Shown here: positions 1-64,000 of the stretch, piece by piece
Numbering within the stretch: position 1 is the stretch's first letter
How the letters are laid out: each line of letters starts with the position of its first letter
Source of the DNA: Candidatus Peribacteria bacterium RIFCSPHIGHO2_01_FULL_51_35
GTDB lineage: Bacteria > Patescibacteriota > Gracilibacteria > Peribacterales > Peribacteraceae
DNA length: 64,000 nucleotides
Assembly: GCA_001787535.1 (NCBI GenBank)
Contig: MFXP01000015.1
Location: forward strand, 22,549 to 86,548
Direction of reading: 5' to 3'
Translations under genes and position numbers: made by a program
The notes under the pieces: model-generated
The model's database searches: none
What the model saw: the letters and a program-made list of their open reading frames with translations, nothing else
What the model was told of the DNA's origin: nothing

Positions 1-13
1 CATTCCGGAACTA

Positions 14-406
14 TTGATTGATAATTTACTCATGACAAAAAATTTGCATTGCGCAAAAATTTTTGGTTTTTGTATTTTGCCCGATCACCTGCATCTTCTC
101 TTGGAACCGGGAGAAAGTGGCCTGAGCATGTTTATGCATTCTTTTAAGAGAAACACGATGCGTGATATTCGTTCCCTTTACCGTAGCGGAAGATCGCCAT
201 CTTCCGCTACGGAGTGCGATGCCATTGCCTGGCAAAAAAGTTTTTATGAAGAACGCATTCGTGATTCTGCACAACGGTCACATGCACTCTCGTACATACG
301 AACCAATCCAGTTCATCATGACCTCTGCGCTTCGATTGAAGATTGGCCTTGGCTATCCGATCATTTTCCTCGTCTCCTAGATCCTATGGAAATCTGGTTT
401 TCGTAA
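14..406 (+). CDS. Y1 (HUH) tyrosine transposase, IS200-like / REP-associated (RayT-like); N-terminus probably cut by the window edge
   Basis: The translation contains FCILPDHLHLLLEP (HUH-type motif context) and a C-terminal SYIRTNPVHH segment with a candidate catalytic Tyr, typical of PF01797-type proteins. The ORF opens at the window edge. Confidence 0.6.
   Translation: MIDNLLMTKNLHCAKIFGFCILPDHLHLLLEPGESGLSMFMHSFKRNTMRDIRSLYRSGRSPSSATECDAIAWQKSFYEERIRDSAQRSHALSYIRTNPVHHDLCASIEDWPWLSDHFPRLLDPMEIWFS
181..212. repeat. Palindrome CCGTAGCGGAAGAT-cgcc-ATCTTCCGCTACGG inside the transposase ORF
   Basis: 14-nt arms are exact reverse complements, read directly from the sequence. The palindrome is translated in-frame as YRSGRSPSSATE. 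Confidence 0.9.
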
Positions 407-427
407 GCGATGCGCGTACAGCGGAAG

Positions 428-452
428 ATACGATCTTCCGCTGCGGTATGGC
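428..452. repeat. Second copy of the AGCGGAAGAT/ATCTTCCGCT palindrome, just 3' of the transposase ORF
   Basis: CAGCGGAAGAT-acg-ATCTTCCGCTG has 11-nt perfect arms and shares its core with the 181-212 palindrome. Confidence 0.9.
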
Positions 453-516
453 CTTTCTGGCATAAAATACGCTCACTTCTTGACTTGTATTCTGCGTTCC
501 TTAAGATCTGCTTCCT

Positions 517-1044
517 ATGTCAACCACCCCATCACAAGAAAACACGCCACGCGGCGAAGCAGAAACTCTCGTGTCCACAGAACACTTCGAGCATCTTCTT
601 GATCTCGGAACCATACAGGACAAAGTGAAAGAGATTTTTGAAAAGATGGAACTGCCCAAAAAGGCGATGCTGTTTCTCTTCGACTGTCATCAGGAACTTG
701 GAAAATTTTGGAGCAAGTTCTCTGACTTTCTTTCCTCCTTGGGCGAAGGGGATGCCAAGCCGAATCCGGCGAAGATCAAAGAATTGCGTGCGGATTTTGC
801 ACATGTTCAGACTCTTCTTGCAAAAGCACAGGGAGTGGATGGGCTAACTGCAGCAGTCTCCTCGAAGCTTTCAAGCCTGAATCTAAACGTGATACAGTTT
901 TCCGACAAATTCGACGGTCTCCTCACTTCTCTACAAACGGAAACAATCACTCATGAAAGAGCAGACGAACTGAGGCAGAGTGTAAGAGGTTTCACATTCG
1001 TCAGCTTGTCTGACGATGAGCCAACGGAAACGGGAAAGCAGTAA
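517..1044 (+). CDS. hypothetical protein
   Basis: 175-aa ORF in an otherwise empty interval with plausible coding composition. No motif recognised. Confidence 0.45.
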   Translation: MSTTPSQENTPRGEAETLVSTEHFEHLLDLGTIQDKVKEIFEKMELPKKAMLFLFDCHQELGKFWSKFSDFLSSLGEGDAKPNPAKIKELRADFAHVQTLLAKAQGVDGLTAAVSSKLSSLNLNVIQFSDKFDGLLTSLQTETITHERADELRQSVRGFTFVSLSDDEPTETGKQ

Positions 1045-1089
1045 AACTGTCACTGGATCTCGCGGTAGCCCTCCAGTAAGGTACTTTCG

Positions 1090-1929
1090 ATGCACTTTGC
1101 AGACGCCCTCACAGAAGCCACAAAGAAGAAATCCCCGGTGTGCGTTGGGTTGGACCCCAAAGTCGATGCTCTTCCGGAAGGAATCAAGAAAGATGCCTCC
1201 GGAGTACTCACATTTAATAAAGGAATCATCGATGCCGTGAAGGACACCGCATGCTGTGTGAAACCGCAGTTGGCATATTACGAATTGCTCGGCTGGGAAG
1301 GCATGAAAGTATTTTTCGAGACGTGCGAATACGCAAAAAAGCAGGGACTCCTGGTGATCGCCGACGGCAAACGCAATGACATCGGCAGCACGTGCGAAGC
1401 GTATGCGGATGCATACTTGGGAAAAGACAGCACCATCGATGCGCTGACAGTAAACCCTTATCTCGGCTCCGACGGAGTGAAGCCGTTCATGGAACGCTGC
1501 AAGAAGAATGACAAAGGCATCTTCATTTTGGTGAAGACAAGCAACGCGAGCTCGGGAGAACTGCAGGATCTGCCGGTGGGGGATGAAGTGGTGCACGAAC
1601 AACTGGCACAACTCGTGGAAAGCTGGGCAACGGAACTTCTTGGAAAGAGTAATTTTTCCAGCATCGGCGCGGTGGTCGGTGCAACGTATCCGGAAGAGAT
1701 GAAATACCTGCGCACGCTGATGCCACACGTGCCGTTCTTGATCCCCGGCTATGGCGCGCAGGGCGGAACGGCGGCGGATGTGAAACACGGGTTCATCCCG
1801 GACGGCACGGGAGCGATCGTGAATGCATCGCGCTCCATCATCAATGCGAGTAAGGGAAAAGACTGGAAAGAAGCGGCGGCGAAAGCTGCAAGTGAAATGG
1901 CAGAGGAAATAAAATTAGCCCTGAAGTAA
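1090..1929 (+). CDS. pyrF: orotidine 5'-phosphate decarboxylase (type 2)
   Basis: The N-terminus SPVCVGLDPK..., the KPQLAYYE segment and the length (279 aa) match long-type PyrF. Confidence 0.9.
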   Translation: MHFADALTEATKKKSPVCVGLDPKVDALPEGIKKDASGVLTFNKGIIDAVKDTACCVKPQLAYYELLGWEGMKVFFETCEYAKKQGLLVIADGKRNDIGSTCEAYADAYLGKDSTIDALTVNPYLGSDGVKPFMERCKKNDKGIFILVKTSNASSGELQDLPVGDEVVHEQLAQLVESWATELLGKSNFSSIGAVVGATYPEEMKYLRTLMPHVPFLIPGYGAQGGTAADVKHGFIPDGTGAIVNASRSIINASKGKDWKEAAAKAASEMAEEIKLALK

Positions 1930-1931
1930 TG

Positions 1932-2033
1932 TTTGCTGGTTTGCTCGTCCGCCTTCGGCGGACTTGTTAGCTGGTTTGCTGGTTCAGTCGCTTTGAACGA
2001 GCAAACAAGCAAACTAGCTAACCAGCAAACAAC
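1932..2033. repeat. GCAAAC-word imperfect palindromic element, copy 1 (between convergent pyrF and the SLH gene)
   Basis: Sequence is TTTGCTGGTTTGCTCGTCCGCCTTCGGCGGACTTGTTAGCTGGTTTGCTGGTT...GAGCAAACAAGCAAACTAGCTAACCAGCAAACA. It is nearly identical to 8758-8848 apart from an extra ~11 nt in the loop and a C/T change in the GTCCGCC-TTCG-GGCGGAC tetraloop. Confidence 0.9.
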
Positions 2034-2037
2034 CGTT

Positions 2038-3681
2038 CTATTCCCACCTCGTTCCCCTCGCCACCGGCTGTCCCAGCTCCACCCAATTGAAGTTGCCCGT
2101 GCCATCCGTCCAGCGAACGGCCCCGTTGGCACTGATGCTGCCGGGTTGATTAAGGGAAATTTGGAGGAATGGATTCTGCGTGCCATTCGTGAGCGAGACG
2201 TCTGCGAAGAGTCTAAGTGTCCGCGATGATCCGCTGCCGATGGCGCCAAGTTCCTCGGGAATATTCGTACAGCTCACGGTATTGCTGCTCATGCTGCATG
2301 CAACGCGCGTGGTGGTGTCCGTTGCCCCCAGTTCCCACCCCGTCGTCTGCACACCCGTCGGTTTGGTGACCTCGAATTCCAACTCCGTGATCTCCAAATC
2401 CGCCTGCGGAATTATTTCTCCACGAAACGCAAAGCCTGCCACCAATTGATCATTGCCCAGCGGGAGAGCATCTTGTTCCTTGAGAGCATTCGTCACTTCC
2501 GTGATCTTTGCCTGAGCCGTTTGATGCTGCGGATACGGAATGTCAGCTGGCAAGGACTGATACGTTTCCTGCGTAAAACCTCCTTCGACCGTCAGAGAAA
2601 AGCTGTCCACCTGAATCATCTCTTCGGACACGCCGCCCGCATTTCTGCCTTTCAGGAGCACCTCGATGCCGAGCACGTTCTCCGTATCCTTGTCCATGAA
2701 ATACGCTCCTTCCGTCGCGAAGCTCGCTTTCCAGGTGAGATCATCCGCATCAAAAACATCAGGTGTCAGGCGACCGATTTCTTTGCCCTGCGCATCGATC
2801 AAAAACATGCTCTCGATGGATTCATATTCTTCCTCCATCACAACAGTGACCCCGCGAATGTACATCGGCTCGCGTGAGGCGAAGAACGATGCGCTTGCGA
2901 TGGGTTCGGAGCGCTCGCCGAGAATGAGGAACCTGCTCTTGGCGGGGAAAGCGGGGAGTGCACCAACGGTGGAAGAAACTGATGATGCAGAAGAGACGGA
3001 GGATCGGGAAGAAGAACGTAAAGACGAGGAACGGCCGGAACTCATGGAACCGGAAAATCCGCTGCGTTCGATGGCTCGATACTCGTCCAATTCTCCTTCC
3101 ATAAACGCTCTGTACGCCGCTGCCAAGCGCGCCATTTGTCCTCGTGTGAGTTGCATATCCATGCGCCCCTCGAGTCCGGGCAAACCGACTCCCGCTGCGT
3201 AGGCACCTTCCCGATACTGCACATACCATTCGTTGCCATCAGGAACCTCTGCAGTGACGGTGTTCAGGATGCCAAGTATTTTGAGTGCTTCGGCATAGTT
3301 CACAAGGCGCTCGGGGTGAAACAATCCGTCGGGATATCCCGAAATCACGCCACGCTTCTTCGCAAGGCACACATACCGCGAAAACCACGCATCACGCGGA
3401 ACATCGGGGAAACATGTATCTGCATCACCGGCAATGACCATGATGTCTGAGCGCGAGAGCAGTGCTATCTTCAAAAACTCTGCGCGATTGATTGTCCTTT
3501 CCGGATGAAAAAAACCATCCGGGTATCCTTGAATAACTTCAAGATTCGTAAGCACGCTTATACCTGCAGCTTCCGGCCGCAGAAATGGCGCATCAAAATA
3601 ATCCTCACTGCGATCGGAATAATCCAATGCAAACGCCGCGAAGGGAATAAGAAGAGCCAGGGAGAGAAGAATGCGTCGCAT
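2038..3681 (-). CDS. secreted SLH-domain (S-layer homology) cell-surface protein
   Basis: Signal-peptide-like MRRILLSLALLIPFAAFA. Three SLH-like repeats (GYPDGFFHPERTINRAEFLKI, FPDVPRDAWFSRYV..., GYPDGLFHPERLVNYAEALKIL). Ser-rich linker followed by a C-terminal domain. Confidence 0.8.
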   Translation of the reverse strand: MRRILLSLALLIPFAAFALDYSDRSEDYFDAPFLRPEAAGISVLTNLEVIQGYPDGFFHPERTINRAEFLKIALLSRSDIMVIAGDADTCFPDVPRDAWFSRYVCLAKKRGVISGYPDGLFHPERLVNYAEALKILGILNTVTAEVPDGNEWYVQYREGAYAAGVGLPGLEGRMDMQLTRGQMARLAAAYRAFMEGELDEYRAIERSGFSGSMSSGRSSSLRSSSRSSVSSASSVSSTVGALPAFPAKSRFLILGERSEPIASASFFASREPMYIRGVTVVMEEEYESIESMFLIDAQGKEIGRLTPDVFDADDLTWKASFATEGAYFMDKDTENVLGIEVLLKGRNAGGVSEEMIQVDSFSLTVEGGFTQETYQSLPADIPYPQHQTAQAKITEVTNALKEQDALPLGNDQLVAGFAFRGEIIPQADLEITELEFEVTKPTGVQTTGWELGATDTTTRVACSMSSNTVSCTNIPEELGAIGSGSSRTLRLFADVSLTNGTQNPFLQISLNQPGSISANGAVRWTDGTGNFNWVELGQPVARGTRWE

Positions 3682-3806
3682 AAACCTTGGAGTGAAATAA
3701 TGAATTGCAATAATTATACAGGAGAGTGCTTCCTCCTAATAAAAAACCCGACTTTACGACGAATAATGACGGAAGATCTTACAAATGCGGGTGTGATGTT
3801 GAATGT

Positions 3807-4415
3807 CTAACGCAGGAACGAGGAAACTTTCGGCAAAAACTTCCCCGTGCGCTTTGCATACTCTGCGTATTTATTTCCGTACGCATTCAGCAATGCGCGC
3901 TCTTCTATCGGAGTTCTCACAAACATCACAATTAAAATCATCAGCAAGAAACCCCCGCCCAGGAGCCAGTTCGCTGTCAGCAAGAAGATGCCTGTCCCCA
4001 ATAATAAAAACGAGAGATACATGGGATGTCGTACATACAAATACGGTCCCGTTGTAATGACATTTCCTCCCGGACGGATTTGAACTGTTCCGGTGAAGTT
4101 TCGGGAAAGATATTTCTGCACCCAAATAAGCATAATGATCCCCAAGACACTCAGGGCAAAACCACTCCAACGAACCTCCGGCACGAGCGCCAGTTGCGAC
4201 CATGTGAGCAACGGTGGCCATATGGCATATGCCAAAAATGCCAGTATCAATGGAAGACCAAGCAAAACTCGAAGATGACGAAACGATCCCTCCCCTTTGG
4301 TATTTTGTTTCACGCCCGATGCCGCGTCTGCATATCCACTGAAGTACATACGGATTGCGACAACCGCCATGAGCAAAAGCAGTGATGCTGTGTGAAATGG
4401 ATACTCAGCTTCCAT
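3807..4415 (-). CDS. isoprenylcysteine carboxyl / phospholipid methyltransferase family membrane protein
   Basis: Polytopic membrane protein with the RHPMYLSFLL..G motif typical of the ICMT/PEMT family. Confidence 0.7.
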   Translation of the reverse strand: MEAEYPFHTASLLLLMAVVAIRMYFSGYADAASGVKQNTKGEGSFRHLRVLLGLPLILAFLAYAIWPPLLTWSQLALVPEVRWSGFALSVLGIIMLIWVQKYLSRNFTGTVQIRPGGNVITTGPYLYVRHPMYLSFLLLGTGIFLLTANWLLGGGFLLMILIVMFVRTPIEERALLNAYGNKYAEYAKRTGKFLPKVSSFLR

Positions 4416-4439
4416 GTTTTTATTCTAGCATGGTGATCA

Positions 4440-4709
4440 TCACTGCGATTGAGGTATCGCCTTAAGAGTTTCGCGCAACATGTGTTTCAAAGCCCCCTTC
4501 CCTTGTGTAGTCTTTAGATATTTTTCACGTCGAAGTGCGTCATCTTGAGAAATATATGCTTCAGCAAAGATGAGCTTCCATGGCCTCTTGGCTTTCGTTG
4601 AAGTGACACTGCCTTTGTTATGAGTTTCAAGTCGCTGTTTCAAGTCAGTTGTATAACCAACATAGAGCTGGTCATTTTGCTGACTTCGAAGAACATACAC
4701 TGTAAACAT
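4440..4709 (-). CDS. GIY-YIG nuclease family protein (small, stand-alone)
   Basis: MFTVYVLRS...LYVGYTTDLKQRLETHN... is the GIY-(10-11 aa)-YVG motif followed by R..H/N. The start is placed at the internal Met of ORF 4440-4736. Confidence 0.8.
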   Translation of the reverse strand: MFTVYVLRSQQNDQLYVGYTTDLKQRLETHNKGSVTSTKAKRPWKLIFAEAYISQDDALRREKYLKTTQGKGALKHMLRETLKAIPQSQ

Positions 4710-4870
4710 GGTCTTGCAATTATAGTCTCGTAACATGCATCCGCAACATACGGAACAAGCCCCGTAGTGTGCGCTTCGCGCAACTACAGGGCACGAAGCA
4801 TGCGCTGTGCCCCATTATCATTTCATAATTTCGTGGCCTGCCATGAAGTTGCGCCGCAGCGCATACTTCG

Positions 4871-4945
4871 TGGTGGTCCCGGCGGGAATCGAACCTGCAT
4901 TTACCCCTTAGGAGAGGGTCGTTCTATCCATTGAACTACAGGACC
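4871..4945 (-). tRNA. tRNA-Arg (anticodon CCU), CCA encoded
   Basis: The reverse complement folds as a cloverleaf: acceptor GGTCCTG/CGGGACC, D arm GTTC..GAAC, anticodon stem ACCCT/GGGGT with loop CTCCTAA, T loop TTCGATT. There is one A-C mismatch in the T stem. Confidence 0.75.
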
Positions 4946-5000
4946 ATGAAAAAAGCTTACAGCGGATCGTGCATCCCTTAAAGCTCCCTTGGCACAAAAT

Positions 5001-5546
5001 TTACGCCGCCATCACCACGATCTCTCTGCCCTCCGCCGGCAGTGATCCTTTCAGTTTGTATTCCGAAACGCGCTCTTTTCCCTGCGCACCGCAAGCACGG
5101 AGCACTTCGCTTTCCAATTTTTCATTCTCATCCGGCACGAGGATGAGAACGCGCGGATCAAATTCATCGACTAACTTTTGAACCAACTTTACATCACCCT
5201 GCGGAAGCACGAGGAGGTCGATCTCGCCCACGGTCTCCAATTGATGATCCGTCCAATCTTGGAGAGGGCCGGAGAGGAAGGCGCAGTGCACGCCATCCAC
5301 CTCGGCAACAAAAGAGACTTGTTGCCCTTCTCGTTGCCCGATTCCTTTCAAAGAGACATCGGCAATGTTGTATTCGCCCGGCCAGGAAATGGTGCCTTTG
5401 GATGGCTCCTCTTCCGGAGCAGAGAGCAAGGCAACGGCATCTTTCCATGCAGACTTTTCCGTCTTTTTTCCCGGAAAAATGACGAGTGGTTTTCCACCAC
5501 CTGTGCACTTGAGTGTGGAGCCGCCGAGAGAAGAAAACGTAAGCAA
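5001..5546 (-). CDS. hypothetical protein (possibly a degenerate MBL-fold protein)
   Basis: 181-aa ORF. The weak resemblance to UPF0173/MBL-fold proteins lacks the HxHxDH motif, so the call is tentative. Confidence 0.4.
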   Translation of the reverse strand: MLTFSSLGGSTLKCTGGGKPLVIFPGKKTEKSAWKDAVALLSAPEEEPSKGTISWPGEYNIADVSLKGIGQREGQQVSFVAEVDGVHCAFLSGPLQDWTDHQLETVGEIDLLVLPQGDVKLVQKLVDEFDPRVLILVPDENEKLESEVLRACGAQGKERVSEYKLKGSLPAEGREIVVMAA

Positions 5547-5596
5547 GCCGAAGCAGCATACTCAATAATTGAGATTAAGAAAAGCATAGAAAAGAC

Positions 5597-5681
5597 GCAA
5601 AGGAAACAGAGGAAACAAAAGAATCTCCAGGATCGCTTGCGTCCTCTGAGTCCTTTGCTTCATTTGTTTCCTCTGTTTCCC
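5597..5681. repeat. GGAAACA-word long hairpin between murA and the downstream ORF
   Basis: GGAAACAGAGGAAACAAA (5601-5618) is exactly complementary to TTTGTTTCCTCTGTTTCC (5663-5680). The loop is about 44 nt. Confidence 0.85.
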
Positions 5682-6946
5682 TATTTTTCAATTCTCTCAA
5701 TTTGAGCACCCAATCCCCGGAGCTTCTCATCCAGCTTGTCGTAGCCCCGTTCTATGTAGTGGACGTCCGTGATGGTGGATTCGCCTGTGGCGCAGAGCCC
5801 TGCCAGCACCATGGCTGCACCGGCGCGGATATCGTTGCTGGCAACCGTGCGGCCACGGAGTGGCGTCGGACCGATGATGAGTGCTTGGTGTGCATTGAGG
5901 ACTTCTATATGTGCGCCCATCTTCTCCAGTTCGTAGAGGTACGCCATGCGCCCCTCAAATAAACATTCGAAGATGCGGCTCACGCCCTTGGCTTGCGTCA
6001 TCAGAACCCCAAGCGGCGGGAGGAGGTCTGTCGGGAAACCCGGGTAGATGTTCGTCTGCACTTTCGTGGAAACCAAGGACGAGAGTTCTCCGTCCACAAA
6101 GAGGACATTTTCCGCGGCATCATATTTCCAAATGCCTCCCATGCGGGCAACGACATCCAGAAAGAGGAGAAGATGCTCGGGATCCGTGCCATGGAGACGC
6201 ACTTTTCCTCCGGTGACGAGCGCGGCGAGGACAAAGACGCCCGCTTCCAGGTAATCCGGGACAACAGTCTCCGTTGCGCAGGCCAGATCTTTTTTTCCGC
6301 GAATCTTCACCGTGTGCGTGCCGACGCCATCCACCTCCGCACCCATGTGCTGCACCATCCGCTCCACTGCCTGCACGTGCGGCTCTGCCGCGGCGATGGA
6401 AACGGTTGTTTCGCCGGGGAGCAATGCGGCAGCCAGCACGACGTTCTCGGTCGCCGTCACGGAAAATTCCGACAGGACGACGTGCGCGGGCTTCAGCGAT
6501 CCTTGTAAATGTACGACCTCCTCTGTGCTCATGTTTTTGGCTCCCAATTGTTCCAGTGCGGAGATGTGCGCACCCACGGGACGTTTGCCCAGCACGCATC
6601 CTCCGGGGTACGACATTTCTGCCACGCCGAAGCGTGCGAGCAGCGGTCCCAGCAGCACGATGGAGCCGCGCAATTTGGAAACGTACTCCGAAGGGATGGG
6701 TTTGCTTGTGAGCTTGTGCGTGCGAATGCGAACGGTGCCTTCCTGGAAGGATGTCTCCGCCCCCAAAAATTCCAGGATATCCAGAAGCGTCCGGATGTCG
6801 CGCAGGTGCGGCACATTGTGCAAGACCGTTTCACCGGCACAGAGAATGCTCCCTGCGATCAGCGGGAGCGCTGCATTTTTGGAGCCGCTGATTGTCACAT
6901 CCCCGCGAAGCGGCACTCCTCCCCGAATGCGATAGTTGATGTCCAT
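5681..6946 (-). CDS. murA: UDP-N-acetylglucosamine 1-carboxyvinyltransferase
   Basis: Full-length 421 aa with SGSKNAALP, a C..LGKRPV segment (catalytic Cys region) and a typical MurA C-terminus. Confidence 0.95.
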   Translation of the reverse strand: MDINYRIRGGVPLRGDVTISGSKNAALPLIAGSILCAGETVLHNVPHLRDIRTLLDILEFLGAETSFQEGTVRIRTHKLTSKPIPSEYVSKLRGSIVLLGPLLARFGVAEMSYPGGCVLGKRPVGAHISALEQLGAKNMSTEEVVHLQGSLKPAHVVLSEFSVTATENVVLAAALLPGETTVSIAAAEPHVQAVERMVQHMGAEVDGVGTHTVKIRGKKDLACATETVVPDYLEAGVFVLAALVTGGKVRLHGTDPEHLLLFLDVVARMGGIWKYDAAENVLFVDGELSSLVSTKVQTNIYPGFPTDLLPPLGVLMTQAKGVSRIFECLFEGRMAYLYELEKMGAHIEVLNAHQALIIGPTPLRGRTVASNDIRAGAAMVLAGLCATGESTITDVHYIERGYDKLDEKLRGLGAQIERIEK

Positions 6947-7003
6947 AAGGACTAGAAGTGTAGCAGAAAGGAAGGTGGAGGGATTGGCTTATAGATGCCA
7001 AAT

Positions 7004-7090
7004 AAGCAGAAAGCGCAGAGTAGAAAGCATAGAGCGGACGGGAAAGCGCATCCTTTACTTTCTGCTCTATGCTCTTTGCTTTCTGCTTTT
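7004..7090. repeat. CAGAAAGC-word hairpin (same family as 63745-63828)
   Basis: Left arm AAGCAGAAAGCGCAGAGTAGAAAGCATAGAGC, right arm TTTACTTTCTGCTCTATGCTCTTTGCTTTCTGCTTTT. It lies between the lspA stop and the murA start. Confidence 0.85.
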
Positions 7091-7525
7091 CTCGATTACC
7101 CATTCCAAAAGCAACAATGCCACTCCGATGGTGATGAACGAGTCTGCGACATTGAAGACGGGAAACGTTCCCACTTGAAAAAAATCCGTCACAAATCCGT
7201 CGCGCAGACGATCCAAAATATTTGCGAGTGCACCGCCGAGTATCATCCCGAATCCAACATGTGTGAGAAGCGTCTTCGTGGACCTCACTGCAAAAATTGC
7301 GACGAGAACAAGTGCTGCGAGGATCAAAATTTCTTGGAATCCCGCAGGGAGCTGCAGCCCGAATGCGATGCCGGGATTCAGTGCCGGGTCAAGTCCGATG
7401 AATTGACCGATAATGGCAATACGCTCGACGAGATAGACATCGGCAAGAAGCTTCGCGGCGAAGCTAAGGGCAAAACTGAGTGCGCCGACAAGGAGAAGGA
7501 TTTGCACGAGAAGATGATATACCAC
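7067..7525 (-). CDS. lspA: lipoprotein signal peptidase II
   Basis: NPGIAFGL and FPVFNVADSFITIGV motifs, 152 aa, four TM segments. Confidence 0.9.
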   Translation of the reverse strand: MVYHLLVQILLLVGALSFALSFAAKLLADVYLVERIAIIGQFIGLDPALNPGIAFGLQLPAGFQEILILAALVLVAIFAVRSTKTLLTHVGFGMILGGALANILDRLRDGFVTDFFQVGTFPVFNVADSFITIGVALLLLEWVIEKSRKQRA

Positions 7526-7558
7526 TCCGCGATCGCACGTTATACTCCCTGCCCGAAC

Positions 7559-8749
7559 ATGTTCCGCCGCATCGATTTTCTGCTCCTCGGCATCACGATA
7601 GTGTTGACATTCTTCGGCCTCGCGATGATCGCGAGCGTCAGCGTGTTCGAAAGCTACCAGATCACGCAGCGTCTGACGGATGAGGGCTTGCGCGCAGCGC
7701 CCACCAATTCCTTTTATCTATGGCGCAGCTTCCTCCACATCGTCGTCGGCATGTCCGCGATGACGGTGATGATCATCCTTCCGTATAAGATGTGGCAGCG
7801 TCTTGCTCGACCGCTGTTTCTCTTAAGCATCGTTCTTTTAATTGCGCTGTTTATTCCCGGCATCAGCGCGGGATACGGCAGCGCAGCCAGTTGGCTGCGC
7901 TTGGGTCCTTTTTCCTTGCAGCCATCGGAGGTTTTAAAGATCACGCTGATTTTTTATCTGGCGGTGTGGCTGCAGAAACGCGAGCAACTGATCGGAACGT
8001 TTAAGGAGGGATTCGTTCCGTTCGTGTCGCTCCTCGTTCTCTCCACACTGCTCGTCGCCATTCAACCGGACTTGGGTTCTTTCTTCGTCATTGCCGGCAT
8101 CGCGTGCGTCATGTTTTTCATTGCGGGAGGAAATCTGTTTCACCTGCTTATGGGCGGAGGCGCGGCGGCGCTCCTTGGCCTCCCGATCATTCTCAATAAA
8201 GAATATGTGCGAGCGCGCTTCATGGCATTCTTGAATCCCACGGACCCGAACATCTCGGAAACCATCGGATTCCAGATCAAGCAGGCGCTCATCGCCATCG
8301 GTTCCGGCGGGTTCTTTGGCGTCGGATACGGAAAATCCATTCAAAAATTCGGCTACCTGCCGGAAGTCCAAGCGGACATGGTCTTCTCCGCGATGGCGGA
8401 GGAGCTTGGTTTCTTTCGGGTCATGCTCGTGCTGCTGATGTACAGCATCCTCGTCATCCGAGGGTACAAGATCGCACAAGAAGCGCCGGATAGGTTCGGA
8501 TTCATGGTGGCAACGGGCATCACGACCTGGATAGCCTTTCAAACCATTGTGAACCTCGCAGTGAATCTTTCGCTCTTCCCACTCACAGGACTCACGTTGC
8601 CCTTCATCAGCTACGGAGGATCTTCGCTCGTGTCTATTTTGATCGGCGTCGGGGTGCTTCTGAATATTTCCATGCACTCGACGGAGGAAGCCAGCATGGC
8701 AAGAAGGGCGAGGAAGACGAAGGTGGGGATTAGAAAATTATTCGCCTGA
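7559..8749 (+). CDS. ftsW: FtsW/RodA/SpoVE family peptidoglycan glycosyltransferase
   Basis: Polytopic SEDS protein (..QPSE..K.., ..LPFISYGGSS..) upstream of murG. The start is set at ATG 7559 (MFRRIDFLLLG) because the longer ORF would overlap lspA. Confidence 0.85.
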   Translation: MFRRIDFLLLGITIVLTFFGLAMIASVSVFESYQITQRLTDEGLRAAPTNSFYLWRSFLHIVVGMSAMTVMIILPYKMWQRLARPLFLLSIVLLIALFIPGISAGYGSAASWLRLGPFSLQPSEVLKITLIFYLAVWLQKREQLIGTFKEGFVPFVSLLVLSTLLVAIQPDLGSFFVIAGIACVMFFIAGGNLFHLLMGGGAAALLGLPIILNKEYVRARFMAFLNPTDPNISETIGFQIKQALIAIGSGGFFGVGYGKSIQKFGYLPEVQADMVFSAMAEELGFFRVMLVLLMYSILVIRGYKIAQEAPDRFGFMVATGITTWIAFQTIVNLAVNLSLFPLTGLTLPFISYGGSSLVSILIGVGVLLNISMHSTEEASMARRARKTKVGIRKLFA

Positions 8750-8757
8750 TTTGTAAG

Positions 8758-8848
8758 GTTTGCTGGTTTGCTCGTCCGCCTTTGGCGGACTTGTTAGCTG
8801 GTTTGCTGGTTAACGAGCAAACAAGCAAACTAGCTAACCAGCAAACAA
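8758..8848. repeat. GCAAAC-word imperfect palindromic element, copy 2 (between ftsW and murG)
   Basis: Almost base-for-base identical to 1932-2033. Confidence 0.9.
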
Positions 8849-8880
8849 AATCGTAGGGCAAGAACAGGTAGAATACACTC

Positions 8881-9918
8881 ATGAAAATCTTGTTTGCCGG
8901 CGGCGGCTCCGTCGGGCACATAGCGCCGAGTGTTGCTGTGTGGCAGGCGATGAAGCAATTGGATGCGTCCACAGAGCCGCTGTTCCTATGTTCCGACCGC
9001 ATGGAAGATCTGAATTATATCGCGAAGGAACGCGTTCCTGTGCGCGCCGTGGCTCTGCCGAAACGCAATCTCTGGATGCCGATGCTCCTCGTACAGGCGT
9101 ACCGCCAAGCGGCGCTGAGCATTCGCTTATTCAAGCCTGACGTCGTCTTCAGTAAAGGAGGCGCGGTGAGCGTGCCCATCTGCCTTGCTGCGTGGTGGAA
9201 AAAAATTCCGATCGTGCTGCATGAATCCGATGCGCGCATGGGCATCGCAAACAGAATGATCGCAAAAATTGCAGACACGGTGTGCCTGGGATTCGATGAA
9301 ACAATGATCGTGGATCCCCGCATGCAGGTGACAGGCAATCCCGTCCGCGCGGGCGTCACGAAAGGAGTAAAAGAAGAAGGGCTGCGCATAACAGGTTTTT
9401 CCGGCGACCGTCCTGTGTTGATGGTGATAGGAGGAAGCCAAGGGGCAACGGCCATCAATGATGTCGTCCGCACGCTTCTTCCCAAACTTCTCGAAACATT
9501 TGATGTTATTCATCTCACGGGTCCCGGAAAAAATGGAGCACCCAAGACGGCCGGCTATTTCGCCAAAGAATTCGCGTATGAAGAACTCCCTCATTTGTAT
9601 GCCGTCACGAGCGTCGCACTCAGCCGTGCGGGTGCGGGAGGTATCTGTGAACTTGCAGCGAACGGCATCCCGACTATTCTGACGCCCCTCCGTGGCGTGG
9701 CAAACGATCATCAGCAGGCAAATGCACTCGCAGCTGCCCGTTCGGAGGGGTGCATTGTGCTTCCTCAAGAAAAGTTGTCTGCCGAGCTCTTGCCCACCCT
9801 CCAAAACATGATCGAGCCCGGCCGTCACGTGCTTCTTTCCGAACGAATTTCAGGTCTGAACCCCCCGAATGCGGCGCAGAGGATTGCCGAAATCATCCGC
9901 AGTACAGCTAAAAAATAA
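8881..9918 (+). CDS. murG: undecaprenyldiphospho-muramoylpentapeptide beta-N-acetylglucosaminyltransferase
   Basis: MKILFAGGGSVGHIAP N-terminus, GGSQGA motif, 345 aa. Confidence 0.95.
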   Translation: MKILFAGGGSVGHIAPSVAVWQAMKQLDASTEPLFLCSDRMEDLNYIAKERVPVRAVALPKRNLWMPMLLVQAYRQAALSIRLFKPDVVFSKGGAVSVPICLAAWWKKIPIVLHESDARMGIANRMIAKIADTVCLGFDETMIVDPRMQVTGNPVRAGVTKGVKEEGLRITGFSGDRPVLMVIGGSQGATAINDVVRTLLPKLLETFDVIHLTGPGKNGAPKTAGYFAKEFAYEELPHLYAVTSVALSRAGAGGICELAANGIPTILTPLRGVANDHQQANALAAARSEGCIVLPQEKLSAELLPTLQNMIEPGRHVLLSERISGLNPPNAAQRIAEIIRSTAKK

Positions 9919-10005
9919 AAGAGATGTCCTGCAACTAGCCAGCAGTACAAAAAAGTAGCCCCATATCTTGCAAAACAGGGGATGCCTCTTTACCCTGCCC
10001 GAGCT

Positions 10006-10785
10006 ATGAAAAAGTTCCACACGTTGATCATTCCGCTGTTTGCGTTGGCCTTTCTTTTGGTGAGCTGCAAAGCGCCCGCCGTTACCAATGAGCCTCCTGC
10101 CACGAACGAGCAGACGAACGGAGAAGTATCCGGTACCCCATCTTCTATGGCCAATGATTCCTTCGACGGACAGATCCTCAAAGGCAAGCACACCGCCGTG
10201 TTTCACACGTCGATGGGGGATATCACGGTGCAATTGGATGCCGATGCCGCGCCGAAGACCGTCACGAACTTCGTGGCACTGGCAAAGTCCGGCTACTACA
10301 ACGGCTTGCTCTTCCACCGCGTCATTCCCGATTTCATGATTCAGGGAGGCGACCCGAACGGCAACGGCACGGGCGGCGAAAGCATTTTCGGTGATTCGTT
10401 TGAGGATGAGATCAACGCGAACACTTACGGACTCGACAAAAAGAAACTGAAGGATGCCGCAGCGGGACAGCCGCTGCCGGATGAAATCAAGGACAAGACG
10501 GTGAAGGAATACTACGAGATGCAAGGCTACGTCTACAATTCCAAACTGAAGTCTCTGCCAATGGTGCATGGCGCTCTCGCCATGGCGAACCGAGGTCCGA
10601 ACACGAACGGCAGCCAGTTCTTTATCGTTCAGGCCACTGCCACGCCGTGGTTGGATGGCAAGCACACGGTCTTTGGTAACGTCACCAAGGGACTCGACAT
10701 CGTCGATGCCATCGCCAAGGTTGCTCGCGACAGTTCGGATAAGCCGCTTGAGCCGATCACGTATAACGTGGAAATTGTAAAATAG
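10006..10785 (+). CDS. cyclophilin-type peptidyl-prolyl cis-trans isomerase, lipoprotein
   Basis: Lipobox LLVSC after [16 protein letters not shown]. Cyclophilin motifs [15 protein letters not shown] and SQFFI. The start is chosen at the internal Met. Confidence 0.9.
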
Positions 10786-10793
10786 CTCTTGTG

Positions 10794-10856
10794 GAAGACA
10801 TAAGACACAAGATGTAAGACAGCTGTATCTTGTGTCTTATGTCTTGTATCTTTTTT
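10794..10856 (+). terminator. AAGAC-word hairpin followed by a T-run (likely intrinsic terminator of the PPIase gene)
   Basis: AAGACACAAGAT (10802-10813) pairs with ATCTTGTGTCTT (10827-10838). The centre is ACAGCTGT and TTTTTT follows. Confidence 0.7.
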
Positions 10857-10861
10857 CCCGT

Positions 10862-12319
10862 ATGAGAACCAGATTCGCCCCTTCTCCAACAGGCTACCTT
10901 CATGTGGGGGGGCTGCGCACTGCGCTCTATTCCTATTTGATCGCGAAGCAGACGAAGGGCGAGTTTCTTTTGCGCATTGAAGATACGGATCAAGAACGCA
11001 GCGTGGAAGGCACAGTGGAAAGCATTCTTCGATCTTTGGAGTGGGCGGGAATTTCACCCGATGAAGGCGTTGTGCTCAAAGGAACATCAGTCGATCAGGT
11101 GGGAAAAGTGGGACCGTACTTCCAGTCTGAGCGTCTGGATGTGTATAAGAAGTACGCGCAGGAACTGCTGGAGAAAGGCCACGCGTATCCGTGTTTCTGC
11201 ACTGCGGATCGCCTGGCACAGATGCGTGATGATCAGACGAAAGCCAAGCAGGCACCCATGTATGACCGTCTCTGCATGTCTCTTCCTAAAGAAGAGGCAG
11301 CAAAACGCATGGCGAACGAGCCGCACGTGCTGCGCTTGAAAGTTCCACGCACGGAAGTGATTACATTTGAGGATGACATCCGTGGAAAACTCTCATTCCA
11401 AGGGCATGTCGTCGATGATCAAGTGCTGCTGAAGAGTGACGGCTTCCCGACGTATCATTTGGCGCATGTTGTGGATGACCATTTGATGAAGATCGACATT
11501 GTGATTCGGGGTGAGGAGTGGCTGAGTTCTCTGCCGAAACATTTATTGCTTTTCCGATACCTTGGCTGGACGCCACCGCGCTACGCACACGTGCCGCTGC
11601 TGCTGAATAAAGATAAAACGAAGCTGAGCAAGCGCCAGGGTTCCGTATCTGTGGAGGAATACATCACAAAAGGATACTTGCCCGAAGCACTTTTGAATTT
11701 CCTCGCGATGCTGGGATGGAATTCCGGCACAACACAGGAATTATTTTCATTGGAGGAACTCATTGATGCCTTTTCGATCGACCGCGTACAGAAATCCGGC
11801 GCGATTTTTGATCTGGAGAAGCTCGATTGGCTTCAAGGCCAGTGGATGCGGAAAATTGAGCCACCTGAATTTGCCGAACGGATCCTTCCGCTGGTTGCAG
11901 AGAAGTACCCGGATGCGAAAAAAGACAAAGATTTCGCAAAAAAAGCCGCGCTGATTCAGGAGCGTCTGACATTGTTCCCGGAAGCACCGGAGATGATGTC
12001 CTTTTTCTATGAAGAGCCAAAAGTCACCGTCGATCTGCTCGCGAACGAAAAGCAAAAGGTAACTTCTGCGGATGTTCCGAAGATTCTTGCGCTTCTCACG
12101 AGCACATTGGAATCCATTGACGATTGGACACTCCCGAATATTCAATCCGCACTCGAAAAACTTGCGACGGAAGGTTACAAAAAGGGTCAAATCCTCTGGC
12201 CGCTGCGCGCTGCACTTACCGGTAAACCATTCAGCCCGGGAGCATATGAAGTGGCGGAGGTACTTGGAAAGGAAGAAACGATAAAACGGCTTACAGCTGC
12301 TTTAAAATCGATCTCCTAA
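10862..12319 (+). CDS. gltX: glutamate--tRNA ligase
   Basis: RTRFAPSPTGYLHVGGLRTAL (HIGH region), KLSKR (KMSKS region), 485 aa from the internal Met. Confidence 0.95.
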   Translation: MRTRFAPSPTGYLHVGGLRTALYSYLIAKQTKGEFLLRIEDTDQERSVEGTVESILRSLEWAGISPDEGVVLKGTSVDQVGKVGPYFQSERLDVYKKYAQELLEKGHAYPCFCTADRLAQMRDDQTKAKQAPMYDRLCMSLPKEEAAKRMANEPHVLRLKVPRTEVITFEDDIRGKLSFQGHVVDDQVLLKSDGFPTYHLAHVVDDHLMKIDIVIRGEEWLSSLPKHLLLFRYLGWTPPRYAHVPLLLNKDKTKLSKRQGSVSVEEYITKGYLPEALLNFLAMLGWNSGTTQELFSLEELIDAFSIDRVQKSGAIFDLEKLDWLQGQWMRKIEPPEFAERILPLVAEKYPDAKKDKDFAKKAALIQERLTLFPEAPEMMSFFYEEPKVTVDLLANEKQKVTSADVPKILALLTSTLESIDDWTLPNIQSALEKLATEGYKKGQILWPLRAALTGKPFSPGAYEVAEVLGKEETIKRLTAALKSIS

Positions 12320-12324
12320 CATCC

Positions 12325-13191
12325 ATGCAGATTCAAGAACTTGTCGCTGTCGGCTCTAAAACTACTATGCGCATTGGCGGGCAGGCTCGCTATTATGCGG
12401 AAATCGCAACAAAAGAAGATGCGGAAGAAGCTTTGCGATTTTCCAAAGAAAAAAATATCCCGTTGATCATCCTCGGCAGCGGCAGCAACACTGTTTTTGC
12501 CGACGGAGTGATTGAGGCGTTGGTCGTGCGCATCAAAGCAGACAAAACTTCTGTTGAAGGAAATCAAATTCGTGTGGAAGCAGGAAAAAATCTCGCGATG
12601 CTCATCAATGAACTCGCAAAACAGAATTTGGATCTCTCTGCGCTCACGGGAATCCCCGGAACTCTCGGCGGGGCGGTCTTCGGCAATGCAGGACAGGGAC
12701 AGAAGGGGATTTGGATAGAATACTATGTGAAGGATGTGACAGCGCTCATCGACGGGCGATGGCAGACGCTTCCAAAAGCGGCATGCGAATTCAAGTACCG
12801 CGAGAGCGTCTTCAAGCACATGAAGGAACCTCTCATTTTGTGGGAAGTCATTTTGGAAGTGCCCACACGCGATAGAGCCCTTGTGGAAGCCGAAGTTAAG
12901 GTTCTCCTTCAAAAGCGCATCGAGACGCAGCCGCACATCAAAACTGCAGGTTCTTGCTTCAAAGCAGTCGGCGACACACCTGCGTGGAAGCTGATAGATG
13001 CTGCGGGACTCCGTGGAACAAAAATCGGCGATGTGCAAATTGCAGAGAAGCACGCGAATTTTCTCCTGAACATCGGCAAAGCAAATTATGAAGATGCAAA
13101 GGCAATCGTGAAAAAGGTCAAAAAAACGATCACGGAACCGCTGGATGTGGAGATGCGGTTCATCGAACCGGATGGATCGTTGGCGTTTTGA
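12325..13191 (+). CDS. murB: UDP-N-acetylenolpyruvoylglucosamine reductase
   Basis: TMRIGG, ILGSGSN, GIPGT.GGAV.GNAG and SCFK motifs; 288 aa. Confidence 0.95.
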   Translation: MQIQELVAVGSKTTMRIGGQARYYAEIATKEDAEEALRFSKEKNIPLIILGSGSNTVFADGVIEALVVRIKADKTSVEGNQIRVEAGKNLAMLINELAKQNLDLSALTGIPGTLGGAVFGNAGQGQKGIWIEYYVKDVTALIDGRWQTLPKAACEFKYRESVFKHMKEPLILWEVILEVPTRDRALVEAEVKVLLQKRIETQPHIKTAGSCFKAVGDTPAWKLIDAAGLRGTKIGDVQIAEKHANFLLNIGKANYEDAKAIVKKVKKTITEPLDVEMRFIEPDGSLAF

Positions 13192-13199
13192 TAATCATC

Positions 13200-13236
13200 G
13201 CGGGTCGAACCTGCCTGCCGGTAGGCAGGGACCCGC
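13200..13236 (+). terminator. GC-rich nested hairpin 3' of murB
   Basis: GCGGGTC..CCTGCC-tgccggta-GGCAGG..GACCCGC. Its inner core is related to the hairpin at 43139-43176. Confidence 0.55.
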
Positions 13237-13323
13237 TCTGATTAAATCCAACAACCAACAAGAGCGCGTCTTTTTATCCTGAGTGAGTCGAAGGACGACG
13301 CGCGATATTTACACATTTGGAAC

Positions 13324-13584
13324 TTAGTTTTCTTCTTTTTCCCTTTGTTCCAACCAACTTTCCACTTTTTGCATCATATTGCAAACTATACAAGCATCAA
13401 ACCAAGTGAAAGAAAGCTCAGGATCCGCAGCAAAACGCCCCAGGGTTTCTTGCAATTGCTTTCGGTATTCCGGCAGATAGCGAAACTCGTATCTTTCATT
13501 GCCCCTGAGAAGGACTAGCTGGTACACAAGCATCGCCTGATCTTCGGAGGCCCTTTCAATAGACATAGATCCAACATACGCCAA
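13324..13584 (-). CDS. hypothetical protein
   Basis: 86-aa ORF in a visibly A+T-richer patch. No motif recognised. Confidence 0.35.
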   Translation of the reverse strand: MAYVGSMSIERASEDQAMLVYQLVLLRGNERYEFRYLPEYRKQLQETLGRFAADPELSFTWFDACIVCNMMQKVESWLEQREKEEN

Positions 13585-13678
13585 ACCATAACAACGAAAA
13601 AGGAGAGTGGTCGCCCACCCTCTCTTTTCCGCTCACCGTAGCTGCGACGCGGCATCGCAGCTACGGGATTCATGTGAT

Positions 13679-14533
13679 TCAAAACGGCAAATCCTCTGCT
13701 TTGATTTCGGATGCGTAGGCAATCTCCGGCACCTCTACGGATGCAGAGGCGGGAGCGCTGTCGTCCGACTTAGCATCAGAGCGGGCAGGACGTGCATCGG
13801 CACGGAAAGAAGTTTCCGCGACGGAGTTTTTCACGCCAAGGAGCAGAACGGAGTCTGCAATGACTTCCGTCGTGTAGCGCTTGTGGCCGTCTTTGGTTTC
13901 CCAACTGCGTGTTTGCACGCGGCCGGAAACAAAGACACGGTTGCCTTTCTTGATGTTGGAAGTGACTTCCTGAGCAAGCGCACCCCAGATGACGACGTTG
14001 TGAAATTCGGAACGCTCTTTGAGCTCATTCGTCGATTTGTCTTTCCACTTTTCATTCGTGGCGACACCCAGTGTCAGCACTTGTACGCCGCCGGTGGTGG
14101 TGCGCAGTTCCGGATCACGAGTGACGTGACCGATAATGTCTGCGCGGTTCAAATTATTGGTGATGGACTTTGCATTCGCAGGTGCTGCGAGCTGCCCGTC
14201 CTTGGGATCTAAAAGAATCATATCGAGCGCGACCATCTTGGTCTTGCTGCGCTTTTCACCGGTCTTTTCATCTTCCCAGCTGTCTGTTTGGAGGCGGCCC
14301 GCGACGAAGACGTGGCTGCCGGGTTTCACGAAACGTCCCGCGACGTCCGCCATGGGACCCCACAGAGTGACAGTGTGAAAGCCTTTGCCGTCCAGCATGT
14401 CGCCGCTTTCGGCTTTGAAGGAATAGGGAACGACAAGGTTAAGATCGACAACACTCGTACCGCTGGGCGTCTGCCGAGGGGAAACGGGTTCTGTCTGGTA
14501 GCCGATGATGTGCACGCGATTGAGGGAGAACAT
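13679..14533 (-). CDS. ssb: single-stranded DNA-binding protein with two tandem OB folds
   Basis: Two SSB-like OB segments (NRVHIIGYQT... and NRADIIGHVTRDPELR...), then a disordered Ala/Ser/Asp-rich tail ending in the acidic tip EDLPF. Confidence 0.85.
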   Translation of the reverse strand: MFSLNRVHIIGYQTEPVSPRQTPSGTSVVDLNLVVPYSFKAESGDMLDGKGFHTVTLWGPMADVAGRFVKPGSHVFVAGRLQTDSWEDEKTGEKRSKTKMVALDMILLDPKDGQLAAPANAKSITNNLNRADIIGHVTRDPELRTTTGGVQVLTLGVATNEKWKDKSTNELKERSEFHNVVIWGALAQEVTSNIKKGNRVFVSGRVQTRSWETKDGHKRYTTEVIADSVLLLGVKNSVAETSFRADARPARSDAKSDDSAPASASVEVPEIAYASEIKAEDLPF

Positions 14534-14839
14534 ATCTCGAAGGGAGAAATGGGATAAAAGGAGGTCACGAGCAGTGCGTGCTGCTTTACGATGACTTGGC
14601 TTCCGTCCTAGCTAGAAACGGCAACCGCCACAGTTGTACACTCGTACACCAATGGATGGCAACAGATTGTAGTGGCAAGAGCTCGTAATTATTTTCTAAA
14701 TATACATTTTCCTATCTCAAAATACAGGAATGTTTTCCGTCAACATCGGTTACGGGTTCTTGGCCTCAGCTTGCTGTGATCAGCATCATTTTTCTGTTAT
14801 AATTATCAGATTTTACATACACACACCCGCTCTTGGCTT

Positions 14840-17800
14840 TTGCTCATTTGCTCGGGATTCTTAGCTGCCCTGGGAGCCTCTGCAGTGCATGCCGAACATT
14901 TCTCTATCTCCAAAAATCCTCCGGCCTCCTTTGAGGAGATCAAGAAAGTCGTGACCGAGGACATTCCGAAGGATTTGAAAAAGGCGCAGTGCGGCGGATG
15001 GGATACGGATCAAAGCGTGGTGGGAAAAATTCCTGTCGTGACAGGCGTGCCGGGACGCGATGCGGATCCGCTGGGAAACATTCGCTCCGGCATGGCAAAA
15101 CGAAATGATAATTTTATTTTCCCCGATGAACCGACGACGAAAGGACTGGCGACTGCCTGCCAACCGAATGTCGGAAACAAAGATGATCCTGCATCGCAGA
15201 CAATCAAGGTGTTGCAGTGGACAGGTTTCGGCCCCGCGGAAAATAAACGGGAGATCGAGGTGCCGCATCCATACTTCGAGGATCCCCCTTGCGTGTGGCG
15301 GGCGGGTGGAGAAAAACTTCAGCCACCCTTGAACGAAGCGAAATGTCGTGAATTTTGCGAGTTTGTGAACAGTCCGCTCTTCACGTTCTGGGATTGCAGA
15401 GTGTCTGCGCCCATCTTGGACGATGCAGGCAATGTTGTCGGCACGCAATGCATTCAGGACGGCCAGAAATACACCTGCACGCAGGACTGGATAGACCTCC
15501 CCTTTGACGGAGGCGATCCGAACAATTCGGTGGATGCGAATCTCGCAGGCATCATTCCGCAACTGAAACAGTTCTGCGATCCGAATGCGCCGCACCCGGC
15601 GGCAGGTTTGTCCAATGCGCGTTCGTGCAGAGGAGAAGCATGCCGCACTGTCGAGGGAAACAACGCGCCATACATGTCGTACTACCGCAGTTATGAAGCA
15701 AGTTACCGACGCGATCCTGTGATCACGGACAAGAACACGGACATTGCCTCCAACAATGCGCAGGTGGCCTGTTACGGTCTCTACAGAGAATTCGATCCGA
15801 AGACGAAAGTGATGGAGAAAGAGGATCAACGGTGCGTGATCCAAATGGACGTGTCGCAATACCCAAAAAGCCAGCAGGGGAAGGGTGACACCAAGAGCGA
15901 TCTTGCGGATCCGGATCCTTCCGGGCCGATTCTTCGCGATCCGACGTTCAAGGAATCGGAGGATCTGTGGTACCAAAACTTGGGAGGAGGAATGTCCTTC
16001 CTGAACGACAAAGTATTTTCGGAAGAATTTGCGAAAGATTTATCGACGGCGCTCCTTACGGCCGACGAAGCCAAGCAGCGTGCGGCGCAGCCATTCGTCG
16101 ATCCTAAAAAGACGGTAGCCGATGCGGCGTTGGTGCGCGCGTTCGATGATACGGTTTCAAACGAGCGTGGCGATAAGCGCACCGTTACGGAATGGTGGCA
16201 GCGCTTGGAGACGGACGCCAACCGCATCTTCACACGACCGGTGGTGAGGCTGTTCCTCCCGCCCGCATGGTCGTTCGGCATCGATGCATTGGACCCCATT
16301 CTTGTGCAGAATGCGAACTCTCCGGAAGGATCGGATCCCGCGGCCGTGATTCGCAGCGACCCGCGCATGCTCTCCATCGAAGCGCAGTTGAATGCCAAGG
16401 AAGACACGCTGGGGCAAGTGGCAAAGTTGCTGGAGCGCAACCTTCTCTTCACGACGCAGGAGGAGATTATTCCGTTCGTCTACCCTCTGGGTTCTGTGAC
16501 GGAATTCCGGGCTGTGAAGCAAGCGTGGATCACGTGGCGAGCCATTCAGAAAGGCGCGGATGGATCTGCACCGTTCCCTGGCGAAGACGAAGTGAACGCC
16601 CTGATTGAAAAATTGGAACAGTACGCCATACAAGCGGAAGGCGTTCGCACGCTCCGTGCCGAACTGCCGCGCTACATTGGTCAGCTCACGGCCAGACAGC
16701 AGGAAATTGCCGCGGAAATTGCGGCGTGGGAGGAAAAGAATCTCACAGCGTACCGTGATTATCTCGTGGGACTCAAGCAAATGGATGAACTGCGCTCGAC
16801 GTGGAGAACACTCCAGCAGAAGTACATCGATTTCCATGACAAGACGAATATGCCGTGGTGCAAGAACGACCGCTTCACGACGTCGATCTACTCGCTCGTT
16901 TCCCTCTGGCTCCCGCAGCGCGAAGGGCAGCAAGGGTTGGATTTGGACAGCGACGATGTCGGCTCCTGCGAAGCGCAGGATGGCCTGCCTCGTTTCTGTG
17001 TTCCGGAGAACGAGAAAGATCTGGTCTTCGATTTCACTCATATGGAATTCACGCGTGCAAAGACTCCCGTGAAAATCCCGGTGCTCAAGCCTACGCTCGT
17101 GCGCTTACAGCTTCCGCTGCCGCCGGGGCACACGGAAACAATCCAAGATCCAAAGGCGCTGGAACTGCCGGATTTCCCGCCGGTGCCTTCCATTTTCGCA
17201 GCGCTCTCTCAGCAACCGTTTCCGCAAATCAAAAAGCCGATCAACGCTCCCGACATCATCGAAGTGAACAGGCTGCTGCCCAGCGAACCGCGCATGGAAC
17301 AGTGGAAAGACGTGCTCACGCGGGCGACGACGGTCATCACGAACATGAACGAAGCCTACAAACAATTCTGGGACAGCATTCAGATGTTCGATCCCGCGTG
17401 GCGCGAGCGTGAAAAAATGCCCGAGCCGACGTGCGATACCGAAGACGGTCCCGTGCCTATGCAACCGTTGGACTGTTGCGGCTTCGGCAAGGTGCACTGC
17501 GTGCACCCGGAGCCGGATCTGCTCGAAAGGATCAAGCGCATCGGCGACAGGCCCGCAGTCTTGGTCAAGGAAGATTTCCAAGCGAGGGGTGACCCAAGAA
17601 AATTGCCCGAATGCGACCCGAAAGATCATGTGTGCCAGACGGTGCTCCCGGAGGAGCGATCGCAGGTGCAAGGGTGGCAGGTGCAGATGCCGAAGGAATC
17701 GCCCGACGCGGAAACCATGATCGAAAAACTGCGCACGAACCTGCGCGAACAAACACTCACGCCCGCAGCAGAGATCCGGGGCAACATTCCATATGAGGAA

Positions 17801-17893
17801 TCGGCGACCGAACTCTACCCCGTATTCGACGTGCCGCGCGCATTTGATCTGCGTCCGCCCGTGAAATCTTCTTCTTCGTCCTCCACGCAATGA
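14840..17893 (+). CDS. secreted Cys-rich protein 1 of a five-gene operon (1017 aa, unknown function)
   Basis: The longest ORF in the region, with a hydrophobic N-terminus LICSGFLAALGASAVHA. It has a TTG start in the track, so the start is uncertain. Many Cys residues. Its stop overlaps the next start (ATGA). Confidence 0.7.
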   Translation: MLICSGFLAALGASAVHAEHFSISKNPPASFEEIKKVVTEDIPKDLKKAQCGGWDTDQSVVGKIPVVTGVPGRDADPLGNIRSGMAKRNDNFIFPDEPTTKGLATACQPNVGNKDDPASQTIKVLQWTGFGPAENKREIEVPHPYFEDPPCVWRAGGEKLQPPLNEAKCREFCEFVNSPLFTFWDCRVSAPILDDAGNVVGTQCIQDGQKYTCTQDWIDLPFDGGDPNNSVDANLAGIIPQLKQFCDPNAPHPAAGLSNARSCRGEACRTVEGNNAPYMSYYRSYEASYRRDPVITDKNTDIASNNAQVACYGLYREFDPKTKVMEKEDQRCVIQMDVSQYPKSQQGKGDTKSDLADPDPSGPILRDPTFKESEDLWYQNLGGGMSFLNDKVFSEEFAKDLSTALLTADEAKQRAAQPFVDPKKTVADAALVRAFDDTVSNERGDKRTVTEWWQRLETDANRIFTRPVVRLFLPPAWSFGIDALDPILVQNANSPEGSDPAAVIRSDPRMLSIEAQLNAKEDTLGQVAKLLERNLLFTTQEEIIPFVYPLGSVTEFRAVKQAWITWRAIQKGADGSAPFPGEDEVNALIEKLEQYAIQAEGVRTLRAELPRYIGQLTARQQEIAAEIAAWEEKNLTAYRDYLVGLKQMDELRSTWRTLQQKYIDFHDKTNMPWCKNDRFTTSIYSLVSLWLPQREGQQGLDLDSDDVGSCEAQDGLPRFCVPENEKDLVFDFTHMEFTRAKTPVKIPVLKPTLVRLQLPLPPGHTETIQDPKALELPDFPPVPSIFAALSQQPFPQIKKPINAPDIIEVNRLLPSEPRMEQWKDVLTRATTVITNMNEAYKQFWDSIQMFDPAWREREKMPEPTCDTEDGPVPMQPLDCCGFGKVHCVHPEPDLLERIKRIGDRPAVLVKEDFQARGDPRKLPECDPKDHVCQTVLPEERSQVQGWQVQMPKESPDAETMIEKLRTNLREQTLTPAAEIRGNIPYEESATELYPVFDVPRAFDLRPPVKSSSSSSTQ

Positions 17894-18729
17894 AACGCAT
17901 TCTTTTGATTCTCATCGGCATCGCTCTTCTGCTCCAACCCGCTCTTGTGAGAGCCGCTGCGCAGACGCCATCGGGCGCGTGTCTGCAAGCGGTGAACAAG
18001 GAGCTCTCCCGGGAGCAGCGTATTTATAGAACCATGCTCTTCGGATTTACGAAGGCTGCCGATGCGCCGCTGGGCGACCGGCGATACGACAAAGAAGGCA
18101 ATGCGTGGATCAAAATGCGCAAAAATTCTTGGCGCTCGCAGACAAAAGGATTTGGGGGGGCGACGTGGTCCGATGCACAGATGGATTTGATGGTGGAGCG
18201 GGACTTTATGGCGGCAACCCCCGTACGTCGCGGCATTTTTGAGACGAAGAAGGCGCTGACCTCGGAGCTGATTCCTCCACTCCTCCAGAGTTTCCGCGCA
18301 TTCCGCTGTCGCGTGGAAGCCGTATGCAAAGCGGTGTCGCTGAGCATTCCGCAGAGCGGCTCGACGGAAGGAAAAATATTGAAGGTTGAAACGCCCGGGT
18401 GCATGGATTTCGCAATGTCGCCCGTGGAAGCCTGCATGCTGGGAGCAGAGAAGGATGCCGATGGCACGTTCGCACACAAAGGCGATGAAGCCGTTGCACG
18501 CACGTACTGCACGCATGTGGGACAGCAACTTTTGGAACGTGAGAGTGATGTGCTGAAGCTCGCGGTTTCCTATGACGCCGCATATCGGTCGCTGCTGCAG
18601 TTCGCAGGACACTTCGATCTGTTCCTGGAGGAATTCCGGACATCCATTTCCACCCCCATTCGCCAGGCAGTTTCCCTTCTGGGACAACTGCAACAAATTC
18701 CGTGTTTCATTTCGCAATGTGATGAATAA
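17890..18729 (+). CDS. secreted Cys-rich protein 2 (279 aa, unknown function)
   Basis: MKRILLILIGIALLLQPALVRAAA signal-like N-terminus and an ATGA overlap with the upstream gene. Confidence 0.7.
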   Translation: MKRILLILIGIALLLQPALVRAAAQTPSGACLQAVNKELSREQRIYRTMLFGFTKAADAPLGDRRYDKEGNAWIKMRKNSWRSQTKGFGGATWSDAQMDLMVERDFMAATPVRRGIFETKKALTSELIPPLLQSFRAFRCRVEAVCKAVSLSIPQSGSTEGKILKVETPGCMDFAMSPVEACMLGAEKDADGTFAHKGDEAVARTYCTHVGQQLLERESDVLKLAVSYDAAYRSLLQFAGHFDLFLEEFRTSISTPIRQAVSLLGQLQQIPCFISQCDE

Positions 18730-18757
18730 CACCCACGCCAAGTTCGGCGAAGCGATC

Positions 18758-19567
18758 ATGCATCTTGCAAAAAGATGCAAGACACAAGACACAAGATACA
18801 AACGATTATTTCTTGCGTCTTGTATCTTGTGTCTTAACGTTGGAGTAGTTGCAATAGCCATCGGCACATTTGCAATAATGCATTCGAATGCGAATGCTCA
18901 AAACACCGATCGTGCGGAACCCGTGCTGGCCGCATGTTCCGGCTCCTCCATCGTATTTCCCAAGAATCGTTTCATCTTCCTCACGAATCCCGTGGAACGC
19001 TTGCGCAGGGACTACCACGCAACCGTGGAAAAAGTCATCACCGCGCACATGGAAGAGCGCACGATTGTCTGCACGGAAGGCGTGCGCGAAGTGCCTACAG
19101 AGGCATTGAATGATCTTGCAGAGAGACTGCCGCCGTGGCGTTCTCCCATTCGCTCCGCCGGTCTTCGTGAATCCGATATCAGCGCCGTGCTGCTGGAATA
19201 CGTGCGCGTCTATGAATGCGCCCTGAAGGAACATGAGTATTTCGGCGCAACGCGCGTCGCGAAGGATACGGAAGATGGCGCGGGCATCTTCAATATCTTC
19301 AGGTTCTTGAATACGTCCGCCGAGCGCACGGATTTGATCCGTAAAGAATTGATCTTCGCTCGGCGCGCACTGGAACGCACGCTTGCGCTCCTCGGCGGCA
19401 TGGATCGCTTGCGCCCGGTGGATGCGAGCTTGGAATGTTTACAGCTCTCATCCTTTGAGATTCGAAACCTCGTTGCTCTCGCAGCGGACGCGGCGTCCTG
19501 CATACCGCGCGCACTGGATGCAAAAACCTCCCTCCGCGACATCTCCGCAGATCCTCCCGTAGAATGA
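18758..19567 (+). CDS. secreted/membrane-anchored protein 3 (unknown function; start uncertain)
   Basis: In-frame ATG at 18758 gives MHLAKRCKTQDTRYKRLFLASCILCLNVGVVAIAIGTFAIMHSNANA, which is signal-like but encoded by the arms of a word hairpin. The alternative ATG at 18879 would lack a signal. Confidence 0.55.
   Translation: MHLAKRCKTQDTRYKRLFLASCILCLNVGVVAIAIGTFAIMHSNANAQNTDRAEPVLAACSGSSIVFPKNRFIFLTNPVERLRRDYHATVEKVITAHMEERTIVCTEGVREVPTEALNDLAERLPPWRSPIRSAGLRESDISAVLLEYVRVYECALKEHEYFGATRVAKDTEDGAGIFNIFRFLNTSAERTDLIRKELIFARRALERTLALLGGMDRLRPVDASLECLQLSSFEIRNLVALAADAASCIPRALDAKTSLRDISADPPVE
18786..18835. repeat. AAGAC-word hairpin between or overlapping operon genes 2 and 3
   Basis: AGACACAAGATACA pairs with TGTATCTTGTGTCT around a ~20-nt loop. 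It uses the same word family as 10794-10856 and the arms flanking 37193-37558. Confidence 0.85.
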
Positions 19568-22023
19568 AACGCCTGCTTGCCACCGTCGGCATCTTTACGC
19601 TGCTGCCATCCTCTGCGTTGGCAGCTGCTCCGTCTCTGTACGATGCCGCGCAGGAAATGGTCAGGAAGGAATTGATGTTGGATGAAAACTTGGAGCCGCA
19701 CGCGGATGAAGACGTCGCACGTTTCGCATCGGAACTGATTCCGAAAGGAGATCCTCCGTGGAAGAAAGAAGAGATGGATGACGTGCTGCGAAAAAAATTC
19801 GAGACGCTCTGCGGCAAAACACCCGATCATCCCTCCGTGGATATCGGCCGCTGCGCGGAATTAATGGAAAATGTGACGAACACGATGCGCAAGGAAGAGA
19901 CACTCCGCGCGCTTGGACGCGAACTCCAAGGTATTGCGAGCAGCTACGAACTCGCCATCGACGGGTACCCCGGCAGGGAAACGACACTCCCTTCACGGTA
20001 TGCAAGTTTGACACTGCTCTGGCAAGCGGGGCAGAAGAAGGGCGATGAACCGGGCAAGACGCGCATCCGCATGTTCACGCTGCCGAAGGACGATGCTTGG
20101 AAGAAAAACGTGAGTGCCATCGAAGACATGGTCGGACAGCTCTCGGGCGAGGAACGCACGGGCGCCGTCTGGCGCTATCAACATGGTGTGCGCTACGTCC
20201 AAGGCAAGCGCGGGGATTTTCCGCTCCCGAAAGAGACTGACCCCGCCGTCAACGGCCCCGGCACCGAACGTCAGTATCTTTCCAAGCGATGGGATGGGAC
20301 CACGGATGAGCATAACCTTGAAGCGGTGCTCACGACGGCATGGGAGACGTTGCTCACACATCTCGCAACAATGGACGCGCCGCTCCAACGAGGAGATGTG
20401 GTCTTCTTCCCCGCGATTCCATTGGGAGATGTCATCGGGTGGGCGTACGTCGAAACGTGCAAGGACGCAAAGAATCAAACATTCAACTGCGTCTTGGCGC
20501 GTGTCGGCAATGCGCAAATCGCCGTGACGGGAGACATTGGTCTACAGTGGAGTACGCCGTTGGATCCCGTTCAACCGGGACTGATTACAGATCCCGAGAG
20601 TGCGTGTGAGGAAGGGGATCCTGACTGTCCCGCCATTCTCGGTGGGCTGTATCCGCCGCCGCCCGAAGACGGCTCCGGTCTCTGCACGTTCCCGTTTGCC
20701 AGAGCCGGCTACCTCTGCCGTCCCCTGGAAGGAGAAAATGTGAAAGCCTGCGAGAATGCGATTGAACGCACTGCCGCGGACGAAGACAAGATTATCCTGA
20801 CGGAATGCATCTCCGGCGTCCGGCACGAAACCGAGCAAGGACCCAATGTCTGCCGCGATGTCCTGTGGCAATCCTCGCCGACCACGGCTGCCTGCGAAGC
20901 GAGTGATGTGGAAATCTCCTGCGGCCCCTGCGAGAGCATCGCATTCGCTTCCAAGCGCGAAGCGGGGCACGTGAAAGTCTGTCTGCAGGATAACTTCCTG
21001 CACAAAGGTGAGCCCGTCGACGCAAAGTACTTCCTGATGCACGAACTGGTGCATGCACAGGAACTCGTGACGCGCGAGACGCTCTTCTATGCCAACGCCG
21101 CGCAGTGCTGCGCCAAGGAGAAGGAAGCGAACCGCTTCATGTGCGAAGCCATGCAGAAGGACGGCGTGTTCGAGGGAACGTCCATGACCGCGGAAACGTG
21201 TGCGCAGACCACGACGAACGGAAGCTGTGTCGGCTTCGGCGAAAACGTCTGCTTCCCGAAGACGCCGGATTCGTTCTCTGTGATTCTCGATCAACTGCAA
21301 AAAACGGACGATGTGAAAGGATGCACGCCGGGCGTGCCGCCCGATCTTTCTGACCCGCGCATCCAGGCTCTCCTCCACGGCACGCGACAACTGAGTCGGG
21401 CGCAATGTGAGACGACGTACGCAAACACCATCGGCAACAACATGTGCTACATCGGCCAGATGATGGAAGAGAGCATGGAACAGCATCGACTCATTCCCGG
21501 ACGCACGCCATTTACGACGGGAGATGAACAGTATCCGTGGGATGCCTGCGCTACGCCGGATCCCATGCTCGCAACGTTCATGACCCCGCCACCGCGCACG
21601 CTCTCTGTCCTGCCCGTGTATAACCCGGCCGCCCTGATTAAGGAATTCGATGAAGCACTCTGCCAACTCAACGGACTTCCCGCGCACAGTCTCCCCGTGG
21701 AATGTGCGACGGATGCCAGCAGACGACTTTCCGCCATTCTTTCAGACTATCTGCAGAACGCAACGTCGCTCATCGACCAGGCTGCCGACCAAGAGAGCAC
21801 CGTCGATCGCTTGCAAGCGCTCTCGACAAGCGTCGGCACGCGTCTCGGCACCATGTTCTACGTTCGCTACTTGAAACAAGCCAGTCGCGCCCTCACTGAA
21901 GTGACGCAGACGGCAAGCGAACTCCTGGAAGACTTGAGCGGCGTCACCTTCACACAAGATTCCTGCCCGCGCAATGGAGCAACCAACAAGTTGATTGATC
22001 ATCCGTCGTGTCCCGTCCTATGA
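19564..22023 (+). CDS. secreted Cys-rich protein 4 with an HExxH (zincin-like) motif (819 aa)
   Basis: MKRLLATVGIFTLLPSSALAAAPS signal-like N-terminus. FLMHELVHAQE at nt 21040-21054. ATGA overlaps on both sides. Confidence 0.7.
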   Translation: MKRLLATVGIFTLLPSSALAAAPSLYDAAQEMVRKELMLDENLEPHADEDVARFASELIPKGDPPWKKEEMDDVLRKKFETLCGKTPDHPSVDIGRCAELMENVTNTMRKEETLRALGRELQGIASSYELAIDGYPGRETTLPSRYASLTLLWQAGQKKGDEPGKTRIRMFTLPKDDAWKKNVSAIEDMVGQLSGEERTGAVWRYQHGVRYVQGKRGDFPLPKETDPAVNGPGTERQYLSKRWDGTTDEHNLEAVLTTAWETLLTHLATMDAPLQRGDVVFFPAIPLGDVIGWAYVETCKDAKNQTFNCVLARVGNAQIAVTGDIGLQWSTPLDPVQPGLITDPESACEEGDPDCPAILGGLYPPPPEDGSGLCTFPFARAGYLCRPLEGENVKACENAIERTAADEDKIILTECISGVRHETEQGPNVCRDVLWQSSPTTAACEASDVEISCGPCESIAFASKREAGHVKVCLQDNFLHKGEPVDAKYFLMHELVHAQELVTRETLFYANAAQCCAKEKEANRFMCEAMQKDGVFEGTSMTAETCAQTTTNGSCVGFGENVCFPKTPDSFSVILDQLQKTDDVKGCTPGVPPDLSDPRIQALLHGTRQLSRAQCETTYANTIGNNMCYIGQMMEESMEQHRLIPGRTPFTTGDEQYPWDACATPDPMLATFMTPPPRTLSVLPVYNPAALIKEFDEALCQLNGLPAHSLPVECATDASRRLSAILSDYLQNATSLIDQAADQESTVDRLQALSTSVGTRLGTMFYVRYLKQASRALTEVTQTASELLEDLSGVTFTQDSCPRNGATNKLIDHPSCPVL

Positions 22024-23396
22024 AGCGTCTTGCTTTCGTCATCGGCTTCGTTCTTCTGCTCGCTCCAAACGTGACGCATGCGCAATCCGCAGTGAGTCCG
22101 TACATGCAACGCGTCATCACGCGTGCGGAAGCAGGCATCGCGTTTGCGAAGGAGAGCGGCTCCTTGGAGGCGGCCGTTACATTTTTCCTTCCGTCTTTCC
22201 GGCCGTTCATGGAAATGGCAGGCTCCACCGTGCTCGGCCTCATCGATACGAAGCAGCGCATCATCGCGATGGAAAAGGATCTCACCGAAAATACCGCCTG
22301 TCTGCACATCGATCTCTTCCTGCTGGAAATGGAGATCAAGCGTGTGCAGGAAGCCGTGAATGACGAAGCGAAGAAAGGAAACGTGCTCGGCGTCCTGCGG
22401 CTCCAAGACATCCTCCTCTTCTTGGACGAGCGACTGGACATCGTGCTCCGTGGAAGCAGAGATCCCACGATTCAGGATGGAACGTGGACAAAGAAACGCA
22501 TGTTCGACCGTCCGGGAACGGATACGGCCGGATCCATCTGTCCATTCCACACCGATTACCTCCCTCCGAGCATCGCCTCGGGGTACGGCTGCGATGCCGA
22601 GAAACTCCAATCCATTGTCGAAGCGTTGGAATCACCGCTGAAGGAAACCGTTGTCGCGGAAACCTTGGCTGCAACGGACATTGCGTCGGTGCTCAGAAAA
22701 TACGTACAGGAAGCCCAAGCGCTCCTCTCACTGGAGCAACGTATCAATCGGCTTTTGGGACGCTCGACAGACACTATCGTCTCTTCCACGGAAATTCCCG
22801 CACATCGCACCGTGACAGGATGCCCTGTGGAGTGGCCGGAGGATGCGGACAGAAACAAGGATAGTTGGCCGGATGACGCGCTGGCATGGGAACTTCGCCA
22901 TATGCGTTTTGAACGTGATGAGCGAAAAATCATGCATGCGTTCCAGGAACTCCGCGTGACGCAATCTGCCGCACGTCCCGTATCCGACGCGTTCCGGAGT
23001 GAATCACAAAATCCTCTGGAAGACACATTGAACGCCCAAGGCGCGCGCACATTCTCCGCCTTCAGCAGGAAACAAGGACTTCGCGAGAGTGAAATCTTTG
23101 CGCAATCGGCGGACACGCACCTTGCGATTTCGGATTCCATCGGCACGTTGAAAAAATCCATCGGCGTCATTGCGCAGCTCGCCAAGAACCGAGACAAGCT
23201 CCGCGGGTTCGTCCGCGACTTCGCCTATTACCTGCGCCGCACGTGCATCGACCGTCCGTGCAACGCACGTTTGGATCAAATCCTCAAAATCGTCTTCCAG
23301 GATGACTGCTTCCCCTACACGAACGGCGAATACTTGGATGGCAAGAGTTACGAGCAGTGCAAAGCGGCTGCGGGGCTGGAGGAGGTGAAGCCTTAA
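22020..23396 (+). CDS. secreted protein 5 (458 aa, unknown function)
   Basis: MKRLAFVIGFVLLLAPNVTHA signal-like N-terminus. ATG 22020 overlaps the upstream TGA. Confidence 0.7.
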   Translation: MKRLAFVIGFVLLLAPNVTHAQSAVSPYMQRVITRAEAGIAFAKESGSLEAAVTFFLPSFRPFMEMAGSTVLGLIDTKQRIIAMEKDLTENTACLHIDLFLLEMEIKRVQEAVNDEAKKGNVLGVLRLQDILLFLDERLDIVLRGSRDPTIQDGTWTKKRMFDRPGTDTAGSICPFHTDYLPPSIASGYGCDAEKLQSIVEALESPLKETVVAETLAATDIASVLRKYVQEAQALLSLEQRINRLLGRSTDTIVSSTEIPAHRTVTGCPVEWPEDADRNKDSWPDDALAWELRHMRFERDERKIMHAFQELRVTQSAARPVSDAFRSESQNPLEDTLNAQGARTFSAFSRKQGLRESEIFAQSADTHLAISDSIGTLKKSIGVIAQLAKNRDKLRGFVRDFAYYLRRTCIDRPCNARLDQILKIVFQDDCFPYTNGEYLDGKSYEQCKAAAGLEEVKP

Positions 23397-23400
23397 AGCA

Positions 23401-23697
23401 CTACAGCACGCTGTTTGTCTTTTCCATTAATTCGCAAAAATCTTTATGGTCTTTATCGAAACCAAACAGGCCATGTTTTTCGCCATAGTATGCGTTATGT
23501 AATTCCTGAGCCGTTGCCCGTATTGTAGCGAGAATCTCCGAATCGATAACTGCTTCCTTTTTCAGGACGTTTCTTCGGACAAACTGATGAACAGCCCTCA
23601 TTCCGAAGATGATATCGGGATCAGCATTTTTTTCCTTTCTTTGGGCCAGCAAGGAATCCCATATATTTTGAACGGTCATTTCAGGGCTTTTTGCCAT
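23401..23697 (-). CDS. hypothetical protein
   Basis: The internal Met of ORF 23401-23994 is chosen so the gene does not overlap the dnaE start. A+T-richer patch. Confidence 0.3.
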   Translation of the reverse strand: MAKSPEMTVQNIWDSLLAQRKEKNADPDIIFGMRAVHQFVRRNVLKKEAVIDSEILATIRATAQELHNAYYGEKHGLFGFDKDHKDFCELMEKTNSVL

Positions 23698-23829
23698 AAA
23701 AAGAAGGAGAACAAGAAAAGGTGGAATCGTAATTTGATAGGAACAAGGAGTCAATATATTGCAAAACAGATGCCTTATTTCCCCTAAGACATGCGAATCC
23801 AGACCTTTTTCGTATGCTATCCTCTTTCT

Positions 23830-26800
23830 ATGAAACCCGAGGACTTTGTCCATCTCCACTGCCACTCCACCTACTCGCTGCTGGAAGCTCTCCCGAGTCC
23901 GGCGGAGATTGTTGCGCGTGCGAAGGAGCTCAAACAAACCGCAGTCGGCATCGCGGATAAAGGATACGGATACGGACTCATCGAGTTCTATCAAGCCGCC
24001 GAGAAAGAAGGAATGAAACCGATTCTCGGAATGGATGTGTATGTCGCAGCGCGCAAGCGCACGGATAAAGAGAGCGGCGTGGATACGAAACGGTTCCCGC
24101 TGACGCTGTTCGCGGAAACACAGGAGGGTTACGAAAATTTATTGAAGCTTGCGACACTCGCGGCGTTGGAAGGCATGTACTACAAGCCGCGTGTGGACGG
24201 CGAACTCCTTTCCAAATACGGAAAAGGATTGATCGCACTCACGGGGCCCATCAGTGGAGCCATTCCGCAGGCGGCATTGGCGGAAGATGGAAAGAGGATC
24301 CAGGCGCTCACGGAAGAATATCAATCGTACTTCGGAAAAAAGAATGTGTACTTTGAATTGATGGACTTGCCGAACGTCACGGGACAGGCGGAAGTGAATC
24401 AGCAGCTCATCAAATACGCGAAGGAGCTGAATGTGCCGCTCGTCGCGACGTGCAACAGTCACTACTGCCGCACGGAAGATTCGGAAGCGCATGACGTACT
24501 CCTCTGCATCCAAAAAAATGCGAATGTCAGTGATCCCGGAAGATTTTCCATGCGCGATTCGGATTTCTCCATGCGCCCGTTCGAAGAAATGGAGGAAGCA
24601 TTCGCGCACGTGCCGGAAGCAATGGCAAATACGCGCGTGATTGCGGACAGGTGCACTGTTTCTTTTCAGTTCGGCAAGAATCAGTTGCTGAAATTCCCCG
24701 TGCCAAACAAAGAATCGGAAGATGTCTACCTCACACGTTTGTGTGAAGAAGGATTCCGCGATCGATATCCTTCGCCGACCAAGGAACATACTGATCGATT
24801 GGCATATGAGTTGGATATTGTGAAGCAAACGGGTTTTGCCGGATACTTCTTAATCGTCGCGGACTTCATTAATGAAGCGAAACGACGCGGTATTGCCGTC
24901 GGCCCCGGACGCGGCTCCGCTGCAGGATCCATCGTGAGCTACAGCCTTGGCATCACGACGTTGGATCCTCTGGCGCACGGGCTTCTGTTCGAACGCTTCT
25001 TGAATCCGGAACGCATCACCATGCCGGACTTTGATATCGACTTTGCCGACACGCGACGCGATGAAGTACTCAACTACGTGCGCGAAAAATACGGCCGTGA
25101 CCGTGTCATCCAGATCTGCACATTTGGAACACTCGCTGCACGCGCTGCGGTGAAAGATGTGGGGCGCGCGTACGGCGTGCCGTTTTTAGAGATGAACAAC
25201 TTGGCAAAATTGATTCTGGATCGTCCCGGGACAAAGCTCAAAGACGCGCTTGCCACGGACGAACTCAAGGCTGCGTACGACCAGAACGAGATGTACCGGA
25301 AGATCATCGACACGGCGCTGAAGTTGGAAGGAAAAGCGCGGCACGTGTCCGTGCACGCCTGCGGCGTCATCATCACGGAGAAGCCGGCAGAGAATTACAC
25401 GCCGCTGCAACGTGCACCGAAAGACGACGAGACGATTATCACACAATATTCGGCAAAGCCATTGGAGGCACTGGGGCTCCTGAAGATCGACTTTCTTGGT
25501 CTTATGAACTTAACGGTGATCCAAACCACGCTTTTGATCATCGAGCGTTTGCACGGAACGAAGATCGACCTCGCGAAGATTCCGACGGAGGACAAAGAGA
25601 CGTTTCGGCTGCTGCAGCACGGCGACACGACAGGCGTGTTCCAGTTGGAATCCGTAGGGATGCGCAGGTACTTGAAACAATTGAAGCCGACCGTCTTCGG
25701 CGACATCACGGCGATGGTGTCTCTGTACCGTCCCGGCCCGATGGAGTGGATCCCGAGTTTCATCAAACGCAAGCACGGCACGGAAAAAGTCCGCTATGCG
25801 CATGATGACCTGAAAGCGATCTTGGAACCGACATACGGCATAGGCGTGTACCAAGAACAGGTGCTGCAGATGGCGCAGGTATTCGCCGGATTCTCGCTGG
25901 GCGAAGCCGATCTTCTGCGTCGCGCCATCGGCAAGAAGATCAAAAAGGAACTGATGGCACAGCGGGAGAAATTCATAGCTGGTGCCGTGAAGAAAAAGTA
26001 TTCCAAGGAACTTGCCGAGGAAATTTTCGATGATGTCATCACGCCGTTCGCGGGATACGGTTTCAACAAATCGCATGCGACGGGCTACGCGCGCCTGGCA
26101 TATGAAACGGCGTACTTAAAGGCGCACTACCCGACGGAATTCATGGCGGCGCTCCTCAGCAGCGACGCAGAACGCACCGACCGCGTGATGATCGAAATAG
26201 AGGAATGCCGGGCGATGGGCATCACCGTGTTGCCCCCCGACATCAATGAGTCGCTCCGCCATTTCACTGCGATTGGCGGGACAAAAGAAATTCGTTTCGG
26301 CCTCACTGCCATCAAAGGCATTGGCGACAGCTCCGTGCTCGCCATTATTGCAGCGCGGGAAACGGGCGGACCGTTCACGTCGCTGGAAGATTTTGCTCGC
26401 CGCCTCCCGACAAAGGTTCTCAACAAAAAATTGCTGGAGGCGTTGGCAAAATCCGGCGCACTGGATTCGCTGGGCGAGCGCAGGAAAATCTTGGAGCACT
26501 ACGACGCCATCATTGATTTCAAAAAATCCACAGGTGACACGGACGGCGGGCAAACGGATCTGTTTGGGACGCTGGACGGCGGCATGGCAAAAAGCATGAT
26601 CGAATTTCCGCCGACGTCTGCGGCAAGTCCGCTGGAAAAACTTAAGTGGGAGCGCGAAGCATTGGGCATGTACGTCTCCAGCCACCCGCTGGCCGGACTC
26701 CGGAAGTACGTGGGCAAAAAAGCGCAGCTGGTTGCGAACCTGACGCACAAGGACGCGGGGAAAATCGTCACAATTGCGGGTATAGAGGAAGGGATAAAGA

Positions 26801-27561
26801 AACTGACGACCAAGAAAGGGGAAACCATGGCCATCGTGCAGCTGGAAGATCCGACCGGAAAAATAGAAGTAACACTCTTCCCTCAAACCTACGCGGACGC
26901 GGCACAGATTCTTGGGTTGCCGGACACCGTCCTCGTTGTGAAAGGGACATTGGACGTACGCGCAGGGCAACTCCAAGTGCGTGCCAACGCCATCAAGAAA
27001 GCGTCGCTCGCAACCATGATCCAACATGCGAAGGAGGAAGGATTTTTCGACGAGGAAGAAGCGAAACACGGCCTTGCGATGGTGCGCAGAGACGAGGACA
27101 GCGACACGGTCGATCTGGTCGACGAAGAAGGAAATGTCATCGCAGGAGAAACGGTGAAACTCGGTGGCGCGGCCGAAGACACGAGTGATGAATTTTACGG
27201 ACCACTCGGGAAGTGGATCTTCATGGGCATGAAAACGGACGAAGTACTCAAAATTCTGGGCTTAGGAAAGCCAGAAAAGGAGGATGAGGATTCCGGACGC
27301 GCTCCTGTTGTTTCCGCTGCGCCGAAAACGTCCCCCACGAGCATTTCCATCCATACGATCCCGTTACCGGCACAAGCCCCCAAAAAGCTGCTCCTCGACC
27401 TCAAAAAAGTGCTGGAAACGTTCCCGGGAAAGGAAAAAATACAACTACGGATCGGTGAGCAGCTCATTCCTCTCCCACTAACCGTCAGTATGTCCACAAT
27501 TCTGGAGAAAAAGGTGGAAGAAGTGTTGCAAAAGTACGAGAATGAGAAGGTCGTGTTGTAA
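23830..27561 (+). CDS. dnaE: DNA polymerase III alpha subunit
   Basis: PHP domain start FVHLHCHSTYSLLEA, polymerase core (FERFLNPERITMPDFDIDF) and OB fold; ~1243 aa. Confidence 0.95.
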   Translation: MKPEDFVHLHCHSTYSLLEALPSPAEIVARAKELKQTAVGIADKGYGYGLIEFYQAAEKEGMKPILGMDVYVAARKRTDKESGVDTKRFPLTLFAETQEGYENLLKLATLAALEGMYYKPRVDGELLSKYGKGLIALTGPISGAIPQAALAEDGKRIQALTEEYQSYFGKKNVYFELMDLPNVTGQAEVNQQLIKYAKELNVPLVATCNSHYCRTEDSEAHDVLLCIQKNANVSDPGRFSMRDSDFSMRPFEEMEEAFAHVPEAMANTRVIADRCTVSFQFGKNQLLKFPVPNKESEDVYLTRLCEEGFRDRYPSPTKEHTDRLAYELDIVKQTGFAGYFLIVADFINEAKRRGIAVGPGRGSAAGSIVSYSLGITTLDPLAHGLLFERFLNPERITMPDFDIDFADTRRDEVLNYVREKYGRDRVIQICTFGTLAARAAVKDVGRAYGVPFLEMNNLAKLILDRPGTKLKDALATDELKAAYDQNEMYRKIIDTALKLEGKARHVSVHACGVIITEKPAENYTPLQRAPKDDETIITQYSAKPLEALGLLKIDFLGLMNLTVIQTTLLIIERLHGTKIDLAKIPTEDKETFRLLQHGDTTGVFQLESVGMRRYLKQLKPTVFGDITAMVSLYRPGPMEWIPSFIKRKHGTEKVRYAHDDLKAILEPTYGIGVYQEQVLQMAQVFAGFSLGEADLLRRAIGKKIKKELMAQREKFIAGAVKKKYSKELAEEIFDDVITPFAGYGFNKSHATGYARLAYETAYLKAHYPTEFMAALLSSDAERTDRVMIEIEECRAMGITVLPPDINESLRHFTAIGGTKEIRFGLTAIKGIGDSSVLAIIAARETGGPFTSLEDFARRLPTKVLNKKLLEALAKSGALDSLGERRKILEHYDAIIDFKKSTGDTDGGQTDLFGTLDGGMAKSMIEFPPTSAASPLEKLKWEREALGMYVSSHPLAGLRKYVGKKAQLVANLTHKDAGKIVTIAGIEEGIKKLTTKKGETMAIVQLEDPTGKIEVTLFPQTYADAAQILGLPDTVLVVKGTLDVRAGQLQVRANAIKKASLATMIQHAKEEGFFDEEEAKHGLAMVRRDEDSDTVDLVDEEGNVIAGETVKLGGAAEDTSDEFYGPLGKWIFMGMKTDEVLKILGLGKPEKEDEDSGRAPVVSAAPKTSPTSISIHTIPLPAQAPKKLLLDLKKVLETFPGKEKIQLRIGEQLIPLPLTVSMSTILEKKVEEVLQKYENEKVVL

Positions 27562-27563
27562 AT

Positions 27564-28172
27564 ATGAAGATACTTCCCGCCAATGCACAGGGCATGGAGG
27601 AAGCACTACGCGTCGTTCGGAACGGCGGCCTGGTCGTGCATGCCACGGAGACGTGTTACGGTTTCGCATGTGATCTGACGAATCCGGATGCCGTGGCAAA
27701 GCTCTTTGCCATCAAGCAACGACCGGCACACCAGCCCGTGAGCACCCTTTTCTTTTCCGTAGATGAAGCAAAAAAATGGGTGGCATGGAATAACCGCGCG
27801 GAAGAGTTGGCAAAGGAACATCTCCCCGGTCCGCTCACGATCATTTTGCCGTTGCGGAAAGACGTCATCGGGAAAATTTTTCCAACTGCGACCGTGCCCA
27901 CGCAAACGCTGGGCATCCGCGTCTCTTCTCACCCTGTCGCGCAAGAACTGGCGGAGGAATTCGGCAAACCACTGAGCACCACGTCTGCGAATCTTCATGG
28001 AGAAGAGAATCCGTACAGCATGGAAGATCTTCAAAAACAATTTTCGGATGATGCCGGTTCTGATTTTTTACTTCTCGATTCCGGGACGCTTAAAAAAAAT
28101 CCTCCGTCCACCGTTATTGATCTTTCCGGCGATGAGCAAACATTTAGACGGTTGGGATCGACAAAACCCTGA
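27564..28172 (+). CDS. tsaC: L-threonylcarbamoyladenylate synthase (YrdC/TsaC/Sua5 family)
   Basis: HATETCYGFACD, the RP..QP.. segment and SANLHG motifs; 202 aa. Confidence 0.85.
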   Translation: MKILPANAQGMEEALRVVRNGGLVVHATETCYGFACDLTNPDAVAKLFAIKQRPAHQPVSTLFFSVDEAKKWVAWNNRAEELAKEHLPGPLTIILPLRKDVIGKIFPTATVPTQTLGIRVSSHPVAQELAEEFGKPLSTTSANLHGEENPYSMEDLQKQFSDDAGSDFLLLDSGTLKKNPPSTVIDLSGDEQTFRRLGSTKP

Positions 28173-28540
28173 GAGTTGCTCGCTTCCTGGGCATTCAAAC
28201 TTTTTCGTCGCGAATCCAAGCCAAAAAAATTGATGTGTGTGTCTCAACCCTTGCTTTCCTGAGCACACCTCTCTACAAGCGGCTCAATTTTCCCCAATAA
28301 ATCTTATGGCTACAGCAACAACAGAAAAATTCCCGCAGCAGGATGTCGAACTCACATCCGCTCCGGAATCCACAGATCAAAAAGCTGAGACAGAGAGGCA
28401 AATCGCAATCTCATTGCAGTTGGAGAGATCAGACTCCGCAGCACACCTTGGCAAAACGCTGAAGGGGCTCAATAAGTGATATCTTTCTAAGGGTCAATTT
28501 CGCCAGACATGGACGATTTTTTCCCTTAGAATAGGGCTGA

Positions 28541-28987
28541 ATGCATTGTCCACGCTGCAAATCTCCGGATACCGGTGTCATCGATTCCCGCCTCACAGAG
28601 GAAGGGCGTGCCGTGCGCCGGAGGCGCGAGTGCACGAAGTGCGACCACCGATTCACGACGTTCGAGCGGCAGGAGCTCTCGAACTTAATTGTCGTGAAAC
28701 GAGACGGCACGCGCGAACCATACAGCCGCACCAAACTGGAGCGCGGCATTTGGATCGCGTGCACCAAGCGTCCCGTGACACAGGATCAAATTGATAAATT
28801 ACTGACGAAGCTGGAAGAGAAGTGGGGTGCGAATAAACAGGAAGTGGCCAGCGGCACCATCGGCATGGACGTGATGAAGGAGCTGAAGAAACTGGACCAA
28901 GTGGCGTACATCCGCTTCGCTTCCGTGCACCGGGAGTTCAAAGATGTGGATGAGTTTAAACAAGAGTTGGGGAAGCTCTTTCGATAG
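28541..28987 (+). CDS. nrdR: transcriptional repressor NrdR
   Basis: MHCPRC...DTGVIDSR...RRRRECTKC zinc ribbon plus an ATP-cone; 148 aa. Confidence 0.95.
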   Translation: MHCPRCKSPDTGVIDSRLTEEGRAVRRRRECTKCDHRFTTFERQELSNLIVVKRDGTREPYSRTKLERGIWIACTKRPVTQDQIDKLLTKLEEKWGANKQEVASGTIGMDVMKELKKLDQVAYIRFASVHREFKDVDEFKQELGKLFR

Positions 28988-29060
28988 GCTGTGTTACTGA
29001 TTCCCCCAATGATTACTATGTGGCGGCATTGTATTTATTGTTTGGCGCGCCGATATCAGA

Positions 29061-29558
29061 TTACCGTAAACATTTTACGAGTTTATTCTTAATTTCACTT
29101 CGAACAATAACCCTATCTAAATACCAAGAAACCATGCTTCCATTTGGATCATCATCTTCCTCTAGTTCGAGTTGATCCTTCATTTCAAACGTTGCTTCCT
29201 CCAGCAAATCAGGAATTGCTGAAGGATTTTCTTCAAGATATTTTTCTATTGCACTATGAATAAAATTATCAACTCTGTCTCCCAAAGCCCCATCACTCAG
29301 CAGCGGTGGCATCCTTGGTAATTTGCCTTCGCCCGCAAGAAGGCTTTGGATCGAGACGGAGATGTCTCCCGCGGCCTTAAGAATATCTATGTCCTTATCA
29401 ACAGAAGATATTGCCCTTTCTGCCTCGTGGAATTGCCCCTTCGCTTCAAGCATTTCACCCCAACATAGTTTTATGAGAGCGATAGCTTGGTCCACCAAGC
29501 TTCTTGCAGAAGTTTTTGTCGCAAGAACGCCATTGATATGCTCCTGAAGATTCATCAT
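29061..29558 (-). CDS. hypothetical protein
   Basis: ORF in a clearly A+T-rich patch. The internal Met (MMNLQEH) is chosen so it does not overlap aspS. Confidence 0.35.
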   Translation of the reverse strand: MMNLQEHINGVLATKTSARSLVDQAIALIKLCWGEMLEAKGQFHEAERAISSVDKDIDILKAAGDISVSIQSLLAGEGKLPRMPPLLSDGALGDRVDNFIHSAIEKYLEENPSAIPDLLEEATFEMKDQLELEEDDDPNGSMVSWYLDRVIVRSEIKNKLVKCLR

Positions 29559-29656
29559 ATTTATTATAATTAATATAACATAATTGTCAAATACAGATAT
29601 ATCTGGATTATACAACCCCTCGCAAAAAATATTTGAGAGCTTATACTTCATGGACC

Positions 29657-31411
29657 ATGCTTCGAACCCACACCTGCGGCGAACTTCGCGTCTCCCACGA
29701 TAAAAAGGAGGCAACACTCTGCGGCTGGGTGCATCGCCGCCGCGACCATGGCGGGCTGATCTTCATCGACCTTCGCGATCGTTATGGGCTGACGCAGATC
29801 GTCTTTCACCCGGAGCAGAAAGATCTTTTTGATGCAGCGGGAAAAATCCGCCCGGAGTGGGTGCTTCGCATCACGGGAACAGTGGCAAAGCGTTTGGAAG
29901 GAGCGGAGCGAGAGACGAATCCCACGGGACAGATCGAACTCCATGCAAAAGAATTGGATGTGCTGAATCAAGCAAAGACGCCGCCGTTCGAGATCGATTC
30001 CACAACGCCCGCAAACGAAGAACTGCGCCTGCAGTATCGCTATTTGGATATGCGCCGCGAGCAAATGCAGCGCAACATCGCATTGCGCTCGAAAGTCTTC
30101 CAAATCATCCGCAAATACTTTACGGAACAAGGTTGTTTGGAGATCGACACTCCATGTCTTATTAAAGGAACGCCGGAAGGCGCGCGTGAATACATCGTTC
30201 CATCACGGTTGTATCCCGGAAATTTCTTCGTGCTTCCGCAGAGTCCGCAGCAATTAAAACAGCTTTGCATGGTGGGAGGGCTGGACCGCTATTTCCAGAT
30301 TGCACGCTGCTTCCGTGATGAAGATTTGCGTGGTGATCGTCAGCCGGAATTCCTGCAGTTGGACTTCGAAATGAGTTTCGGCGAACAGGAAGACGTGCAG
30401 AAGATCATCCAAGGCTCCATCGAAGCGATTTTAAAAGAGTGCAGCACGAAGCCATTAAAAGGCGGGAAAGTCGGCAGCTACACGTGGCAGGAAGTAATGG
30501 ATATGTATGGCTCAGACAAGCCCGACCTGCGGTTTGATCTTCCGATTACGGATATTTCTTCTCTGTGCGAAGGATGCGGATTCAAAGTGTTTGAAGATGC
30601 GCTCAAGAACAAAGGCGTGGTCCGCGCACTCCGTGTACCGGGTGGCGCAGAACTCTCCCGCAGTGAAATTGATACGTGGACGGAGCTTGCGAAGGAATTG
30701 AAAGCGAAAGGACTCGCGTACATCCTCTTTAAAGAAGAAGGTGCGCACTCGCCACTGCTCAAATTCTTCTCGGAAGGATTTGTGGAGAAGTTGCAGAAAG
30801 CCACGGGCGCGAAAGCAGGGGATGCGGTCTTCTTTGGTGCTGACAAAGTGAAGATCGTCTGCGCATCGCTCGGGCGCATCCGCGCAGAGGCAGCAAAAAG
30901 ATTTAAGTTGATCGACACCAAGGTGCATTCGCTCTTCTGGGTGACCAATTTCCCCATGTTTGAAGAGCAAGATGACGGCTCGCTGACGTTCAGCCATCAC
31001 CCATTCACGAGTCCGAACCTTCAAGAATGGAAGAACAGGAAAGAGAATCCACTGAGCGTGCATTCTATCTGCTACGACCTTGTACTTGATGGGTATGAAC
31101 TTGGTTCCGGTTCCATCCGTATTCACGACCGCGCACTACAGCAAGAAGTCTTCGATATGCTCGGCATCAGCAAAGAAGATTCCGAGAAACGCTTCGGCCA
31201 CATGCTGCGCGCATTTGAATACGGCGCTCCGCCGCATGGCGGCTTCGCCTACGGCATCGACCGCATTGTGATGATCGTAGCCGGCGAACCGAACATCCGC
31301 GAAGTGACGCCCTTCCCGAAAGATCAAAAGGCAAAAGATTTGATGCTTGGTGCGCCTTCCCCCATGCCGGATGCGCAGATGAAGGAGTTGGGGATTAAGG
31401 TAGTGGGATAA
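29657..31411 (+). CDS. aspS: aspartate--tRNA ligase
   Basis: LRTHTCGELR, FIDLRDRYG, class II motifs (FRDEDLRGDRQPEF, GGFAYGIDR); 584 aa. Confidence 0.95.
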   Translation: MLRTHTCGELRVSHDKKEATLCGWVHRRRDHGGLIFIDLRDRYGLTQIVFHPEQKDLFDAAGKIRPEWVLRITGTVAKRLEGAERETNPTGQIELHAKELDVLNQAKTPPFEIDSTTPANEELRLQYRYLDMRREQMQRNIALRSKVFQIIRKYFTEQGCLEIDTPCLIKGTPEGAREYIVPSRLYPGNFFVLPQSPQQLKQLCMVGGLDRYFQIARCFRDEDLRGDRQPEFLQLDFEMSFGEQEDVQKIIQGSIEAILKECSTKPLKGGKVGSYTWQEVMDMYGSDKPDLRFDLPITDISSLCEGCGFKVFEDALKNKGVVRALRVPGGAELSRSEIDTWTELAKELKAKGLAYILFKEEGAHSPLLKFFSEGFVEKLQKATGAKAGDAVFFGADKVKIVCASLGRIRAEAAKRFKLIDTKVHSLFWVTNFPMFEEQDDGSLTFSHHPFTSPNLQEWKNRKENPLSVHSICYDLVLDGYELGSGSIRIHDRALQQEVFDMLGISKEDSEKRFGHMLRAFEYGAPPHGGFAYGIDRIVMIVAGEPNIREVTPFPKDQKAKDLMLGAPSPMPDAQMKELGIKVVG

Positions 31412-31420
31412 GTTGTCTTC

Positions 31421-31906
31421 TTATTCAATCAACCCAGGCCTCAAAAATCCTGTAGATTGAAGGGTAAATATTGCGAGAAGCACAACAAAGAGAATAATTC
31501 GTGTCCTATCTCTCTTTTCAGCCGGGATTCTATCCATAAACGAGAATAACAAAGCTATTAAGGCATAACAAAGAAGCTCAATGCCTCCAAAAATTATCAT
31601 GCCCAATGATCCCCAAGATCCATCACCTAATGCAAAAAACATAACAACCCTAATAACTATAAGTGCTGCAATTGCAATAAAGACGTACAGCCGCTTCTTA
31701 TCCGGCGGGAATGAACTATGATGCAACGCCGAAAGAATGATGATGCCTAATGTAAGTGGCGCAAAGCCGTCAGGAGAAACCAGTAACACCAATACTTGCT
31801 TGAGCTCATTCAAACCTCCTCCGTAACCAAGAAGAAATTGAAACAGCACAAGAGGCAATAAAAGAAGTATGATGGCTGTTAAAAATGTCCTTGCAATGAT
31901 TTGCAT
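31421..31906 (-). CDS. hypothetical polytopic membrane protein
   Basis: 161 aa with 4-5 hydrophobic segments. A+T-rich. Confidence 0.45.
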   Translation of the reverse strand: MQIIARTFLTAIILLLLPLVLFQFLLGYGGGLNELKQVLVLLVSPDGFAPLTLGIIILSALHHSSFPPDKKRLYVFIAIAALIVIRVVMFFALGDGSWGSLGMIIFGGIELLCYALIALLFSFMDRIPAEKRDRTRIILFVVLLAIFTLQSTGFLRPGLIE

Positions 31907-31954
31907 AGTGCAATCTTAGAGGACATTTCGTCTAGATCAATTGCAGCCTCTTAA

Positions 31955-32015
31955 TGGTGCCCAGGAGAGGACCCTTCCTCGCTTCGCTCGTCAGGGCAGG
32001 CTTGAACCTTCACTT
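31955..32015 (-). repeat. duplicated 3' fragment of tRNA-Leu (acceptor/T-arm remnant with a ~29-nt insertion)
   Basis: TGGTGCCCAGGAGAGGAC (31955-31972) is identical to 32288-32305. A further CTTGAACCT match follows after the inserted CCTTCCTCGCTTCGCTCGTCAGGGCAGG. Confidence 0.85.
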
Positions 32016-32248
32016 TTCCATAGGCGCTCTTTCTTCTCTCGTCTCCATCCTTTGATTTCTTTTTCACGTTTTCGAGCTGAAACTCGATCGAGCCGAGGCT
32101 CCGACCAAATCAAGTGTTTCATGGGAATCTTCTTTGTGTGACTGCATGCAATTCCGGCAATGTGTTCGGAAAGACGTCTTTGAAGATTATCAGTATGCCC
32201 TACATAATAGGATCCATCTGCCAACTCTAGAATATAAACATGGAACAT
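31991..32248 (-). CDS. GIY-YIG nuclease family protein (small, stand-alone)
   Basis: MFHVYILELADGSYYVGHTDNLQRRLSEH... The start is at the internal Met; the longer track ORF would run into the tRNA. Confidence 0.8.
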   Translation of the reverse strand: MFHVYILELADGSYYVGHTDNLQRRLSEHIAGIACSHTKKIPMKHLIWSEPRLDRVSARKREKEIKGWRREKKERLWKSEGSSLP

Positions 32249-32287
32249 GGCTTGCCATGAGGAGGCCGCGTTGTCGCGGCCGACGAA

Positions 32288-32373
32288 TGGTGCCCAGGAG
32301 AGGACTTGAACCTCCAAGGGATTGCTCCCACCAGCTCCTAAGGCTGGCGTGTCTGCCATTTCACCACCTGGGC
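32288..32373 (-). tRNA. tRNA-Leu (anticodon UAG), long variable arm, CCA encoded
   Basis: The reverse complement is GCCCAGG-TG-GTGAAATGGCAGACAC-G-CCAGC-CTTAGGA-GCTGG-(long variable arm)-T arm GGTTCAAGTCC-...CCTGGGC-A-CCA. Confidence 0.9.
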
Positions 32374-32470
32374 ATGCCGAGAGAATAGCACTATGCCCGT
32401 AGTAGCTCCTGTTTTTCGCCGCTCAAATCCATGAATATCACCGTGCCCATGAACACTGAGTTTGCTTGCA

Positions 32471-32986
32471 TCATGCGACTTGGCGAGCAGCCGTATTCCC
32501 GCGTCCTGCATCCGGGCTTTCGGCTGCAATTTGATCTTTGCGTTCCACTTCATTCTCCGCCGTTTCCGCTTTGCTTTCTGCTTTTGCATTCACTGCAACG
32601 GATTCAACGGTGGGCTGAGGAGCATCGGGTTTTGTATGAGCATCCGGACCCAGCATGCCGACGACCGTCGCATCTTTTGCTGCATTCATATCAGTATCGA
32701 TATGAGCCAATCTTTTTGCTTTGTCATCAGTTTCCTTATTCGTGTCATCAAATTCCATTCGCATGCGCTCTGCTCTCTGCTGTCTTTCCAACGCTTGACC
32801 CTTTGCATGTTTCAAAAGCGCATCCGGCGACTCGTCTTTTTCTTTTTGTTCCGTCTTTTTTTCCTCCGTCATATTCTTCTCTTCTTTCTTCTCGATTTTT
32901 GTCAGTGGATCCTGCCCCGGCACTTCAATGAAGTGAAGAAGGCGATGCTCACCGAGATCATTGAAGTAATTTTGAAACAACATCAT
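32471..32986 (-). CDS. hypothetical acidic/low-complexity protein
   Basis: 171-aa ORF with a 4-nt overlap with the upstream ORF on the same strand. Confidence 0.4.
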   Translation of the reverse strand: MMLFQNYFNDLGEHRLLHFIEVPGQDPLTKIEKKEEKNMTEEKKTEQKEKDESPDALLKHAKGQALERQQRAERMRMEFDDTNKETDDKAKRLAHIDTDMNAAKDATVVGMLGPDAHTKPDAPQPTVESVAVNAKAESKAETAENEVERKDQIAAESPDAGRGNTAARQVA

Positions 32987-33333
32987 GCGGAGGGAAACAT
33001 GGCTTGATGCAAAGAATTTAAGATGCCGCCTTCCTGCTCACGATTTTCAACCTCTGCCTGCACAAACGATTGCCTGCGATAACGATGTGCCTGGGCATGG
33101 AGAGTCTCCACGTAGTCGGCATAGGCTTGATCGTAGCGCTCGAATGCAAGATCGTAACGCTGCTTGCGTACGGCGGTTTGCTCCGGTGTTTCGCCTGCAT
33201 ATTTTTGTTCAAGCATTTTTAAAGATTCCGTCGTCAGATCCGGTTCTATATGACCCATGAGAGAGTCATAGAGTTCCTGTCCCGTCGGAATGACGGGACG
33301 AGCGGGGTTTTGAAGATTTTGTTGGTTTTGCAT
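32983..33333 (-). CDS. hypothetical protein
   Basis: 116-aa ORF coupled to the downstream ORF. Confidence 0.45.
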   Translation of the reverse strand: MQNQQNLQNPARPVIPTGQELYDSLMGHIEPDLTTESLKMLEQKYAGETPEQTAVRKQRYDLAFERYDQAYADYVETLHAQAHRYRRQSFVQAEVENREQEGGILNSLHQAMFPSA

Positions 33334-33545
33334 TTCTCTTGATTATAGCAGAAATGGCGTTTAAATGCAATATACGACGAATGTGGGTGTGGGCTGTTCG
33401 CTGTGAATAACCTCACCCCCGGCCCCTCTCCTACCTGCCAATTCCATCATACAAAAACACACTGCCGACCAGGAGAGGGGTGAGTGCTGTATGCTATTTT
33501 CTTATGGTCTACGTAGAATCTCCGGCCAAACGCAGATGGCGAAAA

Positions 33546-33911
33546 ATGATCTACGCACGATTGCTGCGCAGGCGCATGACCGAAGCAGAGGCATTCCTTT
33601 GGAAAGCATTGCGATCCAGGCGGTTTGCTCACCTAAAATTTCGACGGCAGGTTCCCATCGATGTCTATATCGTCGATTTTCTATGTTGGGAATACCAATT
33701 AATTCTGGAAATTGATGGAGGCATTCACTTGTCCCAAAAAGACCGTGACCTCTTCCGTGAAGATGAGCTCGAAAAGCGAGGATTCACCATCTTACGTTTT
33801 ACAAATGAAGAAGTTCTCTCTCATCTCCATGGAGTTCTGACGACAATTGAAAATGTGATCAAACAAAAACACCAACATCCCCCTCTCCGGGTAAGCGAAG
33901 AGACCTTGTGA
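33546..33911 (+). CDS. DUF559 (Vsr-like fold) endonuclease-domain protein
   Basis: RRRMTEAEAFLWKALRSRRF...FRRQVPI..YIVDF......LILEIDGG.H......D..R...L...GF.ILRF.N.EV is the characteristic DUF559 pattern. Confidence 0.8.
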   Translation: MIYARLLRRRMTEAEAFLWKALRSRRFAHLKFRRQVPIDVYIVDFLCWEYQLILEIDGGIHLSQKDRDLFREDELEKRGFTILRFTNEEVLSHLHGVLTTIENVIKQKHQHPPLRVSEETL

Positions 33912-33976
33912 AATAAAGAGGTCGGTCGGAGATGGGTGCCCCGCGAAGCGGGGCGGGGTGAGGTTCAAACAAAACC

Positions 33977-36900
33977 TCACTCCTTCGCCTCCTCTTTTTT
34001 CTTCTCCGCCTTCTTCCGCTCCAGTCTCTTCACTTCCTCCGTCAGCGCATCCATCCACTTGCCGTCCTTTGCGAGCCTGTGCAATTCCGATTCCGCAATC
34101 CTCAATGTCGATCCGCTGATGCGCCAGCTTGCATTTTTCGCAAGCAGCTGCATGATTTCCTTTGCCGTCACGCGCCCGCCCAAGCTCAGCACAATGTCAT
34201 CATCTTCCATTTTGATGCGCTGCACGCCCGCGCGGCGACACGCGAGTTTGAGACGAAGAATGGCAAAGAGGTTCACGACTTCTTTCGGCAGTTCGCCGTA
34301 TTCGGAGTGAAGATCGGTTTCAAACTCCGCGAGGATCGCCTCATCTTCACTGCCAGCAAGTTTCTGGTACACGGAAATCTTTTCCTGTTCGTCGGGAATG
34401 TAAAAGGATGGAATGAGCGCTTCGATGGGGAGCTGAATTTCCACCGTCACTTCTTCCTCGATGGCTTCTTTTCCACCAGCCGCCAGTTCATCCACTGCGT
34501 GCTTGAGCATGCGCAGGTAATGGCTGACACCCACGGTTTGCATCGTGCCCGATTGCGAGGCTCCCAGGATTTCACCTGCGCCGCGGATCTCCAGATCGCG
34601 CATAGCCACTTGAAAGCCGCTGCCGAGCTCGCAGGCCTCGACGATGGCGCGCAGACGCTTCTTGGCATCGTCCTTGAGTTTCTGCGTGTGGTAGAGGAAA
34701 TACGCGTACGCCTGCACTTTGCTGCGTCCCACACGTCCGCGAAGCTGGTAGAGCTGCGCAAGACCGAATTTCTCGGCTTCATTCACGATCAATGTGTTTG
34801 CGCGCGGAAGGTCGATACCGTTTTCAATGATCGTGGAGCTGACGAGCACATCATATTTTCCTTCTTTGAATCCCATGATGCGCTCTTCCAACGCTTCCGG
34901 TGTCAATTGCCCGTGTCCGACGACGAATGTTGCGCCGGGAACGAGAGATCGTAATTTATCGGCGAAGGCATCGATGGTTTCCACGCGATTGTGAAGCACA
35001 AAACACTGTCCGCCGCGTTTGATCTCTGCGAGGATCGCCTGTTTTGTGAGTTCATCGGAATATTTGCGGACTTCCGTGATGATCGGGAGCCTGCCCGGCG
35101 GGGGGGTGGTGATGGCTGTGATGTCCCTGAGTTTATGCAGACCGAGATTGAGCGTGCGCGGAATGGGAGTCGCCGTGAGCGTGAGAATGTCCACGGATGC
35201 GCGCATCGCCTTGAATTTTTCTTTTTGTTTGACGCCGAAGCGTTGCTCTTCATCGACAATCACGAGTCCCAGATTCAAGAACTTGACGTCGTCCTGCAGC
35301 AACCGATGCGTGCCAATGACGATGTCCACGTCTCCTTTGCGGAGTTTCTCCAGCGTCACCTTCTGCTCCTTCTGCGAGCGGAACCGCGACAGCATGTCGA
35401 TCTTCAGATTGAATCCCTTCATACGATCTTCAAAATTGCGGAAGTGTTGATCCGCCAAGATGGTGATGGGCGCAACGACCGCCACTTGCTTCCCCGCCTT
35501 CGCCGCTTTGAACGCCGCACGCATCGCCACTTCTGTTTTGCCGAATCCGACATCACCGCAAATGAGCCTGTCCATGGGGTGCCCGCTTTCCATATCGGAT
35601 TTGATATCTTCGATTGCTTTGATCTGCCCGGGTGTTTCCTGGTACGGGAATTTTGCTTCGAACTCCTGCTGCTCTTTCGTGTCTTCGCCAAACGAATGTC
35701 CTTTGGCTTTGGCGCGTTTGGCGTAGAGATCGAGCAACTCTCGTGCCATTTCTTTGGTTTCCAGACGCATCTTCTCGGACACGCGCTTCCATTCCACGGC
35801 TCCCAGACGGGTGAGAACCGGCTCCTGGCCTTCTTCGTGCACGAACTTGCTGAGTTTGTCCGCCTGATCGACGGGAACGAATAATTTATCGCCCCCTGCG
35901 TACGTCAGTTCCAGGTATTCGCGTGCAACATTGTCGATCTCTTTCTGTGTCATCCCTTCAAAATGTCCGATACCATGATCCATGTGCACGACGTAGTCGC
36001 CCTGCTGGAGTGATGTGATGAAATCGAGTGCAAGTTTTTGGACACTGCGTTGCTTCATTGCTTTTTTGAGTGTGAAGATTTCACGATCGGTCAAAAGCGC
36101 GCACTGGAGATCCGGATTCTGCAATGAGTGGGGGAGATGATCGTCCTCGGCGGCTGCAAAAATCGTGACGGAACCCGGGCGCTGCGTATCGCCCGAGGAA
36201 TGTGCGATACGCTCCTCCGTCAAAATCTGTTCCAGTTCCTCCGCACGCTTTGTCACGACAAGCAGCGTCCATTTTTGCTGTAATTTGTCGCGCACATCGT
36301 TCAGGAAATCCGTGAGTGTGTAGAACTTGAGCACAGAGAGATACCGAAGATGCGCATGATGCTTCTGGGATTCCGGAAAGGCTGTGAATGTCAGTGTTGT
36401 GGCTCCCGTTGGCCGTGGCTCATCCTGCTGATCATCCAACACAAGCAGTGTTTTTGAAGGAAATTGATCCGCAAGCAACTCAGCATTTGCATATCGAACA
36501 GGGAAGATGACAAGTTCTGTTCCGGCATCCTCTGTTTTGGAAAGATCATGGGAATCAACGGCCAGAATTTGCTCAACTGTATCGAAATGGAAAATAATGC
36601 GGTACGGATGCGGCGATTGGATGGGGTAAATATCCAAGACATCGCCGATGCGCCTGTACTCCCCGGGGCGAAGATAGATATCATCGCCGTGGCTGTACCC
36701 GCGTTCGATGAAGAGTTCGACGGTCTCCGTGAAATTCACCTTCTTTCCTCTCAGGAGCAGAATGCTTTTCTGGAGTAACTCTTCATACCGAGGAAATGCG
36801 GTGTTCCACGTATCGCTCGTTGCAACGAAGATCGTTTCCTCTGCGTTATCCTCTCGCTTCCGATCCATAAAAAGCAGATAGGTCTGCAACTGCTCGGGGG

Positions 36901-37165
36901 AGAGTTCTCCTTTTTCATTCTCGATGGGCGCAAGCTCCTTCACATCACACTCGAAAAAGTGAAGCCACTGGCGCAGCCCTTCACTGCTCGCTTCGTTCTC
37001 CGTCACCAGCAGTGTGCGTTCCGGATAAAACGAGAGGAGATGTGAAAGAAGCAGCGCTTTTGCGGTTTCATTGGATGCGCCCGATATCACCAAATCCCCG
37101 CTCTTTTGGAGCAGATCGGCAAGTTCACGGTGCGTGTTCCTTCCCAGAAGGAGAGAGGGGATCAT
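33977..37165 (-). CDS. mfd: transcription-repair coupling factor
   Basis: 1062 aa. It has a CarD-like segment, a DEAD/DEAH helicase core (GDVGFGKTEVA, DEEQRFG) and a TRCF C-terminal domain. Confidence 0.95.
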   Translation of the reverse strand: MIPSLLLGRNTHRELADLLQKSGDLVISGASNETAKALLLSHLLSFYPERTLLVTENEASSEGLRQWLHFFECDVKELAPIENEKGELSPEQLQTYLLFMDRKREDNAEETIFVATSDTWNTAFPRYEELLQKSILLLRGKKVNFTETVELFIERGYSHGDDIYLRPGEYRRIGDVLDIYPIQSPHPYRIIFHFDTVEQILAVDSHDLSKTEDAGTELVIFPVRYANAELLADQFPSKTLLVLDDQQDEPRPTGATTLTFTAFPESQKHHAHLRYLSVLKFYTLTDFLNDVRDKLQQKWTLLVVTKRAEELEQILTEERIAHSSGDTQRPGSVTIFAAAEDDHLPHSLQNPDLQCALLTDREIFTLKKAMKQRSVQKLALDFITSLQQGDYVVHMDHGIGHFEGMTQKEIDNVAREYLELTYAGGDKLFVPVDQADKLSKFVHEEGQEPVLTRLGAVEWKRVSEKMRLETKEMARELLDLYAKRAKAKGHSFGEDTKEQQEFEAKFPYQETPGQIKAIEDIKSDMESGHPMDRLICGDVGFGKTEVAMRAAFKAAKAGKQVAVVAPITILADQHFRNFEDRMKGFNLKIDMLSRFRSQKEQKVTLEKLRKGDVDIVIGTHRLLQDDVKFLNLGLVIVDEEQRFGVKQKEKFKAMRASVDILTLTATPIPRTLNLGLHKLRDITAITTPPPGRLPIITEVRKYSDELTKQAILAEIKRGGQCFVLHNRVETIDAFADKLRSLVPGATFVVGHGQLTPEALEERIMGFKEGKYDVLVSSTIIENGIDLPRANTLIVNEAEKFGLAQLYQLRGRVGRSKVQAYAYFLYHTQKLKDDAKKRLRAIVEACELGSGFQVAMRDLEIRGAGEILGASQSGTMQTVGVSHYLRMLKHAVDELAAGGKEAIEEEVTVEIQLPIEALIPSFYIPDEQEKISVYQKLAGSEDEAILAEFETDLHSEYGELPKEVVNLFAILRLKLACRRAGVQRIKMEDDDIVLSLGGRVTAKEIMQLLAKNASWRISGSTLRIAESELHRLAKDGKWMDALTEEVKRLERKKAEKKKEEAKE

Positions 37166-37167
37166 AA

Positions 37168-37197
37168 AGAAGTAAGACTCAAGACATAAGACTTAAG
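37168..37197. repeat. left arm of a split AAGAC-word hairpin flanking the four-helix-bundle gene
   Basis: GAAGTAAGACTCAAGACATAAGACTTAAG matches the reverse complement of 37585-37613 at about 22 of 29 positions. Confidence 0.75.
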
Positions 37198-37558
37198 TTT
37201 TGTTTGTGAGTTTTTTGTAAAATGCATACAGCATACGATCGAGTTCAATGATTTTTTCAAGCACAAGCTTTATCTGCTCCTGAGAAATAAATCCTAGATC
37301 ATGAGCGGCAAGCATCTGTGTATGCAATTCCGCCAAAGACCCTTTTGCCATTAAAATAAAATTTGCAAATTCCTTTTCCGATGTTCGCTGGCTCCCCTCG
37401 GCAATATTCGACGGGATAGATATAGCAGAACGCCGTGACTGCGACGTGAGTCCGTATATTTCTTCTTTGGGAAAGGATTTGGTGACTACGTAAACCAACT
37501 TCACCAAGTCCATACCCTTTTGCCAAATTAATAACTTCTGAAAAGGCATCCCTATCAT
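37193..37558 (-). CDS. four-helix-bundle protein (23S rRNA intervening-sequence protein family)
   Basis: LLIWQKGMDLVKLVY..TKSFPKEE.YGLTSQ.RR.A.SIPSNIAEG......KEF..F...A.GSL.E..T is the family signature (TIGR02436-like). Confidence 0.85.
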   Translation of the reverse strand: MIGMPFQKLLIWQKGMDLVKLVYVVTKSFPKEEIYGLTSQSRRSAISIPSNIAEGSQRTSEKEFANFILMAKGSLAELHTQMLAAHDLGFISQEQIKLVLEKIIELDRMLYAFYKKLTNKT

Positions 37559-37584
37559 TTTTTCAACTTGAGCTGCGAGGTTGC

Positions 37585-37613
37585 TTACATCTTACATCTT
37601 ATGTCTTACGTCT
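37585..37613. repeat. right arm of the split AAGAC-word hairpin
   Basis: CTTACATCTTACATCTTATGTCTTACGTC lies ~27 nt upstream of the four-helix-bundle start. Confidence 0.75.
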
Positions 37614-37618
37614 GCCAG

Positions 37619-38788
37619 TCATTCTTCCTGCATCCGCAAGGGCATGATCAGATGCAAGCAGTGCGGCGTTTGCGGTGCCACGAAGACGGCGGGGTGCACG
37701 CTGTCCACAATGCGCATCTCCACATTGCTGTCGCCGGTGTGTCCCAGGAAGTCCAAGAGGTAGGATGAGCTGAGCGCGATCTTATTGTCGTCACCTGACT
37801 TTTCCACCACCAAGCTTGCTTCGTCGCGCCCAGCCTGTGTCTGGGGCGTCATGACCCGTGCCTCGCCTTTGGCGATATGGAACGTGAGGTTATTATTCAT
37901 CTCCTTTGCAAAGTAATGCATGCGGCGTGTGGCGACGAGAAGCTCGTGTGTGGAAAAGAGGACTTTCGTCTTCGTATCCTTCGGAATGATCTGTTCGTAA
38001 TCCGGAAATTTGCCATCGATCAAGCGGGAAAGCAGCCGTGTGGATCCTATTTGGAATTCGATCTGCTGCTTGCTCATGGTTGCCTCCACTTTGAGTGCAG
38101 ATTCTTTGATGACATCCTTCTCCTTCTTGTCCTCTTTCCCCTCAGACTTCTTCTCCCCCTTGCGCGCACCCAAGATGATCTTCAATTCCTCCAGAATTTT
38201 TGTAGGAATGATGCACGAAAGATCCGAGGCTCCTCCCTGCAGCGGCATCTTGTATTCTGAGAGGCGATAGCTGTCTGTCGCCACCAGGATCAATTTTCCC
38301 TTCTCTGTGCGGAAATACACGCCGGAGAGCACGGGACGCAGTGTGGTCTTTGTGGATGCAAAGGTGACCATGTGCAGCGCATGGAGGAGGGGGTCTGCTT
38401 CCAAGGTGAAGGATGTTTGCTTTTCCACAGTGGAGATAGTGGGATATTCCGATGCCGCCTCGCCGGCAATCAGTGTTTTTGCGTGTTTGGAAGTGCACTT
38501 GAGCTGTGTTCCTTCACTGGTTTCCAAAAGCACCTCCGCATCGTTGTTATATTGAGCAAAGTTTACAATAGCTTTTGCTGGAATAGTGATCGATCCTTCA
38601 TTTTCAATATTCGCCTCAAAACTTGTGATAATACTCAATTCCAAATCCGTCGCACTCACGGTGCAACGCTTTCCTTCCACTTTCATAAGAATGTTTCCCA
38701 AAATCGGCAACGCCTGCTGTGTTCCAATCGCTCTACTTACCAAATGTAATGCCTGTAGAAGATCACCTGTGTTGCAAGAAAATTTCAT
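37619..38788 (-). CDS. dnaN: DNA polymerase III beta subunit (sliding clamp)
   Basis: MKFSCNTGDLLQALHLVSRAI....LPILGNILMKVEG; three-domain length (389 aa). Confidence 0.95.
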   Translation of the reverse strand: MKFSCNTGDLLQALHLVSRAIGTQQALPILGNILMKVEGKRCTVSATDLELSIITSFEANIENEGSITIPAKAIVNFAQYNNDAEVLLETSEGTQLKCTSKHAKTLIAGEAASEYPTISTVEKQTSFTLEADPLLHALHMVTFASTKTTLRPVLSGVYFRTEKGKLILVATDSYRLSEYKMPLQGGASDLSCIIPTKILEELKIILGARKGEKKSEGKEDKKEKDVIKESALKVEATMSKQQIEFQIGSTRLLSRLIDGKFPDYEQIIPKDTKTKVLFSTHELLVATRRMHYFAKEMNNNLTFHIAKGEARVMTPQTQAGRDEASLVVEKSGDDNKIALSSSYLLDFLGHTGDSNVEMRIVDSVHPAVFVAPQTPHCLHLIMPLRMQEE

Positions 38789-39190
38789 GAGATGAGAAGA
38801 AATAAAATTATATGTACCTAATCCGTCATCATAGTAACATCTATACGAGACAGCGGACTTTAGAGTCTACTGCGTGGAAATCTCTTGTAAAGATCCAAGG
38901 TCGGTGGCTCCTCCTCCAGGGAATTGCCATAGATTGAATAAAACTGGTGTGTGGGAGCGATGTGGATAACTCGTGGACAACGTGGCAAGATGCCACCCCA
39001 ACTTATTTTTGGATATTTTGGCTTATATCTAAGGAAAATAGGGGATAAGAGCATCGTATTTTCAAGGAATTCACCGGGGGCGTTTCCTCTTATCCACAGG
39101 GTGTGTGGATAACTTTTTTATGCAAAGAGCACATTTTATAAGAGTTTTGAACGGTATTTTTCTCTGTTCTTCGCATCGTGTGGATAACTC
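38789..39190. promoter_or_regulatory. DnaA-box cluster upstream of dnaN; candidate oriC (or a DnaA-regulated dnaN promoter)
   Basis: Perfect TTATCCACA/TGTGGATAA boxes at 38961-38969, 39089-39097, 39103-39111 and 39178-39186. Degenerate boxes in tandem (TGTGGGAGC, CGTGGACAA, CGTGGCAAG at 38950-38989). A+T-rich stretches at about 38795-38835 and 39001-39045. Confidence 0.6.
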
Positions 39191-40443
39191 CGGTTTTCTT
39201 TGATCTGTATCTCTCCTGCCTTCATTGTCACAAAACTTCCATCGGGCAGATCGCCGGATACTGTTGCTCCTCCCGCGACAAACGTGCCTGCGCCAATCTT
39301 TATGCCGGGGTTCATGACCACTTGAATGCCGAGTCGCACATTATCCCCGATGATCGCGCCGAGCTTGGTCGTTCCTGTGGGGATTTTCTTCCCATCAATG
39401 ATCGAGAGGACTTCTCCTTCATCTAAACGGAAGTTTCCCGTCATGGATCCTCCGCCGAATGCAACGTTATCGCCGATGACACTGTCGCCCACGTAGCTCA
39501 TGTGCGTCCAGACATGCGAGCTAACGACGCTGCTCTTCACCTCCGTGTTGTAGCCGATGACACAGTCCTCGCCGACACTACTCCCGCGTACGAGCGCATT
39601 GTTGCCAATGATTGTCCGTTTGCCGATAAAAACAGGTCCCACAATCGTGGCGTGAGGAAGGACATGCACGCCGTCTTCGATCACCACAACTCCTTCAATG
39701 ACGGCGGTTTTGTGAATCGATGCCTTCTTGCTGATAACTTGCTTTGGTGCATAGGCAGCCAGGAAATGAGGCAGCAGCGTGAGCAGATGCCACGGATATT
39801 TCACAGGTTGCCAGAAGCCTGCGTACGGAACGGTGCGATATTCGTCGTCTTTCATCAGTGTGGTGAGCGCCTGCTCATAGCCATCGTCATTCGCCTTCCT
39901 GATTCCTTTGAGGGCACTCAGTAATCGCTTTGTGGAGGGATGGATGTGCGCGACAATATTCACCAAATCACTCGGCTCCTTTCCTTCGCCCGGCTTTTCG
40001 ATGATCGCAAGCGCTCGACCTCCCTTTGTCTTGATGTAGCCGCCCGGGAAGTAGCGCTTCACTTTCTTTGCGAGGATCGCACCACGATTCCCTTTGCTCG
40101 CTGCAAGCAGTGATCGATACGCGGCAGCATCAACGACATCGTTTCCGCTCACAATAAGTACGGGTTCATCCTTCAATTTCGGAAGTGCGGAGAGCAATGC
40201 GCCCTGCATACCGAGATCGAGATCCTTCTGCTTCACTGTGGACAGTTTTGGATGCATCTTTTTGATCTCACGAAGGTTATGCTCGCCACCGACGAGAAGA
40301 ATGTCTTTGAACCCCGCCTCTTTGAGCGTTGCCACCTGATGTTCCAGGAGCGTCTTCCCGGCAATCGGAAAGAGCGACTTTTCTCGGAGCGGCCAGAAGC
40401 GCCGGGATCTGCCTGCCAGCAATAGAATGACCTTCATAGGCAT
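39136..40443 (-). CDS. bifunctional sugar-1-phosphate nucleotidyltransferase / hexapeptide acetyltransferase (GlmU-like)
   Basis: N-terminal LLAGRSRRFWPL (NTP-transferase G-loop variant) and a C-terminal left-handed beta-helix with hexapeptide repeats (IGDNV..G....V..G..IG). Confidence 0.7.
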   Translation of the reverse strand: MPMKVILLLAGRSRRFWPLREKSLFPIAGKTLLEHQVATLKEAGFKDILLVGGEHNLREIKKMHPKLSTVKQKDLDLGMQGALLSALPKLKDEPVLIVSGNDVVDAAAYRSLLAASKGNRGAILAKKVKRYFPGGYIKTKGGRALAIIEKPGEGKEPSDLVNIVAHIHPSTKRLLSALKGIRKANDDGYEQALTTLMKDDEYRTVPYAGFWQPVKYPWHLLTLLPHFLAAYAPKQVISKKASIHKTAVIEGVVVIEDGVHVLPHATIVGPVFIGKRTIIGNNALVRGSSVGEDCVIGYNTEVKSSVVSSHVWTHMSYVGDSVIGDNVAFGGGSMTGNFRLDEGEVLSIIDGKKIPTGTTKLGAIIGDNVRLGIQVVMNPGIKIGAGTFVAGGATVSGDLPDGSFVTMKAGEIQIKENRSYPHDAKNREKYRSKLL

Positions 40444-40471
40444 AGTATAACAGCTTTGTCATTGTAATAGC

Positions 40472-40526
40472 TCGAGGAGCGGCCATACCTGGCCGCGTAT
40501 CGCAGGCAAGTATGCCTGCTCCCTCG
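40472..40526. repeat. compound GC-rich structure: two adjacent hairpins closed by an outer stem
   Basis: CGAGGAGC [GCGGCCA-tacc-TGGCCGC] gtatc [GCAGGCA-agt-ATGCCTGC] TCCCTCG. Confidence 0.7.
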
Positions 40527-40541
40527 ATCTTAGATTTCACA

Positions 40542-41375
40542 TCAGAAAACGATTTCCACTGATCCATCCAAATCCGTCCTTTGTACAGGAATGCCAAAAT
40601 GCCGGAAGCGGTCGAGTACGTCCGGATGGGGGTGTCCGTAGCTGTTGCCGGCACCCAAGGACATCACAGCGAGTTTGGGATCAACCGCAAGCAGGAATCC
40701 CGTCGTTGACGAAGTTCTGCTTCCGTGATGCGCGACTTTCAGCACAGTCGATCGAACATCCGCACCCGAAGCAAGGATTCTGCTCTCGGCAGGTTCTTCG
40801 ATGTCGCCTGTCAGGAGAATGGATCCTGTCCCAAACATCGCGCGCAGAACGATCGAGACATCATTTAACTCTTTTGGTTCTGATCCAAATGTCGTCTCCG
40901 GTGGCCAGATGATGTCCAGGATCAGTCCATCATCGAACACGATGTCCTTCGAAGGGTCTGCGAGGATGACAGGAATTCCTGCGTGATCTATTTCCTCGAG
41001 CATCGCTTCATAAAGGCCGAGCTTAAATTGCACGCCCGAGAGCAGCACCTGTTTCACGGTGTAGCGTTTGAGGAGTTCGGGAAAGACCGTCATATGGTCG
41101 GTGTTTGGATGTGTGAGTACGACAAGTTCGATGGTGCGATCGAAGAACGGCATGCGCTTTCCAATTTCCTCCAGCGGCGACAGATCCACGCCGCCATCCA
41201 CTAGGATCTGCGCACCGGATGGTGACACCAAGAGGATGGAATCCCCCTGTCCAATAGAGAGGACATGTGCGTGTAGATGCCCATCCGGCTGCAGGGCGAT
41301 CTCGCGTATCAGCAAGCCCGCCGCTCCCATCAAAAGGAACGTGATTGCGGCCGCATGTAAAAAAGGAATACGCAT
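40542..41375 (-). CDS. membrane-anchored MBL-fold hydrolase, ComEC/Rec2 C-terminal-domain-like
   Basis: N-terminal TM segment, then SIGQGDSILLVSP.G..ILVDGG, VLTHPNTDH and VAHHGS motifs. Confidence 0.8.
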   Translation of the reverse strand: MRIPFLHAAAITFLLMGAAGLLIREIALQPDGHLHAHVLSIGQGDSILLVSPSGAQILVDGGVDLSPLEEIGKRMPFFDRTIELVVLTHPNTDHMTVFPELLKRYTVKQVLLSGVQFKLGLYEAMLEEIDHAGIPVILADPSKDIVFDDGLILDIIWPPETTFGSEPKELNDVSIVLRAMFGTGSILLTGDIEEPAESRILASGADVRSTVLKVAHHGSRTSSTTGFLLAVDPKLAVMSLGAGNSYGHPHPDVLDRFRHFGIPVQRTDLDGSVEIVF

Positions 41376-41399
41376 AAAGTTTGAGATTATACACCTTAC

Positions 41400-41816
41400 T
41401 CAAGCACTCCCGCGCCTGCTTTGGCCAGCAGCAAACGCCTGAACTACATATCCCCCTTGCTGCTCCGTTCTCACATTCGTTATCGGATGCTCATCCACAA
41501 ATTGATTGATTCTCGCCTCGCTTTCCTTGATGGCAGTTGCATGTCCCATCATGAAATTGCGAAGCATTTCTCTCCTGGTCTCGTCTTTCATCGCATCAAG
41601 TTTCCTGTAAAAAATCATCTCTTCCATACAATCCGGATCTTTCTCCCAAGATTTCTTTAAAGAGGGCGGGAGCAATCGCAAAATCGATCGATGGGCTTCT
41701 CCATAATACGAGCGGTAGAGTCCGTAAAATTGCCCGGGGAAAACTTCTTTCATCCATGCTGTGTCCGGTGATGTGGAGTAGTCCTTTATTTCCGAACCCA
41801 TACATTCACTATACAT
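41400..41816 (-). CDS. hypothetical protein
   Basis: 138-aa ORF. No motif recognised. Confidence 0.4.
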   Translation of the reverse strand: MYSECMGSEIKDYSTSPDTAWMKEVFPGQFYGLYRSYYGEAHRSILRLLPPSLKKSWEKDPDCMEEMIFYRKLDAMKDETRREMLRNFMMGHATAIKESEARINQFVDEHPITNVRTEQQGGYVVQAFAAGQSRRGSA

Positions 41817-41836
41817 TATTTCTTTCTCCGTAAAAT

Positions 41837-43051
41837 TTAGCGCAGTCTGCGTCTCATCTTCCGAATTCCCATCGTCGCACCCGTCAGGAGCAACGCAGTG
41901 GCGACGCCCATGCCGGAACCAGGCAGCCCATTGTTTGGTTGCGTGAGAGCGGGAAGTTCGATGGCAGTGACCACCCCGCGAGACGTGTGTCCGGTCGGGG
42001 AAACCGCTCGCACGTGGAATGTGAACGATCCCGGGGCAACGCCCTTGAATTCCACGGCCGTCGCGTCGCCGGCAACGGCTTGAATGGCACTGTACGTTTT
42101 TCCTCCATCAACACTGTGGCGCAGTTCAAAGGAGTGCACGGTTTCGGGTTGTCCACTGCGTCGCCACGTCGCTTGAACGGTGTAGCGGTTGTGCACGATG
42201 GTTGCGCGGAGGTTCAATGCTTCCACATCGTTCGGAATCACCGGCGTGACCACGGGTTTTCCGAAGGTGGTAAACCCCGTGAAGAGCGCTTTTGTTCCAT
42301 TGGGATCAATATTCAGAAACACTCCCTCTGTTTGCTTACCACGAACAGCGGACGTTACTTCCACGCCATACACCTTGCCCGACATCTGCGGCAGCGTGTC
42401 GATGCGAATGAGCGAGCCTTGAATTTGCAGACGCACCAGAGGGAGTTCCGCACCCGAGGCATCCGTTATGCGGATGGCTGTGGCAGCGTTCTCCGGAGCA
42501 AGGTCAACGAGCAGTGAGAATTCAAGAACGACGCCCGTGGAAGAAATGGCTTGCGCCGCGAGCAGCGTGAAGCTGACATCCGCATCTTGCATACCCGGTT
42601 CAGCGGGAGTCTCTGTCGGTGACTCTGTAATTGGTTCCGCTTCCGACTGCGGTGTCTCTTCCTCGATGACCGGTGTTTGCGATCCGGCGGGAATCTCCAC
42701 TTCCACTTCTTCCAAGAAGAATTCACTTTCCTCGCCTGCCGAATTCACCGCGAGCACACTAAGGAACAGTGAAGGAGCAGCAGGAAAATCTCTAAGAATA
42801 TGTTCCATAACACGTCCGTCGGTCGTTTCAAAATCTTCGTAGGCCCCGCCGTTTTCCAAGATGGATTGCGTGCTGTAATACACGCGGTAGACGAAAATAT
42901 CTTCGTCTTCCTGCGGCGCATTCCAGCGAATGTGGATCTCCCGGCCTTGCACTTCCGCAAACAACCCCGCCACACCGGCAGGCGCAGCAGCGCTCGCCGA
43001 GAACGGCCAACTAAGGGCCGCGAGAACGATGAGAATACGGGCGAATGTCAT
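41837..43051 (-). CDS. secreted fibronectin-III-like repeat protein with an LPxTG-like sorting signal
   Basis: Start at ATG 43051 (MTFARILIVLAALSWPFSASAA). FN3-like segments (IHIRWNAP...VYRVYYS). The C-terminus is LPGSG + hydrophobic stretch + RKMRRRLR. Confidence 0.6.
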   Translation of the reverse strand: MTFARILIVLAALSWPFSASAAAPAGVAGLFAEVQGREIHIRWNAPQEDEDIFVYRVYYSTQSILENGGAYEDFETTDGRVMEHILRDFPAAPSLFLSVLAVNSAGEESEFFLEEVEVEIPAGSQTPVIEEETPQSEAEPITESPTETPAEPGMQDADVSFTLLAAQAISSTGVVLEFSLLVDLAPENAATAIRITDASGAELPLVRLQIQGSLIRIDTLPQMSGKVYGVEVTSAVRGKQTEGVFLNIDPNGTKALFTGFTTFGKPVVTPVIPNDVEALNLRATIVHNRYTVQATWRRSGQPETVHSFELRHSVDGGKTYSAIQAVAGDATAVEFKGVAPGSFTFHVRAVSPTGHTSRGVVTAIELPALTQPNNGLPGSGMGVATALLLTGATMGIRKMRRRLR

Positions 43052-43138
43052 GGGTATTGGTTTCTGATTAGTATAGCAAAATTTACGTACTTTGGCAATT
43101 GCCTCCAAAGAGCAGACCTTCGCGGCTGCGATCCGTTC

Positions 43139-43176
43139 GCGCCCCTGCCTACCGGCAGGCAGGCACGAAGGGGCGC
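43139..43176 (-). terminator. GC-rich nested hairpin 3' of the flippase gene
   Basis: GCGCCCCT...GCCT-accggc-AGGC...AGGGGCGC. Confidence 0.55.
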
Positions 43177-43188
43177 TCTCTGTGGGTG

Positions 43189-44646
43189 CTATTTTCTCAA
43201 TCCCAGTGCCTGTGGCAACCCTGTCACGATTCCGAGAATACCCATCATGCCGGTGGCAACACAGAGGAGCAGGATCGTTTTCAGTGAATCCGATGCGAAG
43301 GGTTGCAATGCGAGGAGCATTACCGCGAGCAGCCCCGCGAAGAGGAGGACGCGTGCAAGCGCGGAGAAGGGAACGTCGAAGGGCAATGTTTTTCCACTGA
43401 AGAAGAGCAGCGTCGGTGCAAGCACTGCATTCACTGCGATCGATGTGATCGATGCGCCAACGAATCCGTAGAGCGGAATCAGAAGTGCATTGAGAACAAT
43501 GGAAAGGACAGCTGCTCCCGCAAGCACCAAGACGAGCGGCTGCCACGCGTGACGTGTGAGCAGCGCGTAGAAGCTAAAGAGGATGATGCCATTCAAAAAC
43601 ATCGGCAGGGCAAGGAGCTGCAGCGCCGTGTCCGAACCCGGGCGCTCCGATGTGCTCAAATAGTCGGTCGTTGTCAGAAGCTCGATGAGCGGACGTGACC
43701 AGAGGAACGAGAACGCTGCGGCAATGATGCCAAGGAGAAGAATCAACAAAAATGTTTTTCCGAGCACAGTGCGTGTGTCCTCTCCTTTCGCATCGCGCTC
43801 ACTCACAATGGGGAGGACGGAATTGAGAAGGAATGTCGGGAGAAGAAACGCCATGTCCATCATGCGGATGACGGGACCGTAGTATGCGTTCTGCACTTCA
43901 AAATCTGGCCGCAGGAATGCGATCATCGTCACATCAAACTGACGGTAGAACGCCATAAAAAGGAATGCGAGTCCGTACGGCGCCGCCGTGCGCGTAATCT
44001 TTTTGAGGAGCACGGGATCCCACGTTGGGCGAATCTTCATGAAGCGGCTTCCGGCGATCAGTGAAATCAAAAAGAGGAGAGCCGCCCCCGCACCGCCGAT
44101 TCCCAGGAATTGATGGTAGACGGTGAGATCGGTAGTTTCGCGCACGCCAAGCAAGATAATCCATCCAATGAGTCCAGCGGTGAGGATCCGCTGTGCAACT
44201 TCGGCGACGAAGACGTAATGCATTTTGTAATTCACCTGGAAGATTGTGCGGAGAATTCCCGCGAGCAGTGTGAAGAAGGGGACAAAGGCAGCGATGCTCA
44301 CGCCCAAGGGGAGAGGAGTGCCTTTCCACATTGGCATCAGCCAGACAATGAGTAGTGCGGACACCAGCGACAACATCAAGATGATGCTTCGGAGAACGAT
44401 CAACACGCCGAGCACCTTCGCGCGGTCGTGTGCACGACTCACTTCTCGCACGGCGATGGCATACAACCCGAAATCCGCGAGGATGCCGAAGAGTTGCAAG
44501 TAGCCGTATGCGGAGTTGTAGTTCCCGAAGAGTTCTTTGCTTAAGCCCATCGCCACAAACTTCACCGTGAGGATACTCAGTGCCGCCATCACGCACTGGC
44601 TGGCAATCTGCCAGAGCGTGGATGTTGCGATCTGCTTAGTCGACAT
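43189..44646 (-). CDS. MOP-superfamily flippase (Wzx/MurJ-like polysaccharide biosynthesis protein)
   Basis: 485 aa with ~12-14 TM segments. The N-terminus ..TLWQIASQ......L...V.......LSKELFG.Y is typical of this family. Confidence 0.75.
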   Translation of the reverse strand: MSTKQIATSTLWQIASQCVMAALSILTVKFVAMGLSKELFGNYNSAYGYLQLFGILADFGLYAIAVREVSRAHDRAKVLGVLIVLRSIILMLSLVSALLIVWLMPMWKGTPLPLGVSIAAFVPFFTLLAGILRTIFQVNYKMHYVFVAEVAQRILTAGLIGWIILLGVRETTDLTVYHQFLGIGGAGAALLFLISLIAGSRFMKIRPTWDPVLLKKITRTAAPYGLAFLFMAFYRQFDVTMIAFLRPDFEVQNAYYGPVIRMMDMAFLLPTFLLNSVLPIVSERDAKGEDTRTVLGKTFLLILLLGIIAAAFSFLWSRPLIELLTTTDYLSTSERPGSDTALQLLALPMFLNGIILFSFYALLTRHAWQPLVLVLAGAAVLSIVLNALLIPLYGFVGASITSIAVNAVLAPTLLFFSGKTLPFDVPFSALARVLLFAGLLAVMLLALQPFASDSLKTILLLCVATGMMGILGIVTGLPQALGLRK

Positions 44647-44665
44647 GGGAAAAGTGTAGAGGAAG

Positions 44666-45424
44666 TCACTTCTTCATGCCGAGGAAGATGTCGTCAACGA
44701 CATCCGTACCGCCATTCTCCCGATAAATCTTTAAATAGAATGCTTCTCCATACACCTCTTCCACTTCAATTTTTTTAATATCGGAAGTAAGTTGGATTGT
44801 TCCCATTCGCATGTTTTCCTCCGTGCGATAATCCAAAATTTTTCCCAAGTGGTTCCTGCGTATTTCCAAATGAATGCCGTTCACTCGGCAACGGGCAACC
44901 ATAGCCTTGTCCAGTGTAATTTCTTCCTTTTGCACCCGCTTCTGCGCAGGGAGTTCAGGCTTTTTCCCCGATTTCTCTATGTTCCGCATCAGGGGGATGG
45001 CAAGAATAAGGATCACGCCGCCCAATGCTCCCAGCATTATATTACGGAGCCTTTTTCGTACCCTTTCTACAACCTGCTGCTTTAATTTTTTCTTCTCATA
45101 GATCTGTGCCTCCATGATGCAGATCTTTTCCAAAAGAAGGCGATTCCCTTCTTCAGTAGCAAAACTTTCCTCTGGTATAGCAACACAACCATCTACATTA
45201 TTTTCATCATGCTTCCACAGTAAACAATTTTTCTCTTTGGGCGCGCGTGCAATGAGAGACCAACCGGGAAGGAAAGGGATCTGTCTTTCTTGGACAGGAA
45301 TAAAAGTTCCGCCAATGTTACGTTGCATCTGTTCGATAGCCATCTGGCGGGCAGCATCTCTCTCTGGAGAGGATGCAATTTTTTCTTCGGCAAGCTCGTT
45401 GATGTTGAATGTAGGCACGTCCAT
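44666..45424 (-). CDS. hypothetical single-pass membrane protein
   Basis: 252 aa with a central TM segment (IMLGALGGVILILAIPL). Confidence 0.45.
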   Translation of the reverse strand: MDVPTFNINELAEEKIASSPERDAARQMAIEQMQRNIGGTFIPVQERQIPFLPGWSLIARAPKEKNCLLWKHDENNVDGCVAIPEESFATEEGNRLLLEKICIMEAQIYEKKKLKQQVVERVRKRLRNIMLGALGGVILILAIPLMRNIEKSGKKPELPAQKRVQKEEITLDKAMVARCRVNGIHLEIRRNHLGKILDYRTEENMRMGTIQLTSDIKKIEVEEVYGEAFYLKIYRENGGTDVVDDIFLGMKK

Positions 45425-45433
45425 AGAAGAGTG

Positions 45434-45880
45434 TCATTCTGCTCTCGATCGAGCATCTAAAATGCAGACAATTTCGCCTCCGCCGTTTCTCCTCAATATC
45501 ACACGCCGCACGTTTGGGCCAGGGTTTAACAGCTCCCCATTCGGCAATCCCAATCCCATTTCCGTAAAACGATATCCTGCTTTCTCGCACTCCTCCTTCG
45601 TTAGTGTCCCTACATCAATCTCGTAGGGATATTGCTTGTCGGGCTTTTCCGGAGCAACCTGCTTTATTTTTGCTTGCTCGTTTATAACGATGCCGCCAAT
45701 GAGGACGGTGAGAGCAGTTCCGGTCAATGCCGTACCCAATACGAAGTAGATCCAGAAGCGCGTCCTTTTGCTTCGTGCAATGATTACTTTCGGAGGTTCG
45801 GTGCTCTCACAAGCATGCACAAGATCCTCCACATAAGCATCCAAGAGGTCGTCATCGGGCTCGATTTCGTGGTCATCCAT
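45434..45880 (-). CDS. hypothetical single-pass membrane protein
   Basis: 148 aa with an acidic N-terminus and one TM segment (FWIYFVLGTALTGTALTVLIGGIVI). Confidence 0.45.
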   Translation of the reverse strand: MDDHEIEPDDDLLDAYVEDLVHACESTEPPKVIIARSKRTRFWIYFVLGTALTGTALTVLIGGIVINEQAKIKQVAPEKPDKQYPYEIDVGTLTKEECEKAGYRFTEMGLGLPNGELLNPGPNVRRVILRRNGGGEIVCILDARSRAE

Positions 45881-45948
45881 CGAGATTATTAAACTCGATA
45901 ATTTTCATTTGTCAAACAAACCATAAAGCCCTATACTTCGCTCTCGGA

Positions 45949-46866
45949 ATGCCACTCTCCTTCAAGCACCTCACGTCCACCAAACAACTCCTGCGGAGGG
46001 ACACAGACGCCATTTTGCAAACAGCTGCGGAGATGGAGAAGGTGCTGCTCAAAGGAGGAAATGATCTGCTCGCAGGAAAAATCCTCGCGAGCCTATTTTA
46101 CGAACCCAGTACGCGCACGCGCCTGAGCTTCGAAACCGCCATGCGCCGGCTCGGCGGAGAAGTGATCAGTGCGGAAGGAATCCAATTCAGTTCCCTCTAT
46201 AAAGGGGAGACGGTGGAGGACACCATGAAGGTCGTCGGAAGTTACGCAGATATCATCACCATGCGTCACCCCGAACAGGGGAGCGCAGACAGGGCGGCCT
46301 CGGTCTGCCCCGTGCCATTCATCAATGCAGGCGACGGTCCTGGCCAGCATCCCACGCAAGCATTGCTGGATCTCTTCACCATCCACAAAGAGCGCGGCAC
46401 CATCGACGGGCTCAAGATCGCAATGGCCGGAGATTTGCGCTACGGACGCACTGTGCACTCGCTCACGTTCCTCCTTGGCCTCTACAAAAATTTGCGTTTC
46501 ACATTCATCTCACCAAAAGAACTCACTATGCCGGACAAGGTGACAACGTTCTTAAAAGAGCACGACATTCCGTATGAAGAAACGCATGCACTCTCCGCAG
46601 GACTGGTGTCCGATGTCCTCTATATGACGCGCGTACAGGAGGAACGCTTTGCGGATCACAGTGAGTATGAGCGCCTGAAAGACATGTATCGCTTGGATGC
46701 CAAGATGCTCAAAGGAAAAGAAGTCACCGTCATGCATCCGCTTCCGCGCGTCGGGGAAATTGCCACCGATGTCGATGCACTCAAAACCGCTGCGTACTTC
46801 CGCCAAGCCAAGAACGGCGTGCCGGTGCGCATGGCGCTTCTTGCGATGCTTCTTCAGGCGATCTGA
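45949..46866 (+). CDS. pyrB: aspartate carbamoyltransferase catalytic subunit
   Basis: FYEPSTRTRLSFE, HPTQALLD and HPLPR motifs; 305 aa. Confidence 0.95.
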   Translation: MPLSFKHLTSTKQLLRRDTDAILQTAAEMEKVLLKGGNDLLAGKILASLFYEPSTRTRLSFETAMRRLGGEVISAEGIQFSSLYKGETVEDTMKVVGSYADIITMRHPEQGSADRAASVCPVPFINAGDGPGQHPTQALLDLFTIHKERGTIDGLKIAMAGDLRYGRTVHSLTFLLGLYKNLRFTFISPKELTMPDKVTTFLKEHDIPYEETHALSAGLVSDVLYMTRVQEERFADHSEYERLKDMYRLDAKMLKGKEVTVMHPLPRVGEIATDVDALKTAAYFRQAKNGVPVRMALLAMLLQAI

Positions 46867-48101
46867 TGTCCTCTTCCCTCATTCACTTCCCGCGGCTCAT
46901 CGACTGCCACGTCCATTTCCGCGAGCCGGGATTGGAGCACAAAGGAACGATGGCAACAGAAGCAGCCGCAGCGCGTGCCGGAGGAGTCGGAACCGTGTGT
47001 GAAATGCCAAACACCATTCCGCCGACGGTAACGGTCGCAGCTCTTGCCGACAAAGTGCGACGTGCGCATGCAATAAAAGACTGCGATATTCGTTTCTTCT
47101 TCGGTGTCACAGAAAAAACGCATTTGATTGCACTACGAAACATTTGGATTAAGAGTGATTTTGAACTGCAGCGGCTCAAGAAAAAATGCTGCGGTGTGAA
47201 ACTGTACTTAGATCACTCCACAGGGAACCAAAAGGCAGAGAGCGATGTTGTGGAAGAAGCCTTTAAGCTCTGCGGAGAGCTGGGAATTCCCGTGGTAGCG
47301 CACTGTGAGGACTCGATGATCAACGAGGTGGAAAGAGGAAGGTGGAAAGAGGAAAGTGATGACATTTCACTTTACTCGAAGATGCGGTCACCAGAATCGG
47401 AAGCCAAGTCGATCGCTTTTGCGATCGGTCTCGCACGGAAGTACAAAACCAAGTTCCATGTTGCACATCTTTCGACAGCACTGGGACTCGATCTTGTGCG
47501 CGATGCGAAGAAAGAAGGACTCTCGGTGACATGTGAAGTCGCTCCGCATCATTTATTTCTTACAACGGATGATTACAAGACGCTGGGAACGCTCGGCAAA
47601 ATGAATCCGCCTCTGCGTTCAAAAGAAGATCAAGCAGTGCTGTGGCAGGGAATAGCCGATGGCACGGTGGACTGCATTGCAACCGACCATGCGCCGCATA
47701 CGCTGGAAGAAAAAGGTGTCGTTGTAGGGGCGACGCATGCGTCGCCCCTACAACATCAATCCAATATTGATTTCCAGAAAATTCCGAGCGGAGTTCCAGG
47801 AGTTGAAACCATGTTGCCGCTCTTGCTCATGGTCGCAGCAGGAAACTGGCCGCACCCCTCATCAAAACGTCCATCCACGGCAAAACTTTCTTACGAGGAC
47901 ATCGTGAAGCTCTGCTTCACCAATCCGAACAGAATATTTTCCCTTGGCTGCAGCGATGCGAGAGTTTTCACAATCGATCCGAAGAAAGAGTGGACAATCC
48001 ATGCATCCGATCTCCATTCAAAATGCGGATGGACCCCTTACGAAGATTGGCATGTTCGGGGAAAAATTATCGGCGGGTGGCCTGCCGACCGTAGCACTTA
48101 A
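46866..48101 (+). CDS. pyrC: dihydroorotase
   Basis: IDCHVHFREPG, the ...AHCED segment and ATDHAPHT motifs. Its start overlaps the pyrB stop by 1 nt. It contains an in-frame palindrome insertion (see 47721-47754). Confidence 0.9.
   Translation: MSSSLIHFPRLIDCHVHFREPGLEHKGTMATEAAAARAGGVGTVCEMPNTIPPTVTVAALADKVRRAHAIKDCDIRFFFGVTEKTHLIALRNIWIKSDFELQRLKKKCCGVKLYLDHSTGNQKAESDVVEEAFKLCGELGIPVVAHCEDSMINEVERGRWKEESDDISLYSKMRSPESEAKSIAFAIGLARKYKTKFHVAHLSTALGLDLVRDAKKEGLSVTCEVAPHHLFLTTDDYKTLGTLGKMNPPLRSKEDQAVLWQGIADGTVDCIATDHAPHTLEEKGVVVGATHASPLQHQSNIDFQKIPSGVPGVETMLPLLLMVAAGNWPHPSSKRPSTAKLSYEDIVKLCFTNPNRIFSLGCSDARVFTIDPKKEWTIHASDLHSKCGWTPYEDWHVRGKIIGGWPADRST
47721..47754. repeat. perfect 34-nt palindrome inside pyrC
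   Basis: GTTGTAGGGGCGACGCA|TGCGTCGCCCCTACAAC; the two 17-nt halves are exact reverse complements. Confidence 0.95.
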
Positions 48102-48141
48102 ATTGAAAGATACTGCCCACCTTCGTTAAGGCTACAGTGGG

Positions 48142-48159
48142 CGACCTCTGCGGAGGTCG
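48142..48159. terminator. short GC hairpin between convergent pyrC and the HAD hydrolase gene
   Basis: CGACCTC-tgcg-GAGGTCG. Confidence 0.45.
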
Positions 48160-48194
48160 GACGCCGTATGAAGGATGGCGTGTTCTGGGAATGA

Positions 48195-48833
48195 TCACCC
48201 AATAATCCGTTTGATCGCCGTGAGGTCGGTGACGATGTGGTTCGCGTCCCTCCCGGCTTCGTGCGGCGTGTGTTTGCCGACGAATAAGCAGCATTCCATG
48301 CCTGCGGCGCGAGCTGCTTCCATATCAAACAACTGATCGCCAATGTACAGACAGTCCTGCGGTGCGATTTTTAATCGATCTGCGCCCATCAGCAGTCCGT
48401 GCGGATGCGGTTTCATGAACTTACCCATGTCGTCCGCAGTGATGAGCGCGTGAATGTGTGGCAGCACGGGTGTGCGCGTGTTTAGCGCATCCACATACGA
48501 CTTCCATGACCCCGTCACAATGCCCGTGGGGTAGTTGGCAGCAACGTGTTTCAGCAATTCCTCGCCGCTTTCCAGCCATTCCAGCTTCGTGCGCAGCAGG
48601 CGTTCGTACAATTCATCGCGGCGCGTGCGCAGGTTTGGGACATCGGTCTCTTCTTTGCGAAAATGTTCCAAGATGTCCTGCAGATGCCATCCTTGCATGT
48701 ACCAATGGACGAATTCTTCCTCCGTTGTTTCCAAGTTGTATTCCTTCAACGCCTCGCGAAACGCATTGATGTAGAGATCGATGCTTTGTACCAGCGTGCC
48801 ATCAAGATCGAAGAGAATCGCGGAATATTTCAT
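48195..48833 (-). CDS. HAD-superfamily hydrolase (phosphoglycolate phosphatase-like)
   Basis: MKYSAILFDLDGTLV (motif I DxDGT), a TGS segment and the C-terminal GD...D motif. Confidence 0.85.
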   Translation of the reverse strand: MKYSAILFDLDGTLVQSIDLYINAFREALKEYNLETTEEEFVHWYMQGWHLQDILEHFRKEETDVPNLRTRRDELYERLLRTKLEWLESGEELLKHVAANYPTGIVTGSWKSYVDALNTRTPVLPHIHALITADDMGKFMKPHPHGLLMGADRLKIAPQDCLYIGDQLFDMEAARAAGMECCLFVGKHTPHEAGRDANHIVTDLTAIKRIIG

Positions 48834-48855
48834 AAGGATGGAGATGAGTTACATG

Positions 48856-48918
48856 AATGACCAATGACGCAATGACCAATGACCAACTTGGTCATTGGTC
48901 ATTGCGTCATTGGTCATT
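48856..48918. repeat. 63-nt near-perfect palindrome built of AATGACC words
   Basis: AATGACCAATGACGCAATGACCAATGACCAA-c-TTGGTCATTGGTCATTGCGTCATTGGTCATT has 31-nt perfectly complementary arms. It lies between the RNase J stop and the HAD start. Confidence 0.95.
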
Positions 48919-48919
48919 A

Positions 48920-50851
48920 CTACACTTCTACGATAACGGGAATCATGATGGGCTCACGATCGAGCTTGCGATCGAAATACCTGTAGAGAGCGCCGGTGAC
49001 GGCGGACTTTAACGCTTTGCGTTCTGTCTCGCCTCTGTTCACCGCCTCTTCGTAGGCTTTCTTCGCTGTCTCTGTGACTTCCTTCGTGATGCTCTGTTGT
49101 TCGGATCCATAAATGAGTCCGCGCGAGAGGACATCCGGGTCGCCCACCAAACGTTTGCTGTCTGCGTATGCGCGGAAAAGTACGACCACCACACCGCCGT
49201 TGCTCATAACTTTGCGGTCCAGTAGCACACGCTGGCCTTCGCCTGCGCTGCCACGACCGTCAATGATGACGTCGTTGGCTGTGTGCTTGGTTTTGCTCTT
49301 GCGAGCGCCTTCGGCGTCGAACTCCAGGATCTCACCGTTCAAGAGAAGGTGGATCTGATTTTCTTGGTAGCCGATGGTGCGGACAAGATCCGCATGTCCC
49401 GCTTTCATATGCGGTTCACCGTGTTCGGGGATCACATGTTTTGCGCGCACCAGTCTGTGCATCAGGAGAATGTCATTTGCATAGCCGTGTCCCGTGGTAT
49501 GCAGCGCCAGTTCTTGGTTCGTCTTCACGATGGCGCCTTTCAGGTGAAGGTTGTTCACCACTTTTGCCACCGCGCGTTCGTTGCCGAGGATCGGATTGCT
49601 GCTGAGGATAACGGTGTCGCCCTTGCGGACGCTTACGTGCCGGTGCGTGCCAAGACCCATGCGGGCGAGACCTGCAGCCTCTTCTCCTTGGCTGCCCGTC
49701 GTGATGATGAGCACTTCGCTGTCGGGCAGTTTATCCATGCCCGGGCTCACTTTGCGGATAAGTCCGCGTGGTGCCTTGATGTAGCCCAAGTTCTGGGCGA
49801 TCTCCACGTTCGCTTCCATACTGCGGCCGGAGATGTACACTTTCCGGTTGAATTCATGAGCGTGTTCGATGACCTGTTCGATGCGGTTTAAAAGCGAGCT
49901 GAAAGTGGAGATAACCACGCGACCTTTGGCCTCGCGGATGAGATTCCTCAGTGTCTCCGAGATATCCTTCTCGCTTTTGCTGTTTCCCGGTTTCAATGCG
50001 TTCGTGGAATCAGCGATAATCGCGAGTACGCCCGCGTCGCCCAGTTCCGCAAGGCGAGAGAAGTCCGCAGGAGGTTCGTTCATGGGGGTGAGATCGAACT
50101 TGAAGTCACCCGTATGCACGATGGTTCCATACGGCGTGTGCACGGCGATGGCGGCGGAATCGGGAATGCTGTGCGTGACGCGCAGGAATTCCACTTCCAC
50201 TTTGCCGATCCTTATCTTCTCACGGAAATTCACCGTGTGCAGGTTGGCTTTCCCCGTCAGATGATCTTCATCCAAGCGTTTCTTCACCATGGCCATGGTG
50301 AGGCGCGTGCCGTAACACGGCGGGAAGTGGAGCGACGGCAGCAAGTGCTGCGCCGCGCCGATGTGATCGAGGTGTCCGTGCGTAAAGAGGACTGCTTTGA
50401 TGCGGTTCTCTCTTCCTTTCAAGCCGGAAATGTCCGGAATCAGGTAGTCGATTCCCAACATATCCTCGTCCGGGAACTGGAGTCCCAGGTCGATGATGTA
50501 GATGTCCTCATCCACTTCTATGACGAAGCAGTTGCGGCCGACTTGTTCAAAACCACCGAGAGGGTAGACCCGGAGATTCTGTTTCTTGCCACTCGGAGCA
50601 GCGACCGGCCGATGTTGTGGTTGGCTCGACGCGGGATTTCCCGGCTTACCGACGGGGTTTCTGCTGAATGCGGGTGCACCCTGCTGCGGACGAGGACTTG
50701 GTTGGCCAGGTCGAGGGGTTCCCGGTTGGCTTGTCCTGAGGTTCCCCGAAGGGCCGCCGTGGCGGCGTCGCTTGCGAAATCGGAAAAACCCCTTGGGCTT
50801 TCCTTGGTTTTGGCCGGCGGGAGGAACTCCCGGGCCGTTCTGTGGTGTCAT
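48920..50851 (-). CDS. rnj: ribonuclease J with a ~95-aa Pro/Gly/basic N-terminal extension
   Basis: The RNase J core starts at RVYPLGGFEQVGRNCF, followed by HGHLDHIG, a beta-CASP region and a C-terminal domain. It is preceded by low-complexity PGVPPAGQNQGKPKG...RPGQPSPRPQQG. Confidence 0.9.
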   Translation of the reverse strand: MTPQNGPGVPPAGQNQGKPKGFFRFRKRRRHGGPSGNLRTSQPGTPRPGQPSPRPQQGAPAFSRNPVGKPGNPASSQPQHRPVAAPSGKKQNLRVYPLGGFEQVGRNCFVIEVDEDIYIIDLGLQFPDEDMLGIDYLIPDISGLKGRENRIKAVLFTHGHLDHIGAAQHLLPSLHFPPCYGTRLTMAMVKKRLDEDHLTGKANLHTVNFREKIRIGKVEVEFLRVTHSIPDSAAIAVHTPYGTIVHTGDFKFDLTPMNEPPADFSRLAELGDAGVLAIIADSTNALKPGNSKSEKDISETLRNLIREAKGRVVISTFSSLLNRIEQVIEHAHEFNRKVYISGRSMEANVEIAQNLGYIKAPRGLIRKVSPGMDKLPDSEVLIITTGSQGEEAAGLARMGLGTHRHVSVRKGDTVILSSNPILGNERAVAKVVNNLHLKGAIVKTNQELALHTTGHGYANDILLMHRLVRAKHVIPEHGEPHMKAGHADLVRTIGYQENQIHLLLNGEILEFDAEGARKSKTKHTANDVIIDGRGSAGEGQRVLLDRKVMSNGGVVVVLFRAYADSKRLVGDPDVLSRGLIYGSEQQSITKEVTETAKKAYEEAVNRGETERKALKSAVTGALYRYFDRKLDREPIMIPVIVEV

Positions 50852-51004
50852 GTTTTCTGACGTAAAAAATTATGAAGTATCTCCATCATATACCTCCGAG
50901 GTTCCATTTGCAATGCCATCTTGTTCAATGCTCTGTTTTTTGGCTTCTGATCCACGAATTTTTACTTGTGATTTTTGATGTTCGAATGGTGATAGGGTGT
51001 GTAT

Positions 51005-51460
51005 ATGCCAGAAAGCTTCGCACATCTCCTCACTCTTTTTTTAACCGATGCGTGTCTCCAAGCACGTGAACGAGATGCCGCTCGCTTGGATCAAAAATCA
51101 CGGTCATCCCATCCTCCTGAGGAGTGGGTTTTCGTACAACGATTAGCGTATGAACTGGATGACTTTGGTCAGCTGCTCCATCTGCAATTAGATCGCTCGA
51201 ACCAGGAATTTCATGATCGGGGTACCGCATTTTTGGAACGATGTAGAGATATTTTTGGTGCGCTTGCCCGCAATGCTCCGGCTGAGTTTCAGGAGAAGCT
51301 GTACCACTATCAACTATCCGCCTCCCAACGCCTGGGTAAGGTACTTGCTCTGCAGGAAGAACTCAGAATTCGTACAGGGATTTTTCATCAATCATTGGGG
51401 GCGCTCAAAGAGGCACTGCCGGAAGTATTTGAAGAAAAGGATGAAGGGCTTGATCTATAA
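51005..51460 (+). CDS. hypothetical protein
   Basis: ORF of ~151 aa. No motif recognised. Confidence 0.4.
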   Translation: MPESFAHLLTLFLTDACLQARERDAARLDQKSRSSHPPEEWVFVQRLAYELDDFGQLLHLQLDRSNQEFHDRGTAFLERCRDIFGALARNAPAEFQEKLYHYQLSASQRLGKVLALQEELRIRTGIFHQSLGALKEALPEVFEEKDEGLDL

Positions 51461-51565
51461 GCGCACCACATCTTGCTCTTTCGTACAAAACCAGTTTTCC
51501 CCGCCGGTACGGGCTCCAAACAAATCCTTGCCGTTCCTTCTCCGAATCGGTAGCCTTCCACCCCG

Positions 51566-53530
51566 ATGGACATCGCACTCCAGACGGGCCATACCAAGTC
51601 GAGTACCGGAGAGTCTCTGGTTTCCCTGTCGCTCACGTCCGAGCGCGGCGAACATGCCTGTCTGTTGCTGCAAATAGGGGCGAGTCCCAAAGATGCAAAA
51701 ACATTGGAGGAGGAATGCACGACCATCGTGAAACATGCGCTTCTCGATTCCGAAGGGGATTCCTGGAGCCGTTTGGACGGAACGCTCAAAGAAATGAACG
51801 GCCTCTTCAAGGGGTTGCTGGTCTCGGAGACGGTGCAAGACATTCACGCACTCTTGGCCATCATGGACACGAAGAAGATGCTCCATGTCTCCCATGCCGG
51901 CAGGGCGGAAGCGTATTTGATTCGCGGAGGCCAGACCAGCCAGATCACGGAATACAGCAAGGGGAAACCGAATCCCGTCTTCGTGCACATTTCCAGCGGC
52001 CAACTGGAAGCGCGCGATATTGTGGTGTGCTCGACACAAAGGCTTCTTCGAACCGTCACCCCCGCGCAACTTTCGCAACTCTCGCAGCGGGGGGATCAGT
52101 TGCTGGATGAGATCATTATTCAATTGGATGCAGAGCGCGAACACGCGTCCGTCGCCACCCTTCATATTCCCGCAAAGAATCAACGCATATTGGACGATGA
52201 GCCCGCCGCTCGCCCGGCTCTTTCCACTCGCAGAAGCGGTCATCGGCGATCCTCCGCATCCATCCTCGCTCGGTTCACGACATTCCTGCCCGCTCTCACA
52301 AACGGTCTTCGCACGAAACTGCCGAGAACGACGGGCGTTTCAAACTTTGTGCAAGAACTCCGTGAACGCTTTGCATCATTCCTTACGGACCTCAAGCACC
52401 CCGAACGCAAGCGCAGAGCACATCTCCTTCTTCTCGCCTCCGCCGTGGCCGCCTTCCTGATCATTTGGATGGTCGTGCGACTCTCGACCTCCAGCCAACG
52501 CAGCAAAACGCGCGCCGAGCTGGAGGATCTCGTCAGCAAGATCAATACCGAGATCCGCACGGCGGACAACAGGAGACTCACGGGCGACATCGACAGCGCC
52601 AATGCCATTCTCCAACAGGCCGAAGAGCGCGCCAAGCAGGTGATGGACAACGAAAGCGGTCTCTTCCGCGTGGAAGCGCTGGATCTCTTGGACAGGATCC
52701 GCAGCAAGCGCGAGGAAATCAACAACATCATCCGTCTGCCACCGCGCCTGGTCGTGAATATCGGCGCAAAGAACCCTGACGTGGAAGCGCAGGGAATCAT
52801 CGGTGTGGGGGACGGCGAGTTTACCGTTTACGATCGTCAAGATCTTCACCGCGTACTCCTCAATTCCGTGGATGACCCCGACAGACTCTCCGACGAGGAG
52901 CTGATTATGGATGGTGCGGGTTTCTCTCGTTACAAATCGCTCGTATTCCTCACCACGGGCAACAGCGTCATCGAAATGATCGCGAATCAACCGACAACCA
53001 TGAAGACGGAAGACACGGCCGGGTGGAAATCCGGCAACGACATCGAGACGTACCTGCGTTTCCTCTACGTCCTCTCCCCGGAAAAGAATCAGATCTACAA
53101 GTATGAGCGTTTGAGCAATCGCTACGGACCTCCCGTGGAATACAATGTGAATGGAACGCTGGGCAAAGCGCTGGACATGGTCATCGATTCCAGCGTGTTT
53201 GTGCTGAATGAAGGAGGAACGGTGCTCAAGCTTCTCCGCGGAGAGGTGCAGCCGTTCGTCATCCGTCATGCTCCCGACAATGTTCTTGCGGACGCCACGA
53301 AGCTCTTCAAAGTCACGGACAGCAACATCTACTTCCTGGATCCAAAGAAGGCGCGCGTCATTGTTACGACAGACGGCGGCGCCACCGGCGAATCCTCCTA
53401 TGTGAAACAGTATGTCTTCGAGGGAGAACAAATCGGCACGCTTCAAGATCTCTTCGTCGATCCCGACCAGACGCATTTGTACGTGCTGGATGAGAAGAGG
53501 CTGTATGTGGTGGATTTGGCGACAAAATAG
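51566..53530 (+). CDS. membrane protein with an N-terminal PP2C-like (possibly non-catalytic) domain and a large C-terminal extracytoplasmic domain
   Basis: The HVSHAGRAEAYLIRGGQTSQITE segment resembles the PP2C GDSR.YL.R.G...QLT motif. A central TM segment (LLLLASAVAAFLIIWMVV) is present. Canonical Asp-rich metal motifs are not evident. Confidence 0.4.
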   Translation: MDIALQTGHTKSSTGESLVSLSLTSERGEHACLLLQIGASPKDAKTLEEECTTIVKHALLDSEGDSWSRLDGTLKEMNGLFKGLLVSETVQDIHALLAIMDTKKMLHVSHAGRAEAYLIRGGQTSQITEYSKGKPNPVFVHISSGQLEARDIVVCSTQRLLRTVTPAQLSQLSQRGDQLLDEIIIQLDAEREHASVATLHIPAKNQRILDDEPAARPALSTRRSGHRRSSASILARFTTFLPALTNGLRTKLPRTTGVSNFVQELRERFASFLTDLKHPERKRRAHLLLLASAVAAFLIIWMVVRLSTSSQRSKTRAELEDLVSKINTEIRTADNRRLTGDIDSANAILQQAEERAKQVMDNESGLFRVEALDLLDRIRSKREEINNIIRLPPRLVVNIGAKNPDVEAQGIIGVGDGEFTVYDRQDLHRVLLNSVDDPDRLSDEELIMDGAGFSRYKSLVFLTTGNSVIEMIANQPTTMKTEDTAGWKSGNDIETYLRFLYVLSPEKNQIYKYERLSNRYGPPVEYNVNGTLGKALDMVIDSSVFVLNEGGTVLKLLRGEVQPFVIRHAPDNVLADATKLFKVTDSNIYFLDPKKARVIVTTDGGATGESSYVKQYVFEGEQIGTLQDLFVDPDQTHLYVLDEKRLYVVDLATK

Positions 53531-53625
53531 AATATTGGATTATCGGAGTACTGGAATATTGGGGTGATTTCTGTGTGCATTTCCTAGTATTCTAGTATTC
53601 CAGTACTCCAGTACTCCAGTATTCC
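53531..53625. repeat. hairpin whose arms are tandem 8-mers (GARTAYTG)n / (CAGTAYTC)n
   Basis: Left arm is GAATATTG|GATTATCG|GAGTACTG|GAATATTG, starting at the last base of the upstream stop codon. Right arm is TAGTATTC|TAGTATTC|CAGTACTC|CAGTACTC|CAGTATTC (53585-53624). Confidence 0.9.
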
Positions 53626-53628
53626 TCT

Positions 53629-54003
53629 ATGCGCGTTTTAATCTTCGGCACCTTCGATCGCCTGCATCCCGGCCACCTGTTTCTTTTGAAAGAAGCCGAT
53701 ACGAGGGGGGAGCTTTTTGTGGTTGTGGCACGCGATACGAATGTGAAGCGGATCAAAGGAAAAGATCCTGCGGAATCGGAGGAAGCGCGGAAGGCGGCGA
53801 TCGAAAAAGCCTTTCCGGATGCGCATGTTATCTTGGGTGATGCCAAAGATTTCCTCGTGCCGGTGAAGGCAGTCCGGCCGGGCATCATCCTCCTTGGCTA
53901 CGACCAACATCTTCCTCCGGGCGTGGCGATGGAAGATCTCCCCTGTCCCGTCGAGCGATTGCCATCCTTCCATCCGGAGCAGTACAAGAGCAGTTTGATG
54001 TAG
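53629..54003 (+). CDS. cytidylyltransferase-like nucleotidyltransferase (RibL/FAD-synthase-like small protein)
   Basis: VLIFGTFDRLHPGHLFLL is the (H/T)xGH nucleotidyltransferase motif; 124 aa. Confidence 0.7.
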   Translation: MRVLIFGTFDRLHPGHLFLLKEADTRGELFVVVARDTNVKRIKGKDPAESEEARKAAIEKAFPDAHVILGDAKDFLVPVKAVRPGIILLGYDQHLPPGVAMEDLPCPVERLPSFHPEQYKSSLM

Positions 54004-54176
54004 GGTGGGCAGCATCGCCTAGAAGGCGATGCTGTGGGCAGAACAAGAAGGAACAGCATCCAGTTTCCGCTTGGATTTTATTATTCATTCACCGCCCACC
54101 GCATCGGCAAGATGCCGATGCCACCCCCACCTTCATCTCTACCAAAAGCGCACAGAATCTGCTATAATGATGAGAA

Positions 54177-54746
54177 ATGGATCAAACAGACACACCCACT
54201 AAAAAGGTTCCGCTCTGGAAGCAGCTTGCGGGAGCAGGTACCGGTGCGCTCATTGCATTGGCATTCTATGGCGTATACGAAGTGGCCTCTCCGGTGCTGA
54301 GTGCCTATCTGTCGATCCCCAGCTTCCGTGGCATACACAGTGCAGCGGATGTCCGCGTGCAGAGTCCATCGAATACGGAGACGCAGGAAAGGTTGGCGCG
54401 TCGCGCACGAGAAATTGCGGAGCAATTTTCTGAGCGCCCCATTACGGATCTTGAAGAAGATGTTCCGGAGGAATACATAGAGCCGGCAGCTGCTCCGGCA
54501 GCTGAGCCTGTCACTCCTGTGGAAGCGAAGGAAGAAATTACGCCCACTCCGCTCGCGGATGTGGAGACGCCTCTCTACGAAAAGGCTCAGGCAGCGGAGA
54601 ATATCGCGCCACCCTCTCTCCCGTCGTCCGGTATCGGGTTGTGGCTCAGCATCCACGTTGCACTTCTTGCGGTCATCGGCATCCGGTATCGCACCAAGAT
54701 CCATAAAAAGCTCCGGTGGCCTTCTTATTCAGTGAAAGGATTTTGA
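54177..54746 (+). CDS. hypothetical membrane protein
   Basis: Has N-terminal and C-terminal TM segments and an acidic Pro/Ala-rich middle. Confidence 0.4.
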   Translation: MDQTDTPTKKVPLWKQLAGAGTGALIALAFYGVYEVASPVLSAYLSIPSFRGIHSAADVRVQSPSNTETQERLARRAREIAEQFSERPITDLEEDVPEEYIEPAAAPAAEPVTPVEAKEEITPTPLADVETPLYEKAQAAENIAPPSLPSSGIGLWLSIHVALLAVIGIRYRTKIHKKLRWPSYSVKGF

Positions 54747-55003
54747 TCCTCGTTGAAATCATAAAAAAAAGAGAGGCGCCGAAGCGCCCCAGCTTTATCA
54801 ATTCAAATTGATTGGTCGCCACGAGGGCGATCTCGCTGGGATGTCTCTAAGTTCTTTTGAGCTCAGGGACATCCCAGGAGATGAAAATTGAACTGACTTG
54901 ACAATTTTACTGATATCCATAGTTTTGTCAATGGAATGCCCGAAATGAGCCCGGGCGTATTTGTCCCTTACCAAAGCGTATTTTCACGCTTATCCTTGCT
55001 CCG

Positions 55004-55447
55004 ATGCCCCCCAAAACAGTCGCACAGAACAGGCGCGCACGGTTCGATTATGAGATTTTGGAGACCGTGGAAGCGGGCGTCATGCTCACGGGACAGGAGG
55101 TGAAATCTTGCCGCATGGGGCATGTGAATTTGGCGGGAGCGTACGTGACGTTCGTGCATGGCAAACCCGTTCTCAAGAAAGCAAAGATCTCCCTCTACGC
55201 ATTCGCAACGGCAACCGATTACGATCCCGAACGGGACCGCCCGCTGCTTTTAAAGAAGAATGAAGTGGAAAAATTGCAGTCACAAACGGAAACGAAAGGC
55301 ATCACCGTGATTCCGTTGGAAGTACACGCGGGCAAATACATCAAAGTTGTTCTGGGGCTTGGGAGGGGACGGAAGAACTACGACAAACGGCAGAAGATCA
55401 AAGAACGGAGCATTGGGAAGAAGCTAAGGAAAGGTGAGGAGATTTAA
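55004..55447 (+). CDS. smpB: SsrA-binding protein
   Basis: NRRARFDYEILETVEAGVMLTGQEVKS...; 147 aa. Confidence 0.95.
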   Translation: MPPKTVAQNRRARFDYEILETVEAGVMLTGQEVKSCRMGHVNLAGAYVTFVHGKPVLKKAKISLYAFATATDYDPERDRPLLLKKNEVEKLQSQTETKGITVIPLEVHAGKYIKVVLGLGRGRKNYDKRQKIKERSIGKKLRKGEEI

Positions 55448-55461
55448 CATCCGCAATGGAT

Positions 55462-56322
55462 CTATTTTTTCTTTCCGGACTGTTTCGCGAACCACTCCTT
55501 ATTTTTTTCTAAAATAGATGTTCTTTTATCCAGAATAGAATCCCACCATTCCGCGCTTTGCTGTTCGCTTCGCGATAGTTGGATGATTTGTTGAGTCAGG
55601 ATCCACATCTTGTGGGTGGTATGATCAATACGTTCTTCTATTATATCCCCCCGATCGGACAATCCATGCTCAACCGCGAAGGAAACCATCTCTTTCTCGA
55701 CAAGCTGCCAATACTTTTGAAAGAAATTTTCCATATCCGCGTTTTTTGTAAGTTTTTTCAACGATCCTCGGCTGAGAGCAAAAATTGTTCCCATTCGGAC
55801 ATGAAAATTTCCTCGTAATGCATCGATGGATTCCTCTAAGGTTTTGTACTGCTGAGCGAATTCGCTCAACTCCTGCACACGCTTCACGCTTGCTTCCTGA
55901 ATATTGAGCATGGATTGCCTTTGGCGTTCGTAGCCAAGACGCATGATCCATATGCTTCCTTCGGGAAGGAGATTCTCCGCGCTTGATTTCATCAATGCGC
56001 GAATTACGCCCGGTCGAACGTCGTACAGGACATGGGACATAATGACCGTGCCGACGCCGCCCAACTTGTCGGTTTCCGTGCGGACACGTGGATCGTTCAA
56101 TCCTTTTTCCAATGTATTGAGATCCAGGGGCAGAACGACATTCCCCGCTGCCGTCTTGTGCCTGTCGATGTTCACAACAGGAGGCGCACTGGTGACCCGG
56201 GCGAATCGATTGCGCACGCCACCTCCTATTTCCACAATAGCTCCGCCCGGATGACTGTGGAGGATTTCTTCGTTCAGGCCGATTTTCTGGTGCGATCGTG
56301 GATAGTCGAATTCTGTGATCAT
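55462..56322 (-). CDS. hypothetical protein, possibly a class I SAM-dependent methyltransferase fold
   Basis: IVEIGGG (motif-I-like) and VIMSHVL segments. This is a weak call. Confidence 0.35.
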   Translation of the reverse strand: MITEFDYPRSHQKIGLNEEILHSHPGGAIVEIGGGVRNRFARVTSAPPVVNIDRHKTAAGNVVLPLDLNTLEKGLNDPRVRTETDKLGGVGTVIMSHVLYDVRPGVIRALMKSSAENLLPEGSIWIMRLGYERQRQSMLNIQEASVKRVQELSEFAQQYKTLEESIDALRGNFHVRMGTIFALSRGSLKKLTKNADMENFFQKYWQLVEKEMVSFAVEHGLSDRGDIIEERIDHTTHKMWILTQQIIQLSRSEQQSAEWWDSILDKRTSILEKNKEWFAKQSGKKK

Positions 56323-56411
56323 GATCTTGTGAGAAGAAATATATTATATAATGATTTATTTAAAGAGCAAATTCCCTTCATGAGAATTCATGCATGGTAT
56401 TCTGCTTTTCC

Positions 56412-57008
56412 ATGTCCCTGCTCCCACCTCAAATTCAAAAAGTTATCGAAGAGTTTTCGAAGTTGCCCGGCATCGGGCCGAAATCCGCCGAGCGTCTTAC
56501 GTTTCATCTACTTCGCAGCAGCAAAGCGACGCCGGAGAATCTGGGTGCAGCACTCGTGGATCTAAAATCCGAAATTCGGTACTGCTCCGTATGCCAGATG
56601 GTCACACTCAAGGAGACCTGTTCTCTCTGTGAAGATGGCAGTCGCGATGCAACAACCATCTTGGTCGTGGAAAATCCGTTGGAAGTGATTGCGTTTGAGA
56701 AAACATCCTACAAAGGTTCGTACCATGTGCTGCATGGCGTGCTCTCTCCCATCGATGGCATGGGTCCGGAGCAGCTCAAGCTGAAAGAACTTGTTGATCG
56801 AGCCAAACGCGGCGGCATCCAGGAGCTCATCATCGCGACGAACCCGGATATAGAAGGCGAAGCAACGGCCAATTACCTGCGCATGCAATTAAAAGACACG
56901 ATCCCGGTTATCACGCGCCTTGCCCACGGACTCCCCATGGGTGCGGACATAGAATTTGCAGACCAAATGACGCTGAAAGAGGCGATTGCGGGAAGAAGGA
57001 ACTTGTAA
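56412..57008 (+). CDS. recR: recombination protein RecR
   Basis: LPGIGPKSAERL HhH, a C4 zinc finger (CSVC...CSLC) and a Toprim segment. Confidence 0.95.
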   Translation: MSLLPPQIQKVIEEFSKLPGIGPKSAERLTFHLLRSSKATPENLGAALVDLKSEIRYCSVCQMVTLKETCSLCEDGSRDATTILVVENPLEVIAFEKTSYKGSYHVLHGVLSPIDGMGPEQLKLKELVDRAKRGGIQELIIATNPDIEGEATANYLRMQLKDTIPVITRLAHGLPMGADIEFADQMTLKEAIAGRRNL

Positions 57009-57010
57009 AA

Positions 57011-57199
57011 ATGTACAGGATTCTCTATAATGAACGTCTCATGTTCAAGATTACTTTTTGGAGCAAAGGCAATAAAAATAATTCTTCTGCAAAGAAGAAG
57101 GTGACGGTGAAAATTAAAAAGTTCACCCCCTTTCCAGCTGATATTAATGATTGGGGAGAGGATTATCGTGTCTTGATGCGAGAACTTTCAAAGCGATGA
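57011..57199 (+). CDS. small basic protein, candidate antitoxin of the downstream Doc-like gene
   Basis: 62-aa ORF whose TGA overlaps the ATG of the next ORF (ATGA at 57196-57199). No motif recognised. Confidence 0.35.
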   Translation: MYRILYNERLMFKITFWSKGNKNNSSAKKKVTVKIKKFTPFPADINDWGEDYRVLMRELSKR

Positions 57200-57705
57200 T
57201 TCAGTATCTTGAAATGGCAGATTGCATTGGTGTTATTTTCCCGTATATCCATCGCAACCTCACAGCAACAGAACAAGCTCCGGACTACCGTGCGGAGGCA
57301 TCTGGTATGGGCGAATTAGACAAAGTTTTAGCATTTATGAAGTCAGATTATTATCCATCATTCCATGATAAAGCTTCGTATGTGCTCTGTAGCATTGCTG
57401 GATCCCAATATTTTTCAAATGGCAACAAACGGCTGGGCATCGCTGTTCTAATGGCATTCCTTGCTCTCAACCAGGCAGGGAATCCAACGCTGGACGCAAC
57501 AGGTTTTCGAGCGCTTTTAAGCGGGCATTTTCCCTTGCATCAATGGGAGGACAACGCGCAATTCCAGAATCCTCACGCTCTTTTTCTGTACAACCTTGCC
57601 ATTGTCATCGGCAATCGAAATGTATGGGGAGGGATCAATTTTGATATTCTCAAGGAGAAAACATCAGAGATGTTTGAGCTGCTGCATCCGCTGCAAAAGA
57701 GTTAA
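57196..57705 (+). CDS. Fic/Doc-family protein with a degenerate catalytic motif
   Basis: ASYVLCSIAGSQYFSNGNKRLG aligns with Doc SATYLVATARGHIFNDANKRTA. The HxFx(D/E)(G/A)NKR motif reads QYFSNGNKR, with His replaced by Gln and Asp by Asn. Confidence 0.6.
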   Translation: MIQYLEMADCIGVIFPYIHRNLTATEQAPDYRAEASGMGELDKVLAFMKSDYYPSFHDKASYVLCSIAGSQYFSNGNKRLGIAVLMAFLALNQAGNPTLDATGFRALLSGHFPLHQWEDNAQFQNPHALFLYNLAIVIGNRNVWGGINFDILKEKTSEMFELLHPLQKS

Positions 57706-59225
57706 TGTTTAAAAGCCCGCGTGCCCGTCGTGACCATCGCGATGCCGAGTTCGTTCGCTTTTGCGAAGACTTCTTGGTCGCGCATGGAGCCACCCGGCTG
57801 AATGATGGCCGTGATGCCGTACTTTACTGCTTCTTCCACGGCATCCGGAAAAGGGAAGAAGGCGTCGCTGGCCATCACTGCGCCTTTGGCACGATCACCT
57901 GCGCGTTTGCCCGCGATCCACGTGGCATCCACGCGGCTGGTCTGTCCGCAGCCGATGCCGACGCTGGATTTGTCCTTCGCAAAGACGATGGCGTTTGATT
58001 TCGCATGCTTCACGATCTTCCACGCGAAGAGCATATCTTCGATCTGTTCTTTCGTGGGCTTTTTCTCCGTTACGGTGACCAGATCCTCCGGCAGTACGGC
58101 ATGCGTGTCAAAATCTTGCATGAGCACGCCGCCGAGCGTGGAACGAACTTGCCTGCCGTGCAGGACATTGCCGAAAATTTCGATGAGGCGGATGTTTGGC
58201 TTCTGCTTGAGGATCGTTAACGCATCTTCCGCAAAGCTCGGCGCAATGATCACTTCCGTGAAGATTTTCTGGTCGATGATCTTCTGCGCGATGGTGCCGG
58301 TGCAGTTGTGATTCAACGCAATGATCACGCCGAAGGCACTCAGCCTGTCTGCATCGTACGCGCGCTGGAATGCTTCCTCGATATTTGCATGCGATGCAAC
58401 GCCGCTGGGGTTTGCATGCTTGATGCATGCGGCCGTCGGCTCACCAAATTCGGAGACCAAGTTCCACGCGCCATCGGCATCCAAGAGGTTCAAATAGCTC
58501 AGCTCTTTTCCTTGGTGCATGCGCCAGTGCGACTGTGCGTTCGTCGTCGGAACCGGTTCATACGGCTCGAAGTATTTGCCTGTCTGATGCGGATTTTCGC
58601 CGTAGCGCAGTACTTTTCCATTGGTCAGGAGGATCCCTGTATTCGCTCCTGCAGAGAGCACTTCCGTAATGGCGCTGTCGTACGCCGCCGTGCGCAAGAA
58701 TGTTTTTGCAGCGAGTTCTGCGCGGAGTGCCGGGGATGTATCGCCGTTTTTTTCCAACTCCTGCAAAACACGCTCGTAATCCGCAGGATCGCAAATGACC
58801 GTGACGGACGCATGATTTTTGGCAGCGCTCCGGAGCAGCGTCGGTCCGCCGATATCAATCTGCTCAATCAATTCCGGTTTGGTCTTCGTCGTATCGCGCG
58901 CGGTTTCTTCGAACGGATACAAATTCACCACAATCAGATCAATCGGTTCGATGCCGTGTTTCTTCGCATCCTTCACATGCGCAGGATCATCACGGCGAAA
59001 CAGAATGCCGCCCATGATTTTCGGGTGCATGGTTTTGACACGTCCCGAAAACATTTCCGGAAAGGCAGTCACGCTTTCGATCGATGTGACAGGGATCCCT
59101 GCCTCTTTGAGCATCTTCTCCGTACCTCCCGTTGCCAACATCGTCACCCCGAGTTTCTGTAGTCCTTGTGCGAACGCAAGGAGTCCACGTTTATCTGCGA
59201 CCGACAGGAGGGCGCGTTTGATCAT
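57702..59225 (-). CDS. purH: bifunctional AICAR transformylase / IMP cyclohydrolase
   Basis: The start is set at MIKRALLSVADKRGL (MGS-like domain) and the protein ends ..TGTRAFKH; 507 aa. The upstream 122 codons of the track ORF have no PurH counterpart. Confidence 0.95.
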   Translation of the reverse strand: MIKRALLSVADKRGLLAFAQGLQKLGVTMLATGGTEKMLKEAGIPVTSIESVTAFPEMFSGRVKTMHPKIMGGILFRRDDPAHVKDAKKHGIEPIDLIVVNLYPFEETARDTTKTKPELIEQIDIGGPTLLRSAAKNHASVTVICDPADYERVLQELEKNGDTSPALRAELAAKTFLRTAAYDSAITEVLSAGANTGILLTNGKVLRYGENPHQTGKYFEPYEPVPTTNAQSHWRMHQGKELSYLNLLDADGAWNLVSEFGEPTAACIKHANPSGVASHANIEEAFQRAYDADRLSAFGVIIALNHNCTGTIAQKIIDQKIFTEVIIAPSFAEDALTILKQKPNIRLIEIFGNVLHGRQVRSTLGGVLMQDFDTHAVLPEDLVTVTEKKPTKEQIEDMLFAWKIVKHAKSNAIVFAKDKSSVGIGCGQTSRVDATWIAGKRAGDRAKGAVMASDAFFPFPDAVEEAVKYGITAIIQPGGSMRDQEVFAKANELGIAMVTTGTRAFKH

Positions 59226-59629
59226 GAGGGGAGGCAAGGGATTATGGCAGAAAACTTCAATTTTTTCCAGTTTACCCCGCAGCAGTTTGACTATAAACGG
59301 TATGTTGCTGATCAGCTCATAAACAGTAGTCAGCATTGTCCAAACTGGTGCGGGGTCTACAGCAGGGTCTTCTGATTCTCTTCCACCTTTGTCCGGCGAC
59401 AAAGGTGGAGCCAAAACGCCGGCGCGCCAATAGCTCCTCCACCCGACCCAGCGCCTCCTCGTCGGCTCCTCCAAGCCACGGTCGCTCGCGAGCGACGTGG
59501 CAAGGCTTCGGAGCCGACTCGTCGTCCACGCTGCGGCGTGAAGCTGGGTCTTCCCCTTCACCCCCCGTGGCGCGCCACCCTCCCAGCTCAATTAATGTGA
59601 GTGATATGTGATGTGCTATTCTGCACTCC

Positions 59630-59770
59630 ATGCAACGTTCTGAATTCACTGTTCCGGAGCTCCTGCTTCTTCTCACGGTCATCGCCGTGACTGTGGGAGT
59701 GACAGTGCCGCTTGTGCGAATCTCGCTTGCTTCCATGGAATCCTCAACCCTGTTGAGAACCGCGGAATAG
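59630..59770 (+). CDS. 46-aa ORF with a degenerate pilin-like N-terminus
   Basis: MQRSEFTVPELLLLLTVIAV... resembles a prepilin FT(L/V)xE + hydrophobic helix but lacks the Gly at -1. It is too short for the ORF track. Confidence 0.25.
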   Translation: MQRSEFTVPELLLLLTVIAVTVGVTVPLVRISLASMESSTLLRTAE

Positions 59771-59825
59771 TTCCCGCGTGCAAAGGATTTACGATACAAT
59801 GAGCCGCATCCGTTCCTCTTTCTCT

Positions 59826-60278
59826 ATGAAGTTCCGCTCGTCCCCAGGTTTCACCCTCATTGAGCTGTTGCTCGTCATCGGCATCATCGCCATCTTGGCG
59901 GCCATCGTCATCGTCGCATTGGACCCACCCAAGCGCCTGGCGGAGGCCCGCGATTCGCAGCGGAACACCGATGTGAACGCCATCATGAGCGTCGTTTACA
60001 GCTACATGATCGATACGAATGCACTGCCAAAAACCATCACGACCACGGAAAAAGAAATCTGTCGTTTCTCCGTGCCGACAGCGGAGTGCACTGCGGACAA
60101 CGGCGTAAGCCTCCGTATGTTATCCGGCGCGTATTTGGCAAACCTCCCCGCCGATCCACTCCTCCCAAGAACCAGCACGGGAACGAACTACACCATCAAG
60201 AAAGATGCCGGCGGCAAAGTGACCATAAAGGCATGGAGAACGGAACAAGCGTCGGAAGTGATCAGTGTGACGCGGTGA
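59826..60278 (+). CDS. type IV pilin-like protein (prepilin-type N-terminal cleavage/methylation domain)
   Basis: MKFRSSPG|FTLIELLLVIGIIAILAAIVIVAL is a canonical class III signal. The start is chosen at the Met giving a short leader. Confidence 0.8.
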   Translation: MKFRSSPGFTLIELLLVIGIIAILAAIVIVALDPPKRLAEARDSQRNTDVNAIMSVVYSYMIDTNALPKTITTTEKEICRFSVPTAECTADNGVSLRMLSGAYLANLPADPLLPRTSTGTNYTIKKDAGGKVTIKAWRTEQASEVISVTR

Positions 60279-60294
60279 TCTTTAAAAATATTTC

Positions 60295-60327
60295 AAAAAA
60301 GCCTCTTCGTGTTGAAGAGGTTTCTTT
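60295..60327. terminator. bidirectional intrinsic terminator between the pilin gene and rnpB
   Basis: AAAAAA-G-CCTCTTC-gtgtt-GAAGAGG-TTTCTTT. Confidence 0.75.
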
Positions 60328-60826
60328 GTCCGCTCTTTCCTACGCCGGGTTCTGTCGTCGGTTGACTCTTATGCATCAGGAGTTAACCGAGGATGATCAT
60401 CTCTCTTGGACGGCAATTGCTCGCCGCCTCAAGCGGAGGGGTCTCTGGACTCGGGGAACCGCGAGGGATTCCGAAGACCCAAATCCTCCTTACACCACCT
60501 AGAGTTTACCAAGTCCCTTGCGGGGTCCTCCATTCTAGCTGGAGGCGTTTCACATGCCCTTGCGGGCTCGTCTCTGTGGTACTGGTCCTCACGCGTCTTT
60601 ACCGAATATATGATGCGCGGATGGGCGTTACCCACTAGGCGTTCCTACGACGACGGCTTGCCCTGAGAGAGCGAAGCGAATCGAAGGGTGCCCGGACGTT
60701 CCTCCCGCCTGCGCTCCTCACTTCGTTCGGAGCTACGGCGGGCAGGCTCCTTATGCACGGAGCTTGCCCACCGAAGTCTCTTTGCGAAGCAAAGAGCGTA
60801 GGCGGGCGATCATCGAAAGAGCGGAC
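60328..60826 (-). ncRNA. rnpB: RNase P RNA, bacterial type A, unusually long (~500 nt)
   Basis: On the minus strand: P1 GTCCGCTCTTTC/GAAAGAGCGGAC, CR-I GGAGGAACGTCCGGGC, GGGTAACGCC, GGTAAACTC and CR-V ACAGAACCCGGCGTA. Confidence 0.9.
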
Positions 60827-60854
60827 ATCTATTCTCTCATAAATCAGCTTCTTT

Positions 60855-60883
60855 TTCAAGATAGACATTACATACTCTATAAT
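60855..60883 (+). promoter_or_regulatory. candidate sigma-70-type promoter for tRNA-Thr
   Basis: TTCAAG (60855-60860), a 17-nt spacer, then TATAAT (60878-60883), about 10 nt before the tRNA 5' end. Confidence 0.5.
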
Positions 60884-60892
60884 CCACATCGC

Positions 60893-60968
60893 GCCGCTGT
60901 AGCTCAGTTGGTAGAGCAACTCACTTGTAATGAGTAGGTCACCGGTTCAAATCCGGTCAGCGGCTCCA
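60893..60968 (+). tRNA. tRNA-Thr (anticodon UGU), CCA encoded
   Basis: GCCGCTG-TA-GCTCAGTTGGTAGAGC-A-ACTCA-CTTGTAA-TGAGT-AGGTC-ACCGGTTCAAATCCGGT-CAGCGGC-T-CCA. Confidence 0.95.
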
Positions 60969-61147
60969 TAAAAAATTGACGTGCAAGGGATTTCCCTGTT
61001 TATTTTGCGTATGTCCGGGGGAATCCACGCAGGCACTTCCTCTCCAGATCTCGAACTCTCAGTCGATTCACTTTATTTTTGGACACGAAAACGTGAGAAC
61101 AAGACGTGGATAGAAGCGAGAGACAGGGATAATAATCCTTGAATAAA

Positions 61148-61769
61148 CCCCCGGCTCTGCCGGGGGAGTCCGGCTGGTTCTACCGTTCCGGGATTTTGCG
61201 TACAGTGAAAAGAGGGAAAGCTCCGAGCAGGGCATTACCCTCTTTTCAATCATGCGCTCATTCGCATCACAGAGTCATGTGGTATGGGACTGTAAATACC
61301 ACGTGGTCATTGTACCAAAGTACCGAAAGAAAAAACTCTACGGAGACACCCGCCAGCGCATTGGCCAGATCATCCGCAAACTTGCAGAAGAACGGCATAT
61401 CGTCGTTCTCGAAGGCCATGCGATGCCCGACCATATTCATCTTGTCCTCTCCATCCCACCCAGAGAAAGCGTCGCTGATGTCATGGGCTTCCTCAAAGGA
61501 AAAAGTGCTATCAGGGCACACTTTGAATTCTCAAAGAGGAAAGCACCGACACAACAGAAGCACTTCTGGAGCAGAGGCTACTTCGTCTCCACAGTAGGAA
61601 TCGATGAGGAGATGATCCGGAAGTACGTGAGAAACCAAGATGACAATGACAAGAGAGAGAACAACAACCCACCACTTGATCTGTACTGGAATTAGTGGTC
61701 ACCAGCTTTGAGTCTCTTTAGTAGCCCCTTCTAGGGGCTTTCCCGCAAAGCTACCGGCTCTGCCGGTAG
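61148..61769 (+). mobile_element. IS200/IS605-family element (tnpA only) bounded by related hairpins
   Basis: Left hairpin CCCCCGGCTCTGCCGGGGG (61148-61166) and right hairpin CTACCGGCTCTGCCGGTAG (61751-61769) share the core CCGGCTCTGCCGG. A 5'-UTR hairpin AGAGGG...CCCTCT sits just before the ATG. Confidence 0.75.
61252..61695 (+). CDS. tnpA: IS200/IS605 family Y1 transposase TnpA
   Basis: VWDCKYHVVIVPKYRKK, HAMPDHIHLVLSIPP (HUH) and a conserved WSRGYFVSTVG segment (the catalytic Tyr is expected in this region); 147 aa. Confidence 0.9.
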   Translation: MRSFASQSHVVWDCKYHVVIVPKYRKKKLYGDTRQRIGQIIRKLAEERHIVVLEGHAMPDHIHLVLSIPPRESVADVMGFLKGKSAIRAHFEFSKRKAPTQQKHFWSRGYFVSTVGIDEEMIRKYVRNQDDNDKRENNNPPLDLYWN

Positions 61770-61822
61770 TTGATTACTTTTCCTATATTGAATTTGATGA
61801 AGCAGCATTTTCGGACAATCCC

Positions 61823-62320
61823 TTGGCGTATCTTCGGGGACAATTGGAAGCGCTGCAGGGCTATTTCCGTATCATTGCCAATCACTATGACGATCTGAAT
61901 GGGGAATATAAATTTGAGAGCGCGAGAAAAGAAAATTTAATAAAGCAAGTGGAGGCAATGGCTTTCATGTTCGGGAAGCGATTCGCTGACCAATTTCTTC
62001 TTAGTGAAAGAGGTATGGAGGAGCTGCGATCGTTATGGACGCGTTTTCGAACGCTTGAACCTGCTTTGGCTGAGGATCTTCAAGGGTTAGCTGCCGATGA
62101 AGAAAAATACCGCTCTCTACAAGTACAATTTGAGCTGTTACTGGAGAATTTCAAACATTTGCGTGCAGAGTGCATGGATACATTTCATAAGCATGCTGCC
62201 GATGTCTGTATTAAGCAGATTGAGAATATCAATCAAAAACACTCTCGATTAGAGACCCTCACGGCGCATTTTCGCGAAGTACGGGAAGAATATTGCAAAC
62301 TTTTGCTGAACCGGAGTTGA
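61823..62320 (+). CDS. hypothetical coiled-coil-like protein
   Basis: 165-aa ORF with a TTG start in the track, so the start is uncertain. A+T-richer. Confidence 0.35.
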   Translation: MAYLRGQLEALQGYFRIIANHYDDLNGEYKFESARKENLIKQVEAMAFMFGKRFADQFLLSERGMEELRSLWTRFRTLEPALAEDLQGLAADEEKYRSLQVQFELLLENFKHLRAECMDTFHKHAADVCIKQIENINQKHSRLETLTAHFREVREEYCKLLLNRS

Positions 62321-62348
62321 AATTTATGGAGTCTGTTACACTGCTCCC

Positions 62349-63743
62349 GTGAAGAAATCAGAAGCAATCTTCGGCATCCTCCGGATCCCGATGGATGGCC
62401 TTTCGGCATTGGCGGCCATCCTGTTGGCGTACCGGCTGCGTGAGGCGAACATAGACCTCCTGCCCCGCATTCAGCTGCTGGAACCTGCGACGACGCTGCC
62501 TCCCATCGGCTACTTCTTCGAGACGTTCGTCGTGCCGAGCATCCTCATTTTCCTGGTGATTGCCGCGCTGCTTCGGCTGTACTCACTTGGCTCCACACTC
62601 AGTGCCTGGAACGAAGTGGGGAGGCTTCTGGTCGCGGCCGCGCTCTGGCTCGTCGTTATCATCGGGTGGTATTTCCTCATTAAGAAACAACTGTTCTACT
62701 CGCGCGCGCTTCTGCTGCACGCCGTTTTTTTCCTCGCATTTTTCTCCATCCTGGGGCGAACGGCATTGCTGCTCCTGGAACGCAGTTTCCTGCGGCTGGG
62801 CATGGGACGTCATCTCGTCATTTCCGTCGGTCAGCAACCGCTCACCGCTTCCGCCAAGGATTTCGTGGAGCACGATCTGCGCTACCGTTATTTGGGACAT
62901 GTGCAACATTTGGAAAATCTCAAACGGTTTCTTCACACGCACACGCTGGATCTGGCGATCCATACGGATCCGAATCCGCGCAGCGACGACACCGTCGCGC
63001 TCATCGATTACTGCCGCAGCCACCACATCGGGTACGGATTTTTGCCTCCCGTTCTGGCCGATGTTCCGCACCAGCTGCGAGTGGAGCGCTTGGGGCTTGT
63101 GCCGCTCATTCGCTTCCAACCGACGCCGTTGGATGGCTGGGGACGCGTCTTTAAGCGCCTGTTCGATCTTGCAGGGTCGCTGGTGCTGCTCATCGTTCTT
63201 CTTCCCATTCTTCTCCTCATTGCGATCGCAATTGTCATCGATTCCGGTTGGCCGATCTTCTATATCTCCACGCGCATTGGAGAGAACGGCCGCAGGCGCA
63301 TCCGCATTGTGAAATTCCGTTCGATGTACAAGGATGCCGATCGCAAGAAGGCGGATCTCACGCAATTCAATCATCGTCGCGATGGTCCGCTCTTTAAAAT
63401 AAAGAATGATCCGCGCGTGACGCGCGTGGGAAAATTCTTGCGCCGCTGGACGCTGGATGAACTCCCGCAACTCGTGAATGTGATCTTCGGGCAAGTGTCG
63501 CTCGTCGGGCCGCGGCCGCATCTGCCGGAGGAAGTGGAGCGGTATTCACCACTGGAGCGCCGCGTCTTCGCCGTGAAACCGGGGATCACGGGGCTTGCGC
63601 AGATTTCCGGGAGATCGGATTTGAAATTCGAGGAAGAGATGCGGCTGGATCTTCGCTACATTGAAGAATGGTCGATCCTCTTCGATTTGTGGATCCTCTG
63701 GAGAACCCTTTTTGCGGTGATTTCGAGGAAGGGGGCGGACTAA
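62349..63743 (+). CDS. polyprenyl-phosphate hexose-1-phosphate transferase (WbaP/bacterial sugar transferase family)
   Basis: N-terminal TM segments. The C-terminal PF02397 signature is KRLFDL..S...L....P......I....DSGWPIFY...R.G..G....I.KFRSM and DELPQL.NV..G..SLVGPRP. Confidence 0.9.
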
Positions 63744-63744
63744 C

Positions 63745-63828
63745 GAGCAGAAAGCGCAGAGCAGAAAGCAGAGAACAATTATTCATATCTTACTTTTTGC
63801 TTTTTGCTCTTTGCTCTTTGCTTTATGC
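63745..63828. repeat. CAGAAAGC-word hairpin, second family member
   Basis: The left arm GAGCAGAAAGCGCAGAGCAGAAAGCAGAGAAC is nearly identical to 7004-7035. The right arm is CTTACTTTTTGCTTTTTGCTCTTTGCTCTTTGCTTTATGC. Confidence 0.85.
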
Positions 63829-63875
63829 TACCAAAGGATTTTTGTTGCATTCCCCCAAACCTCTCTCGTTCTCCC

Positions 63876-64000
63876 ATGCCTCCTCGCATTTCTCTCCAAC
63901 ACATCATGGGCGCCTTCTTTGGTGTCCTCCTCCTTATTCTTCTGTACCAAGCTGTGCGCGTGGCAAAAGCTCCTGTGATCGTGCAGGACGCGGAAGCCGC
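63876..64000 (+). CDS. partial ORF running off the window (N-terminal TM segment)
   Basis: ATG at 63876 gives MPPRISLQHIMGAFFGVLLLILLYQAV... It remains open to the window end. Confidence 0.3.
   Translation, partial: MPPRISLQHIMGAFFGVLLLILLYQAVRVAKAPVIVQDAEA

Follow-up and report, generated by a model that had tools for sequence, protein, structure and literature searches.

A four-helix-bundle gene between inverted heptamer arrays in the dnaN-mfd spacer of a Peribacteria genome: probably an old cassette of the 23S rRNA intervening-sequence type

The window (the whole 64,000-nt stretch of DNA that was analysed) encodes dnaN and mfd on its minus strand and, between them, a small gene flanked by two repeat arrays. 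Read in the direction of the minus strand, the features are:

37619..38788, minus strand: dnaN (DNA polymerase III beta clamp), an ORF with Pfam DNA_pol3_beta domains 1-3 on the identical contig L001
37584..37613, minus strand: 5' arm, from repeat search, TRF (period 7) and pair count
37559..37583, minus strand: leader of 25 nt from the 5' arm to the ATG, read from the sequence
37193..37558, minus strand: gene for a 121-aa four-helix-bundle protein of the 23S_rRNA_IVP / S23p family, from ORF and profile matches
37168..37197, minus strand: 3' arm, from repeat search, TRF (period 7) and pair count
33977..37165, minus strand: mfd (transcription-repair coupling factor), with Pfam CarD_TRCF_RID, DEAD, Helicase_C and TRCF on L001

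The gene and its arms (37168-37613, 446 nt) occupy the entire dnaN-mfd spacer, with dnaN as the upstream and mfd as the downstream neighbour. The dnaN stop is 5 nt from the start of the 5' arm, and the end of the 3' arm is 2 nt from the mfd ATG. The TAA stop of the small gene (37193-37195) falls within the 3' arm. The original prediction had the left arm overlapping this stop codon, as it does, and the right arm about 27 nt from the start codon; the ATG lies 25 nt past the end of the 5' arm. The leader is within the loop, and thus the start region of the small gene is outside the stem. In the mRNA sense the 5' arm reads AGACGT AAGACAT AAGATGT AAGATGT AAG, a tandem series of heptamers in keeping with the family consensus TNAGTKR, and the 3' arm reads CTTAAGT CTTATGT CTTGAGT CTTACTT CT. 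A local repeat search gives the arms as inverted, 30 nt each, 77% complementary and 386 nt apart, and each consists of about four tandem AAGAYNN heptamers (TRF period 7, 3.6 and 4.3 copies). Lying in inverted orientation within the dnaN-mfd spacer, they belong with the intergenic heptameric arrays, which have at least three tandem units and often form convergent inverted pairs. No promoter-like or terminator-like site was identified on the minus strand around the spacer (36900-38000 scanned), and the sole minus-strand terminator-like match of that scan (36962-36979) is inside mfd. The split arms were considered as an intrinsic terminator and rejected, being so far apart and A+T-rich and giving no spacer match in the terminator scan. 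As had been noticed before, the small ORF is more A+T-rich than its neighbours (G+C 40%, versus 50% for dnaN and 53% for mfd).

The assignment of the 121-aa ORF to PF05635 (23S_rRNA_IVP) is clear (E 4.9e-38, 130 bits, cutoff 33.8), with residues 7-111 aligned to profile positions 1-105 of 106. It also matches the TIGR02436 four-helix-bundle protein model (E 1e-36, 125 bits versus a cutoff of 24) and NF008911 (139.4 bits versus a cutoff of 137), and is similar to XCC0516 (PDB 2GSC, E 1.3e-23), whose entry holds five chains and which is described in the literature as a homopentamer (PMC4990558). The motif GxxRxxxSxxxNxxE has been reported for the family (PMC3936711). The ORF is full length and has R43, S47, N51 and E54 (R-x3-S-x3-N-x2-E); in a 35-sequence alignment S47, N51 and E54 are invariant and R43 nearly so (>=90%). 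The family HMM identifies this one member in the window; a candidate second gene at 7008-7142 (tblastn E 0.04) is a low-complexity word hairpin instead. The gene has no match in a defence-system library (padloc).

Avd, the product of an accessory gene of diversity-generating retroelements, assembles as a pentamer and binds nucleic acid and reverse transcriptase. It has a homologous four-helix-bundle fold (bAvd, PDB 4DWL), and the ORF gives weak matches to bAvd (PF22296, 31 bits), to NF033474 (34 bits) and to the PHROG 'Avd protein of DGR'. That the gene is an Avd gene, or the remnant of one, is nevertheless very improbable. The curated models are matched far under their cutoffs (40 bits for PF22296 and 80 bits for NF033474), the gene is flanked by dnaN and mfd, and the 13.6 kb annotated around it encode no reverse transcriptase. 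The local repeat search found neither a template/variable repeat pair nor a long direct repeat, and the gene has no match in a phage collection.

A direct count of Watson-Crick pairs between the arms (37168-37197 and 37584-37613) gives 23/30. The gene lies in the loop of a split hairpin of inverted word arms, as first proposed. In the sense (minus-strand) RNA, four additional G-U pairs bring this to 27/30 (-28.6 kcal/mol), versus 23/30 (-20.4 kcal/mol) on the antisense strand. The arms are paired in both the minimum-energy and the centroid folds of a 481-nt sense RNA. The original prediction had named arm complementarity no better than that of AAGAC-rich sequence as grounds for refutation, and in the narrow sense this is what was observed. 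A word-preserving null, in which the constant heptamer letters are fixed and the variable positions alone are shuffled, matched the observed pairing in 103/1000 trials; the arms are complementary because both share one word, and the variable heptamer positions do not correspond between them. The inverted arrangement of the arrays is unaffected. It is this placement of two arrays around the gene, rather than arm complementarity itself, that is non-random. Erosion of the stem may be under way at this old insertion. The null result is also what would be seen if two AAGAC-rich stretches flanked an unrelated small gene by chance, and against this stands the rarity of the words: the AAGAY-word pattern has 19 matches in the 64 kb versus 3.7 expected, and arrays of these words occur at three places only, the split pair and two intact hairpins.

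The locus resembles the intervening sequences (IVS) of 23S rRNA. The IVS of Coxiella, which RNase III cuts, measures about 428-444 nt and is closed by a terminal stem of 28 bp; tandem GACAGAT heptamers directly upstream of the S23p ATG make up its 5' arm (PMC4990558). Like the IVS of Coxiella burnetii (helix 45) and of Leptospira, the element described here holds a gene of the same protein family in its loop, has terminal inverted repeats that form a stem of about 28-30 bp, has a heptamer 5' arm beside the ATG (AAGAYRT rather than GACAGAT) and is of similar length (446 nt). The likeness to an rRNA IVS that was suggested at the outset is supported. The host RNA differs, being the spacer of a dnaN-mfd mRNA instead of 23S rRNA (helix 25 or 45). 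RNase III excision has been demonstrated for the rRNA element only. The ORF is intact and conserved here, unlike that of Coxiella, which is decaying and whose protein is apparently not made (PMC4990558).

We consider it probable that 37168-37613 is an old cassette of the 23S IVS type, a PF05635 gene between inverted heptamer arrays, in an operon spacer. The cassette would be co-transcribed with dnaN and mfd, and in the transcript the arms could zip into an imperfect stem of about 30 bp. Such a stem would put the inserted gene outside the host RNA and bring the dnaN stop beside the mfd start. By analogy with the rRNA precedents, the stem is a likely RNase III substrate, and its cleavage would release the mRNA of the small gene. 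A search of the 64-kb window for signature motifs did not find an RNase III gene. The ribosome-binding region of mfd is predicted to lie within the 3' arm. With the stop codon in the same arm, ribosomes that end the small ORF would be expected to open the stem and thereby couple mfd translation to that of the small gene.

The same heptamers form two gene-less (solo) hairpins in the window:

10794..10856, plus strand: solo AAGAYNN hairpin, fold energy -31.9 kcal/mol, z -6.3
18772..18835, plus strand: second solo AAGAYNN hairpin, fold energy about -35 kcal/mol, z -6.5 to -7.7

The arms and the intact hairpins belong to one AAGAYNN word family, as first noticed. The predicted extent of the first hairpin was exact; the second starts at 18772 and not at 18786. 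The hairpin at 10794-10856 takes up the whole spacer between two plus-strand ORFs, and a T run follows it. This genome has gene-less hairpins at scattered sites, built of AAGAYNN or of other words, and in the 64-kb window they outnumber gene-filled ones by at least 7 to 1.

These hairpins raise the possibility that a gene-less, terminator-like heptamer hairpin was native to the dnaN-mfd spacer and that the gene entered its loop later, possibly by recombination between the arms of a cassette and a solo hairpin of identical words. We give this account roughly one chance in a few. Consistent with it are the excess of solo over filled hairpins, the AAGAYNN hairpins of this genome and another beside an AAGAC-armed copy at locus L132, and the published count of 186 arrays in Xanthomonas (PMC4692102). 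The original prediction had called for a comparison with relatives that carry an intact hairpin at this site, and some do: gene-less heptamer hairpins are present in the exact dnaN-mfd spacer of L096/L097, L098, L104 and L099. These hairpins use other words, however, and their distribution on the dnaN tree is scattered, not ancestral to the clade of the window. The arms and the solo hairpins of the window share at most 11-12 contiguous nt, too short a stretch for homologous exchange between them now. In addition, the placement of the stop codon within the 3' arm recurs in many phyla, as does a leader of fixed length (about 21 nt), and joint inheritance of arms and gene accounts for this more easily.

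The dnaN-mfd pair is kept without the small gene in about 35 dnaN relatives, and an orthologous insertion, with more decayed arms, is present in one sister lineage (L141). This distribution shows the insertion to be derived, with a single gain in the common ancestor of this genome and L141. The spacers of L096/L097 (solo hairpin) and of L092/L100 are too diverged to be aligned for empty-site boundaries.

The packaging seen here is common in the family. In many phyla, family genes are flanked by inverted repeats (score >=12) in 74% of 77 cases versus 1% of 201 control ORFs. The score is alignment-based and was used in place of a comparison of flank duplex energies, which was abandoned because the energies were confounded by G+C and the controls were heavy-tailed. 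When heptamer inverted-repeat pairs with gene-sized loops were located blind to gene positions, 32 of the 33 enclosed a family gene. Thus the expectation that other copies would also have inverted arms is borne out, and chance juxtaposition, contradicted by both results, is scarcely credible. A period of 7 was obtained for 40/42 of the upstream and 39/40 of the downstream arrays, arms most often comprise 4 units (range 3-6), and the median gap from 5' arm to ATG is 21 nt. Among the curated plasmids inspected, the packaging is present in 4/6. At orthologous loci the arms pair with their own partner far better than with that of another species (31.5 versus 7.5-9, and in a second example 15.5/17 versus about 6), and so co-evolve. 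Across the family, the arms belong integrally to the packaging of the gene and are maintained in evolution.

The genomic settings of these cassettes also resemble that of dnaN-mfd. The upstream neighbour is co-oriented with the family gene at 65/76 loci and the downstream neighbour at 64/73, at median gaps of 71 nt and 41 nt, respectively, and similarly tight spacers are found at rpsR-yebC, ppdK-pdxS, ugd-pfkB, cas6-cas4 and gmk-nadD. Rfam identified no rRNA in the 80 surveyed loci and only three tRNAs, with no rRNA, in the window; no Rfam family matches the arms in either set. Lower G+C is a trait of the family (73/77 loci) and persists in the old, vertically inherited L141 insertion. It is thus not evidence of recent arrival, and was rejected as a mark of recent transfer.

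Several other readings of the heptamers were rejected. The words are not genome-specific signatures, since two copies in one genome carry different words (L012 and L036), an observation that also favours entry into resident hairpins, and AGTGGTT and AAGACAY are common to distant phyla. Provision of stop codons in three frames is not supported as the purpose of the heptads (39% of 5' arms versus 33 +/- 6% of column-permuted arrays). A 'C-poor 5' arm', taken as polarity relative to the gene, was withdrawn; it is hairpin handedness, because a perfect inverted repeat is identical on both strands. Finally, the excess of G-U pairs on the sense strand in the window (4 versus 0) is no proof of an RNA stem. 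Family-wide there are 50 G-U-compatible mismatches in the sense and 54 in the antisense direction, and the stems have no signature of sense-RNA-specific selection.

The lack of a sense-strand excess of G-U pairs is compatible with an element that acts at the DNA level. The arms would then be MITE-like terminal inverted repeats, served by an enzyme encoded elsewhere, or template-switch quasi-palindromes, and the RNA stem would be a functionless by-product. Homogenisation by template switching could maintain stems that have no role in RNA, and could fit the joint change of the two arms at orthologous loci. Close protein relatives occupy unrelated genomic contexts, and repeat copy number differs among Coxiella strains (PMC4990558). 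We nonetheless consider such an element unlikely. The sequences just outside the arms show no target-site duplication (on the sense strand, CTGGC is upstream and TT then ATG downstream), no transposase is among the genes annotated on L001, or near any copy inspected, and the arm words vary from copy to copy, which the ends of a transposon family do not. Furthermore, the rRNA versions are demonstrably processed as RNA (PMC4990558). An autonomous transposon with its MITEs, or REP sequences with a RAYT, are similar in that one gene-bearing copy is accompanied by many gene-less inverted-repeat copies. The present system differs from both: the protein is no recognisable transposase or nuclease, there is no target duplication, and the words differ between copies and drift fast.

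The heptads of the family have a consensus, TNAGTKR, with an information content of 3.61 bits versus 2.54 +/- 0.10 for a column-permuted null, and positions 3-4 are A (89%) and G (89%) across phyla. An AG core at a fixed 7-nt spacing, with 4-5 units per arm, could be an array of putative sites for a protein that is multimeric or binds cooperatively, with binding in competition with the stem. One candidate is the homopentameric four-helix-bundle protein itself (compare TRAP, which wraps (G/U)AG repeats); cold-shock proteins with a 7-nt footprint are another. The five chains of 2GSC and its description as a homopentamer (PMC4990558) suit the first, as does the GGGAATC heptamer array that adjoins the 2GSC gene XCC0516 in a published table, and CspB, as cited in PMC4679880, is reported to bind with one protein per heptamer. 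On the other side, the words change fast while the protein is conserved, with different words even in its nearest relatives, the AG core is absent from some arrays (e.g., GGGGACC in Xanthomonas), and the commonest number of units is 4 and not 5. We regard this alternative as decidedly unlikely.

Taking the cassette to be of the IVS type, its packaging bears on several older problems. The origin of ORF-bearing intervening sequences in 23S rRNA has been a question since the early 1990s, and thousands of genes annotated as 'four helix bundle / S23 ribosomal protein' lie between unrelated genes of operons. Should the packaging rule hold, the IVS of rRNA would be just one special instance of a general transcribed-spacer cassette that is topologically outside its host RNA. 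Neighbours are then a poor guide to the function of PF05635 genes, and annotation should be cautious; family genes within cas operons have been taken as CRISPR-associated.

Intergenic heptameric repeats are over-represented in Xanthomonas, Nostocales, Beggiatoaceae and Bacteroidetes. Known arrays include GGGAATC in Xanthomonas, GGGGAYT and TTTTGAA in Nostoc, TAACTGA in Beggiatoaceae, cyanobacteria and Bacteroidetes, and the STRR of Calothrix. Like the arms described here, they consist of 7-nt units in tandem (2-14 copies) and lie between genes, near gene ends, and those of Xanthomonas are often convergent inverted pairs (70 pairs in Xcc; PMC4692102). Unlike the cassette, most are gene-less, and they have been published as G-quadruplex formers or translational signals. 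It appears that the 23S rRNA IVS, the scattered S23 genes and the intergenic heptameric repeats are one phenomenon. The family appears not to have been linked before to the heptameric repeats of Xanthomonas, Nostoc and Beggiatoa, and the terms 'S23' and 'four helix' are absent from two papers on heptamer arrays (PMC4692102, PMC4679880). More speculatively, and in our judgement improbably, PF05635 genes and heptamer hairpins could be one widespread two-part system, in which a pentameric protein recognises arrays with AG every 7 nt and generates, maintains or regulates them. Gene-bearing cassettes would then be the 'autonomous' copies, with STRR, GGGAATC and TAACTGA arrays and solo hairpins as their partners. 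Such a system would explain the excess of heptameric repeats in bacterial genomes and identify the partner whose binding has been postulated in Nostoc. Read as its reverse complement (TCAGTTA), TAACTGA agrees with the family consensus TNAGTKR.

The 121-aa ORF between dnaN and mfd is a four-helix-bundle gene, with a full-length match to PF05635 (23S_rRNA_IVP; E 4.9e-38) and membership in TIGR02436. Its top solved-structure match is XCC0516 of Xanthomonas campestris (2GSC, five chains; E 1.3e-23). An identity as Avd of diversity-generating retroelements (DGRs) was rejected: the ORF does not reach the curated Avd models and no reverse transcriptase lies nearby. The gene sits between two arms that are 77% complementary and separated by 386 nt in the repeat search, confirming the original prediction that it is bracketed by inverted AAGAC-word arms. 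The features are:

37619-38788, minus strand, dnaN, first in the order dnaN, 121-aa ORF, mfd
37584-37613, minus strand, 5' arm, 30 nt (repeat search)
37193-37558, minus strand, four-helix-bundle ORF of 121 aa (PF05635 and TIGR02436 match)
37168-37197, minus strand, 3' arm, 30 nt (repeat search)
33977-37165, minus strand, mfd, last in that order
10794-10856, intact AAGAY-word hairpin
18772-18835, intact AAGAY-word hairpin

Both arms are period-7 arrays (TRF), reading AGACGT AAGACAT AAGATGT AAGATGT AAG (5' arm) and CTTAAGT CTTATGT CTTGAGT CTTACTT CT (3' arm) in mRNA sense. Arrays of AAGAY words occur at only three sites in the 64 kb: the arms and the two intact hairpins. The cassette (the gene with both heptamer arms) is 446 nt long and takes up the whole dnaN-mfd spacer. 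A gap of 5 nt separates the dnaN stop from the 5' arm, and 25 nt lie between the end of that arm and the ORF's ATG; the 3' arm includes the ORF's TAA and ends 2 nt short of the mfd ATG. On the sense RNA the arms pair at 27 of 30 positions (23 Watson-Crick and 4 G-U; -28.6 kcal/mol), on the antisense RNA at 23 of 30 (-20.4 kcal/mol), and the terminal stem is closed in the minimum-energy and centroid folds of the 481-nt sense RNA. Under a null that keeps the constant word letters, 103 of 1000 trials paired equally well. Therefore, in the narrow sense of complementarity beyond that expected for AAGAC-rich sequence, there is no excess and this part of the original prediction fails. The non-random signal is that two inverted arrays bracket the gene; it does not lie in surplus complementarity.

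The likeness to 23S rRNA intervening sequences (IVS) is supported. The Coxiella IVS is an element of 428-444 nt in helix 45 with a 28-bp terminal stem (here 446 nt and ~30 bp); its 5' arm likewise consists of heptamers, with AGAAGA followed by two to three strain-variable GACAGAT units directly 5' of the S23p ATG, and the first repeat is where RNase III cuts (PMC4990558). The two are built alike and differ in host RNA, rRNA in Coxiella and an mRNA spacer here. We read the locus as a cassette of the IVS type that sits in the spacer of an mRNA.

This packaging is shared by most of the family. From species-representative genomes across many phyla we sampled 80 loci encoding relatives, and aligned and scored the 100 nt 5' of each start against the reverse complement of a 100-nt 3' segment that starts 20 nt ahead of the stop codon's end. 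Scores of >=12 were reached by 74% of 77 family genes and by 1% of 201 same-locus control ORFs (>=16: 53% and 1%), so the inverted arms expected in other family members were found. Of the detectable arrays, 40 of the 42 upstream and 39 of the 40 downstream had period 7 (periods 4-11 tested), usually with 4 units (range 3-6). A gene-blind detector, which sought period-7 arrays first and inverted pairing second in 759 kb, returned 33 pairs with gene-sized loops; 32 enclosed a family gene, two of these being additional copies that had not been targeted. The 5' arm typically ends 21 nt (median) before the ATG, the 3' arm typically starts ~4 nt ahead of the stop codon's end, and gene and neighbours share one orientation, across short gaps, in 86-88% of loci. 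No rRNA was present at any of the 80 loci, and no Rfam family matched the arms.

Arms were seen again around family genes on curated plasmids, mostly of Nostocales, including (TAGGGAG)8 / (CTCCCTA)5 in Nostoc edaphicum and TCAGGAG words in N. punctiforme. On plasmid gamma of Nostoc PCC 7120 (L136, 1201-1551) the gene has a downstream array (CTTCTGC / CCTCTGC) but lacks an upstream arm. Since the end of an ISL3 transposase gene lies 77 nt upstream, the insertion sequence may have displaced the 5' arm. Two genomes each carry two family genes 2-3 kb apart, each with its own arm pair and with words that differ between copies: GAGATAT and AAGAACC in L012 (1168-1654, 2831-3428), GAGACCT and GGGACAA in L036 (390-906, about 2900-3400). 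In a type I-D CRISPR-Cas operon on Anabaena sp. 90 plasmid pANA02 (L138, 1183-1551), a family gene flanked by ACAGGTG heptamer arrays separates cas6 from cas4-cas1d. Earlier work noted such genes within cas operons and took this as a functional association, one lying 85 nt from cmr3 and 5 nt from cmr2 (PMC3936711). These distances show the spacer-filling habit once more, and the published CRISPR links may simply reflect lodging in operon spacers.

Phasing the heptads of 46 upstream arms (not fully independent, because some loci are orthologous) by expectation-maximisation gave the consensus T-N-A-G-T-K-R, with A at position 3 and G at position 4 in 89% each. Its information is 3.61 bits, compared with 2.54 +/- 0.10 (max 2.81) when columns are permuted per array. 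The window words TAAGACA and TAAGATG agree with it, as does TCAGTTA, the reverse complement of TAACTGA. Intergenic heptameric repeats have been described in several groups and are so far without explanation: GGGAATC in Xanthomonas (186 sites in Xcc, and 70 convergent pairs) and GGGGAYT in Nostoc (PMC4692102), and TAACTGA in Beggiatoaceae, cyanobacteria and some Bacteroidetes (PMC4679880). Neither paper mentions the four-helix-bundle family, and array #15 in the supplementary table of PMC4692102 has bccP on one side and XCC0516, the family member with a crystal structure, on the other. The interest of the finding lies in the family-wide packaging rule and its tie to this puzzle. A search largely outside subscription journals found no paper stating the rule outside rRNA, and one may exist.

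A metagenome scan with DnaN as query recovered 45 related loci, ~35 of which keep dnaN-mfd synteny and have no small gene between the two (spacers mostly 5 to ~370 nt, a few 720-2,600 nt). The closest protein relative of the ORF (71% identity), L141, has the same dnaN-4HB-mfd order, and its DnaN (72% identical) is sister to that of the window in a neighbour-joining tree. Given the ~35 gene-less loci and the sister locus with the gene, the insertion is derived, old and the product of a single gain. The L141 arms are degenerate AAG/CTT heptads. Its small gene has 37% G+C (neighbours 46-47%), and ORF G+C falls below the 1-kb flanks in 73 of 77 family loci (median -8.5 points) while following host G+C (r = 0.86). 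Low G+C as a mark of recent transfer was rejected, being a family trait that is present in the old L141 insertion.

The intact hairpin anticipated in relatives' dnaN-mfd spacers was partly borne out: several hold gene-less heptamer hairpins (TTAGTCA in L096/L097, GTTGCTG in L098, ATGAATK in L104), but these are of other words and scattered on the tree. The L099 spacer (2575-2799) carries a telomere-like (GGGTTT)n array of ~45 nt; its distant arm, CCCTAACCC (CCCCAGCCCTAACCC), is partly complementary and lies ~130 nt downstream. The spacer of L093 (4191-4501; spacer fold -153 kcal/mol) holds a nested hairpin of ~150 nt, with outer arms (GCCGAGGATTCCGACGAAG...) around a second, perfect G+C-rich hairpin. 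Other close relatives of the ORF occupy unrelated spacers (rpsR-yebC, ppdK-pdxS, ugd-pfkB) with equally tight geometry; one, L132, also uses AAGAC words, and a solo hairpin of these words lies one gene downstream.

In orthologous Flavobacterium loci the same two genes flank a spacer filled by the arms, and words in both arms have altered in concert (e.g., AGGTTCAA to AGGCACTA). Arms pair better on average with their own partner than with that of another species in six of seven orthologous groups (e.g., 31.5 vs 7.5-9; 15.5/17 vs ~6). Such concert shows that pairing is under selection or that some mechanism homogenises the arms, and the data fit both. Family-wide, G-U-compatible mismatches number 50 on sense and 54 on antisense RNA; these counts give no sign that selection has acted on the sense transcript alone.

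With the anatomy, generality and maintenance of the cassette and its derived state at dnaN-mfd documented, we propose how it may work. The cassette would share a transcript with dnaN and mfd; no promoter-like or terminator-like sites were found in the spacer's minus strand, and the single minus-strand terminator-like hit in the scanned stretch is within mfd. The arms would close a ~30-bp stem that holds the insert outside the host RNA and brings the dnaN stop beside the mfd start, and by analogy with rRNA IVS this stem may be processed by RNase III. Ribosomes finishing the small ORF could open the stem and so couple mfd translation, since the ORF stop and the mfd start region are both in the 3' arm. 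No transposase, target duplication or reverse transcriptase was found. The arms may travel together with the gene, as the conserved stop-in-arm geometry suggests, or the gene may enter solo hairpins, which are abundant in the same words; these two routes are compatible.

The window has further repeats. The spacer between two minus-strand ORFs is filled by a perfect palindrome of 31 bp (48856-48918; 3-nt loop; -53.6 kcal/mol), made of four AATGACC and then four TTGGTCA heptamers; TTGGTCA is presumably the STRR2 repeat unit of cyanobacteria. Two copies of a hairpin of 8-nt words distinct from the AAGAC family (GTTAGCTG / GTTTGCTG ... AGCAAAC / TAGCTAAC) lie in intergenic spacers (1966-2032, 8757-8848). 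Hairpins at 7008-7089 and 63746-63829 (-41.8 and -34.5 kcal/mol) pair AGCAGAA / AGAAAGC with CTTTCTG / CTTTTTG; a weak tblastn hit to the four-helix-bundle protein at the former was spurious, arising from the heptamer hairpin. Between convergent ORFs, at 53581-53625, the 8-mer TTCCAGTA is repeated 5.5 times in direct orientation and lacks an inverted partner.
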